From contig JAGDZS010000007.1 of assembly GCA_049115595.1 (NCBI GenBank), positions 217,219 to 281,218 on the forward strand: a stretch of 64,000 nucleotides of DNA, in the 5' to 3' direction. The notes below the pieces were generated by a model. That model saw nothing but the letters and a program-made list of their open reading frames with translations, had not been told where the DNA came from and made no database searches. The first letter of the stretch is position 1. Each line of letters begins with the position of its first letter. A program made the position numbers and the translations under genes. Source of the DNA: Flavobacteriaceae bacterium. GTDB taxonomy: Bacteria; Bacteroidota; Bacteroidia; Flavobacteriales; Flavobacteriaceae. This document shows, one piece after another, positions 1-64,000 of this stretch.

Positions 1-447
1 GAAGAGTTGTACGGAATGACAGAGATTGTTTGTGAAATTCTACCAGAAGATAAGCCTAGATACTTAATGGGAGTAGGAACACCAATTAATATCTTAGAAA
101 ACATCGCTTTAGGTGTAGATATGTTCGACTGTGTTATGCCAACAAGAAATGCCAGAAATGGAATGCTGTTTACCGCACACGGAACCATTAATATTAAGAA
201 TAAAAAGTGGGAAGATGATTTTTCTGCGATAGATGAAATGGGAATTACGTATGTTGACACCATGTATAGCAAAGCGTATTTAAGACATTTATTTGCATCG
301 AAAGAATTATTAGGGAAACAGATTGCATCTATTCATAATTTAGGTTTTTACGTTTGGTTAACAAGAGAAGCTAGAAAGCACATTATAGCAGGTGACTTTG
401 CAGAATGGAAGAATAAAATGGTCAATCAAATGAACAAAAGATTATAA
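1..447 (+). CDS. tgt: tRNA-guanine transglycosylase, C-terminal part (5' truncated by window edge)
   Basis: PRYLMGVG, GVDMFDCVMPTRNARNG and SIHNL motifs; frame is open from base 1. Confidence 0.96.
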   Translation, partial: EELYGMTEIVCEILPEDKPRYLMGVGTPINILENIALGVDMFDCVMPTRNARNGMLFTAHGTINIKNKKWEDDFSAIDEMGITYVDTMYSKAYLRHLFASKELLGKQIASIHNLGFYVWLTREARKHIIAGDFAEWKNKMVNQMNKRL

Positions 448-472
448 GTTAGCCCTCTAGGAGTAGGTATAA

Positions 473-1558
473 ATGAAAAAATTAGACTGGTACATATTAA
501 AGCGATATTTAGTAACATTTTTGTTTACGATGTTAATCTTGATTCCTATCGCTATTGCTATCGATATCTCTGAGAAAGTAGATAAGTTTTTATCGCACAG
601 TGATCTAGGCGTGATGGAAATTATAGACTCTCATTATAAGAATTTTATCATCTACTATGCCAATACTTTTATGCCTTTGGCACTATTTATAGCAGTTATT
701 TTATTTACTTCTAAGTTGTCTAATAATACAGAGATTGTAGCAATGACGAATGCTAGGATTTCTTTTACTCGTTTTTTATACCCTTACATGATTGGGGCCA
801 CTTTGGTCACCATCTTTTCTCTACTGATGAATCATTATGTAGTTCCAAATAGTAGTAAAGAACGAAAGAAATTTGAAAAGAAATATTTAGCGAATAAAAA
901 CTATAAGGATAAATACATTACTGATTTCAGTTTGCAACTGAATGATAGTACATACATATTTATGAAGAGTTTCAATTTTGAATCTTCAGCAGGGACATAT
1001 TTTGCTATAGAGAACTATCGAGGAATCGAACTAGTTAATAAATTAACATCTGATAATATTAGATGGAAAGAACAAGATAGTACATTTAGATTAACAAGAT
1101 ATAAGGTTCGAAAGATCTATAAAGATAGGGACAGTATTCTTCAAGGAATCAACTTAGATACCACATTTGCATTTTCACCCAAAGATCTTTTGTATAAAGC
1201 CGCACTATCTCAAGAAATGCCTTCAGGAGAACTTTCAGAGTTTATTAAGCTATCGAGGAAACGGGGAGTTAAAAATTTAAATGCTTATTTGGTAGAATTA
1301 TATAAGAGAACCAGTTTACCAATCTCTTCCTATATGCTAACCATTATTGCTGTGGCATTGGCATTCAAAAAGAAACGAGGAGGAATTGGAGTTAATTTGG
1401 CTATCGGAATCGGAATTATGTTTATCTACGTATTCTTTTTAAAGGTAGCTGAGGTCTTAGGAGCCGTTGCAGGGGCAAATTCATTACTCTATGTCTGGAT
1501 TCCGAATATGTTCTTTGGAGCTTTGGCACTTTATTTATACCTCAATGCAAGAAAGTAA
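473..1558 (+). CDS. LptF/LptG family LPS export permease
   Basis: MKKLDWYILKRYL start, three N-terminal TM helices, periplasmic domain, KKRGG plus three C-terminal TM helices. Confidence 0.9.
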   Translation: MKKLDWYILKRYLVTFLFTMLILIPIAIAIDISEKVDKFLSHSDLGVMEIIDSHYKNFIIYYANTFMPLALFIAVILFTSKLSNNTEIVAMTNARISFTRFLYPYMIGATLVTIFSLLMNHYVVPNSSKERKKFEKKYLANKNYKDKYITDFSLQLNDSTYIFMKSFNFESSAGTYFAIENYRGIELVNKLTSDNIRWKEQDSTFRLTRYKVRKIYKDRDSILQGINLDTTFAFSPKDLLYKAALSQEMPSGELSEFIKLSRKRGVKNLNAYLVELYKRTSLPISSYMLTIIAVALAFKKKRGGIGVNLAIGIGIMFIYVFFLKVAEVLGAVAGANSLLYVWIPNMFFGALALYLYLNARK

Positions 1559-2459
1559 ACTAAAGCATTATTTACACCTACATTTTATTGTTTTCATATG
1601 GGGTTTTACGGCTATTTTAGGAGCTTTAATTACCATTGATGCCATTCCTTTAGTATGGTATAGAATGCTCTTAGCAACTTTGTTTATTGGGATTTATTTT
1701 ATCATCAAAAAAAAATCGATTGTCATTGATAAAAAATTGATGCTCAAATTTTTCTTTTCAGGAATTATTATTGCGCTGCATTGGATCACCTTTTTTAAAG
1801 CAATTAAAGTTTCAAATGTGTCAGTTGCACTGGTAACAATGAGTACAGGTGCGCTTTTTGCATCGTTAATAGAACCATTATTCTTCAAAAGAAGAATTCG
1901 AGGAATAGAAATTTTCTTAGGATTATTGGTGGTTGTTGGATTGTATATAATTTTCAGTTTTGAACCACAGTATACTTTAGGAATTATATATGCACTGATT
2001 TCTGCTTTTTTATCAGCGCTCTTTGCAGTCATCAATGCGTTGTATGTTAAGAAGCATAAGGCTGATGTTATTTCATTTTATCAATTATTATTCGGTGTCG
2101 TTTTTATTACCATTTTCTTACTAGTACAAGGCTCATTCACTGTTGAATTCTTTATCTTGAAAAGTACAGATTGGATGTATTTGTTATTATTAAGTAGTGT
2201 ATGTACTGCATATGCGTTTATAGTTTCTGTAGATGTTATGAAATACCTAACTCCTTATACAGTAATGCTAACGATTAACCTAGAACCTATATATGCAATT
2301 ATTCTTGCATTGATGGTTTTTGGTGAAAAGGAAAGAATGAATTCTGAGTTTTATTTAGGTGCCTTTATTGTTTTGTTTGTGGTATTGCTTAATGGTTTTC
2401 TTAAAAACAGAAAAGGAATTGCAAAAAAAATGGAAAAACTACAACGCTCAAAAAAATAA
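1545..2459 (+). CDS. DMT/EamA family transporter
   Basis: About 10 TM helices, HLHFIVFIWGFTAILG and NLEPIYAI motifs; start re-assigned to ATG 1545 (MQESK), overlapping the upstream gene end. Confidence 0.88.
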   Translation: MQESKLKHYLHLHFIVFIWGFTAILGALITIDAIPLVWYRMLLATLFIGIYFIIKKKSIVIDKKLMLKFFFSGIIIALHWITFFKAIKVSNVSVALVTMSTGALFASLIEPLFFKRRIRGIEIFLGLLVVVGLYIIFSFEPQYTLGIIYALISAFLSALFAVINALYVKKHKADVISFYQLLFGVVFITIFLLVQGSFTVEFFILKSTDWMYLLLLSSVCTAYAFIVSVDVMKYLTPYTVMLTINLEPIYAIILALMVFGEKERMNSEFYLGAFIVLFVVLLNGFLKNRKGIAKKMEKLQRSKK

Positions 2460-2555
2460 AAAACCTTGTAAAAAGAACCTATTTTTGTAGTAAGTTTGTA
2501 GCTTTGATTGTTCGATTTTAAGAATCGAATATTATAAAGGATAAACAACTAAACT

Positions 2556-3509
2556 ATGGAATATTTAGACTTTGAATTACCCATTAAAGAACTAGAGGAT
2601 CAGTTAGAAAAGTGTGTAATTATAGGGAAGGAGAGTGATGTAGACGTAACAGCAACCTGTACCAAAATTCAAAAGAAATTAGACAAAGCAAAGAAAGATA
2701 TTTATAAGAACTTAACGCCTTGGCAGAGAGTTCAATTGTCTAGACATCCCAACAGACCTTATACTTTAGATTACATCAACGCTATTTGTGGAGATACTTT
2801 TATGGAGCTTCATGGAGACAGAAGTGTAAAAGATGATAAGGCGATGATTGGTGGTTTAGGTAAAATTGGAGATCAATCGTTTATGTTTATTGGTCAACAA
2901 AAAGGATACAATACCAAAACGCGTCAGTATAGAAACTTTGGGATGGCGAATCCTGAAGGATATAGAAAAGCACTTCGCTTGATGAAAATGGCTGAAAAAT
3001 TCAGTATTCCAGTGATTACTTTATTGGATACTCCAGGAGCTTATCCAGGATTAGAAGCAGAAGAGAGAGGACAAGGAGAAGCGATTGCAAGAAATATTTT
3101 AGAAATGACTCGTTTAAAAACTCCTATCATTACCATTGTAATTGGTGAAGGAGCTTCTGGAGGAGCATTAGGAATAGGTGTTGGAAACAAAGTATACATG
3201 ATGGAAAACACATGGTATACTGTAATTTCTCCTGAATCTTGCTCTTCAATTTTATGGCGTAGCTGGGAGTTTAAAGAGCAAGCGGCTGAAGCGTTAAAGT
3301 TAACTGGTGAAGACATGAAAAAGTTAAAACTAATTGACGGAATTATTAAAGAACCAGTAGGAGGGGCGCATTCAAACAGAGAAGAAGCTTTTGAAGCAGT
3401 AAAGGATACCATTCTTTCTGCTTTTGAAGAATTGAAAGATTTATCAGACAAAGAAATTGTAGCAACAAGAATGGAGAAATACGCTCAAATGGGAGTGTAC
3501 AAAGAATAA
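2556..3509 (+). CDS. accA: acetyl-CoA carboxylase carboxyltransferase alpha subunit
   Basis: [40 protein letters not shown] motifs. Confidence 0.98.
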
Positions 3510-3530
3510 CATTGTTGATTTTAAATATAG

Positions 3531-3561
3531 AAGAGACGAGATTTTAATCTCGTCTTTTTTT
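3531..3561 (+). terminator. intrinsic terminator after accA
   Basis: AAGAGACGAG/CTCGTCTT hairpin followed by a T run. Confidence 0.8.
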
Positions 3562-3659
3562 ATGCTCAAAAACGAAGAAATTTAGCTGTGAAAAAAACAA
3601 TCAAATTTGTTGCATATTCAATGCCGAATTTAGACTTTTATCATCCTTAACCAATTCTT

Positions 3660-5165
3660 ATGAATTCAATTCACAAAATAGATTCAAATCCGTTAGATTT
3701 ATCAATCATCCATGATATTCTTCTAAGTGATAAGAAATTAGCATTATCTGATGATGCAGTTGTACGTGTTAAAAAGTGTAGGGCTTATTTAGATGAAAAA
3801 ATGAAATCGGTATCGAAACCTATTTATGGTATCAATACTGGGTTTGGAGCTTTATATAATGTGAAAATTAAAGGAGAGAATCTACAAAAACTACAAGAGA
3901 ACTTAGTAATGAGTCATGCTTGTGGTACTGGTGATGAAGCATCGAATGAGATTGTAAAATTGATGTTGTTATTGAAAATACAATCCTTAAACTACGGACA
4001 TTCGGGAGTGCAATTAGCTACCATCAATCGTTTGATTGATTTTTATAACAACGATATTTTTCCTGTGGTATATGAACAAGGTTCTTTAGGAGCTTCAGGA
4101 GATTTATCGCCACTAGCACATTTGGCATTGCCATTGATTGGTCTGGGTGAGGTAGATTACAAAGGTGAACGAGTTTCTGGGGAAGAAATCTTAAAACGTT
4201 TTGGTTGGGAGAAAATTAAGTTACAATCCAAAGAAGGATTAGCGTTGTTAAATGGAACGCAATTTATGACTGCCTACGGAATTTATAATTTACTAAAAGC
4301 ACACAAACTTTCGTACTTGGCAGATCTGATTGGAGCTATTTCTTTGGAAGGTTTTGACGGACGAGTAGAGCCTTTTAACGAATTGGTACATTTGGTTCGT
4401 CCGCATAGAGGGCAATTAAAAACTGCTGAAAGAATTCGTGAATTTTTAGAAGACAGTGAACTCATTGCGCAAGAAAAACAACACGTACAAGATCCGTATT
4501 CGTTCCGTTGTATGCCACAAGTACATGGAGCAACAAAAGATACCATTCGTTTTGTGACCAAAACATTCTTAACAGAAATCAATTCAGTGACGGATAATCC
4601 TAATGTGTTTGTCGATGAAGATGAAATCATTTCGGGAGGGAATTTTCACGGACAGCCTTTGGCGTTGACTTTAGATTTTTTAGCGATTGCGATGGCAGAA
4701 TTAGGAAACATCTCTGAACGCAGGGTGTATCAATTAGTATCAGGACATAGACATTTACCACCATTCTTGGTTTCTAACCCAGGATTGAATAGCGGATTTA
4801 TGATTCCGCAATATACTGCGGCAAGTATCGTAAGTCAGAACAAACAATACGCAACACCCTCAAGTGTCGATTCTATCGAATCTAGCAATGGACAAGAAGA
4901 CCATGTGAGTATGGGAGCCAATGGAGCTACCAAAGCAAAGAAGGTCGTTGACAATCTTCAAACTGTTTTGGCGATTGAATTGTTTACAGCTTCACAAGCC
5001 TTGTCTTTTGGAAAAGCAAAAAGTTCTCCGTTCCTAGAATCTTTTATTGGATCTTTTAGGGAAGAAGTTTCTATTGTAGAAGAAGACAGAGTGATGCATG
5101 ATAGTATGATGAACGCTTCAGCTTTTATTGATTCTTTGGAAATTGATTCGGAGGAGTTATTCTAA
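3660..5165 (+). CDS. hutH: histidine ammonia-lyase
   Basis: IYGINTGFG, GSLGASGDL (MIO-forming ASG), QDPYSFRCMPQVHG, SGGNFHGQP. Confidence 0.97.
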   Translation: MNSIHKIDSNPLDLSIIHDILLSDKKLALSDDAVVRVKKCRAYLDEKMKSVSKPIYGINTGFGALYNVKIKGENLQKLQENLVMSHACGTGDEASNEIVKLMLLLKIQSLNYGHSGVQLATINRLIDFYNNDIFPVVYEQGSLGASGDLSPLAHLALPLIGLGEVDYKGERVSGEEILKRFGWEKIKLQSKEGLALLNGTQFMTAYGIYNLLKAHKLSYLADLIGAISLEGFDGRVEPFNELVHLVRPHRGQLKTAERIREFLEDSELIAQEKQHVQDPYSFRCMPQVHGATKDTIRFVTKTFLTEINSVTDNPNVFVDEDEIISGGNFHGQPLALTLDFLAIAMAELGNISERRVYQLVSGHRHLPPFLVSNPGLNSGFMIPQYTAASIVSQNKQYATPSSVDSIESSNGQEDHVSMGANGATKAKKVVDNLQTVLAIELFTASQALSFGKAKSSPFLESFIGSFREEVSIVEEDRVMHDSMMNASAFIDSLEIDSEELF

Positions 5166-5584
5166 TCTTTTTTCTCATGAATATATAGATGAATACTTCC
5201 ATTAGGAAAGTACATGAGGCTTAAAACACTATCAGTTTTATTTAGAATCTCGTAGTGTAATGTATCTCTTTGATTGGTTAGAACAATAAACTTTCCAGGC
5301 CTAGCTTCTGTATCTGCATATTCTGGAAGTTCATTAGTGATTGTAATATTATAAATATCATCATCTTCAGTTTTTTCTCCGACATAAGAAAATGTCCATT
5401 TTCCATCTTTGATTTCGATACCAGAATTGGTGTCGTTTTCCAAAACCCAGCGACCATCTTTCAATGTTGTTTGATTTTTAGGAATATCATCTATTACACC
5501 TTCTGCAAATGGATACATTTGATACAAAAAATAGGCAATTCCTAAAATCAGACCAATTGCTATGGTAAGAAGTCTTTTGTTCAT
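5162..5584 (-). CDS. hypothetical protein with N-terminal membrane anchor and small beta-rich domain
   Basis: 140-aa ORF with hydrophobic N-terminus; no family recognised. Confidence 0.6.
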   Translation of the reverse strand: MNKRLLTIAIGLILGIAYFLYQMYPFAEGVIDDIPKNQTTLKDGRWVLENDTNSGIEIKDGKWTFSYVGEKTEDDDIYNITITNELPEYADTEARPGKFIVLTNQRDTLHYEILNKTDSVLSLMYFPNGSIHLYIHEKKD

Positions 5585-5616
5585 TGGTTTTTCAAGGCTA
5601 ATTCTGAAGAGTTGTT

Positions 5617-6051
5617 TTAGATATTTGAGTTAAAATGTGACTCTTTTAAAAGACCCTTTATTAAATCTATGAAATAATTAGTATTATTTTTTAATTGTAT
5701 AAGTCTGTAAGCTTCTCTGTCTAAAGCTTTATACGTTATTTTGCACCCTAACTTTTTAGTAACCCAGAAACGATCATCTTCAAACCAAAAGCGTTCAACT
5801 TGGAGAATTTGATCAAAAGGTATATAATTCACCATATATTCATGATTTCTGTAGAAAATATCCTCTCTTACTAAAACGACATGTATTAATTTTTTATTAG
5901 TTACTACAGCAAAATCAGTTGACTTATTTCCAAATGTTTTCCATCTAGTTTTTTTAGCATCTCTAAATTCATTTATTACGAATTCATTTTTACCTAGATT
6001 AAGAAAGCTTTTAGACTCAATCTCTTTTCTAATGTGACTCATATTAATCAA
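5617..6051 (-). CDS. hypothetical protein, possibly bacterial PH-like domain
   Basis: 144-aa ORF; AVVTNKKLIHV...IPFDQILQV pattern resembles bacterial PH domains (inference). Confidence 0.5.
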   Translation of the reverse strand: MINMSHIRKEIESKSFLNLGKNEFVINEFRDAKKTRWKTFGNKSTDFAVVTNKKLIHVVLVREDIFYRNHEYMVNYIPFDQILQVERFWFEDDRFWVTKKLGCKITYKALDREAYRLIQLKNNTNYFIDLIKGLLKESHFNSNI

Positions 6052-6073
6052 TTAAATGTGTTAAACTACAAAA

Positions 6074-6667
6074 TTATCTATAAGGTGGCCCTGAAACCCA
6101 ACCCACAATGGATTGACGTGTTCCTTTTGTAATCGGTGTCACCCGATGCATAATAAAGGATGGAAAAATGATAATGGTACCTTTTTTACGTGGGGCGTTC
6201 TCTATTTTATTGTTCATCATAAATTGTAAATCTCCGCCTTCATAATCGTCAGAATCTGATAATTGAATCGTCATACTTAATTTACGAGCAGAAATTTCCC
6301 CTGCACCAAAATCCAAATGCCAATCAAAAAAGTCACCTTCAGAATACCTAGTGAGTTGTAACTCTTGATGAAAGCCTAATAAGTCAAACCAAAATCGTTC
6401 GTTATTACTAGTCATGGCAAGATTTGCTAGCTTTCTGTAAATCCAATCATTTTCTGGTATGTTTTCAATAAACATCACAGAGCTCTTTCGTATTTCATCG
6501 TCATATTGAGATTTATCACTTCCAGATAGCGTTGCTTTAATTATTTTTTGCTCATCCCAAAAGTTTAGAATTGTATCAATTTCATGAGGTGGAAATAATC
6601 CGTCATAATAGACATAGTCTACAAAGTTGTGTTTAAGAGGAAGTCCGAATGAATAGTTCATTGACAT
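6074..6667 (-). CDS. 2OG-Fe(II) oxygenase (prolyl-4-hydroxylase-like)
   Basis: FDWHLD (HxD), RKLSMTIQLS, YEGGDL, FPSFIMHRVTPITKGTR (distal His and 2OG-binding Arg). Confidence 0.9.
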   Translation of the reverse strand: MSMNYSFGLPLKHNFVDYVYYDGLFPPHEIDTILNFWDEQKIIKATLSGSDKSQYDDEIRKSSVMFIENIPENDWIYRKLANLAMTSNNERFWFDLLGFHQELQLTRYSEGDFFDWHLDFGAGEISARKLSMTIQLSDSDDYEGGDLQFMMNNKIENAPRKKGTIIIFPSFIMHRVTPITKGTRQSIVGWVSGPPYR

Positions 6668-6874
6668 AATTTAAAAGAGTTTTTTGATTATTTTTTATGA
6701 TCTGTATTAACGAGTCAATTAGGATTGCAAACGAAGTTACTCGAAAAGTAAATGATAGTCAATTATCTACAAATAAAACAGGTGTTTATACCTAGTTTTA
6801 AAACGAAGTTTTTTTTTCTAGATAGTTATGTCCATATTTATATAATATTATAGAATAAACTAAACCAAAAACGT

Positions 6875-7840
6875 ATGTTAAGTAGAAGTCAATTAGAAAG
6901 TATTATGAAAGTAGGAAGATCTATCAGCCTTGCAAAAGCTGGAGATCATGAACTTGGATTATTAAAACAATTACCTGGACTATGGACAAACTTACCAAGT
7001 TTACCTGGACGTGGTTGGAATATGATTGCGTTGCCTTTTGCGAGTGATGCAACAAAAGCACCTATTAATTATCGACTATTGGTAAATCAATACAACGAAG
7101 AACTTCGCTTTTCAGAAGTAGATAAGGCTGTCCCAAATCGCGGAATTAAAAAAAATGATGATGGTACAGCAACCAATAAAGATCAATTTGTTGCAACCAT
7201 GAGTTATGAACAAACGATTAAACAAGTTGCTGCAACAGATTTTCCATTAAGCGGATTAGCTGGCCCAGCTGAGTTGCCTATTCATCATGAGCCTGGACTT
7301 TTCTTATATATGGCTAATGAGGCAACTGATGGACTTGAGTATGCTAGATTAGGAACAATTCCGCATGGAAATTCAATATTGGCTTTAGGGAAAGGAAAGG
7401 CACATAAAGGAGCTCCCGTAATTCCAGATGAAAATGGATTACCTATTGGAGTAAATCATGATTTAGAAGGTGCATATTTAGAGCCTTATAAACATTTTCA
7501 TGACAATCCTTTTAAAGGTGTTTTTGATCCAGTAGATCCAAATGCTCTTTTAAAGGAAGCTAATGAAGGAGTGGAAATTGTAAAAACAACTGAATTTGTA
7601 TTTGATACGAAGTTAGAATCAGGCGGTATTTCTAATATCCCTTTTATTGAGAGACAAGCAGATGCAACAGAAATGACTTCGAGGTTTTGGATTCAGGAAT
7701 TGGCGGAAAAAGATGCTGCTGGAAACCCTAAGTTAAGACTTCAATATACACAAACCGTTTTCTTGGATTTCTTTAAGAATTCAGATGGAGAGTTAATTCG
7801 ATGGCCACATGTTTCTATTAACACCTTGGAGAAAGCATAA
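6875..7840 (+). CDS. heme-binding protein, probable FMP-type peroxidase family
   Basis: LPGRGWNMIALPF, YNEELRF, IHHEPGLFL, RLGTIPHGNS, LQYTQTVFLDF, WPHVSINTL motifs recalled for this family. Confidence 0.6.
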   Translation: MLSRSQLESIMKVGRSISLAKAGDHELGLLKQLPGLWTNLPSLPGRGWNMIALPFASDATKAPINYRLLVNQYNEELRFSEVDKAVPNRGIKKNDDGTATNKDQFVATMSYEQTIKQVAATDFPLSGLAGPAELPIHHEPGLFLYMANEATDGLEYARLGTIPHGNSILALGKGKAHKGAPVIPDENGLPIGVNHDLEGAYLEPYKHFHDNPFKGVFDPVDPNALLKEANEGVEIVKTTEFVFDTKLESGGISNIPFIERQADATEMTSRFWIQELAEKDAAGNPKLRLQYTQTVFLDFFKNSDGELIRWPHVSINTLEKA

Positions 7841-7862
7841 AAGATTAATAGACTATAAATCA

Positions 7863-7890
7863 AAAACCCCAAACTAAGGTTTGGGGTTTT
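7863..7890. terminator. bidirectional intrinsic terminator (copy 3 of the clpC-type terminator)
   Basis: AAAACCCCAAAC-TAAG-GTTTGGGGTTTT, 12-bp stem between convergent genes. Confidence 0.85.
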
Positions 7891-7893
7891 TCT

Positions 7894-8289
7894 TTATTCT
7901 TTTCTTTCTAAATGTATGGTTATTACTTGACCTTGATCAGCTAGTTTTAAATTTAATTCCTTTTTGTTTAAGGTTTCAATTTTAGTTTTTTTCAATTCTC
8001 CCTTTTCTGTTGTAAAGGTAATACTGTCTTTATTCTTTGTGAATGCCCATTTTCCTTTTTGAATTCTATTGTTTGAATTCACTTCATGGTTTCCATCTTT
8101 AAGAAAATTCATCCACATTTCATCGACTTGGCCAGGAGGAGGTGTCTGTTTGTTGCCATTGGCTTCAATATATTTTACATACCATTTCTCTTTACACAAT
8201 AAATCAGTTTTACTGTCTTGGATGTCTGAATCAATCAGGGCACTAGTAAATAGAAGAACAATTGATAATGCTAAGTATTTTAATTTCAT
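7894..8289 (-). CDS. secreted lipocalin-like protein (tandem paralog 2)
   Basis: Signal peptide; LLCKEKWY...FLKDG...KGKW...I..LNKKEL pattern; 131 aa. Confidence 0.7.
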   Translation of the reverse strand: MKLKYLALSIVLLFTSALIDSDIQDSKTDLLCKEKWYVKYIEANGNKQTPPPGQVDEMWMNFLKDGNHEVNSNNRIQKGKWAFTKNKDSITFTTEKGELKKTKIETLNKKELNLKLADQGQVITIHLERKE

Positions 8290-8356
8290 AAATTTTTTAT
8301 TTAAAGATTAACGTAAAACTAACTAAAAAAAAACAAACGTTAGTTTGGGGTTTTCT

Positions 8357-8752
8357 TTATTCTTTTTTGTCCAAAAAAATAGTTACTTCTTGCGTATCGT
8401 CTTTGAAAAATATTTCTAACTCTTTAGAATTTAATTTGTTAATCCTAAAAGCTACATTGATAGTTAGATCAATATTTAAAAGAAGAGAGTCTTTGTTTTT
8501 TGAGAATTTCCATAGACCTTTTTCCTTTTTTATATTTCCATCACCGTTATAGTTACCGTCTTTATGAAAAATCATCCAAGGACTTCCTTTTTCGCTGTTA
8601 GGAATAGTCTCTTTTATTTCACCAGATTGAGTGTATTTCATATACCACTTCCCACTACAAAGTAATTTTTTTTTATCTTTTTGTATGTTGGAGTTAACTA
8701 GTATGCCAGATAATACTATGGTGATAACAGTGATAAGATATTTTAATTTCAT
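8357..8752 (-). CDS. secreted lipocalin-like protein (tandem paralog 1)
   Basis: Same length (131 aa) and same MKLKYL start as 7894-8289; LLCSGKWY...FHKDG...KGLW...INKLNSKEL. Confidence 0.7.
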   Translation of the reverse strand: MKLKYLITVITIVLSGILVNSNIQKDKKKLLCSGKWYMKYTQSGEIKETIPNSEKGSPWMIFHKDGNYNGDGNIKKEKGLWKFSKNKDSLLLNIDLTINVAFRINKLNSKELEIFFKDDTQEVTIFLDKKE

Positions 8753-8789
8753 AGATTTCTTTTAAGTATTAAAAATAAAACTAACGAAT

Positions 8790-8819
8790 AAAAAACCCAA
8801 ACGAAAGTTTGGGTTTTTT
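8790..8819 (-). terminator. clpC intrinsic terminator
   Basis: AAAAAACCCAAAC-GAAA-GTTTGGGTTTTTT immediately after the clpC stop. Confidence 0.85.
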
Positions 8820-8823
8820 ATGT

Positions 8824-11394
8824 TTATTCTTCAGCTTCTGTTCTTGTTTCTTCCGCTTTTTTTCCTTTCTTTATTTTGATGGTAAGTTTGTTTTTCTTCT
8901 CATTTAAATTCATTGAAATGGTATCGCCTTCTGTTAATTTGGAGTTCACGATTTCTTCAGCCAAGGCATCTTCAATATATTTTTGAATTGCTCTTTTTAG
9001 AGGACGTGCGCCATATTTTTTATCAAAGCCTTTGTCTGCTATGTAATCTTTTGCTTTCTCGCTTAGCTTTAAGGTATAGCCCAAACCAGAGATTCTATGC
9101 AACAATTTATCAAGCTCAATATCGATAATTGAATGGATATCTTCTCTTTCTAAAGTATTGAATACAATCACGTCATCAATTCTATTTAAGAATTCAGGAG
9201 CGAACGACTTCTTTAAAGCATTCTCAATAATTCCTTTCGCATGCTCTTCTGATTGTTCTTTTTTCGCAGTTGTACCAAAACCAACACCAGAACCAAAGTC
9301 TTTTAACTGACGAGCTCCGATATTAGATGTCATGATAATAATGGTATTTCTAAAATCAATTTTTCTACCTAAACTATCCGTAATATGTCCGTCATCTAAA
9401 ATTTGCAACAGCATATTAAATACGTCTGGATGCGCTTTCTCGATTTCATCTAGTAAGATAACAGAATATGGTTTTCTACGAACTTTCTCAGTTAACTGTC
9501 CACCTTCTTCATATCCTACATATCCAGGAGGCGCTCCAATTAATCTTGAAATTGCGAATTTTTCCATGTATTCACTCATGTCAATTCGAATCAAAGAATC
9601 ATCAGAATCAAATAACTCACGCGCCAATACTTTTGCTAGTTGTGTTTTTCCAACTCCAGTTTGTCCTAAGAAAATGAAAGAACCAATTGGTTTGTTAGGA
9701 TCTTTCAATCCTACACGGTTTCTTTGAATAGCTTTCACAACTTTAGTAACAGCTTCATCTTGTCCAATTACTTTTCCTTTGATCATTTTTGGAAGTTCAC
9801 TCAAACGACTGGTCTCTGCTTCAGCAACTCTATTTACAGGAATTCCTGTCATCATAGAAACTACTTCTGCAACATTGTCTTCAGTAACAATCTCACGGTT
9901 CAATTTAGAATCATCTTCCCATTGTCTTTGAGCGGACTCTAAAGCAGACTCCATATTTTTCTCATCATCACGTAATTTAGCGGCCTCTTCATATTTCTGA
10001 CCATTGACAGCATTAGTTTTACGTTCACGAATTAATTCTAGTTGTCCTTCAAGTTCTAACACCTGCTGAGGAACAACAATATTTGTAATATGTATTCTAG
10101 ACCCTGCTTCATCTAAAGCATCAATAGCTTTGTCTGGTAAGTATCGGTCTGTCATGTATCTATTGGTTAATTTCACACAGGCATCAATAGCTTCATCTGT
10201 AAAATCAACGTTGTGATGTGCTTCGTATTTTCCTTTGATATTATGCAAAATTTGAATTGTTTCTTCCACGCTAGTTGGATTCACAATGATCTTTTGAAAA
10301 CGTCTTTCTAGTGCGCCATCTTTTTCTATGTTTGTTCTATACTCATCAAGAGTAGTTGCTCCAATACATTGGATTTCTCCTCTAGCTAAAGCTGGCTTTA
10401 ACATGTTAGAAGCATCCAAAGAGCCAGTAGCACCTCCAGCACCAACAATGGTGTGAATTTCATCAATGAATAAGATGATGTCTTCGTTTTTTTCCAGTTC
10501 ATTCATCAGCGCTTTCATACGCTCTTCAAACTGACCTCTATATTTTGTGCCCGCAACTAAACTTGCTAAGTCTAAAGAAACGATTCGCTTATCAAAAAGG
10601 ATTCTCGATACTTTTCTATTCACAATTCTTAAAGCTAAACCTTCAGCAATTGCAGACTTACCTACACCAGGTTCACCAATTAACATTGGGTTGTTCTTTT
10701 TGCGTCGGCTTAAGATTTGAGAAACACGTTCTATTTCTTTATGTCGACCAACAACAGGATCTAACTTTCCATTTTCAGCTAAAGAAGTTAAATCTCTTCC
10801 AAAATTATCTAAAACAGGAGTCTTTGATTTTTTTGGTGATTTTCCTTTTTGAGATTGATCGTATGGATTTGATTTGTCAGAAGATGCAAATTCGTCATCA
10901 TCAGACGGAGTTTCTGCTATCGGGTTTATTGGTAGATCTTCATCTGAGTTTTCTACATGTAATTCTTTGTACAAAGCTTTTGCTTGATCGTAATCAACAT
11001 CATGCTTATTCAACAACTTAGTTGTTGGGTCGTTCTCGTTTCTAAGAATGCATAAAAGTAAGTGTGCAGTATCTATTGCTTCACTCTGATACAATTTGGC
11101 TTCTAAAAAAGTTGTTTTTAAAGCCTTTTCAGCTTGACGCGTTAAATGCAAACTCTTTTTTTGATTTACATCAATAATACTGGGGGCAGCAGGATTAAGT
11201 AATTCTAATCTATTACGCACAATATCTAGATTTACATTGAATGTATCTAGTATCTCAATCGCTTTCCCTTCTCCTTTGCGTATCAAACCAAGTAATAAGT
11301 GCTCTGTTCCAATAAAATCATGGCCTAATCTCAAGGCTTCCTCTTTACTGAAAGTAATCACATCTCTTACCTTTGGTGAAAAATTATCGTCCAT
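8824..11394 (-). CDS. clpC: ATP-dependent Clp protease ATP-binding subunit ClpC
   Basis: Clp N-domain, Walker A GEPGVGKS and [11 protein letters not shown]-type linker, [16 protein letters not shown]. Confidence 0.95.
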
Positions 11395-11660
11395 ATATCG
11401 GGTTTATCTATAATTGTAAATTTAGTCCTTTTTTTAGTAAAAAATTACAAAAAGAATGCCATGAGTCAAATGCTGACAATTTGGCTTGTAAAATAGGCTC
11501 AGAAAGCCTTGTAAATCAAGGGTATAAAAATTGTCGAAAATTTATCAAGAAATGTTGATAACTCTAGGGAATTCAGGTGCTAAAATGTTTGTGAAAAATA
11601 GGAATTATAGTAACTTGCTAGTTATTAAATTTAGTAAAAAATTAACAATACATTTAACGT

Positions 11661-14168
11661 ATGTCAGACGGAGAAAAGTTAATTCCAATTAACATAGAAG
11701 AGCAGATGAAATCTGCTTACATTGATTACTCAATGTCAGTAATAGTTTCTAGAGCATTACCCGATGTGAGAGATGGTTTAAAACCAGTGCATAGGAGAGT
11801 TCTGTTTGGAATGCATGAATTAGGAATTAAAGCAACAGGTTCCTACAAGAAATCTGCAAGAATTGTAGGAGAAGTATTAGGTAAGTATCACCCACACGGA
11901 GATACTTCTGTATACGACTCTATGGTGCGTATGGCTCAAGAATGGAGTGTTCGTTACTTAATGGTAGACGGACAAGGGAATTTTGGTTCTGTAGATGGTG
12001 ATAGCCCAGCAGCAATGCGTTATACTGAGGTAAGAATGCAGAAAATATCAGAAGAGATGTTGTCTGATATTGAAAAAGAAACAGTAGATCAACGATTAAA
12101 TTTTGATGATACTTTGTATGAACCTACTGTTTTACCAACAAGAATTCCTACTCTCTTAGTAAACGGAGCTTCGGGAATTGCAGTTGGAATGGCGACTAAC
12201 ATGGCGCCGCATAACTTAACAGAAGTTATTAATGGAACATTGGCTTACATCGAAAATAGAGATATCGAAATCGATGAACTAATACAACACATAAAAGCAC
12301 CTGATTTCCCTACAGGAGGAATTATATACGGATATGAAGGTGTTAAAGATGCTTTTCATACAGGAAGAGGACGTATTGTAATGCGTGCGAAAGCTGTTAT
12401 TGAAGAGGTAAAGGGGCGTGAGTGTATCATTGTCACTGAAATTCCATATCAAGTCAATAAGGCAGACATGATTAAAAAAACTGCTGAATTGGTAAATGAT
12501 AAGAAGCTAGAGGGGATTGCTAATATTCGTGATGAGTCTGATAGAAAAGGAATGCGTATCGTTTATGTTTTAAAACGCGATGCAATTCCTAACATTGTCT
12601 TAAACAAGTTATTCAAGTATACTAGTCTACAAACATCATTCAGTGTCAATAATATTGCATTGGTAAATGGTCGTCCTGAACAGTTAAACTTGAAACAACT
12701 GATTCATTATTTTGTTGAACACAGACATGATGTAGTTGTCCGTAGAACTAAATATGAATTAAAGAAAGCTGAAGCAAGAGCACATATTTTAGAAGGTCTA
12801 ATTATAGCTTCTGATAATATCGATGAGGTAATTAAAATTATTAGAGGATCTAAGAATGCAGATGAAGCACGAGAGGCATTAATTGCAAGATTTGAATTGA
12901 CTGAAATTCAAGCCAAAGCAATTGTAGAAATGCGATTACGTCAGTTAACTGGTTTAGAACAAGACAAGTTAAGAGCTGAGTTTGAAGAGATCATGAAAAC
13001 AATTGCCGATTTAAAGGACATCTTAGAAAATGAATCTAGACGCTATCAAATCATTACAGATGAGTTAGTTGCCATTCGAGATAAATATGGAGATGAACGC
13101 CGTTCTCAGATTGAGTATGCTGGAGGAGATATGAGTATTGAAGACATGATACCGAACTCGAAAGTTGTTGTAACAATTTCTAATGCTGGATATTTGAAAA
13201 GAACCAATTTAGATGAATACAAGGTTCAGAATAGAGGGGGAAGAGGTCAAAAAGGAGTTGCCACAAGGAATGAAGACTTCCTAGAGCACTTGTTTGTAGG
13301 AACCAACCATCAATACATGCTATTCTTTACACAAAAAGGAAAAGTATTTTGGATGCGGGTTTATGAGATTCCAGAAGGGGGTAAGACTTCGAAAGGAAGA
13401 GCAATGCAAAACTTAATCAATATTGAACAAGACGATAAAGTAAAAGCATTTTTGGTAACCCAAGATCTAAAAGATGAAGACTACATTAATAGCCATTATG
13501 TAATTATGGCCACGAAAAGAGGTCAGGTGAAGAAGACTTCGCTTGAGCAATATTCTCGCCCTAGAACAAATGGAATTAATGCCATTACTATTCGTGAGGA
13601 TGATGAGTTGCTAGAAGCTAAATTAACGACAGGGGATAGTCAAGTAATGTTGGCTTTAAAATCTGGAAAAGCAATTCGTTTTGAAGAAGCGAAAACTAGA
13701 CCAATGGGAAGAACAGCTTCTGGAGTTCGAGGAATTACTTTAGGACATGAAAATGATGAAGTAATTGGAATGGTTGCTGTGAATGATATGGAGAGTAATA
13801 TTCTTGTTGTTTCTGAAAAAGGATACGGAAAACGTTCAAAATTAGAAGACTACAGAATTACAAATAGAGGAGGTAAAGGTGTTAAAACATTGAATATCTC
13901 AGAAAAAACAGGTAATTTAGTCGCCATTAAAAATGTAGATGATTCTAATGATTTAATGATCATCAATAAATCGGGTATAACCATTCGTATGGCTGTAGAA
14001 GATTTACGTGTTATGGGGAGAGCAACTCAAGGAGTTAAGTTAATTAATATTAAAGACTCTGATAGCATTGCAGCCGTAGCGAAAGTTATGCATGAAGAAG
14101 AAGAGCCTGAAACTGAAAATGAAGATGGCACAGAAATTGAAAACAATACTAACGAGAACCAAGAATAA
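11661..14168 (+). CDS. gyrA: DNA gyrase subunit A
   Basis: [25 protein letters not shown] catalytic Tyr, GyrA-box QNRGGRG, C-terminal pinwheel repeats. Confidence 0.98.
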
Positions 14169-14190
14169 CTGTTGAATTAAATAGATACAA

Positions 14191-15435
14191 ATGAAAACTA
14201 AATTAATAGCATTTTTTATAGGATTAGTAACAATGTCCTCTTTTGCACAAAAAAATGAATTAAAAACTGCAGAGAAAGCGATAAAGAAGAAAGATTATGC
14301 TGCTGCTACAGCAGCGTTAAAAACAGCTGAGCCTTTAATTGCTAATGCAGAAAAGTATAAAGCTAAATTTTACTTTTTAAAAGGTCAAACGTATGCAGCT
14401 AAGAAAGAGTATAAAGTTGCTGCAGAGGCATACAATACACTATTAGACTATGAAAAAAAGGCAGGAAAAAGAAAGTATACTCAACAAGCAAAACCATTAC
14501 TTGAAAACTTAACTTCTGATTTAACAAATAAGGCTTTTGCTCAATATGAGTCTAAAGATTATAAAAATGCTTATGAAAGTTTCTATTTAAGATACACTTT
14601 AGCTAAGCAGGATACTATGTTTCTTTCAAACGCAGCACAAATTGCTTTTCAAGCAGGTGAATTAGAAAGATCATTAGAATTGTATAAAAAGTTGAAAAGT
14701 TTAGGGTATACAGGAATTGTAACCATTTATTCTGCAAGAGAAAAAGAAACAGGCGCAGTTGAAACGTTTGGAAGTAAAGCACAGAGAGATCAGTTTGTGA
14801 AGCTTGGAGCGTATATCAACCCAAAAGATAAAGTGTCTGAATCTAAGAGAGGAGAGATTATTAAGAACATAGGTTTAATTTTAACAAGACAAGGAAAAGT
14901 AGAAGAAGCTGTCATTGCGGTTAAAGAAGCTAGAGCTGCATTCCCAGAGGATATGACACTGTTACTTACTGAAGCTGATTTATACATTAAATTAGAAAAG
15001 ATGGATAAGTTTGGTGAGTTAATGGAAGTAGCTGTTAAGAAAGATCCGAACAACCCAATTTTGTATTATAACTTAGGTGTTGTTAGTTATAACCAACAAA
15101 AATTAGATGACGCTAAAAAGTATTACTTAAAAGCATTAGAGTTAAAACCAGATTATAATGATGCTTATATGAATCTTGCAGTAACAATTTTAGATGGAGA
15201 GAAAGCAATCATTGAAGAGATGAATAAGAACCTATCTGATTTTGATAAGTATGATGAATTAGCATTAAAACAAAAAGCATTATATAAAGAAGCAATGCCT
15301 TATTTAGAAAAAGCAGATGCTGGTAGTAGAAGCTTAGATACAGTAAGAACTTTATTGAATATCTATGAAACTCTTGAAGTTGAAGAAAAAGCAAAAGTTT
15401 TTAGAGAGCTGTATAAAAAGATGAGAGCTAAATAG
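14191..15435 (+). CDS. tetratricopeptide repeat protein with signal peptide
   Basis: Signal peptide; YYNLGVV...ALELKPDY TPR motifs; follows gyrA. Confidence 0.85.
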   Translation: MKTKLIAFFIGLVTMSSFAQKNELKTAEKAIKKKDYAAATAALKTAEPLIANAEKYKAKFYFLKGQTYAAKKEYKVAAEAYNTLLDYEKKAGKRKYTQQAKPLLENLTSDLTNKAFAQYESKDYKNAYESFYLRYTLAKQDTMFLSNAAQIAFQAGELERSLELYKKLKSLGYTGIVTIYSAREKETGAVETFGSKAQRDQFVKLGAYINPKDKVSESKRGEIIKNIGLILTRQGKVEEAVIAVKEARAAFPEDMTLLLTEADLYIKLEKMDKFGELMEVAVKKDPNNPILYYNLGVVSYNQQKLDDAKKYYLKALELKPDYNDAYMNLAVTILDGEKAIIEEMNKNLSDFDKYDELALKQKALYKEAMPYLEKADAGSRSLDTVRTLLNIYETLEVEEKAKVFRELYKKMRAK

Positions 15436-15456
15436 ATTTTAGTATAAAACGTACAT

Positions 15457-15488
15457 AAAAAAACCGTTCCATTTGGAACGGTTTTTTT
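15457..15488. terminator. bidirectional terminator
   Basis: AAAAAAACCGTTCC...GGAACGGTTTTTTT between convergent genes. Confidence 0.85.
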
Positions 15489-15489
15489 A

Positions 15490-16260
15490 TTATATAATCT
15501 TTTTAATGACTCGTAACTTGTGTGTATGTGTCTTGGTGTCTACATTGTAGATTCCACTATGATCCAATCGATCAATTCTTACCTTTCCATGCGCATGAAT
15601 AATAGAATAGTCATTCATAATAATTCCCACATGAGTAATAATACCTTCATTGTTATCAAAAAAAGCTAAATCTCCAGGTTCACTTTCTTCTATAAAACTA
15701 AGAACATCACCTTGCGTAGCCTGATCTTTAGCATCTCTCTTTAAATGATATCCGCATAGTTTGTATACAAGTTGTGTAAATCCAGAACAATCAATTCCGA
15801 AAGGAGTTTTTCCACCCCATAAATATGGAGTGTTTAAAAAAACAAAGGCTTTTTGAATAATTTCTACACGTGCTAATTTTCCAGTAAAAGTTGCTCCTTG
15901 ATATTGATAGCTGTCGTTTCCTAAATAGCACTCACCGTTTTCATAAAAAGGAAGCCTAGCTCCTAAAGGGATTGTCATAAGGTTGTTACTTTTGTCAGTA
16001 ACAAAATCAATTAGCTCACCAGCGTAGACAGGCTCAGAGTCCGAAATTTTAGAAAAAGTATCTTCATCAATTTCTATATATTGCTTGTTGTCTACATATC
16101 CTTCATATCCATCAAAAGAGAGTCGTACGTGGCTCCATTTTTTGGTCTTACTTAACACCTTAAAATGTTCTCCAAAGACTATTTGAGAAACCATTTCAGA
16201 AGCATCAGAAGATTCTAAACGTAGTGGTACAATACTTAAATTACAGATGCCGTAGAGCAT
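15490..16260 (-). CDS. NlpC/P60 (C40) peptidase with N-terminal SH3-like domain
   Basis: PYLWGGKTPFGIDCSG catalytic Cys, THVGI, IHAHG. Confidence 0.92.
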   Translation of the reverse strand: MLYGICNLSIVPLRLESSDASEMVSQIVFGEHFKVLSKTKKWSHVRLSFDGYEGYVDNKQYIEIDEDTFSKISDSEPVYAGELIDFVTDKSNNLMTIPLGARLPFYENGECYLGNDSYQYQGATFTGKLARVEIIQKAFVFLNTPYLWGGKTPFGIDCSGFTQLVYKLCGYHLKRDAKDQATQGDVLSFIEESEPGDLAFFDNNEGIITHVGIIMNDYSIIHAHGKVRIDRLDHSGIYNVDTKTHTHKLRVIKKII

Positions 16261-16277
16261 ATTATCTTTTAGAAAAT

Positions 16278-17459
16278 TTAAATTCTTTCTATTACCATTG
16301 CACTAGCACCACCACCACCATTACAGATTCCAGCAGCACCAATTTTAGCATTATTTTGTTTTAGAATAGAAGTCAATGCAATTACAATTCTAGCTCCAGA
16401 AACACCTAAAGGGTGTCCTAAAGAGACAGCACCACCATTCACATTTACTTGATCGTTATCTAAACCTAATATCTTCATGTTTGCTAAACCAACAACAGAA
16501 AATGCTTCATTTAATTCGAAGTAATCTACATCAGAGATAGATAAGTTTGCTTTTGCCAACGCTTTTGGTAAAGCTTTTGCAGGTGCGGTAGTAAACCATT
16601 TAGGTTCGTGAGCAGCATCAGCATAACTAACTATTTTAGCAATAGGTGTCATGTTTAATTCAGCGGCTTTTTCAGCAGACATTAAAACCAAGGCGGCTCC
16701 ACCATCATTAATTGTAGATGCATTTGCAGCAGTTACAGTTCCTTCTTTGGTAAAAGCAGCACGTAAAGCTGGAATTTTTTCCATTTTTACATTCTTATAC
16801 TCTTCATCTTCAGAAAATATAACAGGCTCGCCTCTTCTTTGAGGTACTTCAACTGGAACTATTTCATCTGAAAACTTTCCTGCACCCCATGCATCAGCTG
16901 ATCTTGTGTAGGATTGAATTGCATACTTATCTTGATCTTCTCTAGAGAATTCATATTCTGTTGCACATGCATCAGCACAAACTCCCATAGCGACACCATC
17001 ATAAACATCAACCAAACCATCTTTCTGCATTCCATCTTCCATTTTTGCAGGCCCAAATTTTGTTGCAGTTCTTGCATGGTAGTAATGAGGTATAGAACTC
17101 ATGTTCTCCATTCCACCAGCTACAACAACATCAGCATCACCTAAGGCAATGGTTTGAGCAGCCAACATAATTGATTTCATCCCTGAAGCACAAACTTTAT
17201 TTACGGTAGTACAAGGAACTGAATCTGGGATTCCAGCAAACATAGCTGCTTGTCTAGCAGGAGCCTGACCTAAGCCAGCTGACACTACATTTCCCATGAA
17301 GACTTCTTCTACTAAGTTTGGATCTAAGTTGATTTTGTCTAAAGCACCTTTGATTGCAACAGAACCTAATTTAGGAGCTGGGACACTTGATAAACTCCCC
17401 ATGAAACTACCAATTGGTGTTCTAGCAACAGATACAATCACTACGTCTTTTGTACTCAT
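16278..17459 (-). CDS. acetyl-CoA C-acyltransferase (thiolase)
   Basis: NKVCASGMK, NEAF, GHPLGVSG, GICNGGGG; start taken at MSTKDVV (17459). Confidence 0.95.
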   Translation of the reverse strand: MSTKDVVIVSVARTPIGSFMGSLSSVPAPKLGSVAIKGALDKINLDPNLVEEVFMGNVVSAGLGQAPARQAAMFAGIPDSVPCTTVNKVCASGMKSIMLAAQTIALGDADVVVAGGMENMSSIPHYYHARTATKFGPAKMEDGMQKDGLVDVYDGVAMGVCADACATEYEFSREDQDKYAIQSYTRSADAWGAGKFSDEIVPVEVPQRRGEPVIFSEDEEYKNVKMEKIPALRAAFTKEGTVTAANASTINDGGAALVLMSAEKAAELNMTPIAKIVSYADAAHEPKWFTTAPAKALPKALAKANLSISDVDYFELNEAFSVVGLANMKILGLDNDQVNVNGGAVSLGHPLGVSGARIVIALTSILKQNNAKIGAAGICNGGGGASAMVIERI

Positions 17460-17589
17460 ATTTGTATTTAATTTTATCTTAATTTGTCTTGCAAAATTAA
17501 CCATTTTAAATCAAATTTATACGGATTCTTCGGCTTGAATTTCCGACCTCCATTTTTTTAAGTTAAGTTTGTGTTTCTAAGAATAGAAT

Positions 17590-19653
17590 ATGAGTAAAAC
17601 TGTCAATAAGTTATACCAATACAATGCGATCTTTTATAAGGTCATCCTTTTTTTGATTACAGCATTCGCTATTGTGTACCTTTTTCCAAAAGGTGGTCAG
17701 TTCAAGTATGACTTTAGCAAGGGTACACCTTGGAAGTATGAAAGCTTGATCGCTTCTTTTGACTTTGCAATAGAGAAAACTGAAGAAGAGATTAACGAAG
17801 AGAAAAAGGCAATTGATGTAAATGCCAAACTGTACTTTTTATATGATAAAGCAATTGTTGAAGAGGTAAAGGATACTTATAAGTTAAGAATGTCATTGCT
17901 TCAAATGAGCGATTCTTTATCAGGTAGTGATTTAGAGAGTATTACTTTGTTAGGGAATTCTATCATTGAATCTGTTTATAATACAGGGTTTATAGAGCCT
18001 GCAAGTCAGGGAATTGTATCTAATAGAAATACTCTTGTAACACTTAAGAAGGAGAACGAAGTAGAAGATATTATCTATAGTAGCCTTTTGTATTCTTCGG
18101 ATGTTCTTAGAATTATTACAGATAGGTTAGGAGATCAGCCCTATAATTTTGCGCAAAGTATCAATAGAACAATTCTTTCTGAAATTATAAAACCGAATGT
18201 TTCTTATGATAAAGTATTTACTGAAAAAGTAATTGATGATGCGGTTAATAATATTTCTCCAACAAGAGGTAAGGTTTCCAAAGGAGAATTGATTATTTCA
18301 ACAGGAGAGATTGTAGAAGGGAAGAAGCTAGCAATACTGTATTCGTTGAAAAGAGAATCTGAGTCTAAGTTATGGACCAAAACAAATTACTATTGGATTG
18401 TATTAGGATATACCATCCTCGTTTCTTTAGCACTATTAATGCTTCTTTTATTTTTATGGAAATCTCGAACAGAAATTTTTAAGAATAACAATAAAGTGAC
18501 ATTCATTTTCTTCAATGTCAGTTTTATGATTTTAGTGCAAACATTAGTCATTAAATACAATTCAGATTATTTATATGTTGTCCCACTAAGTATATTACCA
18601 ATTGTTTTAAAAGCGTTTTTTGATGCAAGATTAGGATTGTTTACACATGTATTAACAATATTGCTTTTAGGGTTTATTGTTCCTAATAGTTTTGAATTTA
18701 TATACCTGCACATCATTGCTGGAATTGTAACAATACTAACCGTTTCAGACCTTTATAAAAGAGCAACCTTATTTATATCTATAGGTCAGATTACGCTCAT
18801 TTATATGATTACTTATTTGGCTTTTTCCATTATTAAAGAAGGAAACGCCTCGCAAATTAATTGGGAGTATTTTGTCATGTTTGCCGCAAACGGATTACTA
18901 TCCTTTTTGTCATTGTTCTTTATTTATGTCTATGAGAAAATGTTTGGTTTGGTATCAGATGTAACCTTACTAGAGCTTTCTAATACAAATACAAAGTTAT
19001 TAAGAGATTTAAACGAAAAGGCGCCGGGAACTTTTCAGCATTCAATGCAGGTAGCCAATTTAGCAGAAGCAGCTGCGAATGAAATTGGTGCTAATTCTAT
19101 GTTGGTAAGAACTGGAGCATTGTATCATGATATAGGTAAAATGCTGAATCCAATGTATTTTATAGAGAACCAATCAACAGGAGTAAATCCACATCACGAT
19201 TTGTCACCTACCGATAGTGCAAAAATTATTACGGACCATGTAATTAAAGGAATCGAATTGGCAAAGCAACATCGATTACCAGACCGTATTATTGACTTTA
19301 TTAGAACACATCACGGTACAAGTTCTGTATATTATTTCTACATGAAAGAAAAAGAACAGAATCCAGATGAAGACGTGGATATTGGCAAGTTTCAATACAA
19401 AGGACCCATACCTTTTTCTAAAGAGACCGCTATTTTAATGATGTGTGATGCAGCAGAAGCAGCATCTAAAAGCTTAAAAAAGCCAACAGCACAAACGATT
19501 GATGAGCTAATTAATAAAATAGTTGAGAAGCAAAAGGCTGATAATCAATTTATAAATTCTGATATTACTTTTAGAGAGATTGAAATCATCAAGAAAGTGA
19601 TTAAAGCTAAGTTGATGAATATTTATCACCTACGAGTTGAATATCCAGATTAG
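17590..19653 (+). CDS. 7TM-HDIG phosphohydrolase (PgpH-like)
   Basis: N-terminal TM, extracellular domain, 7 TM helices, APGTFQHS, YHDIGK, HHGT, DAAEAA. Confidence 0.9.
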   Translation: MSKTVNKLYQYNAIFYKVILFLITAFAIVYLFPKGGQFKYDFSKGTPWKYESLIASFDFAIEKTEEEINEEKKAIDVNAKLYFLYDKAIVEEVKDTYKLRMSLLQMSDSLSGSDLESITLLGNSIIESVYNTGFIEPASQGIVSNRNTLVTLKKENEVEDIIYSSLLYSSDVLRIITDRLGDQPYNFAQSINRTILSEIIKPNVSYDKVFTEKVIDDAVNNISPTRGKVSKGELIISTGEIVEGKKLAILYSLKRESESKLWTKTNYYWIVLGYTILVSLALLMLLLFLWKSRTEIFKNNNKVTFIFFNVSFMILVQTLVIKYNSDYLYVVPLSILPIVLKAFFDARLGLFTHVLTILLLGFIVPNSFEFIYLHIIAGIVTILTVSDLYKRATLFISIGQITLIYMITYLAFSIIKEGNASQINWEYFVMFAANGLLSFLSLFFIYVYEKMFGLVSDVTLLELSNTNTKLLRDLNEKAPGTFQHSMQVANLAEAAANEIGANSMLVRTGALYHDIGKMLNPMYFIENQSTGVNPHHDLSPTDSAKIITDHVIKGIELAKQHRLPDRIIDFIRTHHGTSSVYYFYMKEKEQNPDEDVDIGKFQYKGPIPFSKETAILMMCDAAEAASKSLKKPTAQTIDELINKIVEKQKADNQFINSDITFREIEIIKKVIKAKLMNIYHLRVEYPD

Positions 19654-19686
19654 CACTTTTTTTTAAACAAAATTATCAATAAAGTC

Positions 19687-19717
19687 TTGCAATATTGTAA
19701 TTGGTATCTTACATTTG
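19687..19717 (+). promoter_or_regulatory. Bacteroidetes sigma70 promoter of the tRNA cluster
   Basis: TTG at 19687 and TACATTTG (TAnnTTTG -7 box) at 19710-19717, 20 nt apart. Confidence 0.75.
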
Positions 19718-19754
19718 CACTCGCAATTTTTGATTCTAACACAGTTAGTTTATT

Positions 19755-19839
19755 GGAGAGTTGCCAGAGTGGTTAATGGAGCAGTTTGCTAAACTGTCGA
19801 CGGGTAACTGTCGCGTGGGTTCGAATCCCACACTCTCCG
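19755..19839 (+). tRNA. tRNA-Ser(GCT)
   Basis: GGAGAGT/ACTCTCC acceptor stem, anticodon loop TT-GCT-AA, long variable arm, GTTCGAATC T-loop. Confidence 0.96.
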
Positions 19840-19853
19840 CAAAAATTGGCACT

Positions 19854-19928
19854 CGGGGTGTAGCGTAGCCCGGTCATCGCGCCTCGTTTGGGACGAGGAG
19901 GTCGCAGGTTCGAATCCTGCCACCCCGA
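19854..19928 (+). tRNA. tRNA-Pro(TGG)
   Basis: CGGGGTG/CACCCCG acceptor, CCTCG-TTTGGGA-CGAGG anticodon arm. Confidence 0.96.
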
Positions 19929-20021
19929 CAAAGTAAAGTGTGGAGTTTTCGTAGAAAGTTTACTTTCTTAAGAAAACGGAGGAGTTTAATTTGATAAACG
20001 CCTTTTAGGATCAACAAAGTT

Positions 20022-20039
20022 AATCCTGCCACCCCGACA
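20022..20039 (+). repeat. exact 18-bp duplicate of the tRNA-Pro 3' end (att-like)
   Basis: AATCCTGCCACCCCGACA at 19913-19930 and 20022-20039. Confidence 0.9.
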
Positions 20040-20066
20040 CTGTTTTCGTAGAAACAATAAAACTAC

Positions 20067-20140
20067 GGGCTCGTAGCTCAGCTGGATAGAGCACCTCCCT
20101 TCTAAGGAGGCGGTCATAGGTTCGAATCCTATCGGGCTCA
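20067..20140 (+). tRNA. tRNA-Arg(TCT)
   Basis: GGGCTCG/CGGGCTC acceptor, CCTCC-CTTCTAA-GGAGG anticodon arm. Confidence 0.96.
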
Positions 20141-20283
20141 CAGATAAACAAGCCTAACAAGTAAGACTTGTTAGGCTTTTCTGTTTTTTAGAATGAATGT
20201 TTGCATTCAAATTCTGAAAAAATGAAAAGCATACACCAAAGGTGTTAGGCGAAATTTTCAAAATGGATTCCTTAAGGGTATCT

Positions 20284-20301
20284 AACCCTATTGGGCTCAC
20301 A
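20284..20301 (+). repeat. degenerate (16/18) duplicate of the tRNA-Arg 3' end, followed by a terminator-like hairpin
   Basis: AACCCTATTGGGCTCACA versus AATCCTATCGGGCTCACA at 20125-20142; AAATCCTTACTA/TAGTAAGGATTT hairpin follows. Confidence 0.8.
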
Positions 20302-20394
20302 TAAATCCTTACTAGAGATAGTAAGGATTTTTTGTTTTCTATTCAAAATTCATTTTGATACATTTACAAAACTCTAGTAGATATACATCACTTT

Positions 20395-21261
20395 ATGAAA
20401 GTAGCTGGTTTTACAATTATCAGAAATGCCATACAATATGATTTTCCTGTTGTAGAGTCCATTTCTTCTATTCTTTCTATTTGTGACGAATTTGTTGTTG
20501 CTGTTGGAAAATCTGATGACGATACATTAAATTTAATAAAGAGTATAGATTCTAATAAGATAAAAATTATCGAAACAGTTTGGGACGATTCTTTAAAAGG
20601 AGAACAAGGAGTTGTTTTTGCAAAAGAAACAGATAAGGCATTCAAAGCTATTTCTCCAGAAATGGATTGGGCGTTTTATATTCAAAGTGATGAATTAGTA
20701 CACGAAAAATACTTACCTACTATTCAGCAAGCAATGAAAGCTTGGAAAGATGACAAAAGTGTAGACGGATTATTATTTAAGTATAAGCATTTTTATGGTA
20801 ATTATAATTATTATGGAGCTTCCTATAAATGGTATAGAAATGAAATACGAATTGTAAAGAATACAACTACTATATATTCGTATAAAGATGCGCAGTCTTT
20901 CCGTAAAGATGAAAATCAAAAACTGAATGTTAAATTAATCGATGCAGAAATTTATCATTATGGATATGTAAGAGAGCCTAAAAAACTAGCAAAAAAGATT
21001 GAAGTCCAACATAGTTTTCATGACAAGACTATTTTAGAAATGGAAGAGTTTATTTACGAAGATAACGTAAGTGCTTTGTATGAATTTAAAGGCACTCACC
21101 CTTTGGTAATTAAGGATAGAATTGAGCGAATGAATTGGGACTTTGACGTGAAAAAGATTCAGAACAGACTCTCTTTAAAAGATATCTTTAAAAAAACAAT
21201 AGAAAAAATTACAGGAGGGTATATTGTCGGTGCTTTCAGGAATTACAAATTGTTAAAGTAA
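20395..21261 (+). CDS. glycosyltransferase family 2 protein
   Basis: N-terminal Rossmann-like strand, DWAFYIQSDE (DxD-like), IYHYGYVR. Confidence 0.85.
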   Translation: MKVAGFTIIRNAIQYDFPVVESISSILSICDEFVVAVGKSDDDTLNLIKSIDSNKIKIIETVWDDSLKGEQGVVFAKETDKAFKAISPEMDWAFYIQSDELVHEKYLPTIQQAMKAWKDDKSVDGLLFKYKHFYGNYNYYGASYKWYRNEIRIVKNTTTIYSYKDAQSFRKDENQKLNVKLIDAEIYHYGYVREPKKLAKKIEVQHSFHDKTILEMEEFIYEDNVSALYEFKGTHPLVIKDRIERMNWDFDVKKIQNRLSLKDIFKKTIEKITGGYIVGAFRNYKLLK

Positions 21262-21262
21262 A

Positions 21263-22138
21263 CTAGTTTCTTTTTTTCCAAAATCCATAGAAAAACTGTC
21301 CTACAAAACTTTTCGGAAATTGATCATCCTCTGGGAAACCTAATTCAAGTTTACCACTATTTTCAGGAATGTAGTTCGTTTTAAAAATATAATCCCATAG
21401 GCTTAAACTAATCCCGAAATTTACCCCAAACTTTCCTTTTGGTAAGGTGTAGGCATGATGGTATAAATGCATGACTGGATTGTTAAATAAGTATTTAAAA
21501 ACACCCCAAGTAATCTTAATATTTGCATGATTAAAATGACCAATTGTAATAGCAGCAAAATGTACAATGAACGCTTGTTGGGGTTCAAAACCGCCTAAAA
21601 TCATTACTGCAAATGTCTTTAAAGGCTTATAGAAAATGTTTTCCATCCAATGATACCGTAAATGAGCTGCAAATCCCATTTCTTTTACACTGTGATGCAC
21701 TTTATGAAACTTCCATAAGAAAGGAAATTTATGCAGAAGCACATGAGTAAACCATTGAACAAAGTCCAACACAATAAAGAATGTTACCAATTGTATCCAA
21801 ATTGGCCAAGTCGAAATATCTACTATGGATAGACTATTTGCATTTAATCCCATATCTGTATATGCAAGATTAAAAACTCTATAAAACCCATCAATAGCAA
21901 TAGAGAACACAAAGAAATTAAAGAACATATAGAATCCATCTAACCAGAAATCTTTTCTGAAAATAGATTGATCTTTACGCCATGGAAATGCAATTTCTAA
22001 TCCCCATACGATCAGTGAAATGAGAATAAGTCCCCAAAAATAGTTGTTGTACCAAGGAACTTCAAATAAAATTGATTTCCATGTCCAATCTACAGAACCA
22101 TTAAAAGCGTTGATAAAAGCATCTATACATTTTGCCAT
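21263..22138 (-). CDS. sterol desaturase / fatty-acid hydroxylase family membrane protein
   Basis: His boxes HVLLH, HKVHH, HFNH, HLYHH; NFGISLSLWD. Confidence 0.9.
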   Translation of the reverse strand: MAKCIDAFINAFNGSVDWTWKSILFEVPWYNNYFWGLILISLIVWGLEIAFPWRKDQSIFRKDFWLDGFYMFFNFFVFSIAIDGFYRVFNLAYTDMGLNANSLSIVDISTWPIWIQLVTFFIVLDFVQWFTHVLLHKFPFLWKFHKVHHSVKEMGFAAHLRYHWMENIFYKPLKTFAVMILGGFEPQQAFIVHFAAITIGHFNHANIKITWGVFKYLFNNPVMHLYHHAYTLPKGKFGVNFGISLSLWDYIFKTNYIPENSGKLELGFPEDDQFPKSFVGQFFYGFWKKRN

Positions 22139-22139
22139 A

Positions 22140-23081
22140 TTACTTTTTTATACGTGTTATACTATCTTTTTCGAAAGGGTAGTCGTTAAAATGACTCCAT
22201 TCTGTCCAAGAACCATCATAATTTTTCACATTTTTATATCCTAAGAGTTGAGTTAAGACAAATGTAGTGTGTGCAGATCGGACTCCGCTATGACAATATA
22301 CAATAACAGAATCGTCTTTAGAAGAAATCATTGCGCTATAAATACTATCTAATTCACTTTTCGATTTTAATTTCTTATCCTCATGGTAGTTTATTGCTTG
22401 TGACCAATCTATCCATTTGCTTACAGGGATTCTTCCACCTTTTTTTGCTCCTTTCTTTTGACGCTTTCCAGAGTATTCATTGGCGGTTCTTGTGTCTAAA
22501 ATTGTCCTATCCTTCGATAGTGACTGTAAAACATTCTCTTTAGAAATCAGATACTTCATTGATGAGTTCTTAGGCAACTTAAAATTAGAAGCATGTATTT
22601 GAGGTTTTCCAGTGGTCGTTTTACCACCATTTTTTTTCCATTCACTCAATCCTCCGTTTAACATTCGAATGTTTGTAAAATCGTAGTTCTGTAAAACCCA
22701 CCAAAGTCGAGCAGCATCACACATCCCATTGTCATCATAAACAATAAGCTTGTCTGAATTTTGAATACCTAGTTTGCTGAACAGTTGTTCAATAGTTTCT
22801 TTTTTTGCCATCATTCCTCCGTAAGGATACGCTGAACTTTCTATGTCTGATCTCCAGATATTTAAAGCATTAGGGATGTGTTCTTTATTGTATAGCGTAG
22901 GTTTTCTGAAATCAATGATTTTAACTGCTGAATTAATTTCAGTGCTAAGAAGTTCATTTACTTCAATAAGATAATCGATTGGTTCTTTAACTGTAGATGT
23001 AGTTTCTTCTTTCTGACAAGATAAAAGAAAGAGAAGTACAAAAAATAGACTAAAATTAATCTTCAATTTCATACCATTCAA
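22140..23081 (-). CDS. tandem-domain sulfurtransferase (rhodanese), lipoprotein
   Basis: LLSC lipobox; DAARLWW, LNGGL..W, YCHSGVRS active loop, YDGSWTEW. Confidence 0.92.
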   Translation of the reverse strand: MNGMKLKINFSLFFVLLFLLSCQKEETTSTVKEPIDYLIEVNELLSTEINSAVKIIDFRKPTLYNKEHIPNALNIWRSDIESSAYPYGGMMAKKETIEQLFSKLGIQNSDKLIVYDDNGMCDAARLWWVLQNYDFTNIRMLNGGLSEWKKNGGKTTTGKPQIHASNFKLPKNSSMKYLISKENVLQSLSKDRTILDTRTANEYSGKRQKKGAKKGGRIPVSKWIDWSQAINYHEDKKLKSKSELDSIYSAMISSKDDSVIVYCHSGVRSAHTTFVLTQLLGYKNVKNYDGSWTEWSHFNDYPFEKDSITRIKK

Positions 23082-23517
23082 TATTTGTTAGACTTGCTCT
23101 TCGACCTTTGTCAGTAATCGGGTAATTAGTAACCAAATAATCAACAATGACTTTTTGTTTATCGCCTAATTCCCAGAGGTTTTGTGTTTCCTGCATCCAT
23201 TTAATGGTTGCATTCCATCGTTCTTCATTCATTCTATTCTGCGTAACAAGTTTGGCAGAATGACAATTGGTACAATTATTAATAACAGTTCTTAAACCTT
23301 CAGCATCAATTAAACCTGTACGAAGATGAACTCCATTTTCAATTTTGTCATCATCAATTTCTTGCTCAAGAGTTATAGGGTTTTTCTGAAAGATGGATAA
23401 CGTAGGGTCAGCGATTAAAAAAATAAAAAAAATGGATGTTAAAGACAGTATAAAAAGACCCGAATTCGCTAGGAACTTGGCTTTTTTGAATTGCTCATTA
23501 AGATCACGATTACTCAT
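23056..23517 (-). CDS. membrane-anchored monoheme cytochrome c (SorB-like)
   Basis: N-terminal TM helix, CTNCH, W..TIKWMQETQNLW.LG. Confidence 0.85.
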   Translation of the reverse strand: MSNRDLNEQFKKAKFLANSGLFILSLTSIFFIFLIADPTLSIFQKNPITLEQEIDDDKIENGVHLRTGLIDAEGLRTVINNCTNCHSAKLVTQNRMNEERWNATIKWMQETQNLWELGDKQKVIVDYLVTNYPITDKGRRASLTNIEWYEIED

Positions 23518-24738
23518 TTATTTTACTTTTATTGCTATCCTATGGCATGCATTGTTTAAGTATCCTTTTGGATTCCAGCCAGGCAATAACATGGGTTGCG
23601 ATACATCATTTGTATCAGTAGCTTTTACCCAAACTTCATAATATCCTTTTTTAGGAAACTTTACTGAGGCAGAAAAATGCTGCCAAGCGAATCTGTTTTT
23701 AGGAGTTTCTAGAGAACAAGGCTTCCATGTCGCTCCAAAATCAATTGAATATGCTGCTTTTGATACTTCCAATTCACCAGCCCAAGCATGACCTCTTATA
23801 GAAAGTTCTTTTCCTTTTTTTATTATACCGCCAGACTTAGGGTGTGTAATTAAAGACTTAATGGGCATCGATTCAATAATGCACATATCTTCATCTTTCA
23901 CTGTGTCCCCTGGAGCTACAGGTTCACAAGGAACTCTATAAGCCTTACCTGTCATTTTTGTTCCATCGTGCACAATATCGCGAATGCTAATTCTATTCAC
24001 CCATTTCCCTGAAGCGGAAGCTGGAAAACCTCCTGCGATTAAGCGCAGTGGATATCCATGGGCAATAGGAATACTTTTTCCATTCAATTTAAAAGCTAAC
24101 AATGTTTCTTCTTGCATTGCTTTTGAGATGGGTACACCTCTAGAAATAGGTTCTTTTTTTGGATCGCCACTTAAATGAGTATCAGCAGAGTGATAGGCGA
24201 TGTATACAGCGTTGTCCTTTACTCCAACATCTTCTAACACATCTTTTAAACGAACACCTGTCCACTCAGAACAATGAATTGCTCCAACTGTCCACTGATT
24301 TCCTTTGGCAGGAGGATCAAATTCACTCCTCCCATTTCCTCCACATTCTAAAGTAAGCTGATAGGTATGGTGTTTAAACTTTGTTTTTAGTTCTGAAAGT
24401 GTATATGTCTTTTTTTTGACAGCAGATTCTCCATCGATTACAAGTGTCCAATTCTTAACATCTATATCTTCAGGAATTCGTCCGTTATTACGGATAAACA
24501 TTTTTGAACTTGGAGTTACTTTGTCATCCAGTAAATGTGCTTTTGCCTCAATATTCCATGGTTTATTGTTTAGCACAACCATTTCTTTATCCTTATTAAA
24601 TAATTTATAAGGGTCCGTGCTTTGTAAAGCTAGAGGAGTATAGCCTTGCTCCATATTAGTTCCGAAAACTATTTCAGTTCCTATAAGGGCAGCAAAAGAA
24701 CTTAACGTTGCTTTTTTTACAAATTCTCTTCTTTTCAT
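23518..24738 (-). CDS. sulfite oxidase-family molybdoenzyme (SorA-like), Tat-exported
   Basis: KRREF twin-arginine signal; FIRNNG, LECGGNGR (Mo-ligating Cys), HGYPLRL, KWV, C-terminal dimerisation domain. Confidence 0.92.
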   Translation of the reverse strand: MKRREFVKKATLSSFAALIGTEIVFGTNMEQGYTPLALQSTDPYKLFNKDKEMVVLNNKPWNIEAKAHLLDDKVTPSSKMFIRNNGRIPEDIDVKNWTLVIDGESAVKKKTYTLSELKTKFKHHTYQLTLECGGNGRSEFDPPAKGNQWTVGAIHCSEWTGVRLKDVLEDVGVKDNAVYIAYHSADTHLSGDPKKEPISRGVPISKAMQEETLLAFKLNGKSIPIAHGYPLRLIAGGFPASASGKWVNRISIRDIVHDGTKMTGKAYRVPCEPVAPGDTVKDEDMCIIESMPIKSLITHPKSGGIIKKGKELSIRGHAWAGELEVSKAAYSIDFGATWKPCSLETPKNRFAWQHFSASVKFPKKGYYEVWVKATDTNDVSQPMLLPGWNPKGYLNNACHRIAIKVK

Positions 24739-24893
24739 TTATGTAAATAAATTTTGATGCTAGAATTCTATTTCTGAGTATAATATTACGACAATAAATT
24801 TAATGAATCGAATGATTTTTTTTGCATAAACTCATCAAGTTAGACAAGTGTTTATGCATAGAAAAAGTTATTTTTTGATGTAAACATAAATAA

Positions 24894-24920
24894 AAAAGAG
24901 GAATTATGAATTCCTCTTTT
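24894..24920 (-). terminator. intrinsic terminator downstream of the small peptide gene
   Basis: AAAAGAGGAATT-ATG-AATTCCTCTTTT 12-bp stem, T-rich on the minus strand. Confidence 0.75.
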
Positions 24921-24960
24921 CCACCAATTTTTTTCTGTAAGCTATAAAGCTAAGTAATTA

Positions 24961-25128
24961 TTACGTTATACAATCCTCCCAAACCCCATCATGATCTACA
25001 GGACAGCCTACCGTACCATCTAAGCATTTTTCTTCACTTAATGTTACTCCTCCAGAAATTGAATTCAATAATTTTTCAGAAAGAACTAATTCTGTTCTTT
25101 TTTTATAAACATCTAATGATTTACACAT
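24961..25128 (-). CDS. 55-aa double-glycine leader peptide (RiPP/bacteriocin/signal-peptide-like precursor), missed by the ORF track
   Basis: Manual translation: MCKSLDVYKKRTELVLSEKLLNSISGG-VTLSEEKCLDGTVGCPVDHDGVWEDCIT; A-rich sequence before the ATG and a dedicated terminator. Confidence 0.75.
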   Translation of the reverse strand: MCKSLDVYKKRTELVLSEKLLNSISGGVTLSEEKCLDGTVGCPVDHDGVWEDCIT

Positions 25129-25249
25129 AAATTTATGTTTTTTATAATTTACCTACTCTATTAAGCTTTTCGGTTTCCGCTTTTTTCTATATAATATATA
25201 CAAGATTTATGTTAAATATAAGTAATATTATGTTGAATGTGTAGTTTTT

Positions 25250-26797
25250 TTAATAAGATTTTTTACCATTTAAAAAAGCAGAATTATAGCTAATACCAAT
25301 GTTGAAAGTAGGAGAGCTTAACGAGCCACCACTTGCTTTTATGTAGCCTATTGAGCTTCGCAGCATATACTTTTCTGTAAGGTTGTAATTTAGGCCAACA
25401 CTAGGTTTTATAATAAGGCCTTCACCAGTACTGATATCTCCACCACCAGCACCACCAAGTAAAGCTTGTGCAAAAAGACTCACTTTCTTTTTAAGAAAGT
25501 AATTGGTCTGCAGTCCCATTCCAACAATTCCTTCTGCGTATGCACCAGCGTTCCCAAAATTTGCAAATGAAGTTTGTCCAGCTAAGTAGACATTCTTATT
25601 AAGATGATAATTTAATTGTAAAGAAATTTGATATAAATTCTCTGTAGGATTTCGAGCTCTTTTTGCATTTAGATATACATCTTGTTTTACAACTACTTCA
25701 AAGCCTTTGAACTTTACTTTTGAGTTCTCATTAAAACCTTCTACTCCGTTAATATCTGTATAGTATTTTAAACCTACCCCAAAGGTAGAGCTAGAGAAAA
25801 ATGAATTAGGACTCATTAAAAAACCTTTGTTTATAGAAAGATAAACGTTGTTGGTAATATGTTGTTCAATAGAAATGTCTGGGTAAATTAAAACACCGCC
25901 TTTTGTTTCAACACCCCCGCCACCGCCAGCACCAACTCCAAACTTGGCAAGAATATTCGTTCTGTTTTTATTTAAAGAAAAGTGACGACCACCTCCTAAA
26001 AAAATGTTCATGTAACCAGCAGGGATGCCATCATAAGCACCATCAAATTTGGCAAAGAAAAACCAACGTTTATTAACGTAAGAGTTGATTTCAAAACCAG
26101 CCAATCGTATGGTGCTACCTTTTAAAGAGTTTCCCTTAGTATCTTGTGAATCCCCTGTTACCGATAGGTTATTCAAGTGCATCATGAAAGAAAATCTTTT
26201 GGCTTTCTTATCCCAATCCGAATCTTGTAAACTTTTTACATCATACTCTTTTTCAGCATTGTTTTTGGTTGCATAGTCTAAAGAAATAGGAATCTGTAAA
26301 GCGATGTTGAATTGTTTGTTATTGATGTTTCCTCCATCAAAGAAATTGATGTAGCTGTATCCAGCACTTAAGGAAAATTTTTCAAACTCAACTCCAAGAT
26401 TCATATGAGGTAAAATGAAAGCACCACCACCATCAGGAGCGCCGGCACCACCACCACCACCAAAATGAATACCAGTATCTACATAAAGCTGACTATTAAA
26501 ATAGGCCTTGTAACCTGCATTCACTCCTAAGGTAAAAAAACCACCTCTTTTTCCTCTTACAGATCCATATATTCCTAGACCTGCGTAGAAGTTATTGAAA
26601 CTAAGGTTGTAATGAATTCCAGTTAAGCCCATATGAACTTCGTCAGGCCCTAAAGGATTGGGAGGCATATTCACCGATAAGTAATCGATCGCAAAGAAAC
26701 CTTTCTGGATTTTCCTTTCAGGAATCGTTGTATTGTCCTGTGAAAAAACCCACAAAGAATTCATAATAAAAAGAATGAGTAATATTGATTTTCTCAT
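25250..26797 (-). CDS. outer-membrane protein with three tandem beta-barrel-like repeats
   Basis: Signal peptide; three ~165-aa repeats each with G.GGG....G.G..I.P and alternating aromatic strands; last gene of the fdh operon. Confidence 0.7.
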   Translation of the reverse strand: MRKSILLILFIMNSLWVFSQDNTTIPERKIQKGFFAIDYLSVNMPPNPLGPDEVHMGLTGIHYNLSFNNFYAGLGIYGSVRGKRGGFFTLGVNAGYKAYFNSQLYVDTGIHFGGGGGAGAPDGGGAFILPHMNLGVEFEKFSLSAGYSYINFFDGGNINNKQFNIALQIPISLDYATKNNAEKEYDVKSLQDSDWDKKAKRFSFMMHLNNLSVTGDSQDTKGNSLKGSTIRLAGFEINSYVNKRWFFFAKFDGAYDGIPAGYMNIFLGGGRHFSLNKNRTNILAKFGVGAGGGGGVETKGGVLIYPDISIEQHITNNVYLSINKGFLMSPNSFFSSSTFGVGLKYYTDINGVEGFNENSKVKFKGFEVVVKQDVYLNAKRARNPTENLYQISLQLNYHLNKNVYLAGQTSFANFGNAGAYAEGIVGMGLQTNYFLKKKVSLFAQALLGGAGGGDISTGEGLIIKPSVGLNYNLTEKYMLRSSIGYIKASGGSLSSPTFNIGISYNSAFLNGKKSY

Positions 26798-26801
26798 GAA
26801 A

Positions 26802-27620
26802 TTAATAGTTGATTTTTGAAGGGTTTGCGTAAATAGTCATTTTATTTTCTCTACTGAATCCAATTAAACAGACCCCAAATTCTTTGGCATAATCTATCGC
26901 CAAACTAGAACAGGCAGACACTGCAATAATAACTGGAATTTTAGCAAAGAATGCTTTTGATACGATTTCATAAGAAACACGTCCACTCACCAACATACAA
27001 AATGCTTCTTGTATTGTTTGGTCATTGATTAGTTGTCCTACAGCTTTGTCTACTGCATTGTGTCTTCCTATATCTTCTTTTAAAGTAAGCAACTGATACT
27101 TTTTATTAAAGATAGAAGCTGCATGACTTCCACCAGTATGCTTAAATGTTTCTTGAAGTTTAGCCATTTTAAGAGACATCTCCTTGATGAACTCAGAAGA
27201 TAATGATTGCTCATTTTTTAGAGCTTCACCCTGTGGTTTGATATCGTTCAGTTCTTGTTTTCCACAGATTCCACAGGAAGAAACGGAAAGAAGAGTACGT
27301 TTGTTTAGATATCCTTTTCCAAGTTTTTCTTTTGAAATGGTGGCGTTAATAATGGAGAATCCATTTTTTTGTTGTTCTATAATTTCAAGAACTAATTCAT
27401 CCTTTGATCTATAAATATCTTCTGCATACAACAAACCTCTAATTAATTCGAAATCATCGCCAGGTGTTCTCATCACAACAGTATATGATTCGCTATTAAT
27501 ATTAATTTGCAAAGCAGCCTCTACAACAATAGCATCATGAACTTTCGATGAATTTGTATTGGTTACTTGAATTCCATCGTAAGAGAAAAAGGATTTATCT
27601 ATAAGATTATATTCGCTCAA
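26802..27620 (-). CDS. fdhD: formate dehydrogenase accessory sulfurtransferase FdhD
   Basis: MRTPGDD.EL..G.L, SSCGICG, TGGSHAA, EDIGRHNAVDK, SGRVSYE. Confidence 0.96.
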   Translation of the reverse strand: MSEYNLIDKSFFSYDGIQVTNTNSSKVHDAIVVEAALQININSESYTVVMRTPGDDFELIRGLLYAEDIYRSKDELVLEIIEQQKNGFSIINATISKEKLGKGYLNKRTLLSVSSCGICGKQELNDIKPQGEALKNEQSLSSEFIKEMSLKMAKLQETFKHTGGSHAASIFNKKYQLLTLKEDIGRHNAVDKAVGQLINDQTIQEAFCMLVSGRVSYEIVSKAFFAKIPVIIAVSACSSLAIDYAKEFGVCLIGFSRENKMTIYANPSKINY

Positions 27621-30321
27621 AATCTACAGCTACAACTTTATATTCTGGTGTTAAAGTTTCTTTATCACCAACACTTCCTGTAATGATATTAATAAAAACT
27701 TCGGGCTGGTGGAATGTAGTTCTTAAAACACCTCGCTTTACATTTCTAGAGTATTTAATTGGTATATTAACACTTCCTCTGTCTGAAAAAATTCGAACGA
27801 TCTCGTTATCTTCAATTCCTTTTTTGATCGCATCTTTAGGATGAACTTCTAAGATGTCTTTTGCCAGAATCTTTTGGTTGTCCGTTCTACGTGTCATGGT
27901 TCCAGAATTGTAATGTTCTAATTCTCTACCTGTAGTTAAGATAAATGGATATTGATTTCCATGTTCTACAATTTCAGGAGATTCTTCAAAATCGAAATGA
28001 TGAAAAGTTCCTATTCCTTTTTTAAACTGACCATCGACATGCAACATTTTTGTGTCTGTTCCATCTTCTTTGATAGGCCATTGCAAACCATTTTCACCTA
28101 AGCGTTCCCAAGAAAGTCCTTTCATAAATGGAATTACATCAGCAATTTCTTCAATTACATTTGCAGCATCATAGGTTAATCCAGTTGGTTGTTTGTATCC
28201 TAATCGATCCATGATGTCAATGATAATCTGTCCATCAGGTTTTGTATTTCCGATAGGCTCAACCACTTTATTTACACGTTGTACTCTTCGTTCTCCATTG
28301 GTAAAAGTTCCATTCTTTTCAAAATAAGAAGAAGCGGGTAAAATAACATCTGCCATTTCAGTGGTTGCGGTCATAAATAATTCTTGAACTACAATCAATT
28401 CAACTTGCTCAAAAGCTTTAATACTATGATTTGTATTTGGATCCGTCATAATGGTGTCTTCTCCCATTATGTATAACGCTTTGATTTTTCCATCAATGGC
28501 AGCATCTAACATTTCAGGAATCTTCAAACCGTTGGTTGTTGGCATTTTTTCGATTCCATACTTCTCTGCATAATATTGCTGTATGTCTTGTTTGCTCACG
28601 TCTAAATATCCTGCTCCTTGGTGAGGTTGAACTCCCATATCTGCAGCTCCTTGTACGTTGTTTTGACCTCTTAAAGGATTTAGTCCCACTCCATTTTTAC
28701 CAATATTACCAGTCATCATTGCCAAGTTAGACAGTAGCATTACTGTTTTACTACCTTGAAAATGCTCGGTTACACCCAATCCATGGAATTCCATCGCTCT
28801 GTCTGCACTTGCGTATGCAATAGCAGCTTCTCGTACCACTTCTTTAGAAACACCTGTCAGTTTTTCAAGTTCATCCATGTCTAAATTTTCTACATGGCTT
28901 TTAAACTCATTATATTTCTCTGTGTAAGATTCGATAAAGTGTTCGTTTACTAAGTTCTCCATTACAATGTAATGTGCCAACATGTTTAAAATAGCGACAT
29001 TAGTTCCTGGTCTAATTTGTAAAAAGTGAGTAGCTAGTTCAGCTAACTTTGTTTTTACAGGATCTACTACAATGGAAGTGACGCCTTTCATAAAGGCTTG
29101 CTTAATCTTTGCACCCGTAACTGGATGTCCTTTTATCGGATTTGCTCCAAATAAGAAAATAGCATCGGTTTGTTTTAAATCTTCGACTGAATTTGTGGCA
29201 GCACCAGTTCCGAAAGATTGTTGCATTCCCCATGCAGTAGGAGCGTGGCAAACACGTGCACATCCATCAATATTATTAGTTCCAACTCCAACACGAATCA
29301 TTTTTTGCATTAAATAATTCTCTTCATTCGTTGCTCTAGAAGATGAAATCCCTCCAATAGAATCGGCTCCGTATTTATTTTTAATGTCAATTAGTTTGGT
29401 TGCGATAAAATCATAGGCTTCATCCCAAGTAACAACTTCAAACTTCCCATTCTTTTTCATCATCGGCTCTCTTAATCGATCTGGGTGATCATAGAATTCA
29501 AAAGCAAATCGACCTTTTAAACAGGTATGACCTTCATTTACTTCGGCAGTTTCAGGAGCTTGAATTCCTTTTATCTCACCATCAATTACCGAAACATCTA
29601 ATTGGCAACCTACTCCACAATAGGTACAGGTTGTTCTTACCGTTTTGTCGGCTATTAATGTCTTCGTTTCATATTTATCGGTTAACGCTTCTGTAGGACA
29701 AGTTTGAACACACGCACCACAAGAAACACAGGCAGATTCGTCAAAAGAAGTATCAAAACCTTTGATAATGTTTGAAGCAAATCCACGTCCAGTCATATTC
29801 AAGATCATTTCACCTTGAATCTCTTCACAAGCTCTTACGCATCGAAAACAATTAATACACTGTGATAAATCGGATTTAATATATGGATGCGCTCTATCTG
29901 GCTCTATGTCTAAATGATTTGAACCTTCAGGGTAGCGAATATTTGGAACTCCAATTTGCGCAATAGTTTCTTGAAAAGGAGTTGGTTTTTTGTCCTCTGA
30001 AGGAAAAACTTTATCAGAAGGATAATCTGTTAATACCAATTCGACAATATTCTTACGAAGACGTTGCATCTTCTCTGTATTGTGGTAGATGTAAAATCCT
30101 TCTCCAACAGGTGTATGACAAGAAGCCATGGTCCTGGTTGCGCCATCTTTTTCTCTTGCTACTTCTACAGAACAAACTCGACAGGAACCAAAATTCTCCA
30201 ATCGATCATCTTGACACATCGTAGGGATGACATTTTTATTCTCCTCAATTCTTCTAACAAAATCTAAAATGGTTTCGCCAGATTGAAATTCGAAAGCTTC
30301 ATTATTGATATATGCTGTCAT
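27607..30321 (-). CDS. fdhF: formate dehydrogenase alpha subunit (Mo-bisPGD, Cys-ligated, with N-terminal Fe-S domains)
   Basis: 2Fe-2S and two 4Fe-4S Cys motifs, CTYCGVGC, CLKGRF, CARVCHAP, PLRGQNNVQG, molydop-binding C-terminus. Confidence 0.93.
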   Translation of the reverse strand: MTAYINNEAFEFQSGETILDFVRRIEENKNVIPTMCQDDRLENFGSCRVCSVEVAREKDGATRTMASCHTPVGEGFYIYHNTEKMQRLRKNIVELVLTDYPSDKVFPSEDKKPTPFQETIAQIGVPNIRYPEGSNHLDIEPDRAHPYIKSDLSQCINCFRCVRACEEIQGEMILNMTGRGFASNIIKGFDTSFDESACVSCGACVQTCPTEALTDKYETKTLIADKTVRTTCTYCGVGCQLDVSVIDGEIKGIQAPETAEVNEGHTCLKGRFAFEFYDHPDRLREPMMKKNGKFEVVTWDEAYDFIATKLIDIKNKYGADSIGGISSSRATNEENYLMQKMIRVGVGTNNIDGCARVCHAPTAWGMQQSFGTGAATNSVEDLKQTDAIFLFGANPIKGHPVTGAKIKQAFMKGVTSIVVDPVKTKLAELATHFLQIRPGTNVAILNMLAHYIVMENLVNEHFIESYTEKYNEFKSHVENLDMDELEKLTGVSKEVVREAAIAYASADRAMEFHGLGVTEHFQGSKTVMLLSNLAMMTGNIGKNGVGLNPLRGQNNVQGAADMGVQPHQGAGYLDVSKQDIQQYYAEKYGIEKMPTTNGLKIPEMLDAAIDGKIKALYIMGEDTIMTDPNTNHSIKAFEQVELIVVQELFMTATTEMADVILPASSYFEKNGTFTNGERRVQRVNKVVEPIGNTKPDGQIIIDIMDRLGYKQPTGLTYDAANVIEEIADVIPFMKGLSWERLGENGLQWPIKEDGTDTKMLHVDGQFKKGIGTFHHFDFEESPEIVEHGNQYPFILTTGRELEHYNSGTMTRRTDNQKILAKDILEVHPKDAIKKGIEDNEIVRIFSDRGSVNIPIKYSRNVKRGVLRTTFHQPEVFINIITGSVGDKETLTPEYKVVAVDFERI

Positions 30322-30328
30322 AATTTTC

Positions 30329-31954
30329 TTAGTTGTTTGTAAAGTATTCTTTTAATTCATCTTGGAAGTATTGCAATGCATTTTTAAGAGGCAATGGAAC
30401 ACCGCCACCTAATGCACATAAAGAACCTATCTCTAACGTTTCTAGTAAATCGTCAAATAATTGCCTGTCTATTTTATAATTTTCATTTTGAGCTTTTTGT
30501 AACATTTCCATTCCTCTGTGAGAACCTATTCTACAAGGGTAACATTTACCACAAGATTCATCAGCAGTAAATTCTAAAAGATGTTCTAAAAATTTCACCA
30601 TTGGATAATCTACAGGAATAGACACAAAACTTGCATGTCCAAGAAGGAAGTTATTACTTCCTAAAGATTCAAAATCCAACGTAAGTTCTGAGATTTTATA
30701 CATTGGAACAATTCCTCCAAGTGGACCTCCAATTTGCAATCCTTTAACTTCTGATTTAAATCCGCCTCCAAAATCATCAAAAAGGGTTTGTAAAGGTGTT
30801 CCCATTTCAATTTCATACATACCAGGCGTATTGAAAAAACTATCTAATGAAACTAACTTTGTTCCTGTAGATTGTTTTGTTCCTATGGCAGCGTATTGAT
30901 CTCCTCCGTTCTCTAGAATCCAATGAACGTTTGCAAACGTTTCTACATTGCTTAATACTGTTGGTTTTCCATATAAACCATATTGAGCTGGATAGGGAGG
31001 ACGTACACGAACTTCTGGACGTAGACCTTCTATAGAACTTAGTAGAGCAGTTTCTTCTCCACAGACATAAGATCCTTGCCCTCTTATTATTTTGAACTTG
31101 AAAGTTCCTATTAAGTTTTTCTGTTTTAATTCTTCAATAGCGTCATTTACAATACGAATAGAATCTGGATATTCACCACGGATGTATAGAACTCCAGTAT
31201 CTGCTCCTACGGTTAACCCAGCCATGTACATACCAAATAATACTTTGTGTGGTTGGTGCTCCATTAGATACATATCTGAATACGCACCTGGATCGCCTTC
31301 ATCTGCATTACAGACAATATACTTTTGTTCGTTAGTTTCTTTGATAACTGCATCAAGCTTAAACCAAAAAGGGAATCCAGCTCCACCACGTCCTCGTAAG
31401 TTTGAAGTTTTTAATTGCTGTATTATATTTTGTGGGTTGTTCTTGTGTTTTTCTGCTAAGGCATAGAATTTAGTGACGTCGCTTATTTTTGATGTTAAAA
31501 TAGGCGTTGTATTGGCCGCAACTTTGTAATCGTTCTCTTGATATTCTTTTCCTATAACGATAAGTTCTACTTCTTCTTTGGTTGCTGCATTGTATGTTTT
31601 GTCATCATACATAAATGCATTGTTTGTATGACATCTTCCAACACATGCAGCATGACCAATTTCATCTTCCTTAAAAAGGCTTCCTAAATTTTTGTGAAGA
31701 TTATGTTGTGTATTTGCAACCATACAAGCTGTACCGCTACATACGTGAACCTTTTTGTTTTTGTTTTCTTCTCTGGTGAAATCGTAAAATGTACTTGCGC
31801 CTAAAACAACAGAATCGTCAATCATAAAACGTTTTGACAACCCTTGTAAAGCTTCTTTAGAATTATTTTCTTGAGAAGCAGTTGCCATGTTTTCAAATAG
31901 GTTATCATCTAATTCTTTTCTAGAAGATAGGGTACGAATATTTTTGTTTGCCAT
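30329..31954 (-). CDS. NuoE/NuoF-like fused diaphorase subunit (FDH beta/gamma)
   Basis: CSGTAC..CVGRC (2Fe-2S), GRGGAGFP, NADEGDPG, YVCGEETAL, SCGKCYPCR..CALG. Confidence 0.9.
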   Translation of the reverse strand: MANKNIRTLSSRKELDDNLFENMATASQENNSKEALQGLSKRFMIDDSVVLGASTFYDFTREENKNKKVHVCSGTACMVANTQHNLHKNLGSLFKEDEIGHAACVGRCHTNNAFMYDDKTYNAATKEEVELIVIGKEYQENDYKVAANTTPILTSKISDVTKFYALAEKHKNNPQNIIQQLKTSNLRGRGGAGFPFWFKLDAVIKETNEQKYIVCNADEGDPGAYSDMYLMEHQPHKVLFGMYMAGLTVGADTGVLYIRGEYPDSIRIVNDAIEELKQKNLIGTFKFKIIRGQGSYVCGEETALLSSIEGLRPEVRVRPPYPAQYGLYGKPTVLSNVETFANVHWILENGGDQYAAIGTKQSTGTKLVSLDSFFNTPGMYEIEMGTPLQTLFDDFGGGFKSEVKGLQIGGPLGGIVPMYKISELTLDFESLGSNNFLLGHASFVSIPVDYPMVKFLEHLLEFTADESCGKCYPCRIGSHRGMEMLQKAQNENYKIDRQLFDDLLETLEIGSLCALGGGVPLPLKNALQYFQDELKEYFTNN

Positions 31955-31989
31955 TATTCTAATATCTAATGGTTAAAATTAATAAAATT

Positions 31990-32010
31990 ATGTGAGTAAG
32001 ATATCACATA
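31990..32010. promoter_or_regulatory. palindromic putative operator upstream of the fdh operon
   Basis: ATGTGA-GTAAGATA-TCACAT (TGTGA-N8-TCACA), about 36-56 bp upstream of the start codon. Confidence 0.5.
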
Positions 32011-32230
32011 TTTTTTATTAAATAAGATGTTTTAACATCTGCGTTTAGAAATAGCAAGAGCCTTGAATTATCAAGGCTCTTGTAGTGTTTTATACCCCTA
32101 AAAATAAAACACTAATTTAAAAACCTTTCCAGGTTCTCGTTTTAAAAGTAAAGAAAAAAAATGGATTTTATTGTGTTTCAAAGCTGCTAATTGACTTAAT
32201 GAACTCACTTATAGACATATGTTAATATTT

Positions 32231-33406
32231 TTAAGCCCTTTTACAGAAAATACATTGAAATTCGCCATCCATATTCGTTGTAAAGAACAAATAATTATCA
32301 CCTCCATCTTTGATCTTTAATTCTTTCCGAATTTGGGCAACAGTTTTTGGAAAATTACGTGTTGTAATATTGGCCTTGTTTTCTTTTAAGAAGCGTTTGA
32401 TTTTCTTTTTATCGTACGGAAGTACCTCTGTAATTTGAAATGTTCTCCCTGGGAAGTCAATCAAAACCTCTGAAGTATATAAATGAGAATGCTGGTGTAG
32501 TTTATAGACATCAAATGTAGAAGTTATATGATGAAACCCTCCTGATTTTAATATAGCAGCATTGGGTTCATAGATGAATTTTTGAGGAAGGCTGTAGTAA
32601 GAACTGCTATCTGACCCGTAAGTAAATGTAAATTCTTGGGTTGCTTCTTTTTTGAAATTGAGTGTGCTGACCTCTATGCTCCCTTGATATCCTTTCTGCA
32701 TTAAGAAAAGCAGTTCTTTTACATCATTATTGATCGCTACAATATGAATTTCCTTTACGTATTTCAATTCATTGATTGCACTTTTGATGTCTAAAATAGG
32801 GGAGTTTTTTAATAAAACAACTTCAGATTTCTCAAACAATACATCAATATTATCAGGGATATTAGGTTCACAATCTCTTAACAAAAAAACTTTTCCTTTT
32901 TGATCATTTCTTCGTGAAGGATCAACGTAAATAACATCAAAATTTTCTGAGCTACCTCGAAGGCACTCAAGTCCATCCTTTGAAAGCGTCTCGACGTTTT
33001 CAACGCCTAACTTTTTGAAATTATGAGTAGTGATTTCTGAAAGAGGCACATTAATCTCACAATGAGTTACTGTTTCAAATCGCTTTGAAAAATAGAAGGT
33101 GTCTACCCCAAATCCACCAGTAATATCAATGATACGTTTACCAGAGACTAAACTTGATTTGTATTCAGCAGTAAGTTCTGATGAGGTTTGTTCAATGTTT
33201 AGTTTTGGAGGATAATAAATGTTTTTTGTCTGAAACCAACTAGGTAATTTCTTTTCACACTTTTGTTTCGATACAATCTGATGTGCTAATTCTTGTATTG
33301 AAATATCGTTAAAAGGAGATCCTTTTAAAATCAATTGAGTAATGTTTGATTTTAAATGCTGATCAATATAGTCTTGAACGTCTTGATGTAAAATTCGTTC
33401 GTTCAA
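32231..33406 (-). CDS. class I SAM-dependent methyltransferase with THUMP-like C-terminus
   Basis: EQTSSE.TA.YK, IIDITGGFGVD, YVDPSRR, YEPNAAILKSG. Confidence 0.88.
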   Translation of the reverse strand: MNERILHQDVQDYIDQHLKSNITQLILKGSPFNDISIQELAHQIVSKQKCEKKLPSWFQTKNIYYPPKLNIEQTSSELTAEYKSSLVSGKRIIDITGGFGVDTFYFSKRFETVTHCEINVPLSEITTHNFKKLGVENVETLSKDGLECLRGSSENFDVIYVDPSRRNDQKGKVFLLRDCEPNIPDNIDVLFEKSEVVLLKNSPILDIKSAINELKYVKEIHIVAINNDVKELLFLMQKGYQGSIEVSTLNFKKEATQEFTFTYGSDSSSYYSLPQKFIYEPNAAILKSGGFHHITSTFDVYKLHQHSHLYTSEVLIDFPGRTFQITEVLPYDKKKIKRFLKENKANITTRNFPKTVAQIRKELKIKDGGDNYLFFTTNMDGEFQCIFCKRA

Positions 33407-33412
33407 CGTTGA

Positions 33413-34501
33413 TTAAATATCTTTTGTTAATGATTTAACGATCTTATTATCAGAAATAAATTCTTTTAAAATCACTTTAACTACTGTATACGTAGGCACA
33501 GCAATGATCATTCCGACTGGCCCCATCAATAATCCGCCAATGATAATGATTAAGAAAATTTCTAAGGGATGTGACTTGGTCGTTTTGGAAAATATAAATG
33601 GCTGACTTGCAAAATTATCTACTAGTTGAGCAATAAAATAACCAATCATCACATAGATTGTTGTTGGTAAAATCTCTGTTTGAAAATCTAAATTTTGACC
33701 GACCCCACTTGTCATTGTTAAAACAATCATTAAGAAAGCTCCGATTAATGGTCCTACATAAGGAATGATGTTAAGTAAAGCACATAAGAAGGCAATTACA
33801 ACGGCATTAGAGACACCAAAAATCAATAGAATAACCGTGTAAAGGATAAATAGAATTGTAATTTGTATTACTAAACCGATAAAGTATCTTGATAACAAGT
33901 CATTGATCTTCTCTAAAGAAAAAGAAAATCTTTTCTCTGTTCCATTAGGAATTACTGTTAACAGGGCGCTTTTAAATAATCTACTGTCTTTCATAAAGAA
34001 GAAAGAAATAAATAAAACAGAAAATAAACCAACACTTAACGAACCTAAAGCACCTACAATAGAATTCAACACATTTGGAATGGATTTTAAACTAGAAAAT
34101 AGATCAGCACTTTTTAATTCACTTAAAAGATCAATATTCTTTGAAGTAAAGTAATCATTTGCTTGAGTAATAAGGTCTCCTATATTTTTCTGAAGTTCAT
34201 CTGTTTGTAAAAGCGATAGGCTTTTTCCTTGTTCAATTACTAAAGGAATAAACATTCCTATGACACCTAGTAGTAAAACGATGAAAACAATCATAGTGCT
34301 TACAACAGCTAACGTATTTGGAAATTTTAACTTCCTTCTTAAAAATATAATGATAGGTCGTGCAATTAAAGCAATCACAGCCGCAATAGCTATATATACT
34401 AGAACTGATTGTATTTTATACAAGAAAAAACACAAGATAGCTATTCCTAAAACGATAGCAAGTGCTCTTAAAATTCCGTTTGAAATTGTTCTTACATCCA
34501 T
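33413..34501 (-). CDS. AI-2E family transporter
   Basis: Multi-TM; LNIIPYVGP, QLVDN...P, HPLEI, GMIIAVP. Confidence 0.9.
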   Translation of the reverse strand: MDVRTISNGILRALAIVLGIAILCFFLYKIQSVLVYIAIAAVIALIARPIIIFLRRKLKFPNTLAVVSTMIVFIVLLLGVIGMFIPLVIEQGKSLSLLQTDELQKNIGDLITQANDYFTSKNIDLLSELKSADLFSSLKSIPNVLNSIVGALGSLSVGLFSVLFISFFFMKDSRLFKSALLTVIPNGTEKRFSFSLEKINDLLSRYFIGLVIQITILFILYTVILLIFGVSNAVVIAFLCALLNIIPYVGPLIGAFLMIVLTMTSGVGQNLDFQTEILPTTIYVMIGYFIAQLVDNFASQPFIFSKTTKSHPLEIFLIIIIGGLLMGPVGMIIAVPTYTVVKVILKEFISDNKIVKSLTKDI

Positions 34502-35754
34502 TAGTTATATCCTTTTACATCTCCCATACTTAATTTTCCTCCACTTGAGAATGTGTGATTTTTTGGTAGCATGGTGCCAGATTCAGTTTCAATCCAATCT
34601 TCCCAAGTTGCAGGAGTAGCAACCATTTTCATGCTTGGAACATACATTTGGTAACTAGTAGGTAGATAGTTTTCATCTAAAATCCAAACATAAGAATCAC
34701 CAGGAGTAGTCCCTCCTGTAGAATATTTTACTCTTAGAGCTTCTTTACCATCAATCATTTCTATGTTACGATATATGCCTGGTTCAAATAACTTGTGAGG
34801 AGCCACTAACCAAAAGCTATCATTATTAAAATAATTCCAAGCTCTTTTTATAAGGGTTTCACCATTTTTTATTTTCTTTTCTTTCAGGTAAACAGTGCTT
34901 TTTTCTTTGTTACTTGGATGCAAAATCACTTTTGCATCATTCCATGTTACTTCTACAATGTGCTTTTCTTTGTCCCACTTGTAAGCACGTCTTCCTCCAA
35001 AACTCCAATCGATATAGCGAGTTTTTTTATACGCTTCATGTTTTACAGCGTTTAATATTTTATTTGCTAGAGCATCTGCATTTGGATTGTAGGCTTTTAC
35101 TTCACCCATATCTAATTCCATACCTAATATGGAAAGCTTGTGAGAGGTAGGAAGTTTTATCCCTGAATCTGAAGTTAGCATAGCATCCCATGTAGCAGAA
35201 ACACCGCCAATAGGAATAACTTCTGTCCACATTTTATAAGAAGTAGGAGTGTAGGTAGAGTCTAATATCCATAAGTAAGAATCTCCAGGAGTTGTTCCTC
35301 CAGTAGTATATTTTACCATTAAAGCATCTTCACCTTCGTGTTTAACAATACTTCTTTCGACCCCTTCATCAAAAACTTTGTAAGGAGCTACTAACCAAAA
35401 ACTATCGTTGTTAAAAAAATCTAAGGCTTTTTGAATAAGCTCAGGAGTATTCCCTTCACTTTTAGAGGAGTCATTTAGGTTAAGAGTTACTTTGTTTTTA
35501 TCCCAAGAAACTTCGACCAATCCTTCTTGTTTTTTCCACTTGTATTGATGTTTTCCTCTGAAATTCCATTCTAAAATTTCCGTCGTGTCAAATGCTTCTT
35601 TATTGATTGCGGTAACCATTTTTAAAGCCAGTTCATCAGCTTCTTTCCCTTTGGTGCCTTCAGGCAAAGATTCGTTGTTTGCAAAATAATAAATACCAAC
35701 AATAACAATCAGTATTAATAGTAGGATTCCTATAACTTTTAATAGCTTCTTCAT
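34501..35754 (-). CDS. hypothetical membrane-anchored protein with two tandem ~195-aa homologous domains
   Basis: FNNDSFWLVAP(Y/H)K and Y(T/S)TGGTTPGDSY.W each occur twice, 585 bp apart. Confidence 0.8.
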   Translation of the reverse strand: MKKLLKVIGILLLILIVIVGIYYFANNESLPEGTKGKEADELALKMVTAINKEAFDTTEILEWNFRGKHQYKWKKQEGLVEVSWDKNKVTLNLNDSSKSEGNTPELIQKALDFFNNDSFWLVAPYKVFDEGVERSIVKHEGEDALMVKYTTGGTTPGDSYLWILDSTYTPTSYKMWTEVIPIGGVSATWDAMLTSDSGIKLPTSHKLSILGMELDMGEVKAYNPNADALANKILNAVKHEAYKKTRYIDWSFGGRRAYKWDKEKHIVEVTWNDAKVILHPSNKEKSTVYLKEKKIKNGETLIKRAWNYFNNDSFWLVAPHKLFEPGIYRNIEMIDGKEALRVKYSTGGTTPGDSYVWILDENYLPTSYQMYVPSMKMVATPATWEDWIETESGTMLPKNHTFSSGGKLSMGDVKGYN

Positions 35755-35792
35755 TGAGTTTTAAATAATCAAATTCAGAAGCTAATTTACTA

Positions 35793-36452
35793 TTATTTAT
35801 TGGCTTTGTAATAATTTATTACGTGTGCAGGAATTTGAATTTCATTTGATGATTTTTCATCAGAAATTGGAGGTTCAGCAATTTGCTTTAAAGGGACAAT
35901 TCCTGCCCAAACATCTAAATCATAATCTTCAGGTTCATCTTGTACACCAACATCTCTTATTTTGGCTGATGCAGTTTCTATAGTCATTTCTACAACCAAC
36001 GTTCTATCTAATTCTTTTTGATGCATCGGTCTAATTCCATCCCAGCGCCCTTTCATCATATGCTCCATAAAGCATTTAAGTGCCTGTTCTTTATCATGAT
36101 CATCTTCTAGTTTCTTAACAGACCCAAAGAGTGTTGCAGAGCGATAATTCACTGAATGATGCAATCCAGATCTCGCTAATACCAAGCCATCTAAATGCAT
36201 GACAGTCATGCTTACTTCTTTTGTTTTTAGAAGGGAAACAAGCATTCTATTTGCATTAGATCCATGAAGGTATATTTTATTGCCATTCCTGCCATAGCCC
36301 ATAGGAATTGAGATTGGTTTTCCGTCATAGATATAATTTACGTACCCTATAAATCCAGCGTCTAAAATGGAGTTTATTTTTTCTACCTCATAAGTAGCTC
36401 TGTTTTGCCCTCTTTTAACTCTATTTAAGGATGATTTTTGATATTCTTTCAT
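35793..36452 (-). CDS. pyridoxamine 5'-phosphate oxidase family (flavin-nucleotide-binding) protein
   Basis: RVKRGQNRATY, IYLHGS, DGLVLARSG.HHSVNYRS, VWAGIVP; start taken at MKEYQK (36452). Confidence 0.9.
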   Translation of the reverse strand: MKEYQKSSLNRVKRGQNRATYEVEKINSILDAGFIGYVNYIYDGKPISIPMGYGRNGNKIYLHGSNANRMLVSLLKTKEVSMTVMHLDGLVLARSGLHHSVNYRSATLFGSVKKLEDDHDKEQALKCFMEHMMKGRWDGIRPMHQKELDRTLVVEMTIETASAKIRDVGVQDEPEDYDLDVWAGIVPLKQIAEPPISDEKSSNEIQIPAHVINYYKANK

Positions 36453-36639
36453 ATATATGTTTTTATAAGCTTTTAGATAGCACATGGTTTTCATAGTCTT
36501 TGCCATCTACAATGAAGTTTCCAATGACAGAAATGAATCTCAATTTGTATTCCCCGTTTGCAGACATTGAATACAAGTTAATAATCAAAGTGAAATACTC
36601 GGATACTATCTAGAATGATTGAATTTATATTGCACTCTT

Positions 36640-36930
36640 TTACCGTTCTTTTGGAGCAATATTTTTAAATTTTTCTGATAGGCGTTTTGCCTTTTCTAAA
36701 TCTTTTGGATCGAAAACTTTTTTTTCTGATACTGGGTATTTCTCAACCATTCTGGATGGCCTGATAGGTCTTTCTACAAAATTACCTGCACAGCTTGGAC
36801 ACACATTTTCAAAAACAGTGATTGCACACTCTTTACAATAGGTGCATTCGAAACTACAGATCATTGCTTCAGTAGAGGTGTTGGGTAAATCTTTGCCGCA
36901 ATGCTCACAGTTGGGTCTAATTTCTAACAT
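36640..36930 (-). CDS. DUF1272 domain protein
   Basis: MLEIRPNCEHC..DL, AMICSFECTYC..C, CPSCAGNFVERPIRP. Confidence 0.92.
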   Translation of the reverse strand: MLEIRPNCEHCGKDLPNTSTEAMICSFECTYCKECAITVFENVCPSCAGNFVERPIRPSRMVEKYPVSEKKVFDPKDLEKAKRLSEKFKNIAPKER

Positions 36931-36931
36931 C

Positions 36932-37450
36932 TTATAAATATTGTTTTTGTATCACTTCCATATGCCATATATCATGACCGATAATAGTAAATGCAGCTGC
37001 TCTAGCAGACATTTTGCCACCATTTGAGTTTCCAATAAATTGAAGGTTGTCATTACTTAGACTATGGAGTATGGCAATAGAACTATTTCGGTTGATAATA
37101 AATTCATTCAGAAGTTCATCCAAAGACTTTTCATTTGCACCAGAGGGTTCTATGTAAACATTTTGATCATAGCCAGCTAAAGCAGTTTCATCTCTTCTAG
37201 CAATCCTAAAACATCGATACATAAATATTCGTTCAGTATCAATAAGATGTTGTAACACCTCTTTAATTGACCATTTTCCTGGTAGATATCTGTAGCTTAA
37301 TTTTTCTATAGGAATTGATTTAAAAAAATCGACAAGAGCCTTTTTACCATTATTAAAACCTTGTCGAAGGCTTGCAGTGTCTGATACTTTATCAATATAT
37401 CTTTGATAGTAAACATCAAATTCCTCTGATTGTAATTCTAATTTTGTCAT
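36932..37450 (-). CDS. DinB family protein
   Basis: YRY.PGKWSIKEVLQHL.DTER, GH..WH. Confidence 0.9.
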   Translation of the reverse strand: MTKLELQSEEFDVYYQRYIDKVSDTASLRQGFNNGKKALVDFFKSIPIEKLSYRYLPGKWSIKEVLQHLIDTERIFMYRCFRIARRDETALAGYDQNVYIEPSGANEKSLDELLNEFIINRNSSIAILHSLSNDNLQFIGNSNGGKMSARAAAFTIIGHDIWHMEVIQKQYL

Positions 37451-37487
37451 TATTTTTTGATTTCTATATCAAAAGTACTAAGTTTAT

Positions 37488-37531
37488 GGACTGTTATTTT
37501 CATCCAGAATTAAAATAATAAGTAGTCCAGA
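37488..37531. promoter_or_regulatory. putative MocR-type operator in the divergent dinB/mocR spacer
   Basis: TGGACT (37488) / AGTCCA (37524) inverted pair plus TCCAGA direct repeats 23 bp apart; a TACTTTTG -7 box for dinB at 37470-37477 (minus strand). Confidence 0.55.
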
Positions 37532-37532
37532 T

Positions 37533-39014
37533 ATGTTTCCATACAAAACTAGCTTCCAATTAAAAAGAGATCAAGGAGTTCCCTTGTATTTGCAGTTAGC
37601 AAATCAATTTATACAGTTAATAAAAGATCAAGTATTATTGCCTGAAACAAAGTTGCCAAGCAGTAGAGGTTTAGCGACACTTTTAGAAGTGCATAGAAAA
37701 ACGGTTGTAGCTTGTTACGATGAACTATTACTGCAAGGGTGGGTAGAAAGTATTCCTAAGAAAGGAACGTATATACATGCAAATTTGCCCATTTTAAAAC
37801 AACAAGAATTTCTGAATGATAAAGAGCGAAAAACAAACAAAGAAGCTAATTTTCATTTTGAAAAAAATGAATTACTAAACAGGAGAATTTTCGAAAGGAA
37901 TGAGGATTGGACAGTCTTAGATGATGGAGTTTCTGATGTTCGTTTAACGCCTTTGGAAGAGATTGCTAGAACGTATCGACGTATATGTGCAAGGAAGAGT
38001 AGTTTGGAAGCATTAAACTATGGTTCTACCTATGGAAATTTGAAGTTGCGTAAGACATTATCAGAATATTTAAACAAGACACGTGGACTGCATATCGATG
38101 AAGATTCAATCTTGATTACAAGAGGAAGTCAAATGGGAAGTTTTTTGACTGCTAAATTACTTGTTAAACCTAATGATTATGTAATAGTAGGTGAGACAAA
38201 TTATATAGCAGCAGATGTTACTTTTAAAGAACAAGGAGCAAATTTATTGCGAATTCCTGTAGATGAAAATGGATTGGATGTTTCCAAAATAGAAACACTC
38301 TGCAAACAACATAAAATAGCGGCAGTATTTGTTACATCTCATCATCATCATCCAACAACGGTTACACTATCGGCCGAGAGAAGAATCCACCTACTTAACT
38401 TGTCGAAAGAATATCGTTTTGCAATTATTGAAGACGATTACGATTATGATTTTAATTACAATCACGCCCCAATTTTACCTTTGGCAAGTCATGATACACA
38501 TGGAAATGTAATTTATATTGGATCTATTTGTAAAACAGTGGCTCCTGTATTTCGAGTCGGTTATTTAATTGCTCCTAAAGAATTTGTCGATGAGGCAGCT
38601 AAATTGAGACGCTATATAGATCGACAAGGAGATGCTCTGCTAGAACTAACATTTGCTGATTTTATTCAGAGTGGCGATTTAGATCGACATATTAAAAAGA
38701 TTCTAAAAGCTTATAAAGTACGGCGTGATTTGTTCTGTAGACTTTTAAAAGAAGAATTGAATGATTATTTTTCATTTGAAATTCCAAAAGGAGGAATGGC
38801 AGTTTGGATTACTTTACACAAGAAGTATTCTTGGGATGATGTGATTGAGGTTGCTAGAAAACACCAATTAGAAATTGGCGATTGGAGACGTTATGATGTT
38901 CGTAAGAGGGGTCACAATTCCATTCGTATGGGGTTTGCTAGCAAAAATGAAGAAGAGATTGTGAGTTTGGTTGAGAAGTTGAAGTTGACATTTGCTGAAA
39001 TACAAGTTAATTGA
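37533..39014 (+). CDS. MocR/GabR family regulator (GntR wHTH + PLP aminotransferase-like domain)
   Basis: LPSSR.LA..L.VHR.TV, ITRGSQ, IIEDDYD, YIGSICKTVAPVFRVGY. Confidence 0.93.
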   Translation: MFPYKTSFQLKRDQGVPLYLQLANQFIQLIKDQVLLPETKLPSSRGLATLLEVHRKTVVACYDELLLQGWVESIPKKGTYIHANLPILKQQEFLNDKERKTNKEANFHFEKNELLNRRIFERNEDWTVLDDGVSDVRLTPLEEIARTYRRICARKSSLEALNYGSTYGNLKLRKTLSEYLNKTRGLHIDEDSILITRGSQMGSFLTAKLLVKPNDYVIVGETNYIAADVTFKEQGANLLRIPVDENGLDVSKIETLCKQHKIAAVFVTSHHHHPTTVTLSAERRIHLLNLSKEYRFAIIEDDYDYDFNYNHAPILPLASHDTHGNVIYIGSICKTVAPVFRVGYLIAPKEFVDEAAKLRRYIDRQGDALLELTFADFIQSGDLDRHIKKILKAYKVRRDLFCRLLKEELNDYFSFEIPKGGMAVWITLHKKYSWDDVIEVARKHQLEIGDWRRYDVRKRGHNSIRMGFASKNEEEIVSLVEKLKLTFAEIQVN

Positions 39015-39015
39015 T

Positions 39016-39080
39016 TCTCATTCCGACCAAGGAGGAGGAATTTTTTCATTTGAGATTCCTCGACTCAACTCGAAATGACA
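39016..39080. repeat. REP-type imperfect palindromic doublet
   Basis: Right arm GAGATTCCTCGACTCAACTCGAAATGACA; left arm shares TCATT.CGA..GAGGAAT with its reverse complement. Confidence 0.7.
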
Positions 39081-39155
39081 CTAAGAATAATAATTGGTAC
39101 TTCTTAAAACTCAAAAAGTACCAATCAATTAAACTAATAGTAATAAGTTTATTTA

Positions 39156-39452
39156 TTAACTCTCTCCAATTGCAATAAAGCTAAATTGGAAATCGACCGG
39201 ATTACCATTATAGTCACCTACTTTAGCGGTAGCTGAACTCACACTAAGAAAAGGAAATACAACATTATCTTTAGTATTCTGACCAAGATTTTTATGGCCT
39301 GTATGAGAACCTACGATTGCAGGAACTCTGGAGAAATTCGTGTCGAAACCAATTAAATATCTACCTTTTTCTTCTTTTCTCACTGAGAAACCACTTCCTG
39401 AAATAATTCTACCATTACCTGCTACGGTTCCCCAAATTGTTTTTGTTGCCAT
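39156..39452 (-). CDS. 98-aa beta-rich hypothetical protein (tail-fibre/H-type-lectin-like module)
   Basis: G.V..NG.I.SGSGF.V...KGRY.I.F...F...P.IVGS and terminal FSFIAIG; fold is inferred. Confidence 0.6.
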   Translation of the reverse strand: MATKTIWGTVAGNGRIISGSGFSVRKEEKGRYLIGFDTNFSRVPAIVGSHTGHKNLGQNTKDNVVFPFLSVSSATAKVGDYNGNPVDFQFSFIAIGES

Positions 39453-39606
39453 TTGATTGTTTTAAATGATTAATAAATTGTTTTACGACTCAAAGTTGAA
39501 GAATTGATTCAATGAGTTTTAAAGAAATGGAATGAGGGCTTTACTTTTTGTCATGAAAATGAGAATATGAGGTATATGATAAAAATTAAGCCTTTTTAAT
39601 TTCAAG

Positions 39607-39631
39607 TTTCTCGACTCAGTTCGAAATGACA
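39607..39631. repeat. REP-type half element
   Basis: TTTCTCGACTCAGTTCGAAATGACA, 22/25 identical to 39056-39080, same orientation. Confidence 0.75.
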
Positions 39632-39643
39632 AAAGAACAACCT

Positions 39644-40504
39644 TTAGTCGTTGAAAATCTTCAAAAATCTCTTAGGTAGTTCACTTTCTATCGTCATAGG
39701 TTCTTGTGTGAATGGATGTACAAAGGCTAGGGAAGAGGCATGTAAATAAAGTCCTTTACCTTTTAAAATCAAATCACTTATTCCATATTCTTGATCTCCT
39801 AAAATAGGGTTTCCTATACCAGAAAGGTGTTTTCGTAGTTGATGCCTTCTTCCAGTTTTTGGAAATAATTGAACCAAGTTTAAGGTATCAAATCGGTTTG
39901 AAGGAACTGAGGTAATTACTTTATATATTGATTCAGATTCTTTTTCATCGACTGATTGGTTGATGGTACCTTCTGTATTCATTTTACCGATAGTAATGGC
40001 ATGGTAAGTTTTCTGAATCTTTTTCGTTTCAAATAACTGATTTAATTCTTGAATGCTGGCGCTGGTCTTTCCAATCAATAATAAACCTGTGGTTGGATAA
40101 TCCAATCGGTGCACCGGACGTGGGCGAACAGCGCCCGATTGCGAACTCTTGGTTAAATTCTGCATCAATGCATTATCAACAGTCTTAAATTTATTTCCAC
40201 TTACTAAAATACCCGCAGGTTTGTTAATCACTGCTAGATAATCATCTTCATAGACAACATCTAATTGTAGAATCAATTTTGGTTGAGTCGTTTCCTCTTC
40301 TGAACCTAAAAGCGTGATGGTTTCGCCACCAACAATGATTGTTGCCGTTGAGTTTGGTAAACCATTCACCAAAATCAATTCTTTTTTGATCGCTTTTTTA
40401 ATGGCTGATTTTGTGGCAACTGTTTTAAAAATACCCACAGCATATTCTTGAATCCGAATTGTGGCTTCTTGAGTTGGAACGATATGTGTCTCTAGGATTT
40501 TCAA
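39644..40504 (-). CDS. RluA family pseudouridine synthase
   Basis: NKPAG, HRLDYPTTGLL, TGRRHQLRKH, GNPILGD, LYLHA; start uncertain (TTG 40504 preferred over 40531). Confidence 0.9.
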   Translation of the reverse strand: MKILETHIVPTQEATIRIQEYAVGIFKTVATKSAIKKAIKKELILVNGLPNSTATIIVGGETITLLGSEEETTQPKLILQLDVVYEDDYLAVINKPAGILVSGNKFKTVDNALMQNLTKSSQSGAVRPRPVHRLDYPTTGLLLIGKTSASIQELNQLFETKKIQKTYHAITIGKMNTEGTINQSVDEKESESIYKVITSVPSNRFDTLNLVQLFPKTGRRHQLRKHLSGIGNPILGDQEYGISDLILKGKGLYLHASSLAFVHPFTQEPMTIESELPKRFLKIFND

Positions 40505-40520
40505 ATTCTTTATAAAAAAA

Positions 40521-40542
40521 GATTCCCGCAAAAGCGGGAATC
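40521..40542 (-). terminator. terminator formed by a GATTCCCGC/GCGGGAATC REP-like hairpin
   Basis: GATTCCCGC-AAAA-GCGGGAATC with T7 on the minus strand, 10 bp after the S41 peptidase stop. Confidence 0.75.
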
Positions 40543-40552
40543 AAAAGTATCA

Positions 40553-43500
40553 TTATTTATCTTTTTTATATCCTTTTGGTCTTTTAGAACGAATAGGAGC
40601 TTTTGGTTCTGGTTTTAATTTGAATTCATTGCCTTTTAACAATCGTAAAGCTTCTTTTACTGCTGCTTGTAATTGAGGGTCATTTCCTTGTAAAACTTTC
40701 TTAGGATCTTGAATCACTTCAATATCTGGAGCAATACCTTCACCTTCTACTGCCCAGTTTCCATCTACATCATAGAATCCACCACGAGGAGCTACCATAC
40801 GTCCACCATCTATAAAGCTAGGTGTATCCCAAGTTCCTACTAGTCCTCCCCAAGTTTTGGTTCCAACCAAAGGTCCGATTTTTTTCATTTTAAACATATA
40901 CGGAAGTAAATCTCCTCCAGATCCAGCACGTTCGTTGATGATCATTACTTTTGGACCCCAAATACCTGCCATTGGTGTAGTCCAAGGTCTACGGTCGTTG
41001 GCTTTACTATTAAAGTATCCAAAGAGTTCTCTAGACATAATATCAATCATATAATCAGCAGCAGAACCACCACCATTATTTCGTTCATCTACAACCACTC
41101 CTTTTTTATCTTGTTGAGAGAAGTAGTATCGGTTGAAGGATGTGAAACCACCACCACCACCAGTATTCGGAACATATACGTAGGCTAGTTTTCCGTTCGA
41201 AAGCTTATCTACTTTCCTACGGTTTCCTTCCACCCAGTCTATCGTTCTTAATCCTCTTTCGCTAAATGTAGGCTTTACTAAAACAGTTCTAGCGCCTGTA
41301 GTGGTAGGCTTTGAGTTTACTTTGATGTAAATTTCTCTTCCACCTGTTTGCTCTAATAAATGATATGGATTCATTTTAGAAGTTAAAGCAACACCATTAA
41401 TTTCTAGTAGGTAATCTCCTTTGTTAACATCAATTCCTGGCAATCCTAAGGGAGCATTAATATTTGGATTCCAGCGTTCTCCTTTGTAAACTTTTGCAAA
41501 ACGGAACAATCCTTTGTCCTTTTCAAAATCAGCACCTAAAAGCCCAACCGGAACTCTATTAACATTCGGTGTATCTCCACCAGAAACATAAGAGTGTCCA
41601 ACAGCAACTTCACCACTCATAATATCAACGATGTAATTCAAGTCAGTTCTATGACGTACATGATCGATCCATGGCGAATACCATTTGTAAACATCATCCC
41701 AAGGTGCACCGTGTACATTGTCTACATATAAGAAATCACGCATGTATCTCCATCCTTCTTTAAAGATCTGATGCGCTTCAGCTTTAGGATCAACCTTTAG
41801 CTTCATGCTTGTGTTTAATCTTCCTTTCCCAGGTTTTACAGGGAATTTACTGCTTACTAAACTCCAACTTCCTCTACTATATAGTAGAATTGAATTTCTG
41901 TCTTCAGAAGCAACCATGTTCGCAACTCCTTTTGAAAAAACAGTCGCTTTTTGTTTACTAACATCGTAGCTATGTACTGTTAATCCTGGTGTATTAGGAA
42001 CAGCTTCGGCAACAAAAACTTTATTTTTAGGCCCTTTTAGTAACGAAACATAATTTCTTGAAGGCAATCTCAAAGCAACAGCTCTATCGAATATTCCATT
42101 TTCATCAATGGTAACAGTAACACCTTTCTTTGCACCTTTTTTAGCGTCCTTTTTACCTTTTGAATCTTCTTTCTTTTCTTTTTTAACAGCTTCTTCATCC
42201 GTTTTAGGAAGGTTAGGAGCTTTGTCTTTCGAATTCAAAACAACAGCATACAAACTTCTTGTCACACTAGGATCAAAAGAACTCATATCTAACCAACCAG
42301 ATTGTAATCCGTAGTTTGTACTCGCTAGCGTATAGATGTATTTTCCTGAAGCATCCCAAACTGGACTTATTGCATCTGCAATAGGGTCTGTAATAGCAAC
42401 CGTTTTCTTTGTGCTTACTTGATATGCGTAAATAGATTTAAAATGACTATCATTCTGTTTTGCATAGGCAATCCAATCACTATCTGGAGACCATTGTGGA
42501 TTCATTGATCTATTAGGGTGAGCATACCTATCGGTAGCAACTTTTACTGCTTTTTTTGTTTCTAAAGTCAAGACCCAAATATTGAAATCTGTATCTGTAT
42601 AGGCAATGTGCTTTCCATCTGGTGACCAATCTGGTCTGAAATAGAATGTAGGGTTAGGGATTGCTATTGATGATTGATTTGTTCCATCTTGATCAGCAAT
42701 AACCAATTGATATTCTCCACTCTTGTCTGAAAACCATGCCACTTTATCACCTTTAGGAGACCAAATAGGAGACCTATCTGCAACACCAGAAGTATTGGTT
42801 AAGTTTCTCCAAGTTCCGTTTTCTTTTGGCACGGTAAATATTTCACCTCTGTACTCAAAGATGGCACGCTTTCCTTTTGGAGAAACGTTTGGATTGGTTA
42901 AGTTTCTTCCACTAACATTCATCCATCGAGTTCTTGAATAGTTCTGGTCACCTTTTACATTGATGTTGATTTGTTTTGTGCTTCCGGTATTCGGATTCAG
43001 CATGTGGATATAACTTCCTTGTTCGTAGACGATACCGTTTGAATTGGCATCCAAGCTTTTTACATCAAACTTTTTGTGAAATGTAATTTGTTTTTCTTGA
43101 TTGGTTTTTAAGTTAAAAGACCAAATGTTACTTGTATAATCTCTTTCAGAAATGTAGTATACAATTCCGTTATGCCATACAGGATCTAAATGCCTTTCGT
43201 TGTCTGTTTGTGGAGCTCTGGTTAATTTTTTGGTTCTTAAGTTCACAATCCAAATAGGCATTGCTTGCCCGCCTCGATAGTTTCTCCATTCAGCATCCCA
43301 TCCAGTGATAGGCGTATAAGCTACGTATTTTCCATCTCCAGAAATTTCTCCATAAGCGGCTCTTGGAATATCTAAAGCTTCAGGAATTCCACCTTTTACA
43401 GAAACTGTAAAGAACTTATTGGTTTGTGTGGGTCTTGCTTCTCTTCCAGAACGAAATAGAATTTTGTTGTCTTTTGTCCAACCTTGAACAAAATCACCTC

Positions 43501-43810
43501 CAGGATGGTAGGTTAATCTCTTTGGTTCTCCACCGTCAGAAGAAACCACATAGACATCTGTGTTTCCGTCATATTGAGCGGTAAAAGCGATCATTTTTCC
43601 ATCATTAGAAAAATGTGGGTTAGACTCATAACCATCATCACTAGTTAAACGGATCGCATCTCCACCATTAATAGGAGCTTTCCAGAGGTCGTTTGCATAA
43701 ACAAAAACAACATCAGTTTTTGAAATGGTAGGTTGTCTTAATAAACGTGTTCCTTGCGAAAAACCTGCATAGGTAACTAGCAGAGCAAGCAATGGGAGGA
43801 ATTTTTTCAT
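40553..43810 (-). CDS. tricorn-like S41 family peptidase
   Basis: Signal peptide, PD40/beta-propeller repeats, PDZ domain, DERNNGGG, GSGGD, GTKTWGGLVG. Confidence 0.95.
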   Translation of the reverse strand: MKKFLPLLALLVTYAGFSQGTRLLRQPTISKTDVVFVYANDLWKAPINGGDAIRLTSDDGYESNPHFSNDGKMIAFTAQYDGNTDVYVVSSDGGEPKRLTYHPGGDFVQGWTKDNKILFRSGREARPTQTNKFFTVSVKGGIPEALDIPRAAYGEISGDGKYVAYTPITGWDAEWRNYRGGQAMPIWIVNLRTKKLTRAPQTDNERHLDPVWHNGIVYYISERDYTSNIWSFNLKTNQEKQITFHKKFDVKSLDANSNGIVYEQGSYIHMLNPNTGSTKQININVKGDQNYSRTRWMNVSGRNLTNPNVSPKGKRAIFEYRGEIFTVPKENGTWRNLTNTSGVADRSPIWSPKGDKVAWFSDKSGEYQLVIADQDGTNQSSIAIPNPTFYFRPDWSPDGKHIAYTDTDFNIWVLTLETKKAVKVATDRYAHPNRSMNPQWSPDSDWIAYAKQNDSHFKSIYAYQVSTKKTVAITDPIADAISPVWDASGKYIYTLASTNYGLQSGWLDMSSFDPSVTRSLYAVVLNSKDKAPNLPKTDEEAVKKEKKEDSKGKKDAKKGAKKGVTVTIDENGIFDRAVALRLPSRNYVSLLKGPKNKVFVAEAVPNTPGLTVHSYDVSKQKATVFSKGVANMVASEDRNSILLYSRGSWSLVSSKFPVKPGKGRLNTSMKLKVDPKAEAHQIFKEGWRYMRDFLYVDNVHGAPWDDVYKWYSPWIDHVRHRTDLNYIVDIMSGEVAVGHSYVSGGDTPNVNRVPVGLLGADFEKDKGLFRFAKVYKGERWNPNINAPLGLPGIDVNKGDYLLEINGVALTSKMNPYHLLEQTGGREIYIKVNSKPTTTGARTVLVKPTFSERGLRTIDWVEGNRRKVDKLSNGKLAYVYVPNTGGGGGFTSFNRYYFSQQDKKGVVVDERNNGGGSAADYMIDIMSRELFGYFNSKANDRRPWTTPMAGIWGPKVMIINERAGSGGDLLPYMFKMKKIGPLVGTKTWGGLVGTWDTPSFIDGGRMVAPRGGFYDVDGNWAVEGEGIAPDIEVIQDPKKVLQGNDPQLQAAVKEALRLLKGNEFKLKPEPKAPIRSKRPKGYKKDK

Positions 43811-43923
43811 TGTAAAAATTTTTAGTTGATCTATAAGCTTTAAAGGTAAAGAATTATAGGATGCCTAATTGTTAAAACTATATCAACGTTTTAGCTTTAA
43901 AAATAAAATGAAAGAGTAGTAGC

Positions 43924-44340
43924 TTACTTGGCAAACAATTGCTCCATATCTTTAAATGACTTAAACTCTAAAGCGTTTCCTTCAGGGTCGTTAAAGAACA
44001 TGGTGGCTTGCTCTCCAGTTTTCCCTTCAAAGCGAACTGTAGGTGCTATGATAAACTCTGTGTTGTTTTCTTTTAATCGTTCTGCCAACTGATTCCAGGT
44101 TTCTCTAGTAAGAACAACTCCAAAATGAGGCACAGGAACATCATGACCATCTACAGGATTGGAAATTCGCTGAGGTAGAAAATCTTCTTTTTGGTGAATG
44201 ACCAATTGATGTCCGAAGAAATTAAAATCAACCCAATGATCAGAACTACGTCCTTCTTTACATTGCAAAATATCTCTATAAAAAGCTCTGCATTTTTCTA
44301 AATCTTTTACAGGGATGGCTAAGTGGAAAGGCTGTATCAT
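43924..44340 (-). CDS. VOC/glyoxalase family protein
   Basis: [40 protein letters not shown]. Confidence 0.92.
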
Positions 44341-44399
44341 TGTTAGTTGTTAGTTGTTAGTTGTTAGTTGTTAGTTGTTAGTTGTTAGTTGTTAGTTGT
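44341..44399 (+). repeat. heptamer tandem repeat (TGTTAGT)x8 + TGT
   Basis: Eight perfect copies counted, abutting the start codon of the VOC gene. Confidence 0.98.
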
Positions 44400-44481
44400 G
44401 ACTTCGAGAGCATTTCAACAAGTTCAATGAGACACCTCAGTCACCTTTTTTATGTTGGTCATTGAGGCTCTCGAAATGACA
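44398..44481. repeat. REP-type palindromic doublet with a nested 23-bp insertion in the left arm
   Basis: GTGACTTCGAGAGC[ATTTCAACAAGTTCAATGAGACA]CCTCAGTCACC versus right arm GGTCATTGAGGCTCTCGAAATGAC. Confidence 0.7.
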
Positions 44482-44516
44482 TAAATGCTAATATATTTTC
44501 GAACTTTCATTACTCA

Positions 44517-46217
44517 TTACAAATCTAATTGGAACGTATTCTTAAGTTTCTCCATTAATGGATTCACTTCTTTTAATTTGTCGTATTTCTCTTGTGGAGT
44601 ATAGGCAAACTTCTTTTCAATAGTTTCATTAACAACTACTTCTAAGTTAACTCCGTAATTATTTAAAGATTCACGTAAAAACTTTAGTAGTTTTGGACGA
44701 CCTTGCTTTAATTGATCTTGCATCAATTTATTAGGAAGTACAAAATGAATAATAAAACCTTCTTTTAGAGTTGGTAAGTCGGCAGCGATGATAGAAGCCA
44801 TACTTTTTTCACCTTTTTTGATCAATAATTCCTGATAGGATTTCCAAAGTTGATGTAATTTTTCTTCTGTGAAATCATCTTTTGGATGATTGTCATAGTT
44901 CTCTTCAATGGATGATTTTTTCTCGCTCTTTTTTTGGTGAACACTCTTTAATGAAAGAGAAGAACCACGTCTTTTAACGTTTTTTAAAACTGGAGGTTTT
45001 ACTTCTTGAGCAACTGTTTTTTCTTGAACAATTGGTTGGGGAGTAACTTCTTGAGGCTTTTGTTTTGGAACAGCTTTTTTAGAAACTTCTTTTGCAGCTG
45101 GAGACAATGAAGTAAAGAAAGTAGCTGGTATTATGTAGTTAGCTGACTTTTTTTTTTCTCCATCAAAAGTGATAGAGGCAATTTGCATTAAAGATAATTC
45201 TACTAAAAGTCGTTGGTTCTTACTAGCTCTATATTTCAGATCACAATCATTTGCTTTGTCAATAGCTTGAATTAAAAAAGTAATGCTTGCTTTGGAAGAT
45301 TGATCTAAATATTTCTTTTTTGTAGTATCTCCAACCTCTAAAAGATCAATAGTAGCATTGTCTTTGGCAACCAATAAATCTCTAAAATGAGAAGCCAAAC
45401 CATTAATGAAGTGATGTCCTTCAAAACCTTTACTCAAAATAACATTGAAAGCATTTAATACTTCAGGGATTTTATTACTAAGTAGTAAATTGGTCATCTC
45501 AAAATAAGAGTCATAATCTAAAACATTTAGGTTTTCAGTAACAGCTTCACGAGTTAAGTTGTTCCCAGAGAAACTAATTACTCGATCGAAGATAGAGAGT
45601 GCATCACGCATAGCTCCATCTGCTTTTTGAGCGATAATATGTAGCGCATCATCATCTGCTGTAATTTCTTCTTTCTTGCTAATCTTTTTCAAATAATTCT
45701 TAGCATCTAAAACGGTAATACGTTTGAAATCAAAAATTTGACAACGAGATAAAATCGTAGGTATGATTTTATGTTTTTCAGTAGTGGCTAAGATAAAAAT
45801 AGCATGGGCAGGAGGTTCTTCTAAGGTCTTTAAGAAAGCATTAAAAGCCGCTTGAGACAGCATGTGTACTTCATCAATAATATAAACTTTGTACTTTCCT
45901 GTTTGTGGCGGAATCCTAACTTGGTCTGTAAGACTTCGGATATCATCAACAGAGTTGTTTGATGCAGCATCCAATTCAAAAATATTGAAAGCAAAATCTT
46001 CATCTTCGGATGTACTATCTTCTTGATTGATTCTCTTTGCAAGAATTCTCGCACAAGATGTTTTACCAACACCTCTTGGTCCTGTAAATAATAAAGCTTG
46101 TGCTAAATGATCGTTTTTTATTGCGTTCTCCAACGTATTGGTAATGGCTTGTTGCCCAACCACGTCCTCAAAATTTTGAGGTCTGTATTTACGTGCAGAA
46201 ACGATAAAATGCTCCAT
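44517..46217 (-). CDS. dnaX: DNA polymerase III subunit gamma/tau
   Basis: ARKYRPQ.F, GPRGVGKT, DEVHML, LKTLEEPP, GAMRDALS. Confidence 0.97.
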   Translation of the reverse strand: MEHFIVSARKYRPQNFEDVVGQQAITNTLENAIKNDHLAQALLFTGPRGVGKTSCARILAKRINQEDSTSEDEDFAFNIFELDAASNNSVDDIRSLTDQVRIPPQTGKYKVYIIDEVHMLSQAAFNAFLKTLEEPPAHAIFILATTEKHKIIPTILSRCQIFDFKRITVLDAKNYLKKISKKEEITADDDALHIIAQKADGAMRDALSIFDRVISFSGNNLTREAVTENLNVLDYDSYFEMTNLLLSNKIPEVLNAFNVILSKGFEGHHFINGLASHFRDLLVAKDNATIDLLEVGDTTKKKYLDQSSKASITFLIQAIDKANDCDLKYRASKNQRLLVELSLMQIASITFDGEKKKSANYIIPATFFTSLSPAAKEVSKKAVPKQKPQEVTPQPIVQEKTVAQEVKPPVLKNVKRRGSSLSLKSVHQKKSEKKSSIEENYDNHPKDDFTEEKLHQLWKSYQELLIKKGEKSMASIIAADLPTLKEGFIIHFVLPNKLMQDQLKQGRPKLLKFLRESLNNYGVNLEVVVNETIEKKFAYTPQEKYDKLKEVNPLMEKLKNTFQLDL

Positions 46218-46359
46218 GTAGTTATGCTTATCTTTGTATCACAAATGTAAGTATCTGTGTCAGGATTTACAATATGGTTTCTTAACAAAATACTAAAGTT
46301 GTAAACAATTGTAGGGAATTCTATTTTTCTTAGACCAACAAAAAATAAAACGAAATAAT

Positions 46360-47010
46360 ATGAAGTCTATACAACGAATTGGATTAGTTCTCATTGCAAG
46401 TTTTTTAGCCATCTCTTTTGGGTTTTCTAAACTAGAAGAAACGACAATTAAAAAAAATAATAAAGAACAGAAAGAAGAGGCTGTTGCTTATTTCGCCAGC
46501 GGATGTTTTTGGTGTGTAGAAGCAATTTATGAAAGTGTAGAAGGCGTTAGGGAGGCAGTATCTGGATATGCAGGAGGAAACACCATTAACCCAACATATC
46601 AAAAAATAGGAACGGGTACAACTGGACATGCTGAAGCTGTTGCAGTGTATTATAATCCTAAAAAAGTGAGTTTTAAAACATTGGTAGATGTTTTCTTTGG
46701 ATCACATGATCCTACAACAAAAAATGGACAGCATCCAGATTATGGTAGTCAGTATCGATCGATTGCTTTTTATAGCAATACTAAAGAAGAACAACTCATA
46801 CAAGCTGCAATAAAGAAGTTAAATAAAGAAGTATACAGCGGTAATATTGTTACTGAAGTAACAGCGCACACTAAATTTTATGTTGCAGAAGAGTATCATC
46901 AAAACTTCGAAAAAAGAAATCCTAATAATGGTTATGTTCGAAATGTTTCAATTCCAAGATTGAAACGTTTTCAGAAGAAATTTCCAGACATCTTAAAGAA
47001 AGATCATTAG
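46360..47010 (+). CDS. msrA: peptide-methionine (S)-S-oxide reductase, exported
   Basis: Signal peptide; GCFWC, SGYAGG, GHAEAV, QYRS, AEEYHQ. Confidence 0.95.
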   Translation: MKSIQRIGLVLIASFLAISFGFSKLEETTIKKNNKEQKEEAVAYFASGCFWCVEAIYESVEGVREAVSGYAGGNTINPTYQKIGTGTTGHAEAVAVYYNPKKVSFKTLVDVFFGSHDPTTKNGQHPDYGSQYRSIAFYSNTKEEQLIQAAIKKLNKEVYSGNIVTEVTAHTKFYVAEEYHQNFEKRNPNNGYVRNVSIPRLKRFQKKFPDILKKDH

Positions 47011-47031
47011 ATAGAATTAGCTGCGAAGTAT

Positions 47032-47724
47032 TTATTCATAAAAGATAGCCATTTCATTAAGATCTTTTCTTTCTAAATCTGGAACATAGGTTTGTGATTT
47101 TGGATAGCCAATAGGTAATAAAAGAAATGCTCTTTCATTGGCTGGTCTATTTAAAATTTTAGAAAGAAAATTCATTGGGCTGGGTGTATGCGTTAGTGTT
47201 ACTAATCCAGCATCATGAATGGCAGAAATTAACATACCACAAGCAATCCCTATAGATTCATTTACATAGTAGTTCTTGTATTTTTCGTTATTTTCTCCAA
47301 ATTCATATACTTTCTTAAAAGCGATAATTATCCAAGGAGCTTCCTCTAAAAAAGGCTTATTCATATCAGTAGCTAAAGGAGCTAAGTCTTTTTTCCAGCG
47401 TTCACTCATTCTATTTTCATAGTTTTCTTTTTCTTCTATTTCGGCAGCAACTCGAATTTTTGTTTTTAATGCTTGATTAGAAATTGCACAAAATGTCCAT
47501 GGTTGCTTGTGTGCTCCAGATGGAGCTGTAGAAGCACTCTTTATTAAGTTTTCAATGATTTCTTTAGGAATCGGTTGCTCTGAATAATCTCTAATGGATC
47601 TCCTTGTGTCTAACCATTTGTAGAAAGTATTGCTCTTAGAGATCGATTCTCTATTTGATATTTGATCGGAATTGTATATTACATGTTTATATCCGTTAAT
47701 TTCAATTGAGTTCTTTGGCTTCAT
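47032..47724 (-). CDS. nitroreductase-superfamily flavoprotein of the iodotyrosine deiodinase (IYD) subgroup
   Basis: RRSIRDY, APSGAHKQPW, E..NY..RM...W..DL..L.T...K, ESIGIACG, TLTHTPSPM; start taken at MKPKN (47724). Confidence 0.85.
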   Translation of the reverse strand: MKPKNSIEINGYKHVIYNSDQISNRESISKSNTFYKWLDTRRSIRDYSEQPIPKEIIENLIKSASTAPSGAHKQPWTFCAISNQALKTKIRVAAEIEEKENYENRMSERWKKDLAPLATDMNKPFLEEAPWIIIAFKKVYEFGENNEKYKNYYVNESIGIACGMLISAIHDAGLVTLTHTPSPMNFLSKILNRPANERAFLLLPIGYPKSQTYVPDLERKDLNEMAIFYE

Positions 47725-47756
47725 TAAAAAATTATTTGTGCTAAATATAAACAAAT

Positions 47757-47784
47757 AAAGCGCTATCCTACTGGACAGCGCTTT
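47757..47784 (-). terminator. intrinsic terminator
   Basis: Minus strand AAAGCGCTGTCC-AGTA-GGATAGCGCTTT (one G-U pair), then ATTTGTTT. Confidence 0.7.
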
Positions 47785-47869
47785 AACCCTTAATTATAAT
47801 ACCACCCAATCCCCATTGAGTAGTTCTGTTAAAATACACCTAGATGTATTTTATATTTTAAATACTATT

Positions 47870-48694
47870 CTATTGATCTTCCAATAAAACGTATTGTACA
47901 TACATAGTATATGCTCCTGGTTCTGCATAAGTAGCCTTTCCTGAACCAGCTGCCCCTCCAACTAATACTGAGTTTGCATTAGAAGACGATACGATGTTTT
48001 GTGCTACCGTGGCATCTGAACTAAAAGCATTCGGAAAAATAGCTGGAAAACCAGGTAGAATTCTGTAGTCAATTACATACTCAAATGGATCACCTTGTCC
48101 ATTTGCAGAAACGTAGCTACCAGAATGCATGTATCCATTTTTTATGTCATCAGAAATACCAGCATGACCAGCAATGTACTTTCCTGCTTTGTTAGGTGGA
48201 GTAGGAGTTCCGTTTTCACTAACATACAAACTGTTTCCTCCGTTTGGCCTAAAACCATCTTTGAAGTCTTGACTGTAATCTGAATATCTTGCTTCTGAAT
48301 TGTTCGTTCCTGAATTGGGTTGACTTTGTTTAATTTCTACCAAACTCATAGGAATATCAGCTACAGAATTTACTGAAGTTCCGTAACTTTCTTGTTGATC
48401 CCAAAAAGTAGTTCCATTCGGGCTTTTCCCTGTAGATCTACCAACAGCATATAAATCCCATTTTACCGTTGAAGTTACTTTTAAAGTTGTGGCTGCATTT
48501 TTTGTAATACCACTGAAATACTTACTCTTTTTGTCGAAAATAAAATTGATTTGACGAGGTGAATCCATGTTTAATTTAAGAATTGGTTTCATCTCTAAAG
48601 CAATTGAAACACCATTTTGATCGCTCTTTTGAGCTTTTGTCGTTGCAATGAAACTGAATAAGATCAGTACCATTAATGAAGATAATTTTTTCAT
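47870..48694 (-). CDS. secreted protein, putative pilin-like subunit
   Basis: Sec signal, no Cys, N-terminal alternating-hydrophobic strand ending in P-I-L-x-L, C-terminal PGAYTMYVQYVL strand. Confidence 0.6.
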   Translation of the reverse strand: MKKLSSLMVLILFSFIATTKAQKSDQNGVSIALEMKPILKLNMDSPRQINFIFDKKSKYFSGITKNAATTLKVTSTVKWDLYAVGRSTGKSPNGTTFWDQQESYGTSVNSVADIPMSLVEIKQSQPNSGTNNSEARYSDYSQDFKDGFRPNGGNSLYVSENGTPTPPNKAGKYIAGHAGISDDIKNGYMHSGSYVSANGQGDPFEYVIDYRILPGFPAIFPNAFSSDATVAQNIVSSSNANSVLVGGAAGSGKATYAEPGAYTMYVQYVLLEDQ

Positions 48695-48935
48695 AATAAA
48701 TAATAATTAAGGTTTAATACTCTTTCTACTTTTAATCACGCATAGCGCGACTGAACTTGTTTGTTTAGCAGGTCAAAACAACACGTGTTTTAACCTGCCT
48801 AAACAGCTATAAATCTTGGGGACATGATTGGGGAGTATTCACTTTTTCAAGTAAATAACATCACATTTTTTAGGAGGTAACGTGATTTTTTTTGTATGAA
48901 CTTTTCTTATAAAACCAGCTTAGGAGGTAGGTTTT

Positions 48936-49946
48936 TTAGATTTTTTGCATCCAGTTCATAATTGTTTCAGTAGCACTCTTGTCTATATTGTATAAGACAT
49001 TAGGGTTGAGTGTTCCCGAGGTTAGGTAATGATTCAAATTGGTCATTACTTTTACTGTAATAAGGGGATTGTTGAATTTTTTTAACCGATTAACTTCCGA
49101 AATAGGGTTTACATATTGATCTCTCGAACCGATGAGATAAATAGTCGGAATTTGAAGTTGCTTGTAGGCATCTTCATAATCATGTTTATATAAATCGATG
49201 TGTGTGTAACTCCAGAATTTGACATCATTGAGTTCAAAGCCTTTTTCTTTGATGGCCTGAATTCCGATCTCTCTTAGAGCTGTATCACTGATGTCAGAAT
49301 GTTTATTCTTTTCAGTAATGTACACTAAGGTATCAAGTAATTGAACAACTTCTTGTTTCGATTTGTTTTTTACTTGATAATTAGGGAGGGTTTTTATTTG
49401 ATATCTTGAAGCATCCGAAAAGCTTTTCACAGGAGAAGCAATTTGGATTAAGAAATCTATTTGCTCTTTAGGGTTGCTAATGATTTGATGTGCAACAATA
49501 GAGGCCATGCCGCCAAGACTATGGCCTAGGACTCCAATTTGTTTATCTTGTAATTTAGGGAGTGATTTTAAATGCTTAACAGCATAGGCTAAATCATATG
49601 TGAGTCCTGAGATTGCTGTTGTGAAAGTTCCTTGAGATTTACCAACACCTCTTTCGTCGAAACGATAGACAGCAATACTATTTTTTAAAAATTCTTCAGC
49701 TAATTTATAATGGGAATTTCTGGTGTCTTTACCAGAGCCAGGTAGTATGATAACGATCTTTTTGTACGTTGATTTTGGGGTAATCAAGGTACCAGATAGT
49801 TTTAGGTTATCATTAAAATTAAAGAAATCTATATCTGTAAAAACATAGTTTTCTTTACTGTCAATTTCTCTTTCGTGAGAAAAAACAGTTTGAGCATAAC
49901 TTAATGGACCTATTAATAATAGGAACATTACGAGCATGTTCTTCAT
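48936..49946 (-). CDS. secreted alpha/beta hydrolase
   Basis: Signal peptide, LSGTL..P, RFDERGVGKS.G, GHSLGG nucleophile motif, GSRD, LNHYL. Confidence 0.9.
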   Translation of the reverse strand: MKNMLVMFLLLIGPLSYAQTVFSHEREIDSKENYVFTDIDFFNFNDNLKLSGTLITPKSTYKKIVIILPGSGKDTRNSHYKLAEEFLKNSIAVYRFDERGVGKSQGTFTTAISGLTYDLAYAVKHLKSLPKLQDKQIGVLGHSLGGMASIVAHQIISNPKEQIDFLIQIASPVKSFSDASRYQIKTLPNYQVKNKSKQEVVQLLDTLVYITEKNKHSDISDTALREIGIQAIKEKGFELNDVKFWSYTHIDLYKHDYEDAYKQLQIPTIYLIGSRDQYVNPISEVNRLKKFNNPLITVKVMTNLNHYLTSGTLNPNVLYNIDKSATETIMNWMQKI

Positions 49947-50210
49947 TTTTTAAATATAATTTAAGCGCATTACACGATTCCTTATATCTAACTTTAGGTG
50001 GTATTTATAATGTAGGGAACTTGTTAATCTCAATAAGCAAGGGGTGCCTATCTAAAACTTTCTAGGAGATGAATACCACTATTTCTAGTACTATTCTGAA
50101 AATTTTGTGCAAATATATATAAAATAAAATGTAGTTCACTAGGTGTTTTCACCCTTATTTAAATTATTTACAATTTCATAACATTAAAACTTTCAGGTAG
50201 TTTTAATTTT

Positions 50211-50924
50211 TTAAGACATTTTAATTAGCTTTTCTTTGTAAGTGATTACTAATTTTTTTGCTGCAGGGGTATCATTTTTTTCTAAAGCGAAGATCATTTG
50301 CGTCAATACTTCCTTAGAGTAAACTTCATCAGAGATAGCAAAACTTTCTTTTGGAGCTAAAGAGAAAAACAATTCATCAGACCATTCATTTCTTTCTAAA
50401 TCAATAACTAAATGAACTCGATCTGTTTTTCCTTTATTAAAAACAGAATGTATGAAATTTACGTTCGTATACCAGCACTCACCTGGCTGCATGTTTAATT
50501 CTTGGTTGTTGAGTGTAAAGGTAATTTGATCATTGGTAGTGATAGGGATGTGGATTCTAAAATTATTATTTTCATAACCCAACATATGGTCTGTATGCGG
50601 TTTAATCTGAGAATTAGGCATCAATCTTAGAAGTCGTACAGAAAGTAATTTTGATTTGAATTGTAGAATTACTTCTTTTAAATAATGACAAGACTTTAGT
50701 ATATGTGTAGGTTTCAGTGGAATATCAAAATTATCAGTAAAAGTATTACTAGCATTTCCATCTGGTGCATATAGTGCAATCGATTTCCATCCTCCTTTAT
50801 AATTTTGAACATAATGAATAGGAGTCCACTGCATATTAAAAATCAAATTCAAATCATGAACTAGCTTTTTCTCTTCAAATTGAAAAGGCAATTTTAAATG
50901 TGAAATGGTAGGAGTTTTACGCAT
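50211..50924 (-). CDS. aspartyl/asparaginyl beta-hydroxylase domain protein
   Basis: IKPHTD (HxD), FRIHIPI.TN, M..GECWY.N...HSV.N.G..DRVHLVID; start taken at MRKTP (50924). Confidence 0.9.
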   Translation of the reverse strand: MRKTPTISHLKLPFQFEEKKLVHDLNLIFNMQWTPIHYVQNYKGGWKSIALYAPDGNASNTFTDNFDIPLKPTHILKSCHYLKEVILQFKSKLLSVRLLRLMPNSQIKPHTDHMLGYENNNFRIHIPITTNDQITFTLNNQELNMQPGECWYTNVNFIHSVFNKGKTDRVHLVIDLERNEWSDELFFSLAPKESFAISDEVYSKEVLTQMIFALEKNDTPAAKKLVITYKEKLIKMS

Positions 50925-50968
50925 ACTGTAATGATAAGAAAAACGCTGCAAAATTGCAGCGTTTTTTT

Positions 50969-52744
50969 CTATCCTCTATATATTTTTTCGTAGAGATCTT
51001 TATAAATCTCTTTAATAATTTTTCGTTTCATTTTCATAGTAGGTGTCAACTGACCACCATCTATAGACCATTCTTCAGGAGTTAATTCAAATCTTTTAAT
51101 TTGTTCCCATTTCCCAAAACCTTTATTGCATTCATCAACTTCTCTTTGAATTCTATCGATGACAATTTGAGAACCAGAAATTTCTGCACAAGATGTACCG
51201 ATATCGTGTCCTTTTCTTTCAATCCAATCTTCAATAAAAACAAAATTAGGTTGTATCAATGCAGCTGGCATTTTTTCTCCTTCACCAATAACCATCACTT
51301 GTTCTATAAAACGAGATTGTTTTAATTCTCCTTCTAATAATGGAGGAACTACATATTTACCACCTGATGTTTTAAACATCTCTTTAGTACGCCCAGTGAT
51401 TTTTAAGAAACCGTCTTTACAGATCTCTCCTTTGTCACCAGTATGAAAATATCCGTCTTTAATTGCTTCGGCTGTTTTTTCTGGATCTTTATAATATCCT
51501 TGCATTACATTTGGACCTTTTGCTAAGATTTCTCCATTCTCTGCAATTTTTACTTCAACACCGTCAATAACTTTCCCTACAGTTCCTGGTTTAAATCCTC
51601 TGTCTTTTTGATCATTTACAGAAATTACAGGAGAAGTTTCAGTCAATCCATAACCTTCCATGATAGGCATTTCAGCGGCAGCAAAGAAACGTGTTAGTCT
51701 AGGTTGTAATGCAGCACTTCCAGAAACCATTAAATCTAATCGGCCTCCTAACCCTTGTTTTATTTTAGATAAGATAAGTTTTCTTGCAATTTTCAGTTTC
51801 TGTTCATACCACCAACCATTGGCTCCATAAGGCTCATATATTAAAGCCAATTCAATGGCCCAATAAAATAGTTTTTGCTTAATTCCAGGTAATGCTTCAC
51901 CGCCAGCGTAAATTTTATCAAATACCTTTTCATATAATCTAGGTACAGCTGTCATTACATGAGGTCTTACTTCTTTTAAGTTGTCACCCATTTTTTCAAT
52001 AGATTCAGCAAAATAGATTTGTACTCCACAATATTGGTATAGATAAAGGATCATACGTTCAAAAATATGACATACAGGTAGGAAGCTTAAAGCAACAGAT
52101 TCTATAGGAGTTAGTGGAACATTTTTGTCACTAGCCAATACATTTGAAACAATGTTACTATGTGAAAGCATCACACCTTTCGGTCTTCCTGTAGTTCCTG
52201 ACGTATAAATTAATGTAGCCAAATCATTACCAGTTACAGCATCTTTTCTGGCTTCTACTTCATCTTGATTGCTTTCATCTTTTCCTAACCCTAAAACCTC
52301 ATTCCAAGTCTTCTCTCCTTTAATATCATTAAATGTAAATACTTCTTTAAGCTTCGTGTTTCCTTTGATTTGATTTAATTTCTCAGTAATCAAATCATCA
52401 GAAGCAAAGCAATAGGTAGATTCAGAATGATTTAAGACATACTCATAATCTTCTTTTGAAATGGTTGGGTAAATAGGAACATTTTGAGCTCCAATTTGGA
52501 GTATCCCAATATCAACAATATTCCATTCGGTTCTATTGTTGGAAGAAATTACAGCAACTTTATCATTCGCTTTTACTCCTAATCGTAATAAGCCTCTACT
52601 AATAGCGTTGGCTTTTTCTATGTACTCTTTATTAGAAGTTGCAACCCAATCTTGTCCATATTTAGTAACAAAGGTGTTTTCTAAATTGAATTTTTTTTGG
52701 GCATAGTAAGGAAAGTCGAATAATCGAGTAATTTCTGTTGACAT
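50969..52744 (-). CDS. long-chain fatty acid-CoA ligase (AMP-forming)
   Basis: IYTSGTTGRPKG, EGYGLTETSP, FHTGDKG, TPTMKMKR. Confidence 0.93.
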   Translation of the reverse strand: MSTEITRLFDFPYYAQKKFNLENTFVTKYGQDWVATSNKEYIEKANAISRGLLRLGVKANDKVAVISSNNRTEWNIVDIGILQIGAQNVPIYPTISKEDYEYVLNHSESTYCFASDDLITEKLNQIKGNTKLKEVFTFNDIKGEKTWNEVLGLGKDESNQDEVEARKDAVTGNDLATLIYTSGTTGRPKGVMLSHSNIVSNVLASDKNVPLTPIESVALSFLPVCHIFERMILYLYQYCGVQIYFAESIEKMGDNLKEVRPHVMTAVPRLYEKVFDKIYAGGEALPGIKQKLFYWAIELALIYEPYGANGWWYEQKLKIARKLILSKIKQGLGGRLDLMVSGSAALQPRLTRFFAAAEMPIMEGYGLTETSPVISVNDQKDRGFKPGTVGKVIDGVEVKIAENGEILAKGPNVMQGYYKDPEKTAEAIKDGYFHTGDKGEICKDGFLKITGRTKEMFKTSGGKYVVPPLLEGELKQSRFIEQVMVIGEGEKMPAALIQPNFVFIEDWIERKGHDIGTSCAEISGSQIVIDRIQREVDECNKGFGKWEQIKRFELTPEEWSIDGGQLTPTMKMKRKIIKEIYKDLYEKIYRG

Positions 52745-52824
52745 ATATTCTGTAAAAATTTGTTGAATGCCAAATTACAAAAAAGCAACAGATTTCGCAA
52801 TATCTCTATTTAGAGAGTTACTTT

Positions 52825-54585
52825 CTATAAATTATAAATTTTATCATGCAAGTCTCGATGCTTCTCTAAGATGATTTTTCTTCTCATTTTCATAGTAGGA
52901 GTAAGGTGTCCAGACTCAGCTGTCCATTCTTCAGAAGTCATTTCAAAGTTTTTAATTTGTTCCCACTTCCCAAATTTTTTGTTGTAATGATCTATTTCTT
53001 TTTGAACTCTATTTCTTAGTTTTTCACTTTTATAAATCTCATTCGTATTAAGGCCTTTTCTTTTTGCCCATTCGTTTACAAACTCAAAGTTGAGCTGAAT
53101 TAACGCAGCTGGCATTTTTTGACCTTCTCCAATAATCATGATTTGCTCTATAAAACGTGATTTTTTAAATTCACTTTCTAAGACAGCAGGAGCAATATAT
53201 TTACCTCCAGACGTTTTAAAAATTTCTTTTTTCCGATCTGTTATTTTAAGGAATCCATCAGCATCTAATTGACCAATATCTCCAGAATGTAGATATCCAT
53301 TTTTAATAGTCTCTTTGGTCAAATCTTCTCTCTTATAATAGCCTTGCATAACACAATGACCTTTCATTAAGATTTCACCATCTTCAGCAATTTTTATTTC
53401 TACACCATTTAAAGGTTTTCCTACTGTTCCTATTCTTAATCCATTATTTCTTAGATCATTTAAAGTAGCGCCTGGCGAAGACTCTGTCATTCCATATCCT
53501 TCATAAATAGGAATATTAGCGGCAGTAAAGACACGTATAAGCCTTGGTTGTAGTGGGGCACTTCCCGATAACATAAATTCTAGACTGTTTCCTAAAGCCT
53601 CTCTCCATTTGCTAAAAATAATTTTGTTGGCAATCTTCAATTGGAAGTGATACCAAGCACCATTTTTTCGATAAGGCTCATATTTTTCGCCCAAATCCAA
53701 CGCCCAAAAGAATAATTTCTTTTTTATTCCAGAAAGTTGACTTCCTGTATCTACAATTTTATCAAATATTTTTTCTACGAGCCTAGGAACAACTGCCAAC
53801 ATATGTGGTTTTACTTCTTTAATATTGTCTCCTAGTTGTTCAATACTTTCGGCAAAGTAAATTTGAAACCCCATCATTTGAGCATAATAACCAGCAGCTC
53901 TTTCAAAGACGTGACTTACAGGTAAATAACTGATTGTCTTTTTTCCAGAACCAGTAATATTCAATCGTTCTTTTGTAACCTTTATATTTTGTACAATGTT
54001 ATCATGAGAAAGCATGACTCCTTTAGGTGTACCTGTAGTTCCAGAAGTATAAATAATAGTGGCGAGATCTTGAGGAGATACATTTTTCTTTAATTCATCT
54101 ACGGTACTTTGTGAGGCTGTATCTTCTCCTAATTTTAAAAAGGCATTCCACCCAGTTTCATTATCGCTATCAAAACGATATACTTCTTTAAGTTTTGTGT
54201 TTCCTTGAACAGTTTTAACTTTTTGATAAATATCCTCTCCAGCAACAAAGCAATACTCAGCATCTGAATGATCTAATACATACTCATAATCCTTTGCTGA
54301 TAGGGTAGCGTACAAAGGAACATTTTGAGCTCCAATTTGTAAAGAACCAATGTCTATAAAGTGCCATTTGGGTTGATTTACTGGAACTATAATAGCAATT
54401 TTGTCATTAGGTTGTACGCCTAATTTTAATAAAGCTCTACTAACTTGATTTGAAATATTAATAAACTCTTGTGTGGAATAATTTTTCCATTGACTTTCTT
54501 CTTTATAAACAAGACAGTTTTGTTGAGAAAAGTGTTCTTTTTGGAAGTCAAGACAATCAAAAAGACGAGATACTTGTTGTTGCAT
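52825..54585 (-). CDS. long-chain fatty acid-CoA ligase (AMP-forming), tandem paralog
   Basis: IYTSGTTGTPKG, EGYGMTESSP, LHSGDIG, TPTMKMRR. Confidence 0.93.
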   Translation of the reverse strand: MQQQVSRLFDCLDFQKEHFSQQNCLVYKEESQWKNYSTQEFINISNQVSRALLKLGVQPNDKIAIIVPVNQPKWHFIDIGSLQIGAQNVPLYATLSAKDYEYVLDHSDAEYCFVAGEDIYQKVKTVQGNTKLKEVYRFDSDNETGWNAFLKLGEDTASQSTVDELKKNVSPQDLATIIYTSGTTGTPKGVMLSHDNIVQNIKVTKERLNITGSGKKTISYLPVSHVFERAAGYYAQMMGFQIYFAESIEQLGDNIKEVKPHMLAVVPRLVEKIFDKIVDTGSQLSGIKKKLFFWALDLGEKYEPYRKNGAWYHFQLKIANKIIFSKWREALGNSLEFMLSGSAPLQPRLIRVFTAANIPIYEGYGMTESSPGATLNDLRNNGLRIGTVGKPLNGVEIKIAEDGEILMKGHCVMQGYYKREDLTKETIKNGYLHSGDIGQLDADGFLKITDRKKEIFKTSGGKYIAPAVLESEFKKSRFIEQIMIIGEGQKMPAALIQLNFEFVNEWAKRKGLNTNEIYKSEKLRNRVQKEIDHYNKKFGKWEQIKNFEMTSEEWTAESGHLTPTMKMRRKIILEKHRDLHDKIYNL

Positions 54586-54610
54586 GGTTGTAGTTTGTTG
54601 CCTACAAGAT

Positions 54611-54697
54611 AAAAAAATAATAGGTCTCTATACTATAGAGACCTATTAAGGTTGGTAATAGTCGTCCCCTAATTGACTATAGCCTACCAAATTTTCG
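54611..54697 (-). ncRNA. candidate ~85-nt small RNA (promoter, hairpin, terminator)
   Basis: TAACTTTG -7 box at 54702-54709, TTGGTA..ATAGTC-AATTAGGGGAC-GACTAT..TACCAA stem-loop, then a terminator. Confidence 0.45.
54618..54648 (-). terminator. intrinsic terminator
   Basis: TAATAGGTCTCTAT-ACT-ATAGAGACCTATTA 14-bp stem with T7 on the minus strand. Confidence 0.85.
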
Positions 54698-54752
54698 ATG
54701 GCAAAGTTATAAAAGGAAACTTGTATAAGTGTGAGTATAAATACCCGTTTTT

Positions 54753-55544
54753 CTATTGATTGCTTAAAAGATATTTAGAAAAACTCTTCCCATTGATTTT
54801 TGTATACTTAGAATCAATATCAAAAGCTACCTTCATTCCTGAAATATCAAATTTACCACGTACTTGTGTGTATTTAATATTTAAACCTTCTTCAAACTGT
54901 ACATTCTTAAAAGATACTCCTTCTTTGAATTTCGCATATTTAAACGTTGCGTTTTCTGAAAAAGTTGAATTTGAAAAGTCTATAAAAATTCTAAATTCGG
55001 CATATTTAAAAGTTGCATCATTTTCAAAACCTGTGTTTTTAAAACTGATATTGTTTTTGAATTTTGCATATTTAAATGTAGTATCGTCTTGAAACTTTGA
55101 ATTTTGAAAAGAAGCATCTTTTTCAAAATCTGAATACTTGAACATTGCTTTTCCTTCGAACTTGCAGTCTTTAAACATCGCATCTTCTTCAAAATTTGCA
55201 ACAAAAGTATATCCGCTATCCTCACCGTCAGGGAAATATGCTAATACATCATCTTTAAATGTGCAATTCGTGAATGATATATTTACATCAATTTGGTTTT
55301 TAATCTTATTATCAAGGCCTTTGTTATTCCACCATCTTTTCTTTTTTCTCTTAGGAAGGTCTTCTAATTTTTCATCCATGTAGGTGAAGTCTAAAATTCC
55401 TTCAATAGTAGCATTAGATATTGAGATTGATTTTCCGGCTTTGATATCTTTTATGATATCTGCTGCATCAACAGTTTTTTGAGCAAAAGCAACTAAGCTT
55501 GTAAATGCTAAGAAAAAACTTAATAGAGTAACTTTATTTTTCAT
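54753..55544 (-). CDS. secreted pentapeptide-repeat protein
   Basis: Signal peptide; repeated (A/T)xF(K/E)xxxF units: FKYSDFEKDASFQNSKFQDDTTFKYAKF. Confidence 0.88.
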   Translation of the reverse strand: MKNKVTLLSFFLAFTSLVAFAQKTVDAADIIKDIKAGKSISISNATIEGILDFTYMDEKLEDLPKRKKKRWWNNKGLDNKIKNQIDVNISFTNCTFKDDVLAYFPDGEDSGYTFVANFEEDAMFKDCKFEGKAMFKYSDFEKDASFQNSKFQDDTTFKYAKFKNNISFKNTGFENDATFKYAEFRIFIDFSNSTFSENATFKYAKFKEGVSFKNVQFEEGLNIKYTQVRGKFDISGMKVAFDIDSKYTKINGKSFSKYLLSNQ

Positions 55545-55603
55545 TTTATAAGATTTAAATACACTCTAAAGACAGCGACGTTATTTTTTTGTGACAGTAA
55601 AAA

Positions 55604-58600
55604 TTAACTTTTTTTTGCTTCAACCCATTTTCTGGCATTTACAAATGCTTCCAACCATGGAGAAACTTCGTCTTTTCTACCAGCTGGATAGTTTGCCCAG
55701 TTCCATTGGAATGTAGAGCGTTCTATATGTGGCATGGTTGCTAAATGACGTCCTGTTTTGTCACACATCATAGCTGTGTTAAAATCAGAGCCATTTGGAT
55801 TGTGAGGATATCCTTCATAACTATACTTAGCAACAATATCATATTTATCTTCAGAATAAGGAAGATCAAATTTTCCTTCACCATGAGAAATCCAAACTCC
55901 CAGCGTTGTTCCGGCTAGACTAGATAACATCACGGAATTGTTCTCTTGTATCTTTACTGAGGTAAAAGAACTTTCGTGTTTCCCAGAATCGTTGTAAGTC
56001 ATTTTTCCATGTACTTCATGATCTGGATTCATTAAATCCAATTCCATCCATAACTGACATCCGTTACAAATTCCAACACTTAGTGTGTCTTCTCTATCGA
56101 AAAATGATTTTAATACCTTATTAGCCTTCTCATTGTATAAAAAGGCACCAGCCCAACCTTTTGCAGAACCCAGTACATCTGAATTTGAGAATCCACCTAC
56201 AGCTCCAATGAACTGAATATCGTCTAAGGTTTCACGACCAGAAATTAAATCGGTCATGTGAACGTCTTTTACATCAAATCCAGCTAAGTACATGGCATTT
56301 GCCATTTCACGTTCAGAATTACTTCCTTTTTCACGTAGAATGGCTGCTTTTGGTTTAACTCTTGTCTCCTCGAGCGCAGTCGAGAGGTTGTCAAGAGGTC
56401 TCGACTGCGCTCGACCTGACAACGTATCAGACAATCTTCCTGTAAAACCTTCAGGAAATGTATACTGTAAAGGTTGATTCTTATAATTGTCAAAACGATC
56501 TTTAGCCAAGCCATTGGCTGTTTGTTTTTGATCGAGTAGGTAAGAGGTCTTATACCAAGTGTCTCTTAATTCTGAAACTGATAATGAATAGTTGGTCTTG
56601 TGATTCTGAATATTTAATGTATCACTCTCCGCAACCGTTCCTATTTTAATAGCATCAATTCCGTTGCTTGCAAATGTATTTTCAATAGAACTGTCTTTCG
56701 CTTGAATTACAATTCCTGCATTTTCAGCAAACAACATCTTAAGAGTGTCTTCCTCATTCAATCCTGATAGATCTAAGTTAGCGCCGGTATTTACATCCGC
56801 AAAACATAATTCTAATAAGGTAGTAATCAACCCTCCAGAAGCAACATCATGCCCTGCAAGAATTTGACCTTCTTTAATGAGGTCTTGAATTGTATTGAAA
56901 ACATTTTTTACATATCCAGCATCTTTTACTGTAGGAGTGTCATTTCCAATTTTATTAACTATTTGAGCAAAAGAACTACCACCTAATTTAAAATCGTCTT
57001 GAGAAATATTGATATAGTAAATGTCGCCACCGTCTTTCTGTAAAACAGGTTCTACAACTTTCATAATATCATTACAGTTAGCAGCTGCTGAAATGATAAC
57101 GGTACCTGGAGAAATTACTTCTTCATTTGGATACTTCTGTTTCATTGACAAGGAATCCTTTCCAGTAGGAACATTGATTCCCAAGTCAATTGAGAATTCT
57201 GAAATTGCTTTTACAGCTTTGTACAAGCGGGCATCTTCTCCTTCATTTTTACATGGCCACATCCAGTTAGCTGAGAGCGATACGCTCTTTAAACCTTCTT
57301 TAAGTGGTGCGAAAACAATATTAGTAAGAGCTTCAGTAATTGCGTTTCTACTTCCTGCTTCTGGATTGATTAATCCAGAAATAGGAGCGTGCCCAATAGA
57401 AGTAGCAATCCCTTCTTGTCCTTTATAGTCTAGTGCCATTACACCTACATTGTTTAAAGGAATTTGTAATTGACCAACACACTGTTGTTTTGCTACTTTT
57501 CCACCAACACAACGATCTACTTTGTTTGTTAACCAATCTTTACATGCTACAGCTTCTAATTGTAATACTTGCGACAAGTAGTTTGAAAATTCATCAGAAT
57601 TATAAGAAACCTTTTCATAATTTCTGTTAACAGTTACGTCGTTCATAATGGTTTTAGGAGAAGAACCAAACATATCTTCTAAAGCCAAATCCATTGGTTT
57701 GTTTCCATTGGTTGCTGATTCAAACGTAAAACGATCATCACCAGTTACATCACCTACTTGGTACATTGGAGAACGTTCTCTTTCTGCAATCTTTTGCAAG
57801 GTGTCTATATGTTTTTCGGCAATGACTAATCCCATTCTTTCTTGAGATTCATTTCCGATAATTTCTTTGTTTGATAGTGTTGGGTCTCCAACAGGAAGCT
57901 GATCTAAATCAATCTTACCACCTGTATCTTCAACCAATTCTGATAAACAATTTAAATGTCCACCTGCACCGTGATCATGAATGGAAACAATAAAGTTATC
58001 TTCACTTTCTACCATTCCACGAACTGCATTTGCAGCACGTTTTTGCATTTCAGGATTAGAACGTTGAACAGCATTCAATTCAATTCCAGAAGAGAATTCA
58101 CCTGTGTCTGCAGAAGAAACTGCAGCCCCACCCATTCCAATTCTATAATTATCACCTCCAAGGATAACAATCTTGTCACCTTCTTTTGGAGTATCTTTCA
58201 ATGCTTGATCTTGTTTTCCATAACCAATTCCACCAGCTTGCATAATCACTTTATCGAAACCAAGTTTTCGAGCATCTTCTTCATGTTCAAAAGTAAGCAC
58301 GGAACCAACAATTAAAGGTTGACCGAATTTATTCCCAAAATCTGAAGCTCCATTAGAAGCTTTGATTAGAATGTCCATTGGAGTTTGGTACAACCACTTG
58401 CGCTCTTCAATATTCTCCCAAGGTCTGTTTTCTTCCAAACGTGAATAGGAGGTCATATATACAGCAGTTCCAGCCAATGGCAACGAACCTTTTCCTCCAG
58501 CTAAACGATCTCTAATTTCACCTCCGGAACCTGTAGCAGCACCGTTAAAAGGTTCTACAGTAGTAGGGAAATTGTGAGTTTCTGCTTTGATAGAAATCAC

Positions 58601-59320
58601 AGAATCAAAATCTTCTGTTTGATAGTAATCTGGTACATCAGCTCTTTTCGGAGCGAATTGTTCAACTTTAGGGCCTTTAATAAAAGCAACATTGTCTTTG
58701 TACGCAGAAACAATGTCATTAGGATTTTGTTTCGATGTTTCTTTAATCATCTTAAATAAAGAAGTTGATTGTTCTTCTCCATCTATGACAAAAGTTCCAT
58801 TGAATATTTTGTGTCTACAGTGTTCTGAATTTACTTGAGAAAAACCAAATACTTCAGAATCTGTTAGCTTTCGACCAATCTTAGTCGATAGATTATTTAA
58901 ATAATCAACTTCCTCATCATTTAAAGCCAATCCTTCTTGAGCATTATAAGAAGCAATATCATCGATTTCTAAAATAGCTTCCGGTTGAATGTCAATAGTA
59001 AATGTGCTTTGATGCAATCCGTCAAACTTTTGTAAGATCATTGGATCATATTCTGAAAAATCTTTAGAGACAGCTTCAAACTCCTCAATTCTTAAGATTC
59101 CTGTAATACCCATATTCTGAGTAATCTCAACAGCATTGGTACTCCAAGGAGTAATCATCGCTGCTCTAGGGCCAATAAAAAAGGCGTCAAGAGACGCCGA
59201 GTTAAGTTGAGTTTGGTTGCCAAAAAGCCAAGTTAATTTCGAGATGTTTTCAGCTGTTAATTCTTCTGTTGTTTGAACAGCAAATACTTTACTGTTTACG
59301 TTTCCAAAGAAATTGATCAT
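55604..59320 (-). CDS. purL: phosphoribosylformylglycinamidine synthase (large type)
   Basis: NSEHCRHK, KAETHNFPT, GAATGSGGEIRD, HDHGAGG, glutaminase GICNGCQ, MPHIER. Confidence 0.98.
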   Translation of the reverse strand: MINFFGNVNSKVFAVQTTEELTAENISKLTWLFGNQTQLNSASLDAFFIGPRAAMITPWSTNAVEITQNMGITGILRIEEFEAVSKDFSEYDPMILQKFDGLHQSTFTIDIQPEAILEIDDIASYNAQEGLALNDEEVDYLNNLSTKIGRKLTDSEVFGFSQVNSEHCRHKIFNGTFVIDGEEQSTSLFKMIKETSKQNPNDIVSAYKDNVAFIKGPKVEQFAPKRADVPDYYQTEDFDSVISIKAETHNFPTTVEPFNGAATGSGGEIRDRLAGGKGSLPLAGTAVYMTSYSRLEENRPWENIEERKWLYQTPMDILIKASNGASDFGNKFGQPLIVGSVLTFEHEEDARKLGFDKVIMQAGGIGYGKQDQALKDTPKEGDKIVILGGDNYRIGMGGAAVSSADTGEFSSGIELNAVQRSNPEMQKRAANAVRGMVESEDNFIVSIHDHGAGGHLNCLSELVEDTGGKIDLDQLPVGDPTLSNKEIIGNESQERMGLVIAEKHIDTLQKIAERERSPMYQVGDVTGDDRFTFESATNGNKPMDLALEDMFGSSPKTIMNDVTVNRNYEKVSYNSDEFSNYLSQVLQLEAVACKDWLTNKVDRCVGGKVAKQQCVGQLQIPLNNVGVMALDYKGQEGIATSIGHAPISGLINPEAGSRNAITEALTNIVFAPLKEGLKSVSLSANWMWPCKNEGEDARLYKAVKAISEFSIDLGINVPTGKDSLSMKQKYPNEEVISPGTVIISAAANCNDIMKVVEPVLQKDGGDIYYINISQDDFKLGGSSFAQIVNKIGNDTPTVKDAGYVKNVFNTIQDLIKEGQILAGHDVASGGLITTLLELCFADVNTGANLDLSGLNEEDTLKMLFAENAGIVIQAKDSSIENTFASNGIDAIKIGTVAESDTLNIQNHKTNYSLSVSELRDTWYKTSYLLDQKQTANGLAKDRFDNYKNQPLQYTFPEGFTGRLSDTLSGRAQSRPLDNLSTALEETRVKPKAAILREKGSNSEREMANAMYLAGFDVKDVHMTDLISGRETLDDIQFIGAVGGFSNSDVLGSAKGWAGAFLYNEKANKVLKSFFDREDTLSVGICNGCQLWMELDLMNPDHEVHGKMTYNDSGKHESSFTSVKIQENNSVMLSSLAGTTLGVWISHGEGKFDLPYSEDKYDIVAKYSYEGYPHNPNGSDFNTAMMCDKTGRHLATMPHIERSTFQWNWANYPAGRKDEVSPWLEAFVNARKWVEAKKS
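56362..56422. mobile_element. REP-type palindromic element inserted in frame within purL
   Basis: Perfect 16-bp inverted repeat TCGAGCGCAGTCGAGA (56370-56385) / TCTCGACTGCGCTCGA (56399-56414) with outer TTGTC/GACAA ends. Confidence 0.9.
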
Positions 59321-59352
59321 TCGTATGGTGATTTGTCAATTATTATAAGTTG

Positions 59353-59360
59353 CAAATTTA
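59353..59360 (-). promoter_or_regulatory. -7 promoter box of purL
   Basis: TAAATTTG matches TAnnTTTG, 33 bp upstream of the ATG. Confidence 0.6.
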
Positions 59361-59502
59361 AAATTTTCAATGGTAACTTTAAGTCTGAATTCTTGTTTTT
59401 TTTTCGTGTTATAAATCAGTTATCAACAAAAAAATATATTTAACGCAAGTTTTTAGTTACTATTGCATCTAAAGTTATTAATATAACTTTAATCAAACTC
59501 AT

Positions 59503-60906
59503 ATGATGAAAAAACTACCCAAGGTTATTACTATTTTAGGTTTAGGATTTATCCTAATTAGTGGTACAATTGATTTGGATAATTTATTTAATTATGCCAG
59601 TCAAACCGTTCCAGGTTACATTACAAAGGACAATACACCCGCAACCAATCCTATAGATGATAAGATTGCTACTTTAGGAAGGGTGTTGTTTTACGATAAA
59701 AATCTTTCAGACAATAATACCGTTGCCTGCGCAAGCTGTCACCAACAAGCTTTTGCTTTTGGAGATCCTTTAACAACAAGTTTAGGTTTAGATGGAGGTA
59801 ATACAGGAAGACATTCCATGCGATTGATTAACAGTCGTTTTTCAAATGAAGGGAAATTCTTTTGGGATGAACGAGCTACTTCTCTTGAAGATCAAGTAAC
59901 CAAACCCATCCAAGATCATGTTGAAATGGGATTCAGCGGAACCAATGGCGACCCAGACTTTTCAGACTTAGTTACCAAACTTTCTGCAATTTCATATTAT
60001 CAAACACTCTTTGAATTTGCATTTGGTGATACAACAATTAATGAGGATAGAATGCAAAAAGCATTGGCTCAGTTTGTAAGAAGCATCCAGTCATTTGATT
60101 CAAAATTTGATGTAGGTTTAGCTTCAGCTCCAAATGTGGGGGCTAACTTCTCTAATTATACGACGCAAGAGAATGAAGGGAAACAATTGTTCTTACAACC
60201 TCCAAATATGGGAGGAGCTGGTTGTGCAGGTTGTCATGGGCCTCCAGAGTTTGATATAGATCCTAATTCATTAAATAATGGAGTGATTAGTGTGGCAGGA
60301 AGTGCAACAGATATCGATCTTACTAATACAAGAGCTCCATCATTACGTGATATGGTGAATCCTGATGGAAATTTAAACGGACCTTTAATGCATGATGGGA
60401 GCATGACGACATTGCGACAAGTGATTGATCATTACAATGCCATCCCAGATGATGCTGCAAATACAAATATAGATCCAAGGTTAAATCCTCCTGGGCCACC
60501 ACCTGCTCAAATGCTGAACTTAACGGAGACACAGAAATTAGCAATAGAAGCGTTTTTAAAAACATTAACAGGAACAGATGTATATACCAACCAAATATGG
60601 TCTGATCCATTTGATGCTGGAGGTAATATTACTGTAACAGGTGGAACACTTTCTACTAATGAAGAAGTGTTTGGTAAAAGGGTGAATGTATATCCTAATC
60701 CAGTTGAAAGAGATTTGTTTATCCGATTGGAATCAGGGAGCTACAAGGTTGCGGTTTATAATATGATGGGACAGTTGAGTTATCAAAATGCAATTCAAGG
60801 TGATGATGAATTGGATTTGCAAAGTTTAGCCAAAGGAATTTATATATTGAAAGTATATGATACCGATTCTCAAAAAACGTATGAGAAGAAGTTTATAAAA
60901 AGGTAA
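59503..60906 (+). CDS. di-heme cytochrome c peroxidase (bCcP/MauG superfamily) with T9SS C-terminal sorting domain
   Basis: LGRVLFYDKNLS, CASCH, FFWDERA, CAGCH, APSLR; CTD VYPNP..YNMMGQ..LAKGIYILKV..KKFIKR. Confidence 0.92.
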   Translation: MMKKLPKVITILGLGFILISGTIDLDNLFNYASQTVPGYITKDNTPATNPIDDKIATLGRVLFYDKNLSDNNTVACASCHQQAFAFGDPLTTSLGLDGGNTGRHSMRLINSRFSNEGKFFWDERATSLEDQVTKPIQDHVEMGFSGTNGDPDFSDLVTKLSAISYYQTLFEFAFGDTTINEDRMQKALAQFVRSIQSFDSKFDVGLASAPNVGANFSNYTTQENEGKQLFLQPPNMGGAGCAGCHGPPEFDIDPNSLNNGVISVAGSATDIDLTNTRAPSLRDMVNPDGNLNGPLMHDGSMTTLRQVIDHYNAIPDDAANTNIDPRLNPPGPPPAQMLNLTETQKLAIEAFLKTLTGTDVYTNQIWSDPFDAGGNITVTGGTLSTNEEVFGKRVNVYPNPVERDLFIRLESGSYKVAVYNMMGQLSYQNAIQGDDELDLQSLAKGIYILKVYDTDSQKTYEKKFIKR

Positions 60907-60908
60907 AT

Positions 60909-60942
60909 AAAAAAAGGCGGTCTGAAAAGACCGCCTTTTTTT
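60909..60942. terminator. bidirectional terminator
   Basis: AAAAAAAGGCGGTCT-GAAA-AGACCGCCTTTTTTT between convergent genes. Confidence 0.9.
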
Positions 60943-62155
60943 ATGCTTTACGTTCTAGCAACGCCATGTAAAATCCGTCATATCCAGACACATGAACGAG
61001 TACTTTGTTGTCTTTTACAAAAGTGAATTCTTTTCCTGCTTCAGAAGCTAAGAACTTTTCAACTTGATTTTGGTTTTCTGATGGAAGTACAGAGCATGTA
61101 GCATACACCATTTTACCACCAGGTTTTACCATTCTAGAATACTGTTGTAGAATGTCTTGTTGTACCTTCCTTATTGAATCTAAAAACTCTGGTTGTAGTT
61201 TCCATTTCGAATCTGGATTTCTTCTAAGAACACCAATTCCAGAGCAAGGAGCATCAATCAATACTCTGTCTGCCTTATCGTATAACTTTTTAATTGGTTT
61301 GGTAGAATCAATAACTCGAGTATCTATATTATGCACTTTATTTCTACGTGCTCTAATTTTTAATTTCTTCAACTTGCTTTCATAGATGTCCATAGCAATC
61401 AGTTGCCCTTTGTTTCCCATAAATGAAGCTAAATGCAATGTTTTTCCTCCTGCGCCTGCACAAGTGTCTACTACTTTCATTCCTGGTGCTACATCCAAAT
61501 ATTCGGCTACTAATTGAGAAGAAGCGTCTTGTACTTCAAAATATCCTTTCTTAAAAGCTTCAGTTCTAAATACATTGGCTCTCTCAGTTAGTTTTAAGGC
61601 ATCGACATGGTTTGGTATGAATTCAGTGATGATGTTCTCTTTACGAAGCTCTTTTTGAAGCTCTTCTTTAGAAATATTTAAAGTATTGGTTCGTAAGATT
61701 ACTTCAGCCTGCTTATTTAATGCAGTCAATTCCTTAGACCATAATTCTTCGCCAAGTTCTTCAACAGCTAATTCATCCATCCAATCTGGAATAGATTCTT
61801 TAATTTTTCTAATTTTAGAAAATTCATCAAACCTTCCTTTGATCCTACGAGTTGGTGTCGGTTCTATCTGATTCCAATCGGGTAGGGCAATTCCTTTTAA
61901 AACACACCATACAGAAAAAAGACGCCAAATATTTGGGCGGTCAAAAGGTTCTTTTACATCAGCAATCTCAGCATACAAACGCTTCCAACGTACAATGTCA
62001 TAAATTGTTTCTGCGACGAACTTTCGATCACGACTTCCCCAACGTTTGTCTCTTTTTAACGCTTTCTCTACTGCTTTATCTGCATAAACTCCTTCGTTAA
62101 AAATATCACGAATGCTATCTATAACAGTATATACTAGGTTTCTATGTAATCTCAC
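60941..62155 (-). CDS. RsmB/NOP family RNA m5C methyltransferase
   Basis: FEVQDASSQ, DTCAGAGGKT, DAPCSGIG, VYATCS. Confidence 0.93.
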   Translation of the reverse strand: MRLHRNLVYTVIDSIRDIFNEGVYADKAVEKALKRDKRWGSRDRKFVAETIYDIVRWKRLYAEIADVKEPFDRPNIWRLFSVWCVLKGIALPDWNQIEPTPTRRIKGRFDEFSKIRKIKESIPDWMDELAVEELGEELWSKELTALNKQAEVILRTNTLNISKEELQKELRKENIITEFIPNHVDALKLTERANVFRTEAFKKGYFEVQDASSQLVAEYLDVAPGMKVVDTCAGAGGKTLHLASFMGNKGQLIAMDIYESKLKKLKIRARRNKVHNIDTRVIDSTKPIKKLYDKADRVLIDAPCSGIGVLRRNPDSKWKLQPEFLDSIRKVQQDILQQYSRMVKPGGKMVYATCSVLPSENQNQVEKFLASEAGKEFTFVKDNKVLVHVSGYDGFYMALLERKA

Positions 62156-62213
62156 GATGCTTAATTTTGGGCTGCAAAGATAGTAATAGCCTTTGAGTAA
62201 TTATGTTATGGTG

Positions 62214-64000
62214 TTAGTTTTTCTTTTTTGAGAAATCTTTGAAGATCACTTTCCTTCTTTTCTCTACAATATAGAAAGAAACATAGACTCCATCTTGTTC
62301 ATTTCGAAGTCTAATAGGTAAGTTATTACGAGTAACTCTAAATCGCTCATTTAAGATTCCTTCATCCATCGTAATTGTATATTCTCCAAAAGGAAGATAA
62401 AACTCAAATCGACCATTACCATTGGTTAAAGTATTATAGATTTTATCGCCTTTTACAGCGCTTATTTTAATACGAGACAGATCTAATGGTTTATCGTCTG
62501 TAACTGCTATTTTTTGACGATCGACAATCACATCACCATATACTTTAATACCTCTTACAAACGGAATATAATTAACACCGTCTTGATTAATAACAATAGA
62601 ATCTTGAGTGTTGGCAAACCACCCATTTAATTCTTCTAAAGCGATGGTTTCTAATTTATACTTATCAAGTTTTAAATTTTTAATAGTAGCCTCTCCTTGA
62701 AAATTGGTAATTACTTCATCTCTATTTAATTTGATGACTACATTTTGTACACTAACTTCGTCTTTTTCTTTGATTCCATTCCCGTTTACATCTAAAAAGG
62801 ATACAAACTTAGTAGTAGCAGCAATTTTTTTAGTAAAAGGTATTGGTATACCAAACTCTTTACGAATATTGAAATTTAGGTTTAAGTTGCTGTTGGTTGT
62901 AGGCCCTATAGCTTGTTGATTTTGATTAGGGTTGACATCCGTAGCATCAAATATAGAGCTAAAGTCACTAGTGGTAAAAACATAATTTGCACTGATCCCA
63001 AATCTCCATCCAGAATTTGAGAAATAATATCCTTGAGGAAAAATACCTAACGTATGATTTTTAAAAACATTATTAAAACTATAAATCAAACTAGATTCTA
63101 ATACAAAGTGCCTATTGGAAAATAAATGCTGATTTTGTAAAGAAAGTCTTAACGCTTGTGGCGTTACTAAATCATTGGTATTCTGTTGAGAAGTTATAGA
63201 AGAAAATGTACCTAAATTGTATCGTGCAGTAAGATTCCATGTTTTGTAACGAAACAGTCCGTTTAACTCTAAACTAAAATACTCTCTATTGTTAGCATTA
63301 TCCATAGGCTTTGCATATCCAGCTCTTGTGAAAATAGACGAAAGAAAGTTATCGTTTAAATCGAAAATAGAATACCTAAAATTCACTCCTCTTAAAGCAA
63401 AAGAATTGTTAGGGAAATTTCGATACTCATAAAAAACTCCAGGTTGATACGAACCTGTTTCCGTTCTTTTAGAAAAAATAAGGTTTGTGAAAAGAGTTTC
63501 TTGTTTGTATAAAAATTGATCTGTTGTTCTATTAAATACTCTGTTTCTTTGATAATTGCCAGAAAATATAGTCAGCCATTCTTTTGATAGTTTATAAGTC
63601 AATCTTTGGTTAAAGAAGCCTCTTTCGATAGTTCCATTACTAAAATTTCGGTCGTTAAAACGAACGCTAAAATTTGAACGTAACCTTCTTTTCAATAAAA
63701 CTGAAGAATAATTTGTCCCTAAAATAAAACCATTAGTGGTAGTAGGAGTATTATTTTCTTCAAATTCTTGATTGCTATAACCTCCCAAAAAAGAGACAGT
63801 ATGTGTATTAAAAAAACGTACTGTGGGTTGAACAGTAGCAACAGTTGTTATTCTGTCTATTAATTGGTTATTGCTCCTACCGGCTTTTGCTTCTAAACGA
63901 ATGTTCTCATTGTATTTTAATCGATACGAACCTCCAAAGGTAACAACTCCTTTGTTGCTATTAAAAACTCCAGTTGAGTTTGTATAAAAAGCTCCAACAG
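62214..64000 (-). CDS. large outer-membrane beta-barrel protein with C-terminal Ig-like domains, usher-like (5' truncated by window edge)
   Basis: I translated the frame beyond the track's TTG at 63788 and it stays open to base 64000; amphipathic beta-strands followed by FLDVNGNGIKEKDE and TNGNGRFEFYLPFGEY domains. Confidence 0.7.
   Translation of the reverse strand, partial: VGAFYTNSTGVFNSNKGVVTFGGSYRLKYNENIRLEAKAGRSNNQLIDRITTVATVQPTVRFFNTHTVSFLGGYSNQEFEENNTPTTTNGFILGTNYSSVLLKRRLRSNFSVRFNDRNFSNGTIERGFFNQRLTYKLSKEWLTIFSGNYQRNRVFNRTTDQFLYKQETLFTNLIFSKRTETGSYQPGVFYEYRNFPNNSFALRGVNFRYSIFDLNDNFLSSIFTRAGYAKPMDNANNREYFSLELNGLFRYKTWNLTARYNLGTFSSITSQQNTNDLVTPQALRLSLQNQHLFSNRHFVLESSLIYSFNNVFKNHTLGIFPQGYYFSNSGWRFGISANYVFTTSDFSSIFDATDVNPNQNQQAIGPTTNSNLNLNFNIRKEFGIPIPFTKKIAATTKFVSFLDVNGNGIKEKDEVSVQNVVIKLNRDEVITNFQGEATIKNLKLDKYKLETIALEELNGWFANTQDSIVINQDGVNYIPFVRGIKVYGDVIVDRQKIAVTDDKPLDLSRIKISAVKGDKIYNTLTNGNGRFEFYLPFGEYTITMDEGILNERFRVTRNNLPIRLRNEQDGVYVSFYIVEKRRKVIFKDFSKKKN

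Follow-up and report, generated by a model that had tools for sequence, protein, structure and literature searches.

A stand-alone gene for a predicted double-glycine-leader peptide, preceded by a DUF805b RNA motif, in a Flavobacteriaceae genome

A short reading frame in the spacer between the fdh and sor gene groups of a Flavobacteriaceae genome is, to judge from its alignment with two homologues, a protein-coding gene under purifying selection that is conserved in three genomes. We consider it likely that this is a real monocistronic gene and that its ribosomally made product is a predicted secreted double-glycine peptide, which would be exported in trans. The frame had been pointed out in an earlier note on the window (the whole stretch of DNA analysed here, 64,000 nucleotides), and the minus strand at this place translates to exactly the sequence quoted there; a DUF805b RNA motif in the 5' UTR and two homologues of the core had been missed. 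This 5' UTR is the most useful new lead. The features of the unit are collected in Table 1.

Table 1. Features of the peptide gene and its surroundings, in positions of the window.
Feature	Position	Strand	Basis or remark
55-aa precursor gene	24961..25128	-	Product MCKSLDVYKKRTELVLSEKLLNSISGG (leader) followed by VTLSEEKCLDGTVGCPVDHDGVWEDCIT (core); stop codon inside span
Double-glycine leader, residues 1-27	25048..25128	-	HMM of G006 leaders and alignment
Predicted 28-aa mature core	24964..25047	-	Alignment of three homologues and computed peptide properties
DUF805b RNA motif, RF02914	25150..25183	-	48.3 bits (gathering score, 35.6); full model 1-35
Intrinsic terminator of the monocistronic unit	24889..24925	-	17 pairs, then a T-run; -19.6 kcal/mol
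Weak promoter candidate TACACA-17-TATATT	25213..25243	-	Consensus match only

The spacer measures 511 bp, from the start of sorA at 24738 to the stop of a 515-aa gene at 25250, and the frame is its sole ORF of at least 30 aa. Upstream, on the minus strand, lies the fdh group with FdhA (27607-30321), FdhD (26802-27620), and an outer-membrane-like protein of 515 aa (25250-26797); downstream, also on the minus strand, lies the sor group, made up of SorA (23518-24738), a SorB-like cytochrome, and a rhodanese. The 515-aa protein, encoded 4 bp past fdhD, has Gly-rich repeats and matches DUF481 weakly (E 0.022) and no NCBIfam family. The terminator that the earlier note had placed at 24894-24920 is enclosed by the hairpin given in Table 1. 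At the other end of the unit, the promoter candidate lies 29 nt upstream of the DUF805b motif, and TATATTTA in it resembles the Bacteroidota -7 box. The neighborhood of the peptide gene offers no hint at its role, such as a gene for immunity, a receptor kinase, or a metal transporter.

For the reality of the gene, we take the homologues found by phmmer as the decisive result. An exhaustive search of 1.84 billion representative proteins returned two full-length homologues, P0003 (57 aa, from an ENA metagenome contig; E 4.9e-4) and P0005 (64 aa, from Pseudotenacibaculum haliotis KCTC 52127, our genome G503; E 9.6e-4), which score 114 and 105 bits in a search with the three-member profile; a word-index protein search had returned the peptide itself only. 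Two other phmmer matches, P0002 and P0004, are repeat proteins that match 'LNAISGLVT'-like strings and were rejected as homologues. The three-way alignment contains 22 invariant residues, and all of its indels are in frame. Among the three homologues, the first, second, and third codon positions are identical to 0.65-0.75, 0.62-0.68, and 0.47-0.55, respectively, the third position being the least conserved, and pairwise dN/dS is 0.14-0.54 and thus below 1 in all pairs, with dS saturated; this conservation evidence comes from a thin alignment of three family members. In addition, the GC content of the ORF is genome-typical (32%), against 22% in the remaining spacer. The strict LSxxxLxxIxGG-type pattern occurs only three times in the 7.2 million six-frame residues of the 3.86-Mb genome, and an HMM built from leaders of the congener G006 alone ranks the ORF first among 9993 small ORFs (29.0 bits, E 4.8e-7), the runner-up scoring 7.9 bits.

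A rival explanation takes the frame for a product of chance in AT-rich spacer DNA. According to that explanation, the DUF805b RNA alone would be conserved, perhaps as a small RNA gene ending at the terminator, and several observations could be quoted in its favor: an ATG-initiated ORF of at least 55 aa arises in shuffled spacers with P ~0.07, so that length alone is only mildly unusual; the DUF805b block is near-identical upstream of P0003 and P0005 and more conserved in its nucleotides than the coding sequence; and scans of the peptide against Pfam and NCBIfam gave no match, even at E <=10. The same two libraries also miss the obvious double-glycine peptides of the exporter cluster described below. 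A chance frame is nevertheless very improbable in our estimate, as the frame, the start codon, and the stop position are kept at three loci despite in-frame indels of 2-10 codons, all three cysteines are among the invariant residues, and the pattern over the codon positions, the dN/dS values, and the leader score of 29 bits all speak for a translated frame.

The residues conserved in the core are C35, G38, T39, G41, C42, D45, H46, E51, D52, and C53, and the three homologues have in common the invariant core C-x2-GT-x-GC-x2-DH...EDC. With its three members, the family is rare; it adds a small new core to a known class of peptides, the predicted double-glycine substrates of peptidase-containing ABC transporters (PCATs). 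No further member was found with the three-member profile in a 5.8-billion-sequence collection and the GTDB species genomes. Six-frame searches revealed a full-length member in 2 of the 267 species genomes of the GTDB genus, namely, the window's genome and P. haliotis, and no further one among 400 family-wide genomes (1-2 per genus), a sample that includes, besides the window's own, a single genome from this genus. All three copies stand alone in unrelated neighborhoods, and the 10 kb around them encode neither an exporter nor an enzyme for modification. Weak tblastn matches (L006, L007, and L009) were noise inside another gene and were rejected. The position of the gene gives no support, because the region upstream of sorA (itself 73-82% identical) differs in the 11 other sorA-bearing genomes among 60 sampled congeners, none of which has such an ORF there.

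The leader ends in ISGG, with the two glycines at -2/-1, I at -4, L at -7, S at -11, and L at -12. Double-glycine leaders have ~15-30 aa and end in GG (or GA/GS). They are said to follow the consensus LSxxELxxIxGG, in which one side of a helix presents hydrophobic residues at -4, -7, and -12 and mostly also at -15, a description that reportedly goes back to Havarstein in 1995 and Dirix in 2004; the Glu at position -15 is the exception here. The glycines are invariant in the three full-length homologues. Related leaders of the form M-x-KLS-(L/F)-…-(E/D)LL-x-x-I(S/A)GG are found in G006 and G608, where they occur in tandem arrays, and in nine other Flavobacteriaceae genera, and the alignment of this leader family has L20, L21, I24, S25, G26, and G27 invariant. 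The array of G006 has five precursors in tandem, and directly behind them come the genes for an HQxxH-type protein of 378 aa, a C39-ABC exporter of 730 aa, and an HlyD protein of 429 aa. Since these leader homologues adjoin a C39-ABC exporter and HlyD, the leader type is a bona fide exporter signal. The view of the earlier note that the frame encodes a genuine double-glycine-leader precursor is borne out, and leader homologues with a linked peptidase-ABC gene, which it had proposed to look for, do exist in the congener. The AlphaFold model based on the 3-sequence alignment is uninformative (pLDDT 50), with residues 4-24 helical at low confidence, and a sequence search of the PDB gave no match.

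The relatives of this leader in other genomes deserve a comparison of their own. At G006:C1:4208000-4227999 (L016; 8462-14695), and likewise at L031, L035, L037, and L042, tandem double-glycine precursors carry an invariant (T)EN(A/D)CH(D/P) immediately past the cleavage site and hypervariable tails; they adjoin proteins of ~380 aa that contain HQGSH and match neither Pfam nor NCBIfam, a PCAT, and HlyD and, in some genera, CPBP-like membrane proteins. This arrangement looks like an uncharacterised RiPP-type class. The peptide described here resembles these precursors in its homologous leader (48-52% identity, and 29 bits with an HMM built without it) and in the DUF805b motif ~20 nt upstream of the ATG. 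It differs from them in that its core lacks (T)EN(A/D)CH(D/P) immediately after the glycines, that its genome lacks the ~380-aa enzyme, and that it is present as a single copy and not in a tandem array.

The earlier note had seen no C39 exporter in the window and had described the gene as an orphan precursor, and indeed neither an enzyme nor an exporter is found nearby. The window lies on contig C7 of its genome (G000). As to Peptidase_C39, contig C4 has two matches that exceed the cut-off, and C3 has an insignificant one with stops. The genome's catalytic C39-ABC exporters number exactly one, a 728-aa protein at C4:167938-170124 (-), which has the catalytic motif DCGPTC, scores 128.5 bits with Peptidase_C39, matches TIGR01193 at E 1.3e-129, and is 51% identical to the G006 exporter. 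The lack of any C39-domain exporter in the whole genome, named in the earlier note as an argument against its own idea, was thus not observed. With a catalytic exporter present, processing and export in trans are plausible, and the orphan peptide most likely uses this single exporter of the genome.

The exporter cluster (G000:C4:156000-175999, L015, ~6800-15700) combines the 728-aa C39-ABC protein with a 429-aa HlyD protein and ~9 Cys-rich double-glycine peptides, each with 5-7 Cys and all of them acidic. It also encodes a 532-aa protein that combines a C39-like domain lacking the Cys with VKOR and thioredoxin domains; this fusion could dock on double-glycine leaders and oxidise the cargo. The leaders of the cluster peptides are of a different type (MKKSILNIGKALxKxEQKxINGG), and therefore, cross-recognition of our leader by the C4 exporter is an assumption. 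Precursor and exporter are not linked, being located on C7 and C4, respectively, and they are likewise unlinked in P. haliotis, which has the same layout with one catalytic exporter, a 541-aa C39-like (VKOR/Trx) neighbor, and the peptide gene elsewhere. Two more acidic, Cys-rich peptides with double-glycine leaders are encoded at unlinked sites of the window's genome, one of 67 aa at C2:95253-95456 (-) and one of 73 aa, with a DUF805b motif of its own, at C5:587163-587384 (+).

This separation also bears on the idea that the gene encodes a genuine small protein that the C39 exporter leaves uncut, its leader-like N terminus being the relic of a cassette and its 55-aa product remaining inside the cell, for example, as a metal- or redox-active protein. 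The gene is unlinked to any exporter in three genomes, the peptides of the exporter cluster have another leader type, and the set of three Cys, His, and acidic residues could bind metal in the cytoplasm as well. However, the recognition positions of the leader (GG, I/T at -4, L at -7, and a hydrophobic residue at -12) are as strongly conserved across the three homologues as the core, which argues that the leader is under selection, and a catalytic exporter has been kept in both sequenced host genomes. We regard an unprocessed intracellular protein as quite improbable and return to the exported peptide.

The predicted mature core has 28 aa, a computed mass of 3021 Da, a charge of ~-6, and three Cys; across the three homologues, the charge of the core ranges from -5 to -8. 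From this acidity, the earlier note had argued for signalling or metal binding and against a cationic bacteriocin. The argument fails, as all double-glycine peptides of this genome, among them the ~9 Cys-rich ones of the exporter cluster, have acidic cores (pI 4.0-4.8); acidity therefore does not separate the peptide from its bacteriocin-like neighbors. Thioether bonds, which had been suggested as well, are unlikely: the genome, which is 98.4% complete, has no match to the SPASM domain of radical-SAM enzymes (PF13186), and LanC-like cyclases (PF05147) have no match in it or in P. haliotis. Nor does it encode a homologue of the 378-aa HQxxH-type enzyme (tblastn, best E 3.3). With none of these enzymes present, the product is probably unmodified or disulfide-bonded and not heavily modified. 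The Cys-His motif expected ~4-8 residues after the glycines in enzyme-linked family members is also absent, and the core starts with VTLSEEKC. Three cysteines, an odd count, fit poorly with a product held by disulfides only. What is specific to the core is a conserved ligand-like set of three Cys, one His, and Asp/Glu, which may serve in metal binding.

One could also imagine a RiPP precursor whose core is modified before export by an unlinked enzyme that we did not recognise, either by a thioether at T-x-G-C or by Asp-His chemistry. Elsewhere, after all, the leader family is linked to a putative modification enzyme of ~380 aa (HQxxH type), modified peptides often have an odd count of cysteines, and the conserved GT-x-GC resembles a lanthionine ring motif, as in ring B of nisin. 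Against this, the three candidate enzyme types are missing from the genome, the three homologues all stand alone among unrelated neighbors within 10 kb, and the Cys-His motif of the enzyme-linked family members is not found in our core. Pre-export modification is, on balance, improbable, and an unmodified or disulfide-bonded product is what we would expect. In P. haliotis, a 69-aa double-glycine peptide preceded by DUF805b is encoded ~3 kb from a gene for a 358-aa SPASM radical-SAM protein (G503:C12:288569-291741; L091 and L119).

As to the function, PCATs export double-glycine peptides for competition and communication (PMC7018657). The peptide is like known PCAT substrates (class II bacteriocins and microcins) in its 27-aa leader ending in GG, the hydrophobic residues at -4, -7, and -12, and the mature part of 28 aa, and like PCAT systems, the genome has a catalytic C39-ABC exporter and an HlyD adaptor. 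It is unlike them in that gene and exporter are on different contigs and an adjacent immunity gene is missing, and no relation in sequence could be detected between the core, whose homologues in 1.84 billion proteins number just two, and any named bacteriocin or microcin. Bacteroidetocins are Cys-containing peptides with a double-glycine leader, and their loci carry a thiol oxidoreductase (PMC6671954); in those described by Coyne et al. (2019), a leader of 15 aa precedes a mature part of 42 aa with four Cys, and the genes lie inside the export cluster (PMC6671954). What they share with our peptide is the occurrence in Bacteroidota, the leader, the cysteines, and an exporter cluster with a thiol oxidoreductase, which is the VKOR/thioredoxin protein here; with its 27-aa leader, 28-aa core, three Cys, and unlinked gene, the peptide departs from them. 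Sequence similarity to bacteroidetocins was not detected by phmmer in 1.84 billion proteins, the two matches being both stand-alone three-Cys peptides. A disulfide perhaps introduced by the VKOR/thioredoxin protein would parallel the proposal made for bacteroidetocins. Provided that the peptide is exported, its role has a little less than an even chance of being antagonism between bacteria, as with class II microcins or bacteroidetocins; metal binding by the conserved Cys3-His-Asp/Glu set is unlikely, signalling is unlikely to the same degree, and some other extracellular role is slightly less likely still.

The second component of the unit, the DUF805b motif, belongs to Rfam clan CL00115 and reportedly comes from a survey that Weinberg and colleagues made in 2017. 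It is 34 nt long here, lies in the 5' UTR, ends 21 nt before the ATG, and consists of a 4-bp stem with the loop GGAAACCGAAAA, followed by AGAGUAGG. Across 39 copies of the motif, the stem is paired in 147 of 156 cells, with compensatory changes (GC, CG, TA, and AT are all seen at pairs 2 and 4), the loop GGAAnCCGAAAA is conserved like the tail AGAGUAGG, and the distance from the end of the motif to the start codon is 13-36 nt. Our copy agrees with the Rfam family in its full-length match above the gathering score, the covarying 4-bp stem, the conserved 12-nt loop, the tail, and the position in a 5' UTR. In contrast to the family's name, which refers to genes of DUF805 membrane proteins, the motif precedes genes with double-glycine leaders and proteins without a Pfam family, here and in congeners. 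In a sample from six congeners, double-glycine peptides are encoded behind 8 of 30 copies; in most members of the leader family from other genera, the motif is found ~20 nt before the ATG, and it also precedes the first genes of the arrays of G006 and G608. In the main text of Weinberg 2017, DUF805 does not appear, and no literature linking DUF805b to peptide precursors was found.

The genome of the window has seven copies of the motif above the threshold and ~5 below it. One, at C5:587105-587145, precedes the orphan 73-aa peptide mentioned above. The remaining ones (C16:8816-8851, C2:158837-158868, C3:93067-93102, C12:76212-76244, C3:228362-228394, and C6:386432-386469; loci L062-L068) precede genes for proteins of 100-475 aa that have no Pfam family, several of them with signal peptides; some recur behind DUF805b in congeners, namely, a very basic secreted protein of ~300 aa and another protein of 475 aa.

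A reading of the conserved block as an ECF-like promoter (GGAAAC…TAGGTA) was rejected, as the stem covaries and the promoter types upstream differ between copies. Different copies are preceded by a sigma-54-like TGGCAC-N5-TTG, by a TTGCGCAA palindrome, or by nothing recognisable, and no consistent promoter position was found across the copies. In the family of ~300-aa basic secreted proteins, the sigma-54-like element is located ~14 nt upstream of the hairpin (G000:C2:158868, L095, L105, L093, and L102), and a palindrome of the TTATTGCGCAATAA type abuts the motif on C16 of the window's genome and at L089, L091, and L096. Because different promoter-like elements precede different copies, we infer from the sequences that DUF805b would be an RNA element that acts on mRNA stability or translation.

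In our model, the mRNA would start at or just before the DUF805b hairpin and end at the terminator. The 55-aa prepeptide would be recognised by the exporter on contig C4 via its amphipathic leader (I-4, L-7, L-12, and GG) and cut after Gly27, and the core would be pumped out with the help of the HlyD adaptor. The anionic core of 28 aa (3021 Da) would remain unmodified, except perhaps for one disulfide, which could be made by the C39-like/VKOR/thioredoxin protein of the exporter cluster. DUF805b would act post-transcriptionally and coregulate the peptide with other secreted proteins or proteins of unknown function. A bolder version, to which we give little credence, sees in DUF805b the post-transcriptional switch of a "secretome" regulon of Flavobacteriaceae with double-glycine peptides as its commonest cargo, and in the acidic three-Cys/His family an unmodified metal-binding peptide (a Zn/Cu metallophore) and not a toxin, released via the shared PCAT.

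In sum, the analysis adds a validated small gene of the sort that annotation pipelines skip and defines a new three-member core family, C-x2-GT-x-GC-x2-DH…EDC. It also connects a so far orphan motif of Rfam with a defined class of genes: about a quarter of the DUF805b copies sampled in the genus precede genes with double-glycine leaders, and motif and leader stay together as the cores diverge. This provides a testable handle on the action of DUF805b and a cheap, nucleotide-level flag for unannotated genes of secreted peptides in Bacteroidota.

Follow-up and report, generated by a model that had tools for sequence, protein, structure and literature searches.

A translated TGTC-tagged hairpin dimer in the PurL hinge of a Polaribacter genome, its recurrence across Flavobacteriaceae, and a GIY-YIG nuclease gene bracketed by related repeats

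The purL gene of this Polaribacter genome (G000; 3.86 Mb, 98.4% complete) contains an inverted pair of short hairpin units that is read through in frame and adds a peptide to the hinge of the encoded enzyme. Our findings indicate that this element is a non-autonomous, tag-outside TGTC dimer of a REP/Ssn-related family, which landed or was renewed in the PurL hinge and is passively translated; we assign this reading a probability of roughly 0.85. Units of the same subfamily also bracket a small GIY-YIG nuclease gene elsewhere in the genome, and hinges of other Flavobacteriaceae hold comparable units. The term window refers throughout to the whole stretch of DNA that was analysed, 64,000 nucleotides long. 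The features discussed below are collected in Table 1.

Results and discussion

Anatomy of the purL element

The host gene encodes a PurL that is 78-84% identical to its same-genus orthologues and carries the Pfam domains FGAR-AT_N, linker, AIRS_C, PurM_N-like and GATase_5 (989-1233). A single open reading frame of 1238 aa encloses the whole palindrome with its frame intact, as the first-pass annotation had described, and the peptide given there agrees exactly with the translation. The insert corresponds to L967-R987, LSGRAQSRPLDNLSTALEETR, which adds 21 aa to PurL in the context ...FTGRLSDT-LSGRAQSRPLDNLSTALEETR-VKPKAAILRE.

Table 1. Location of the purL element, related repeats in the window, and the GIY-YIG cassette in the genome.
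Feature	Coordinates	Strand	Description
purL, host gene	window 55604..59320	-	large-type FGAM synthase, 1238 aa; from the ORF list and translation
Tag-outside ("HH") dimer	56360..56422	.	two TGTC-tagged hairpin units, 63 nt; limits are those of the block identical at 63/63 positions in Flavivirga amylovorans and G246, with diverged flanks
Unit 1	56362..56388	+	TTGTC-TCC-TCGAGCGCAGTCGAGA-GGT (tag, variable pair, core, complementary pair)
Spacer	56389..56395	.	TGTCAAG, 7 nt (coding strand CTTGACA); stop-free in the purL frame
Unit 2	56396..56422	-	read on the minus strand: TTGTC-AGG-TCGAGCGCAGTCGAGA-CCT
Intergenic dimer, sister subfamilies	39017..39079	.	CTCATTCCGACCAAGGAGGAGGAAT ... GATTCCTCGACTCAACTCGAAATGACA
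Solo intergenic unit	39605..39630	-	TGTCATTTCGAACTGAGTCGAGAAAC
Composite intergenic element	44398..44480	.	GTGACTTCGAGAGC ... CCTCAGTCACC ... GGCTCTCGAAATGAC
GIY-YIG nuclease gene, 115 aa	C4:412,528-412,872		bracketed on both sides by purL-subfamily units
Cassette	C4:412,505-412,866		unit / 115-aa GIY-YIG gene / inverted unit

The inverted-repeat arms (56362-56385 and 56399-56422) span 24 nt at 88% complementarity. The perfect 16-nt core pair within them, TCGAGCGCAGTCGAGA / TCTCGACTGCGCTCGA, and the TTGTC/GACAA ends of the dimer had both been recognized in the first reading of the sequence and are confirmed here. Within the window, the 13-mer CGAGCGCAGTCGA is present only as the two copies in the purL arms, against a chance expectation of 0.19. 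The unit at C4:412,505, on the 5' side of the GIY-YIG cassette, is of the same type as unit 1. For the 76-nt region in single-stranded form, the predicted folding energy is -36.8 kcal/mol for RNA (z = -5.2) and -22.6 kcal/mol for DNA (z = -5.3); one unit alone folds weakly, at -2 to -3 kcal/mol, and shuffled sequences do equally well. An Rfam covariance-model scan of window positions 38000-60000 returned no relevant match at E <= 1.

At the protein level, alignment with orthologues that lack the palindrome places a gap of about 17-20 aa exactly at FTG(K/R)L...|...(R/K)PKAA, where the first-pass annotation had expected it, and the hinge of most PurL orthologues measures 9-12 aa. The insert ends at R987, two residues ahead of the GATase_5 start (aa 989), which agrees with the earlier assignment of this segment to the linker between the synthetase and glutaminase domains. 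Alignment to solved PurL structures restarts at query positions 114-116 of 228, and the insert ends at 118. AlphaFold pLDDT values below 50 across the insert suggest that it is flexible, and its predicted tryptic peptide is AQSRPLDNLSTALEETR. Two further loops in Polaribacter PurL, the Ser-rich ENSSSSEAKP and SIDSVKN, were considered as repeat-derived and rejected, as neither has a recognisable unit origin at the DNA level.

The repeat family in the genome

The genome-wide repetition anticipated by the first-pass annotation is borne out by 44 exact copies of the 16-mer core at about 50 loci, most of them intergenic, and the family cores are the most over-represented complex 12-mers of the genome. 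Intergenic tag-outside dimers account for most copies, with 23 in the "+-" orientation (tags outside) versus one in the "-+" orientation (tag-inside, C3:117,103). An (A/T/G)TGTC tag lies directly 5' of the stem in 51/55 units and is followed by A/T, and the core is an imperfect palindrome without a CCA tail. Of the two base positions that flank the core on either side, one is paired in 98% of units and the other in 93%, compared with 28% and 40% in shuffles. These flanking dinucleotides covary through at least six different pair types, which points to a stem. A compensatory C2->T / G15->A variant, TTGAGCGCAGTCGAAA, is also found among the units. A ViennaRNA search for TGTC followed by a stable DNA hairpin gave no enrichment over control tags; this search is uninformative because single units fold weakly, and sequence-based counts were used instead.

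Bacterial genomes consist mostly of coding DNA, and the family is strongly depleted there overall, with a genic share of about 8/50 loci. Besides PurL, at least seven other proteins of this genome carry in-frame copies, among them an E1 dehydrogenase, an IcmF-like mutase, topoisomerase III, MobA-like and MoeB-like proteins, Ogt and the tail of an Nqr/Rnf-like subunit. For the E1 dehydrogenase, comparison with orthologues confirmed that the copy is an insert.

The intergenic elements that had been flagged near 39016, 39607 and 44398 proved to be real units of sister subfamilies (Table 1), for which TGTCATTTCGAGTTGAGTCGAGGAATC provides a sequence example, and the composite element is of the type that brackets another GIY-YIG gene at C6:82,485-82,703. 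Around some 25 dimers of the genome, neither a target-site duplication nor a flanking target motif was seen, only a variable A/T beside TGTC/GACA; the MITE hallmark of target-site duplications flanking terminal inverted repeats is thus absent from this set.

A GIY-YIG nuclease gene bracketed by purL-type units

Two kinds of partner gene had been suggested, a RAYT/TnpA-REP transposase or a GIY-YIG protein, and the second was found. A profile search for PF01797 (Y1/RAYT) gave no match in this genome, and control genomes gave matches. The nuclease on C4 contains a PF01541 domain (Pfam E = 6e-19), and orthologous cassettes are present in four other genera or strains, namely Flavivirga, strain NBU2973, Flagellimonas and Kordia. 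Of the six further small GIY-YIG genes in the genome, every one has hairpins of its own on one side or both. Contig C49 holds a paralogue with a near-canonical Neisseria-type (NTS-like) motif, GTCATTCCCGAGAAATCGGGAATCCAG, as its flank; this paralogue is 41% identical to the C4 nuclease (E = 3e-15). The solved structures nearest to the latter are the UPF0213 proteins 1ZG2 and 1YWL. An NCBIfam search with the GIY-YIG proteins gave nothing informative, the C4 nuclease having no match at all.

The published SRM pattern, HGTCWYN(0-2)YYVSBRHN(0-5)WNVSBRGN(0-2)RNCYNB, a search heuristic from 29 genomes that does not imply a functional definition, matched the genome six times, versus 0-5 times in simulated genomes. 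Four of the six matches are canonical NTS-like units, and none belongs to the purL subfamily.

Proposed origin of the insert

In this genome, the family takes its autonomous-looking form in the cassette on C4. By analogy with characterised Ssn enzymes, its nuclease would bind a folded unit in single-stranded DNA and nick it a few bases outside the tag, and either this activity or host repair acting on the nick would presumably spread or renew copies. One dimer would have landed, or been renewed, in the PurL hinge, which joins the FGAM-synthetase domain to the glutaminase domain. Its persistence would follow from its 63 nt amounting to 21 stop-free codons within a disordered linker that is free to vary in length and sequence, so that it is simply translated. 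The added peptide would be a by-product, with no adaptation implied, and across Flavobacteriaceae the PurL hinge probably receives and keeps such units repeatedly.

Several observations weigh against this explanation. The SRM pattern misses the purL subfamily, and its six matches are at chance level. A single unit folds weakly, and its geometry is unlike that of CGTC REPs. The C4 nuclease is at most a putative member of the Ssn clade cd10448, and its best solved relatives are UPF0213 proteins. We know of no transposition mechanism for this repeat class, and no target-site duplication or target motif is visible. Random insertion plus tolerance would by itself leave the same dimer and spacer in several genera unexplained, and a large number of family copies does not keep the purL copy intact, as G454 and G455 illustrate.

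Recurrence at the PurL hinge

Such units occupy the hinge in about 29 of about 100 Flavobacteriaceae PurL orthologues, where the same stretch of about 30 nt holds at least ten unit types in both orientations. Among them is a second dimer family, whose peptides end in ...RND/...GHD, and in G430 both arms of the purL dimer have further units lodged within them. This diversity would fit a tolerance filter, in which units insert almost anywhere, or by preference into older units, and the hinge is among the few coding sites that let them survive, with old remnants attracting new units. Recurrence at the hinge would then reflect survivorship instead of targeting of purL; we give this account close to even odds. 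The depletion of the family in coding DNA is consistent with it, as is the PurL of Opitutus terrae (Oter_3711), a member of an unrelated phylum, which contains two REP dimers of the GTAG type (PMC3733652). What survivorship leaves unexplained is that all purL dimers share one spacer, whereas non-purL dimers with the same arms have other spacers, several of which are likewise stop-free in the purL frame.

In another account, the dimer is delivered to the hinge in a site-seeking, homing-like manner, by targeted insertion or by lateral replacement of hinge alleles, so that the present copies in different genera would be recent independent acquisitions. The dimer is identical at 63/63 positions in Polaribacter G000, Flavivirga amylovorans and G246, which represent three genera, despite flanks that are only 64-67% (upstream) and 77-79% (downstream) identical among these carriers, and identity stops at the element ends. 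When the spacer junction was searched as a 27-mer with up to three mismatches in 401 sampled genomes of the family, it was found in six genomes, G000 included. All copies with the purL spacer lie in the purL hinge, and the other matches are dimers with other spacers outside purL. A PurL tree from which the hinge was left out puts the carriers at four separate positions, and this scatter led us to reject whole-gene horizontal transfer of purL as the cause of the common insert. The intact form is present in 1/12 Flavivirga species and in 1 of about 25 Polaribacter species, Flavivirga species with 90-93% identical flanks show three different hinge states, and the native hinge residues are replaced by the element rather than merely split.

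Other observations argue against such delivery, which we regard as possible but unlikely. The approximately 25 dimers of G000 have no common flanking target motif, and identity is not raised beyond the element as recombination would leave it, an observation that also led us to reject a recombination patch around the insert. Decayed purL copies in sister species (G004; G456, G455 and G454) indicate that insertions are older than single species; G004, the closest relative, retains only a decayed unit 2 at the same place, TTGTCAGGTGAAGCACAGTCAAGACCT. In addition, 52/63 nt of the dimer match a family consensus that is conserved across genera anyway. Gene conversion by an active family was considered as the means of keeping the purL copy perfect and found no support, because G454 and G455 have 27-28 exact cores in each genome and yet their purL copies are decayed; G004 has no exact cores.

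An extended version of site-seeking delivery holds that the dimer entered or re-entered the PurL hinge independently in at least 7-8 genera and that Ssn-type hairpins keep rewriting the hinge throughout the family; on this view, common "empty" hinges, KLPVI... (CCA GTC ATT) among them, may themselves be remnants of units. We put this forward as speculation and judge it, too, unlikely.

We consider it improbable that a single ancient insertion was inherited vertically, kept unchanged by selection on the peptide or on the hairpin as DNA or RNA, and lost many times afterwards. The compensatory variant described above shows that unit structure is constrained, the spacer varies little among carriers, and orthologous copies have decayed in sister species, all of which would fit. 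Such a history would nevertheless need dozens of precise losses that each restored the conserved 9-11 aa hinge, and copies in G004, G456 and G455 are eroding at close to the neutral rate. Peptide-level selection by itself cannot account for the conservation, since synonymous sites are preserved as well.

Classical mobilisation as a REP/REPIN by a RAYT (HUH Y1) enzyme, or as a MITE with terminal inverted repeats and target-site duplication, is very improbable: the elements look similar, being short hairpins in inverted pairs mostly between genes, but PF01797 has no match in this genome, whose completeness is 98.4%, the tag is TGTC where GTAG would be expected, no target-site duplication is visible, and the gene bracketed by units encodes a GIY-YIG nuclease.

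Implications

Under the preferred reading, a passively translated dimer, the purL case is a clean and well-documented illustration of how an essential enzyme can come to include the translation of selfish hairpin DNA. It joins two literatures that are without mutual citation here, one on intragenic CGTC REPs and RPEs and the other on the Ssn nuclease/SRM system. Ssn-type repeat variants are abundant in Flavobacteriaceae and go undetected by the published search pattern, with each small GIY-YIG paralogue having its own repeat type and the pairing being conserved across genera. The PurL hinge thereby represents a natural "trap" in which gains, losses, nesting and decay can be followed across hundreds of genomes with a conserved frame as reference, and its comparative genomics makes the spread of SRMs approachable. 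For annotation, such inserts explain odd low-complexity loops of 15-30 aa and false N-terminal extensions in Bacteroidota proteins.

If site-seeking and a rewritten hinge were true, the hinge would offer the first natural read-out of the movement of GIY-YIG-associated hairpins. It would reveal target choice, seamless gain and loss, and the replacement of resident sequence, and it would mean that, over long periods of evolution, mobile DNA has furnished the sequence of a protein linker.

Comparison with known systems

The Rickettsia element RPE-1, described by Ogata and colleagues in 2000, is reportedly a palindromic repeat found in frame in essential genes and tolerated as an extra surface peptide, with copies said to lie at different sites in many proteins. 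It is said to measure about 100-150 nt and to occur in obligate intracellular alpha-proteobacteria, and no nuclease partner is reported to have been known when it was described. RPE-1 and the purL element are both translated palindromes in essential genes; RPE-1 is longer and its sequence is unrelated.

The parallel with Rickettsia that the first-pass annotation had drawn nevertheless goes beyond analogy, because the CGTC-tagged REP superfamily of Di Nocera, De Gregorio & Rocco (2013, BMC Genomics 14:522; PMC3733652) includes RPE-4 and RPE-6 together with Neisseria dRS3. In that superfamily the tag is "changed to TGTC" in many repeats, the first stem positions are A/T, dimers are mostly of the HH kind and seldom tag-inside, RAYT is absent, intragenic singles and dimers in frame encode about 8-30 aa, and the hosts include Gramella forsetii, a member of Flavobacteriaceae (PMC3733652). 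The family described here resembles it in its terminal TGTC tag, the dominance of tag-outside dimers, the absence of RAYT and the presence of in-frame copies; moreover, dimer peptides of the superfamily end in ...RND/...GHD, as do those of the second dimer family in PurL hinges. It differs in having an imperfect stem with a conserved 16-nt core, where CGTC REPs have a stem of 8-9 bp and a loop of 4-5 nt, and in that the purL units lack a CCA tail. The superfamily paper contains neither the purL subfamily, nor copies in the PurL hinge, nor recurrence across genera.

Ssn GIY-YIG nucleases have hairpins on their flanks, next to which they cleave single-stranded DNA, strand-specifically and a few nt outside the tag (Chenal et al. 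2025, Nat Commun 16:2388; PMC11893778). The family shares with the Ssn/SRM system the arrangement of repeat, small single-domain GIY-YIG gene (about 90-115 aa in that system) and inverted repeat, a separate repeat variant for each nuclease paralogue, dispersal in tens of copies and, on contig C49, a paralogue with near-canonical NTS-like flanks. In contrast to that system, the purL subfamily escapes the published SRM search pattern, and its nuclease is at most a putative member of cd10448. The main text of the Ssn paper does not mention Bacteroidota or translated intragenic copies (PMC11893778). Like REP/REPIN-RAYT systems (Nunvar 2010; Bertels & Rainey 2011), the family combines inverted pairs of short hairpins with a bracketed, single-copy, domesticated-looking enzyme gene; unlike them, the enzyme is of the GIY-YIG rather than the HUH Y1 type, the tag is TGTC rather than GTAG, and RAYT is absent from G000.

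Since purL-type units bracket a GIY-YIG gene and RAYT is absent, the purL element probably belongs to both the CGTC/TGTC-tagged REP superfamily and the Ssn nuclease/SRM hairpin systems. The proposal that a repeat family donates peptides at tolerated linkers is supported, although not as a new phenomenon, given that in-frame CGTC-type REP dimers and the association with GIY-YIG (Ssn) nucleases are already published. What goes beyond published work is the recurrence of such units in the PurL hinge and the presence of an identical dimer at one site in three genera.

An in-frame palindrome at the PurL hinge

The largest open reading frame of the window encodes a large-type PurL, with Pfam domains FGAR-AT_N, FGAR-AT linker, AIRS_C, PurM_N-like and GATase_5. 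The first-pass annotation had described a palindrome lying inside this gene without breaking the frame, and the description is exact, as the core pair, the open frame and the encoded peptide all match. A perfect 16-nt core pair, TCGAGCGCAGTCGAGA / TCTCGACTGCGCTCGA, sits within the inverted repeat, and the coding-strand sequence of the block is TTGTC-AGG-core-CCT / CTTGACA / AGG-core'-GGA-GACAA-GA, that is, 63 nt or 21 codons without a stop codon. Within the window, a 13-mer of the core has no match beyond the two purL arms (chance expectation, 0.19). When single-stranded, the region would fold into a strong hairpin, with predicted energies of -36.8 (RNA) and -22.6 kcal/mol (DNA), z being about -5 for either.

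Coordinates of the features discussed in the genome under study
Feature	Location	Strand	Description
purL	window 55604-59320	minus	1238 aa
GATase_5 domain	PurL residues 989-1233		Glutaminase domain
Inverted repeat in purL	window 56362-56422		24-nt arms, 88% complementary
PurL insert	PurL residues L967-R987		LSGRAQSRPLDNLSTALEETR
Insert in AlphaFold model	model residues 325-347		Model of PurL residues 640-1238; pLDDT <50
TTGTTAG heptamers	window 44340-44397		At least eight, in tandem
Composite hairpin element	window 44398-44480
Bracketed GIY-YIG gene	C4:412,528-412,872		115 aa; Pfam E = 6e-19
Right-hand cassette unit	C4:412,851-412,875		purL-subfamily unit
Small GIY-YIG gene	C6:248,060-248,269		Near tRNA-like sequence
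Fused E1 dehydrogenase	C3:115,480-117,603		Alpha/beta fusion

The added peptide is also evident in an alignment of 27 orthologues (22 congeneric, 5 from the order's other families): the hinge between the FGAM-synthetase and glutaminase domains, bounded by ...FP..FTGKL and (R/K)PKAAI(I/L)RE, has 9-12 residues in most of them and 28 here. Eighty more Flavobacteriaceae loci likewise have mostly short hinges, the commonest being KLPxI(D/N)xxKP(R/K) (11 aa) and KLPxxGxxR (9 aa). GATase_5 begins two residues after the last residue of the insert, and the alignment with solved PurL structures (1T3T, 9N9W and others) picks up again within the last few insert residues. Predicted disorder sets the insert apart as the sole long low-confidence stretch in that area of the model, so the proposal of a tolerated linker is well supported. 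Because there is no stop and no restart signal and conserved domains lie on either side, we infer that the insert is translated, probably as a neutral passenger.

A dispersed family of tagged hairpin units

The palindrome had been assigned to a repeat family, and a genome-wide count agrees: the 3.86-Mb genome (33% G+C) holds 44 exact copies of the 16-mer and 55 at no more than one mismatch, and family cores are its most over-represented non-trivial 12-mers. Clustering of the copies yields approximately 50 loci, comprising 23 tag-outside dimers of two inverted units, whose spacers span 7-45 nt, along with a single tag-inside dimer and solo units. The unit follows the formula (A/T)TGTC - W - NN - TCGAGCGCAGTCGAGA - N'N' - T, with the TGTC tag present in 51 of 55 units. 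At least six NN pair types are in use, and NN and N'N' can pair at their two positions in 98% and 93% of units, compared with 28% and 40% after shuffling of the partners; in a recurrent core variant, TTGAGCGCAGTCGAAA, both partners of the next inward pair are altered (C2/G15 to T2/A15). Although a single unit by itself has a weak predicted fold, this covariation and the double change indicate that each unit has a maintained stem. The related intergenic elements noticed earlier at 39016, 39607 and 44398 of the window are present as sister subfamilies with other cores. The heptamer array lies immediately upstream of the composite hairpin element.

Family A, the subfamily of the purL copy, or close sister types supply further in-frame copies: a tag-inside dimer, DNLSTALKETIGVSSSAVENS, in an E1 dehydrogenase, and others in IcmF-like mutase, topoisomerase III, MobA-like and MoeB-like proteins, the N-terminal part of Ogt and the C-terminal tail of an Nqr/Rnf-like subunit. 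Compared with four orthologues, the E1 dehydrogenase has 15-17 extra residues at its copy, which confirms this case as an insert. Overall, the first-pass inference that a REP family creates peptide inserts at tolerated linkers is supported. Bacterial genomes are mostly coding, and an intragenic share of about 8 of 50 loci is far below the corresponding expectation, which fits selection purging most coding insertions. A search of 15 other Polaribacter genomes gave no orthologue of the fused E1 dehydrogenase, but orthologues occur in four other families; the gene may have been acquired horizontally.

A GIY-YIG gene bracketed by units

The partner of the family had been envisaged as either a RAYT/TnpA-REP or a GIY-YIG protein. 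PF01797 (RAYT) is absent from the genome, which is 98.4% complete, and a GIY-YIG gene is bracketed by two purL-subfamily units in the same left/right arrangement as in dimers. The final nine codons of the gene (EVSTALDQT), as well as its TAG stop, are supplied by the right-hand unit; in the Flavivirga orthologue the stop falls just ahead of the unit. Family-A units also bracket the orthologous gene in Flavivirga amylovorans, Flavobacteriaceae bacterium NBU2973 and Flagellimonas crocea, and adjoin it in Kordia. Between our genome and Flavivirga, about one fifth of the nuclease residues differ (by eye), as in housekeeping proteins, while the unit core is identical, which suggests that the nuclease-unit pairing is old and the core held constant, presumably through recognition. 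Judging from the literature on the GIY-YIG nucleases termed Ssn, the protein would recognize the unit when it is folded in single-stranded DNA, nicking outside the tag, and this activity would underlie the spread or renewal of copies.

Seven small GIY-YIG genes occur in the genome, and most are flanked, on one side or both, by a hairpin type particular to them. One of the seven, together with flanking GTCATTCCCGAGAAATCGGGAATCCAG, makes up the whole of a 383-nt contig (C49), which ends where the assembly breaks in these repeats; this hairpin is near-canonical with respect to the Neisseria NTS consensus, and only four other copies are found in the assembly. Another, on contig C6, directly follows a tRNA-like sequence, and after the gene comes an apparent repeat of the 3' end of that sequence, TTCGAATCTTCTCGTGCG (both by eye).

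Recurrence and turnover at the hinge

Hinge DNA was read for about 100 distinct Flavobacteriaceae orthologues, with occupancy judged by reading rather than by a statistical call, and a recognizable unit or dimer was found in about 29 of the 100, representing at least 10 types in both orientations. Flagellimonas, Kordia and a Polaribacter MAG have single family-A units whose cores are perfect but whose NN pairs differ. In Hyunsoonleella, Algibacter, Lacinutrix, Maribacter and two species of Polaribacter, the hinge is occupied by a second dimer family, GACGTCATTGCGAACACAGTGAAGCAATC...CTCGCAATGAC, which is itself dispersed at low copy. A third dimer type is found in genome G009, and reversed units in Winogradskyella, Jejuia and Flagellimonas. 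Elsewhere in PurL, a unit was seen at one site in one genome only (locus L021, genome G020), where the loop between FEY and RKLGFDKV, residues ~345-360, is a translated solo family-A unit, TNDLSTALEVTK.

The hinges of two Flavivirga loci, L170 and L171 (G458 and G462), KLPAALGKRREGA and KLPFPFGEGRDGA, come from a different GC-rich palindrome (CCCCTTCCCCTTTGGGGAAGG...), which may be a further hairpin family. The common hinge KLPVI... (e.g., L062, L092, L012, L100) is encoded by CTN CCA GTC ATT, and since this includes AGTCATT, which in CGTC-type units is the tag plus the stem start, "empty" hinges may in some cases be old unit remnants; the L092 hinge, KLPVIASGTKQSR, resembles a single family-2 unit.

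Of 401 genomes searched (302 genera), six, ours among them, hold the family-A dimer joined by the purL spacer, each time in the PurL hinge; same-arm dimers outside purL have different spacers. The 63 nt are identical in our genome, F. amylovorans and G246, and the 450-nt flanks show 64-67% identity upstream and 77-79% downstream, with identity ending at the element limits. When the hinge was left out of the PurL tree, dimer carriers occupied four separate positions. At locus L145 (G430), the purL dimer has extra, different units nested in both arms, LSGRARHTERSRDARPLDNLSTALRQAQCDTLEETRR, and the frame is still open. Three explanations compete for this recurrence. Survivorship at a permissive site, aided by nesting into older units, has a probability of roughly 0.45; true site-seeking or allele replacement at the hinge is somewhat less likely, and a single ancient insert followed by many later losses is unlikely.

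Within Polaribacter, the presumed genus of our genome, no other member has an intact dimer; G004, the closest relative, has a decayed remnant of one unit with the NN pair unchanged, and zero exact cores genome-wide. Among 12 Flavivirga species, the hinge holds a perfect dimer in one (F. amylovorans), derivatives of it that have decayed or carry internal deletions in three (G456, G455 and G454, spread over three sublineages), another unit type in two, another GC-rich hairpin in two and 9 aa in four. Three of these genomes (G454, G457 and G452) have flanks 90-93% identical and three different hinge states. The purL insertions therefore predate single species, turnover at the hinge is fast and copies decay; a few lineages nonetheless keep a consensus-identical copy. 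In filled hinges, native residues are replaced, not just split. Simple "refreshing" of the purL copy by gene conversion is unsupported, as G454 and G455 have 27-28 exact cores each, yet decayed purL copies.

Relation to described repeats

CGTC-tagged REPs, as defined by Di Nocera et al. 2013 (PMC3733652), carry a tag "changed to TGTC" in many repeats, occur prevalently as tag-outside (HH) dimers without an associated transposase, and within genes include in-frame dimers encoding 20-30 aa. Gramella forsetii is one listed host, Rickettsia RPE-4/6 and Neisseria dRS3 are equated with families of these repeats, and the purL of Opitutus terrae is listed with two REP dimers of the GTAG type. Small GIY-YIG proteins (Ssn, cd10448) flanked by NTS/SRM hairpins were described by Chenal et al. 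2025 (PMC11893778): they bind the hairpins solely in single-stranded form, cleavage falls a few nucleotides outside the tag, and the authors remarked on the IS-like repeat-gene-repeat architecture. The main text of that paper mentions neither Bacteroidota nor translated copies, and its SRM pattern does not match the purL subfamily (six hits in our genome, the chance level).

The two studies jointly account for our finding as a kind, and neither describes the purL subfamily. The phenomenon and the nuclease link are thus already published; the hot spot at the PurL hinge and the cross-genus identity of the dimer are new and open to direct testing. The purL element belongs with the CGTC/TGTC REPs, that is, the Ssn-related hairpins, and, like the Rickettsia palindromic elements, appears to be translated in frame.
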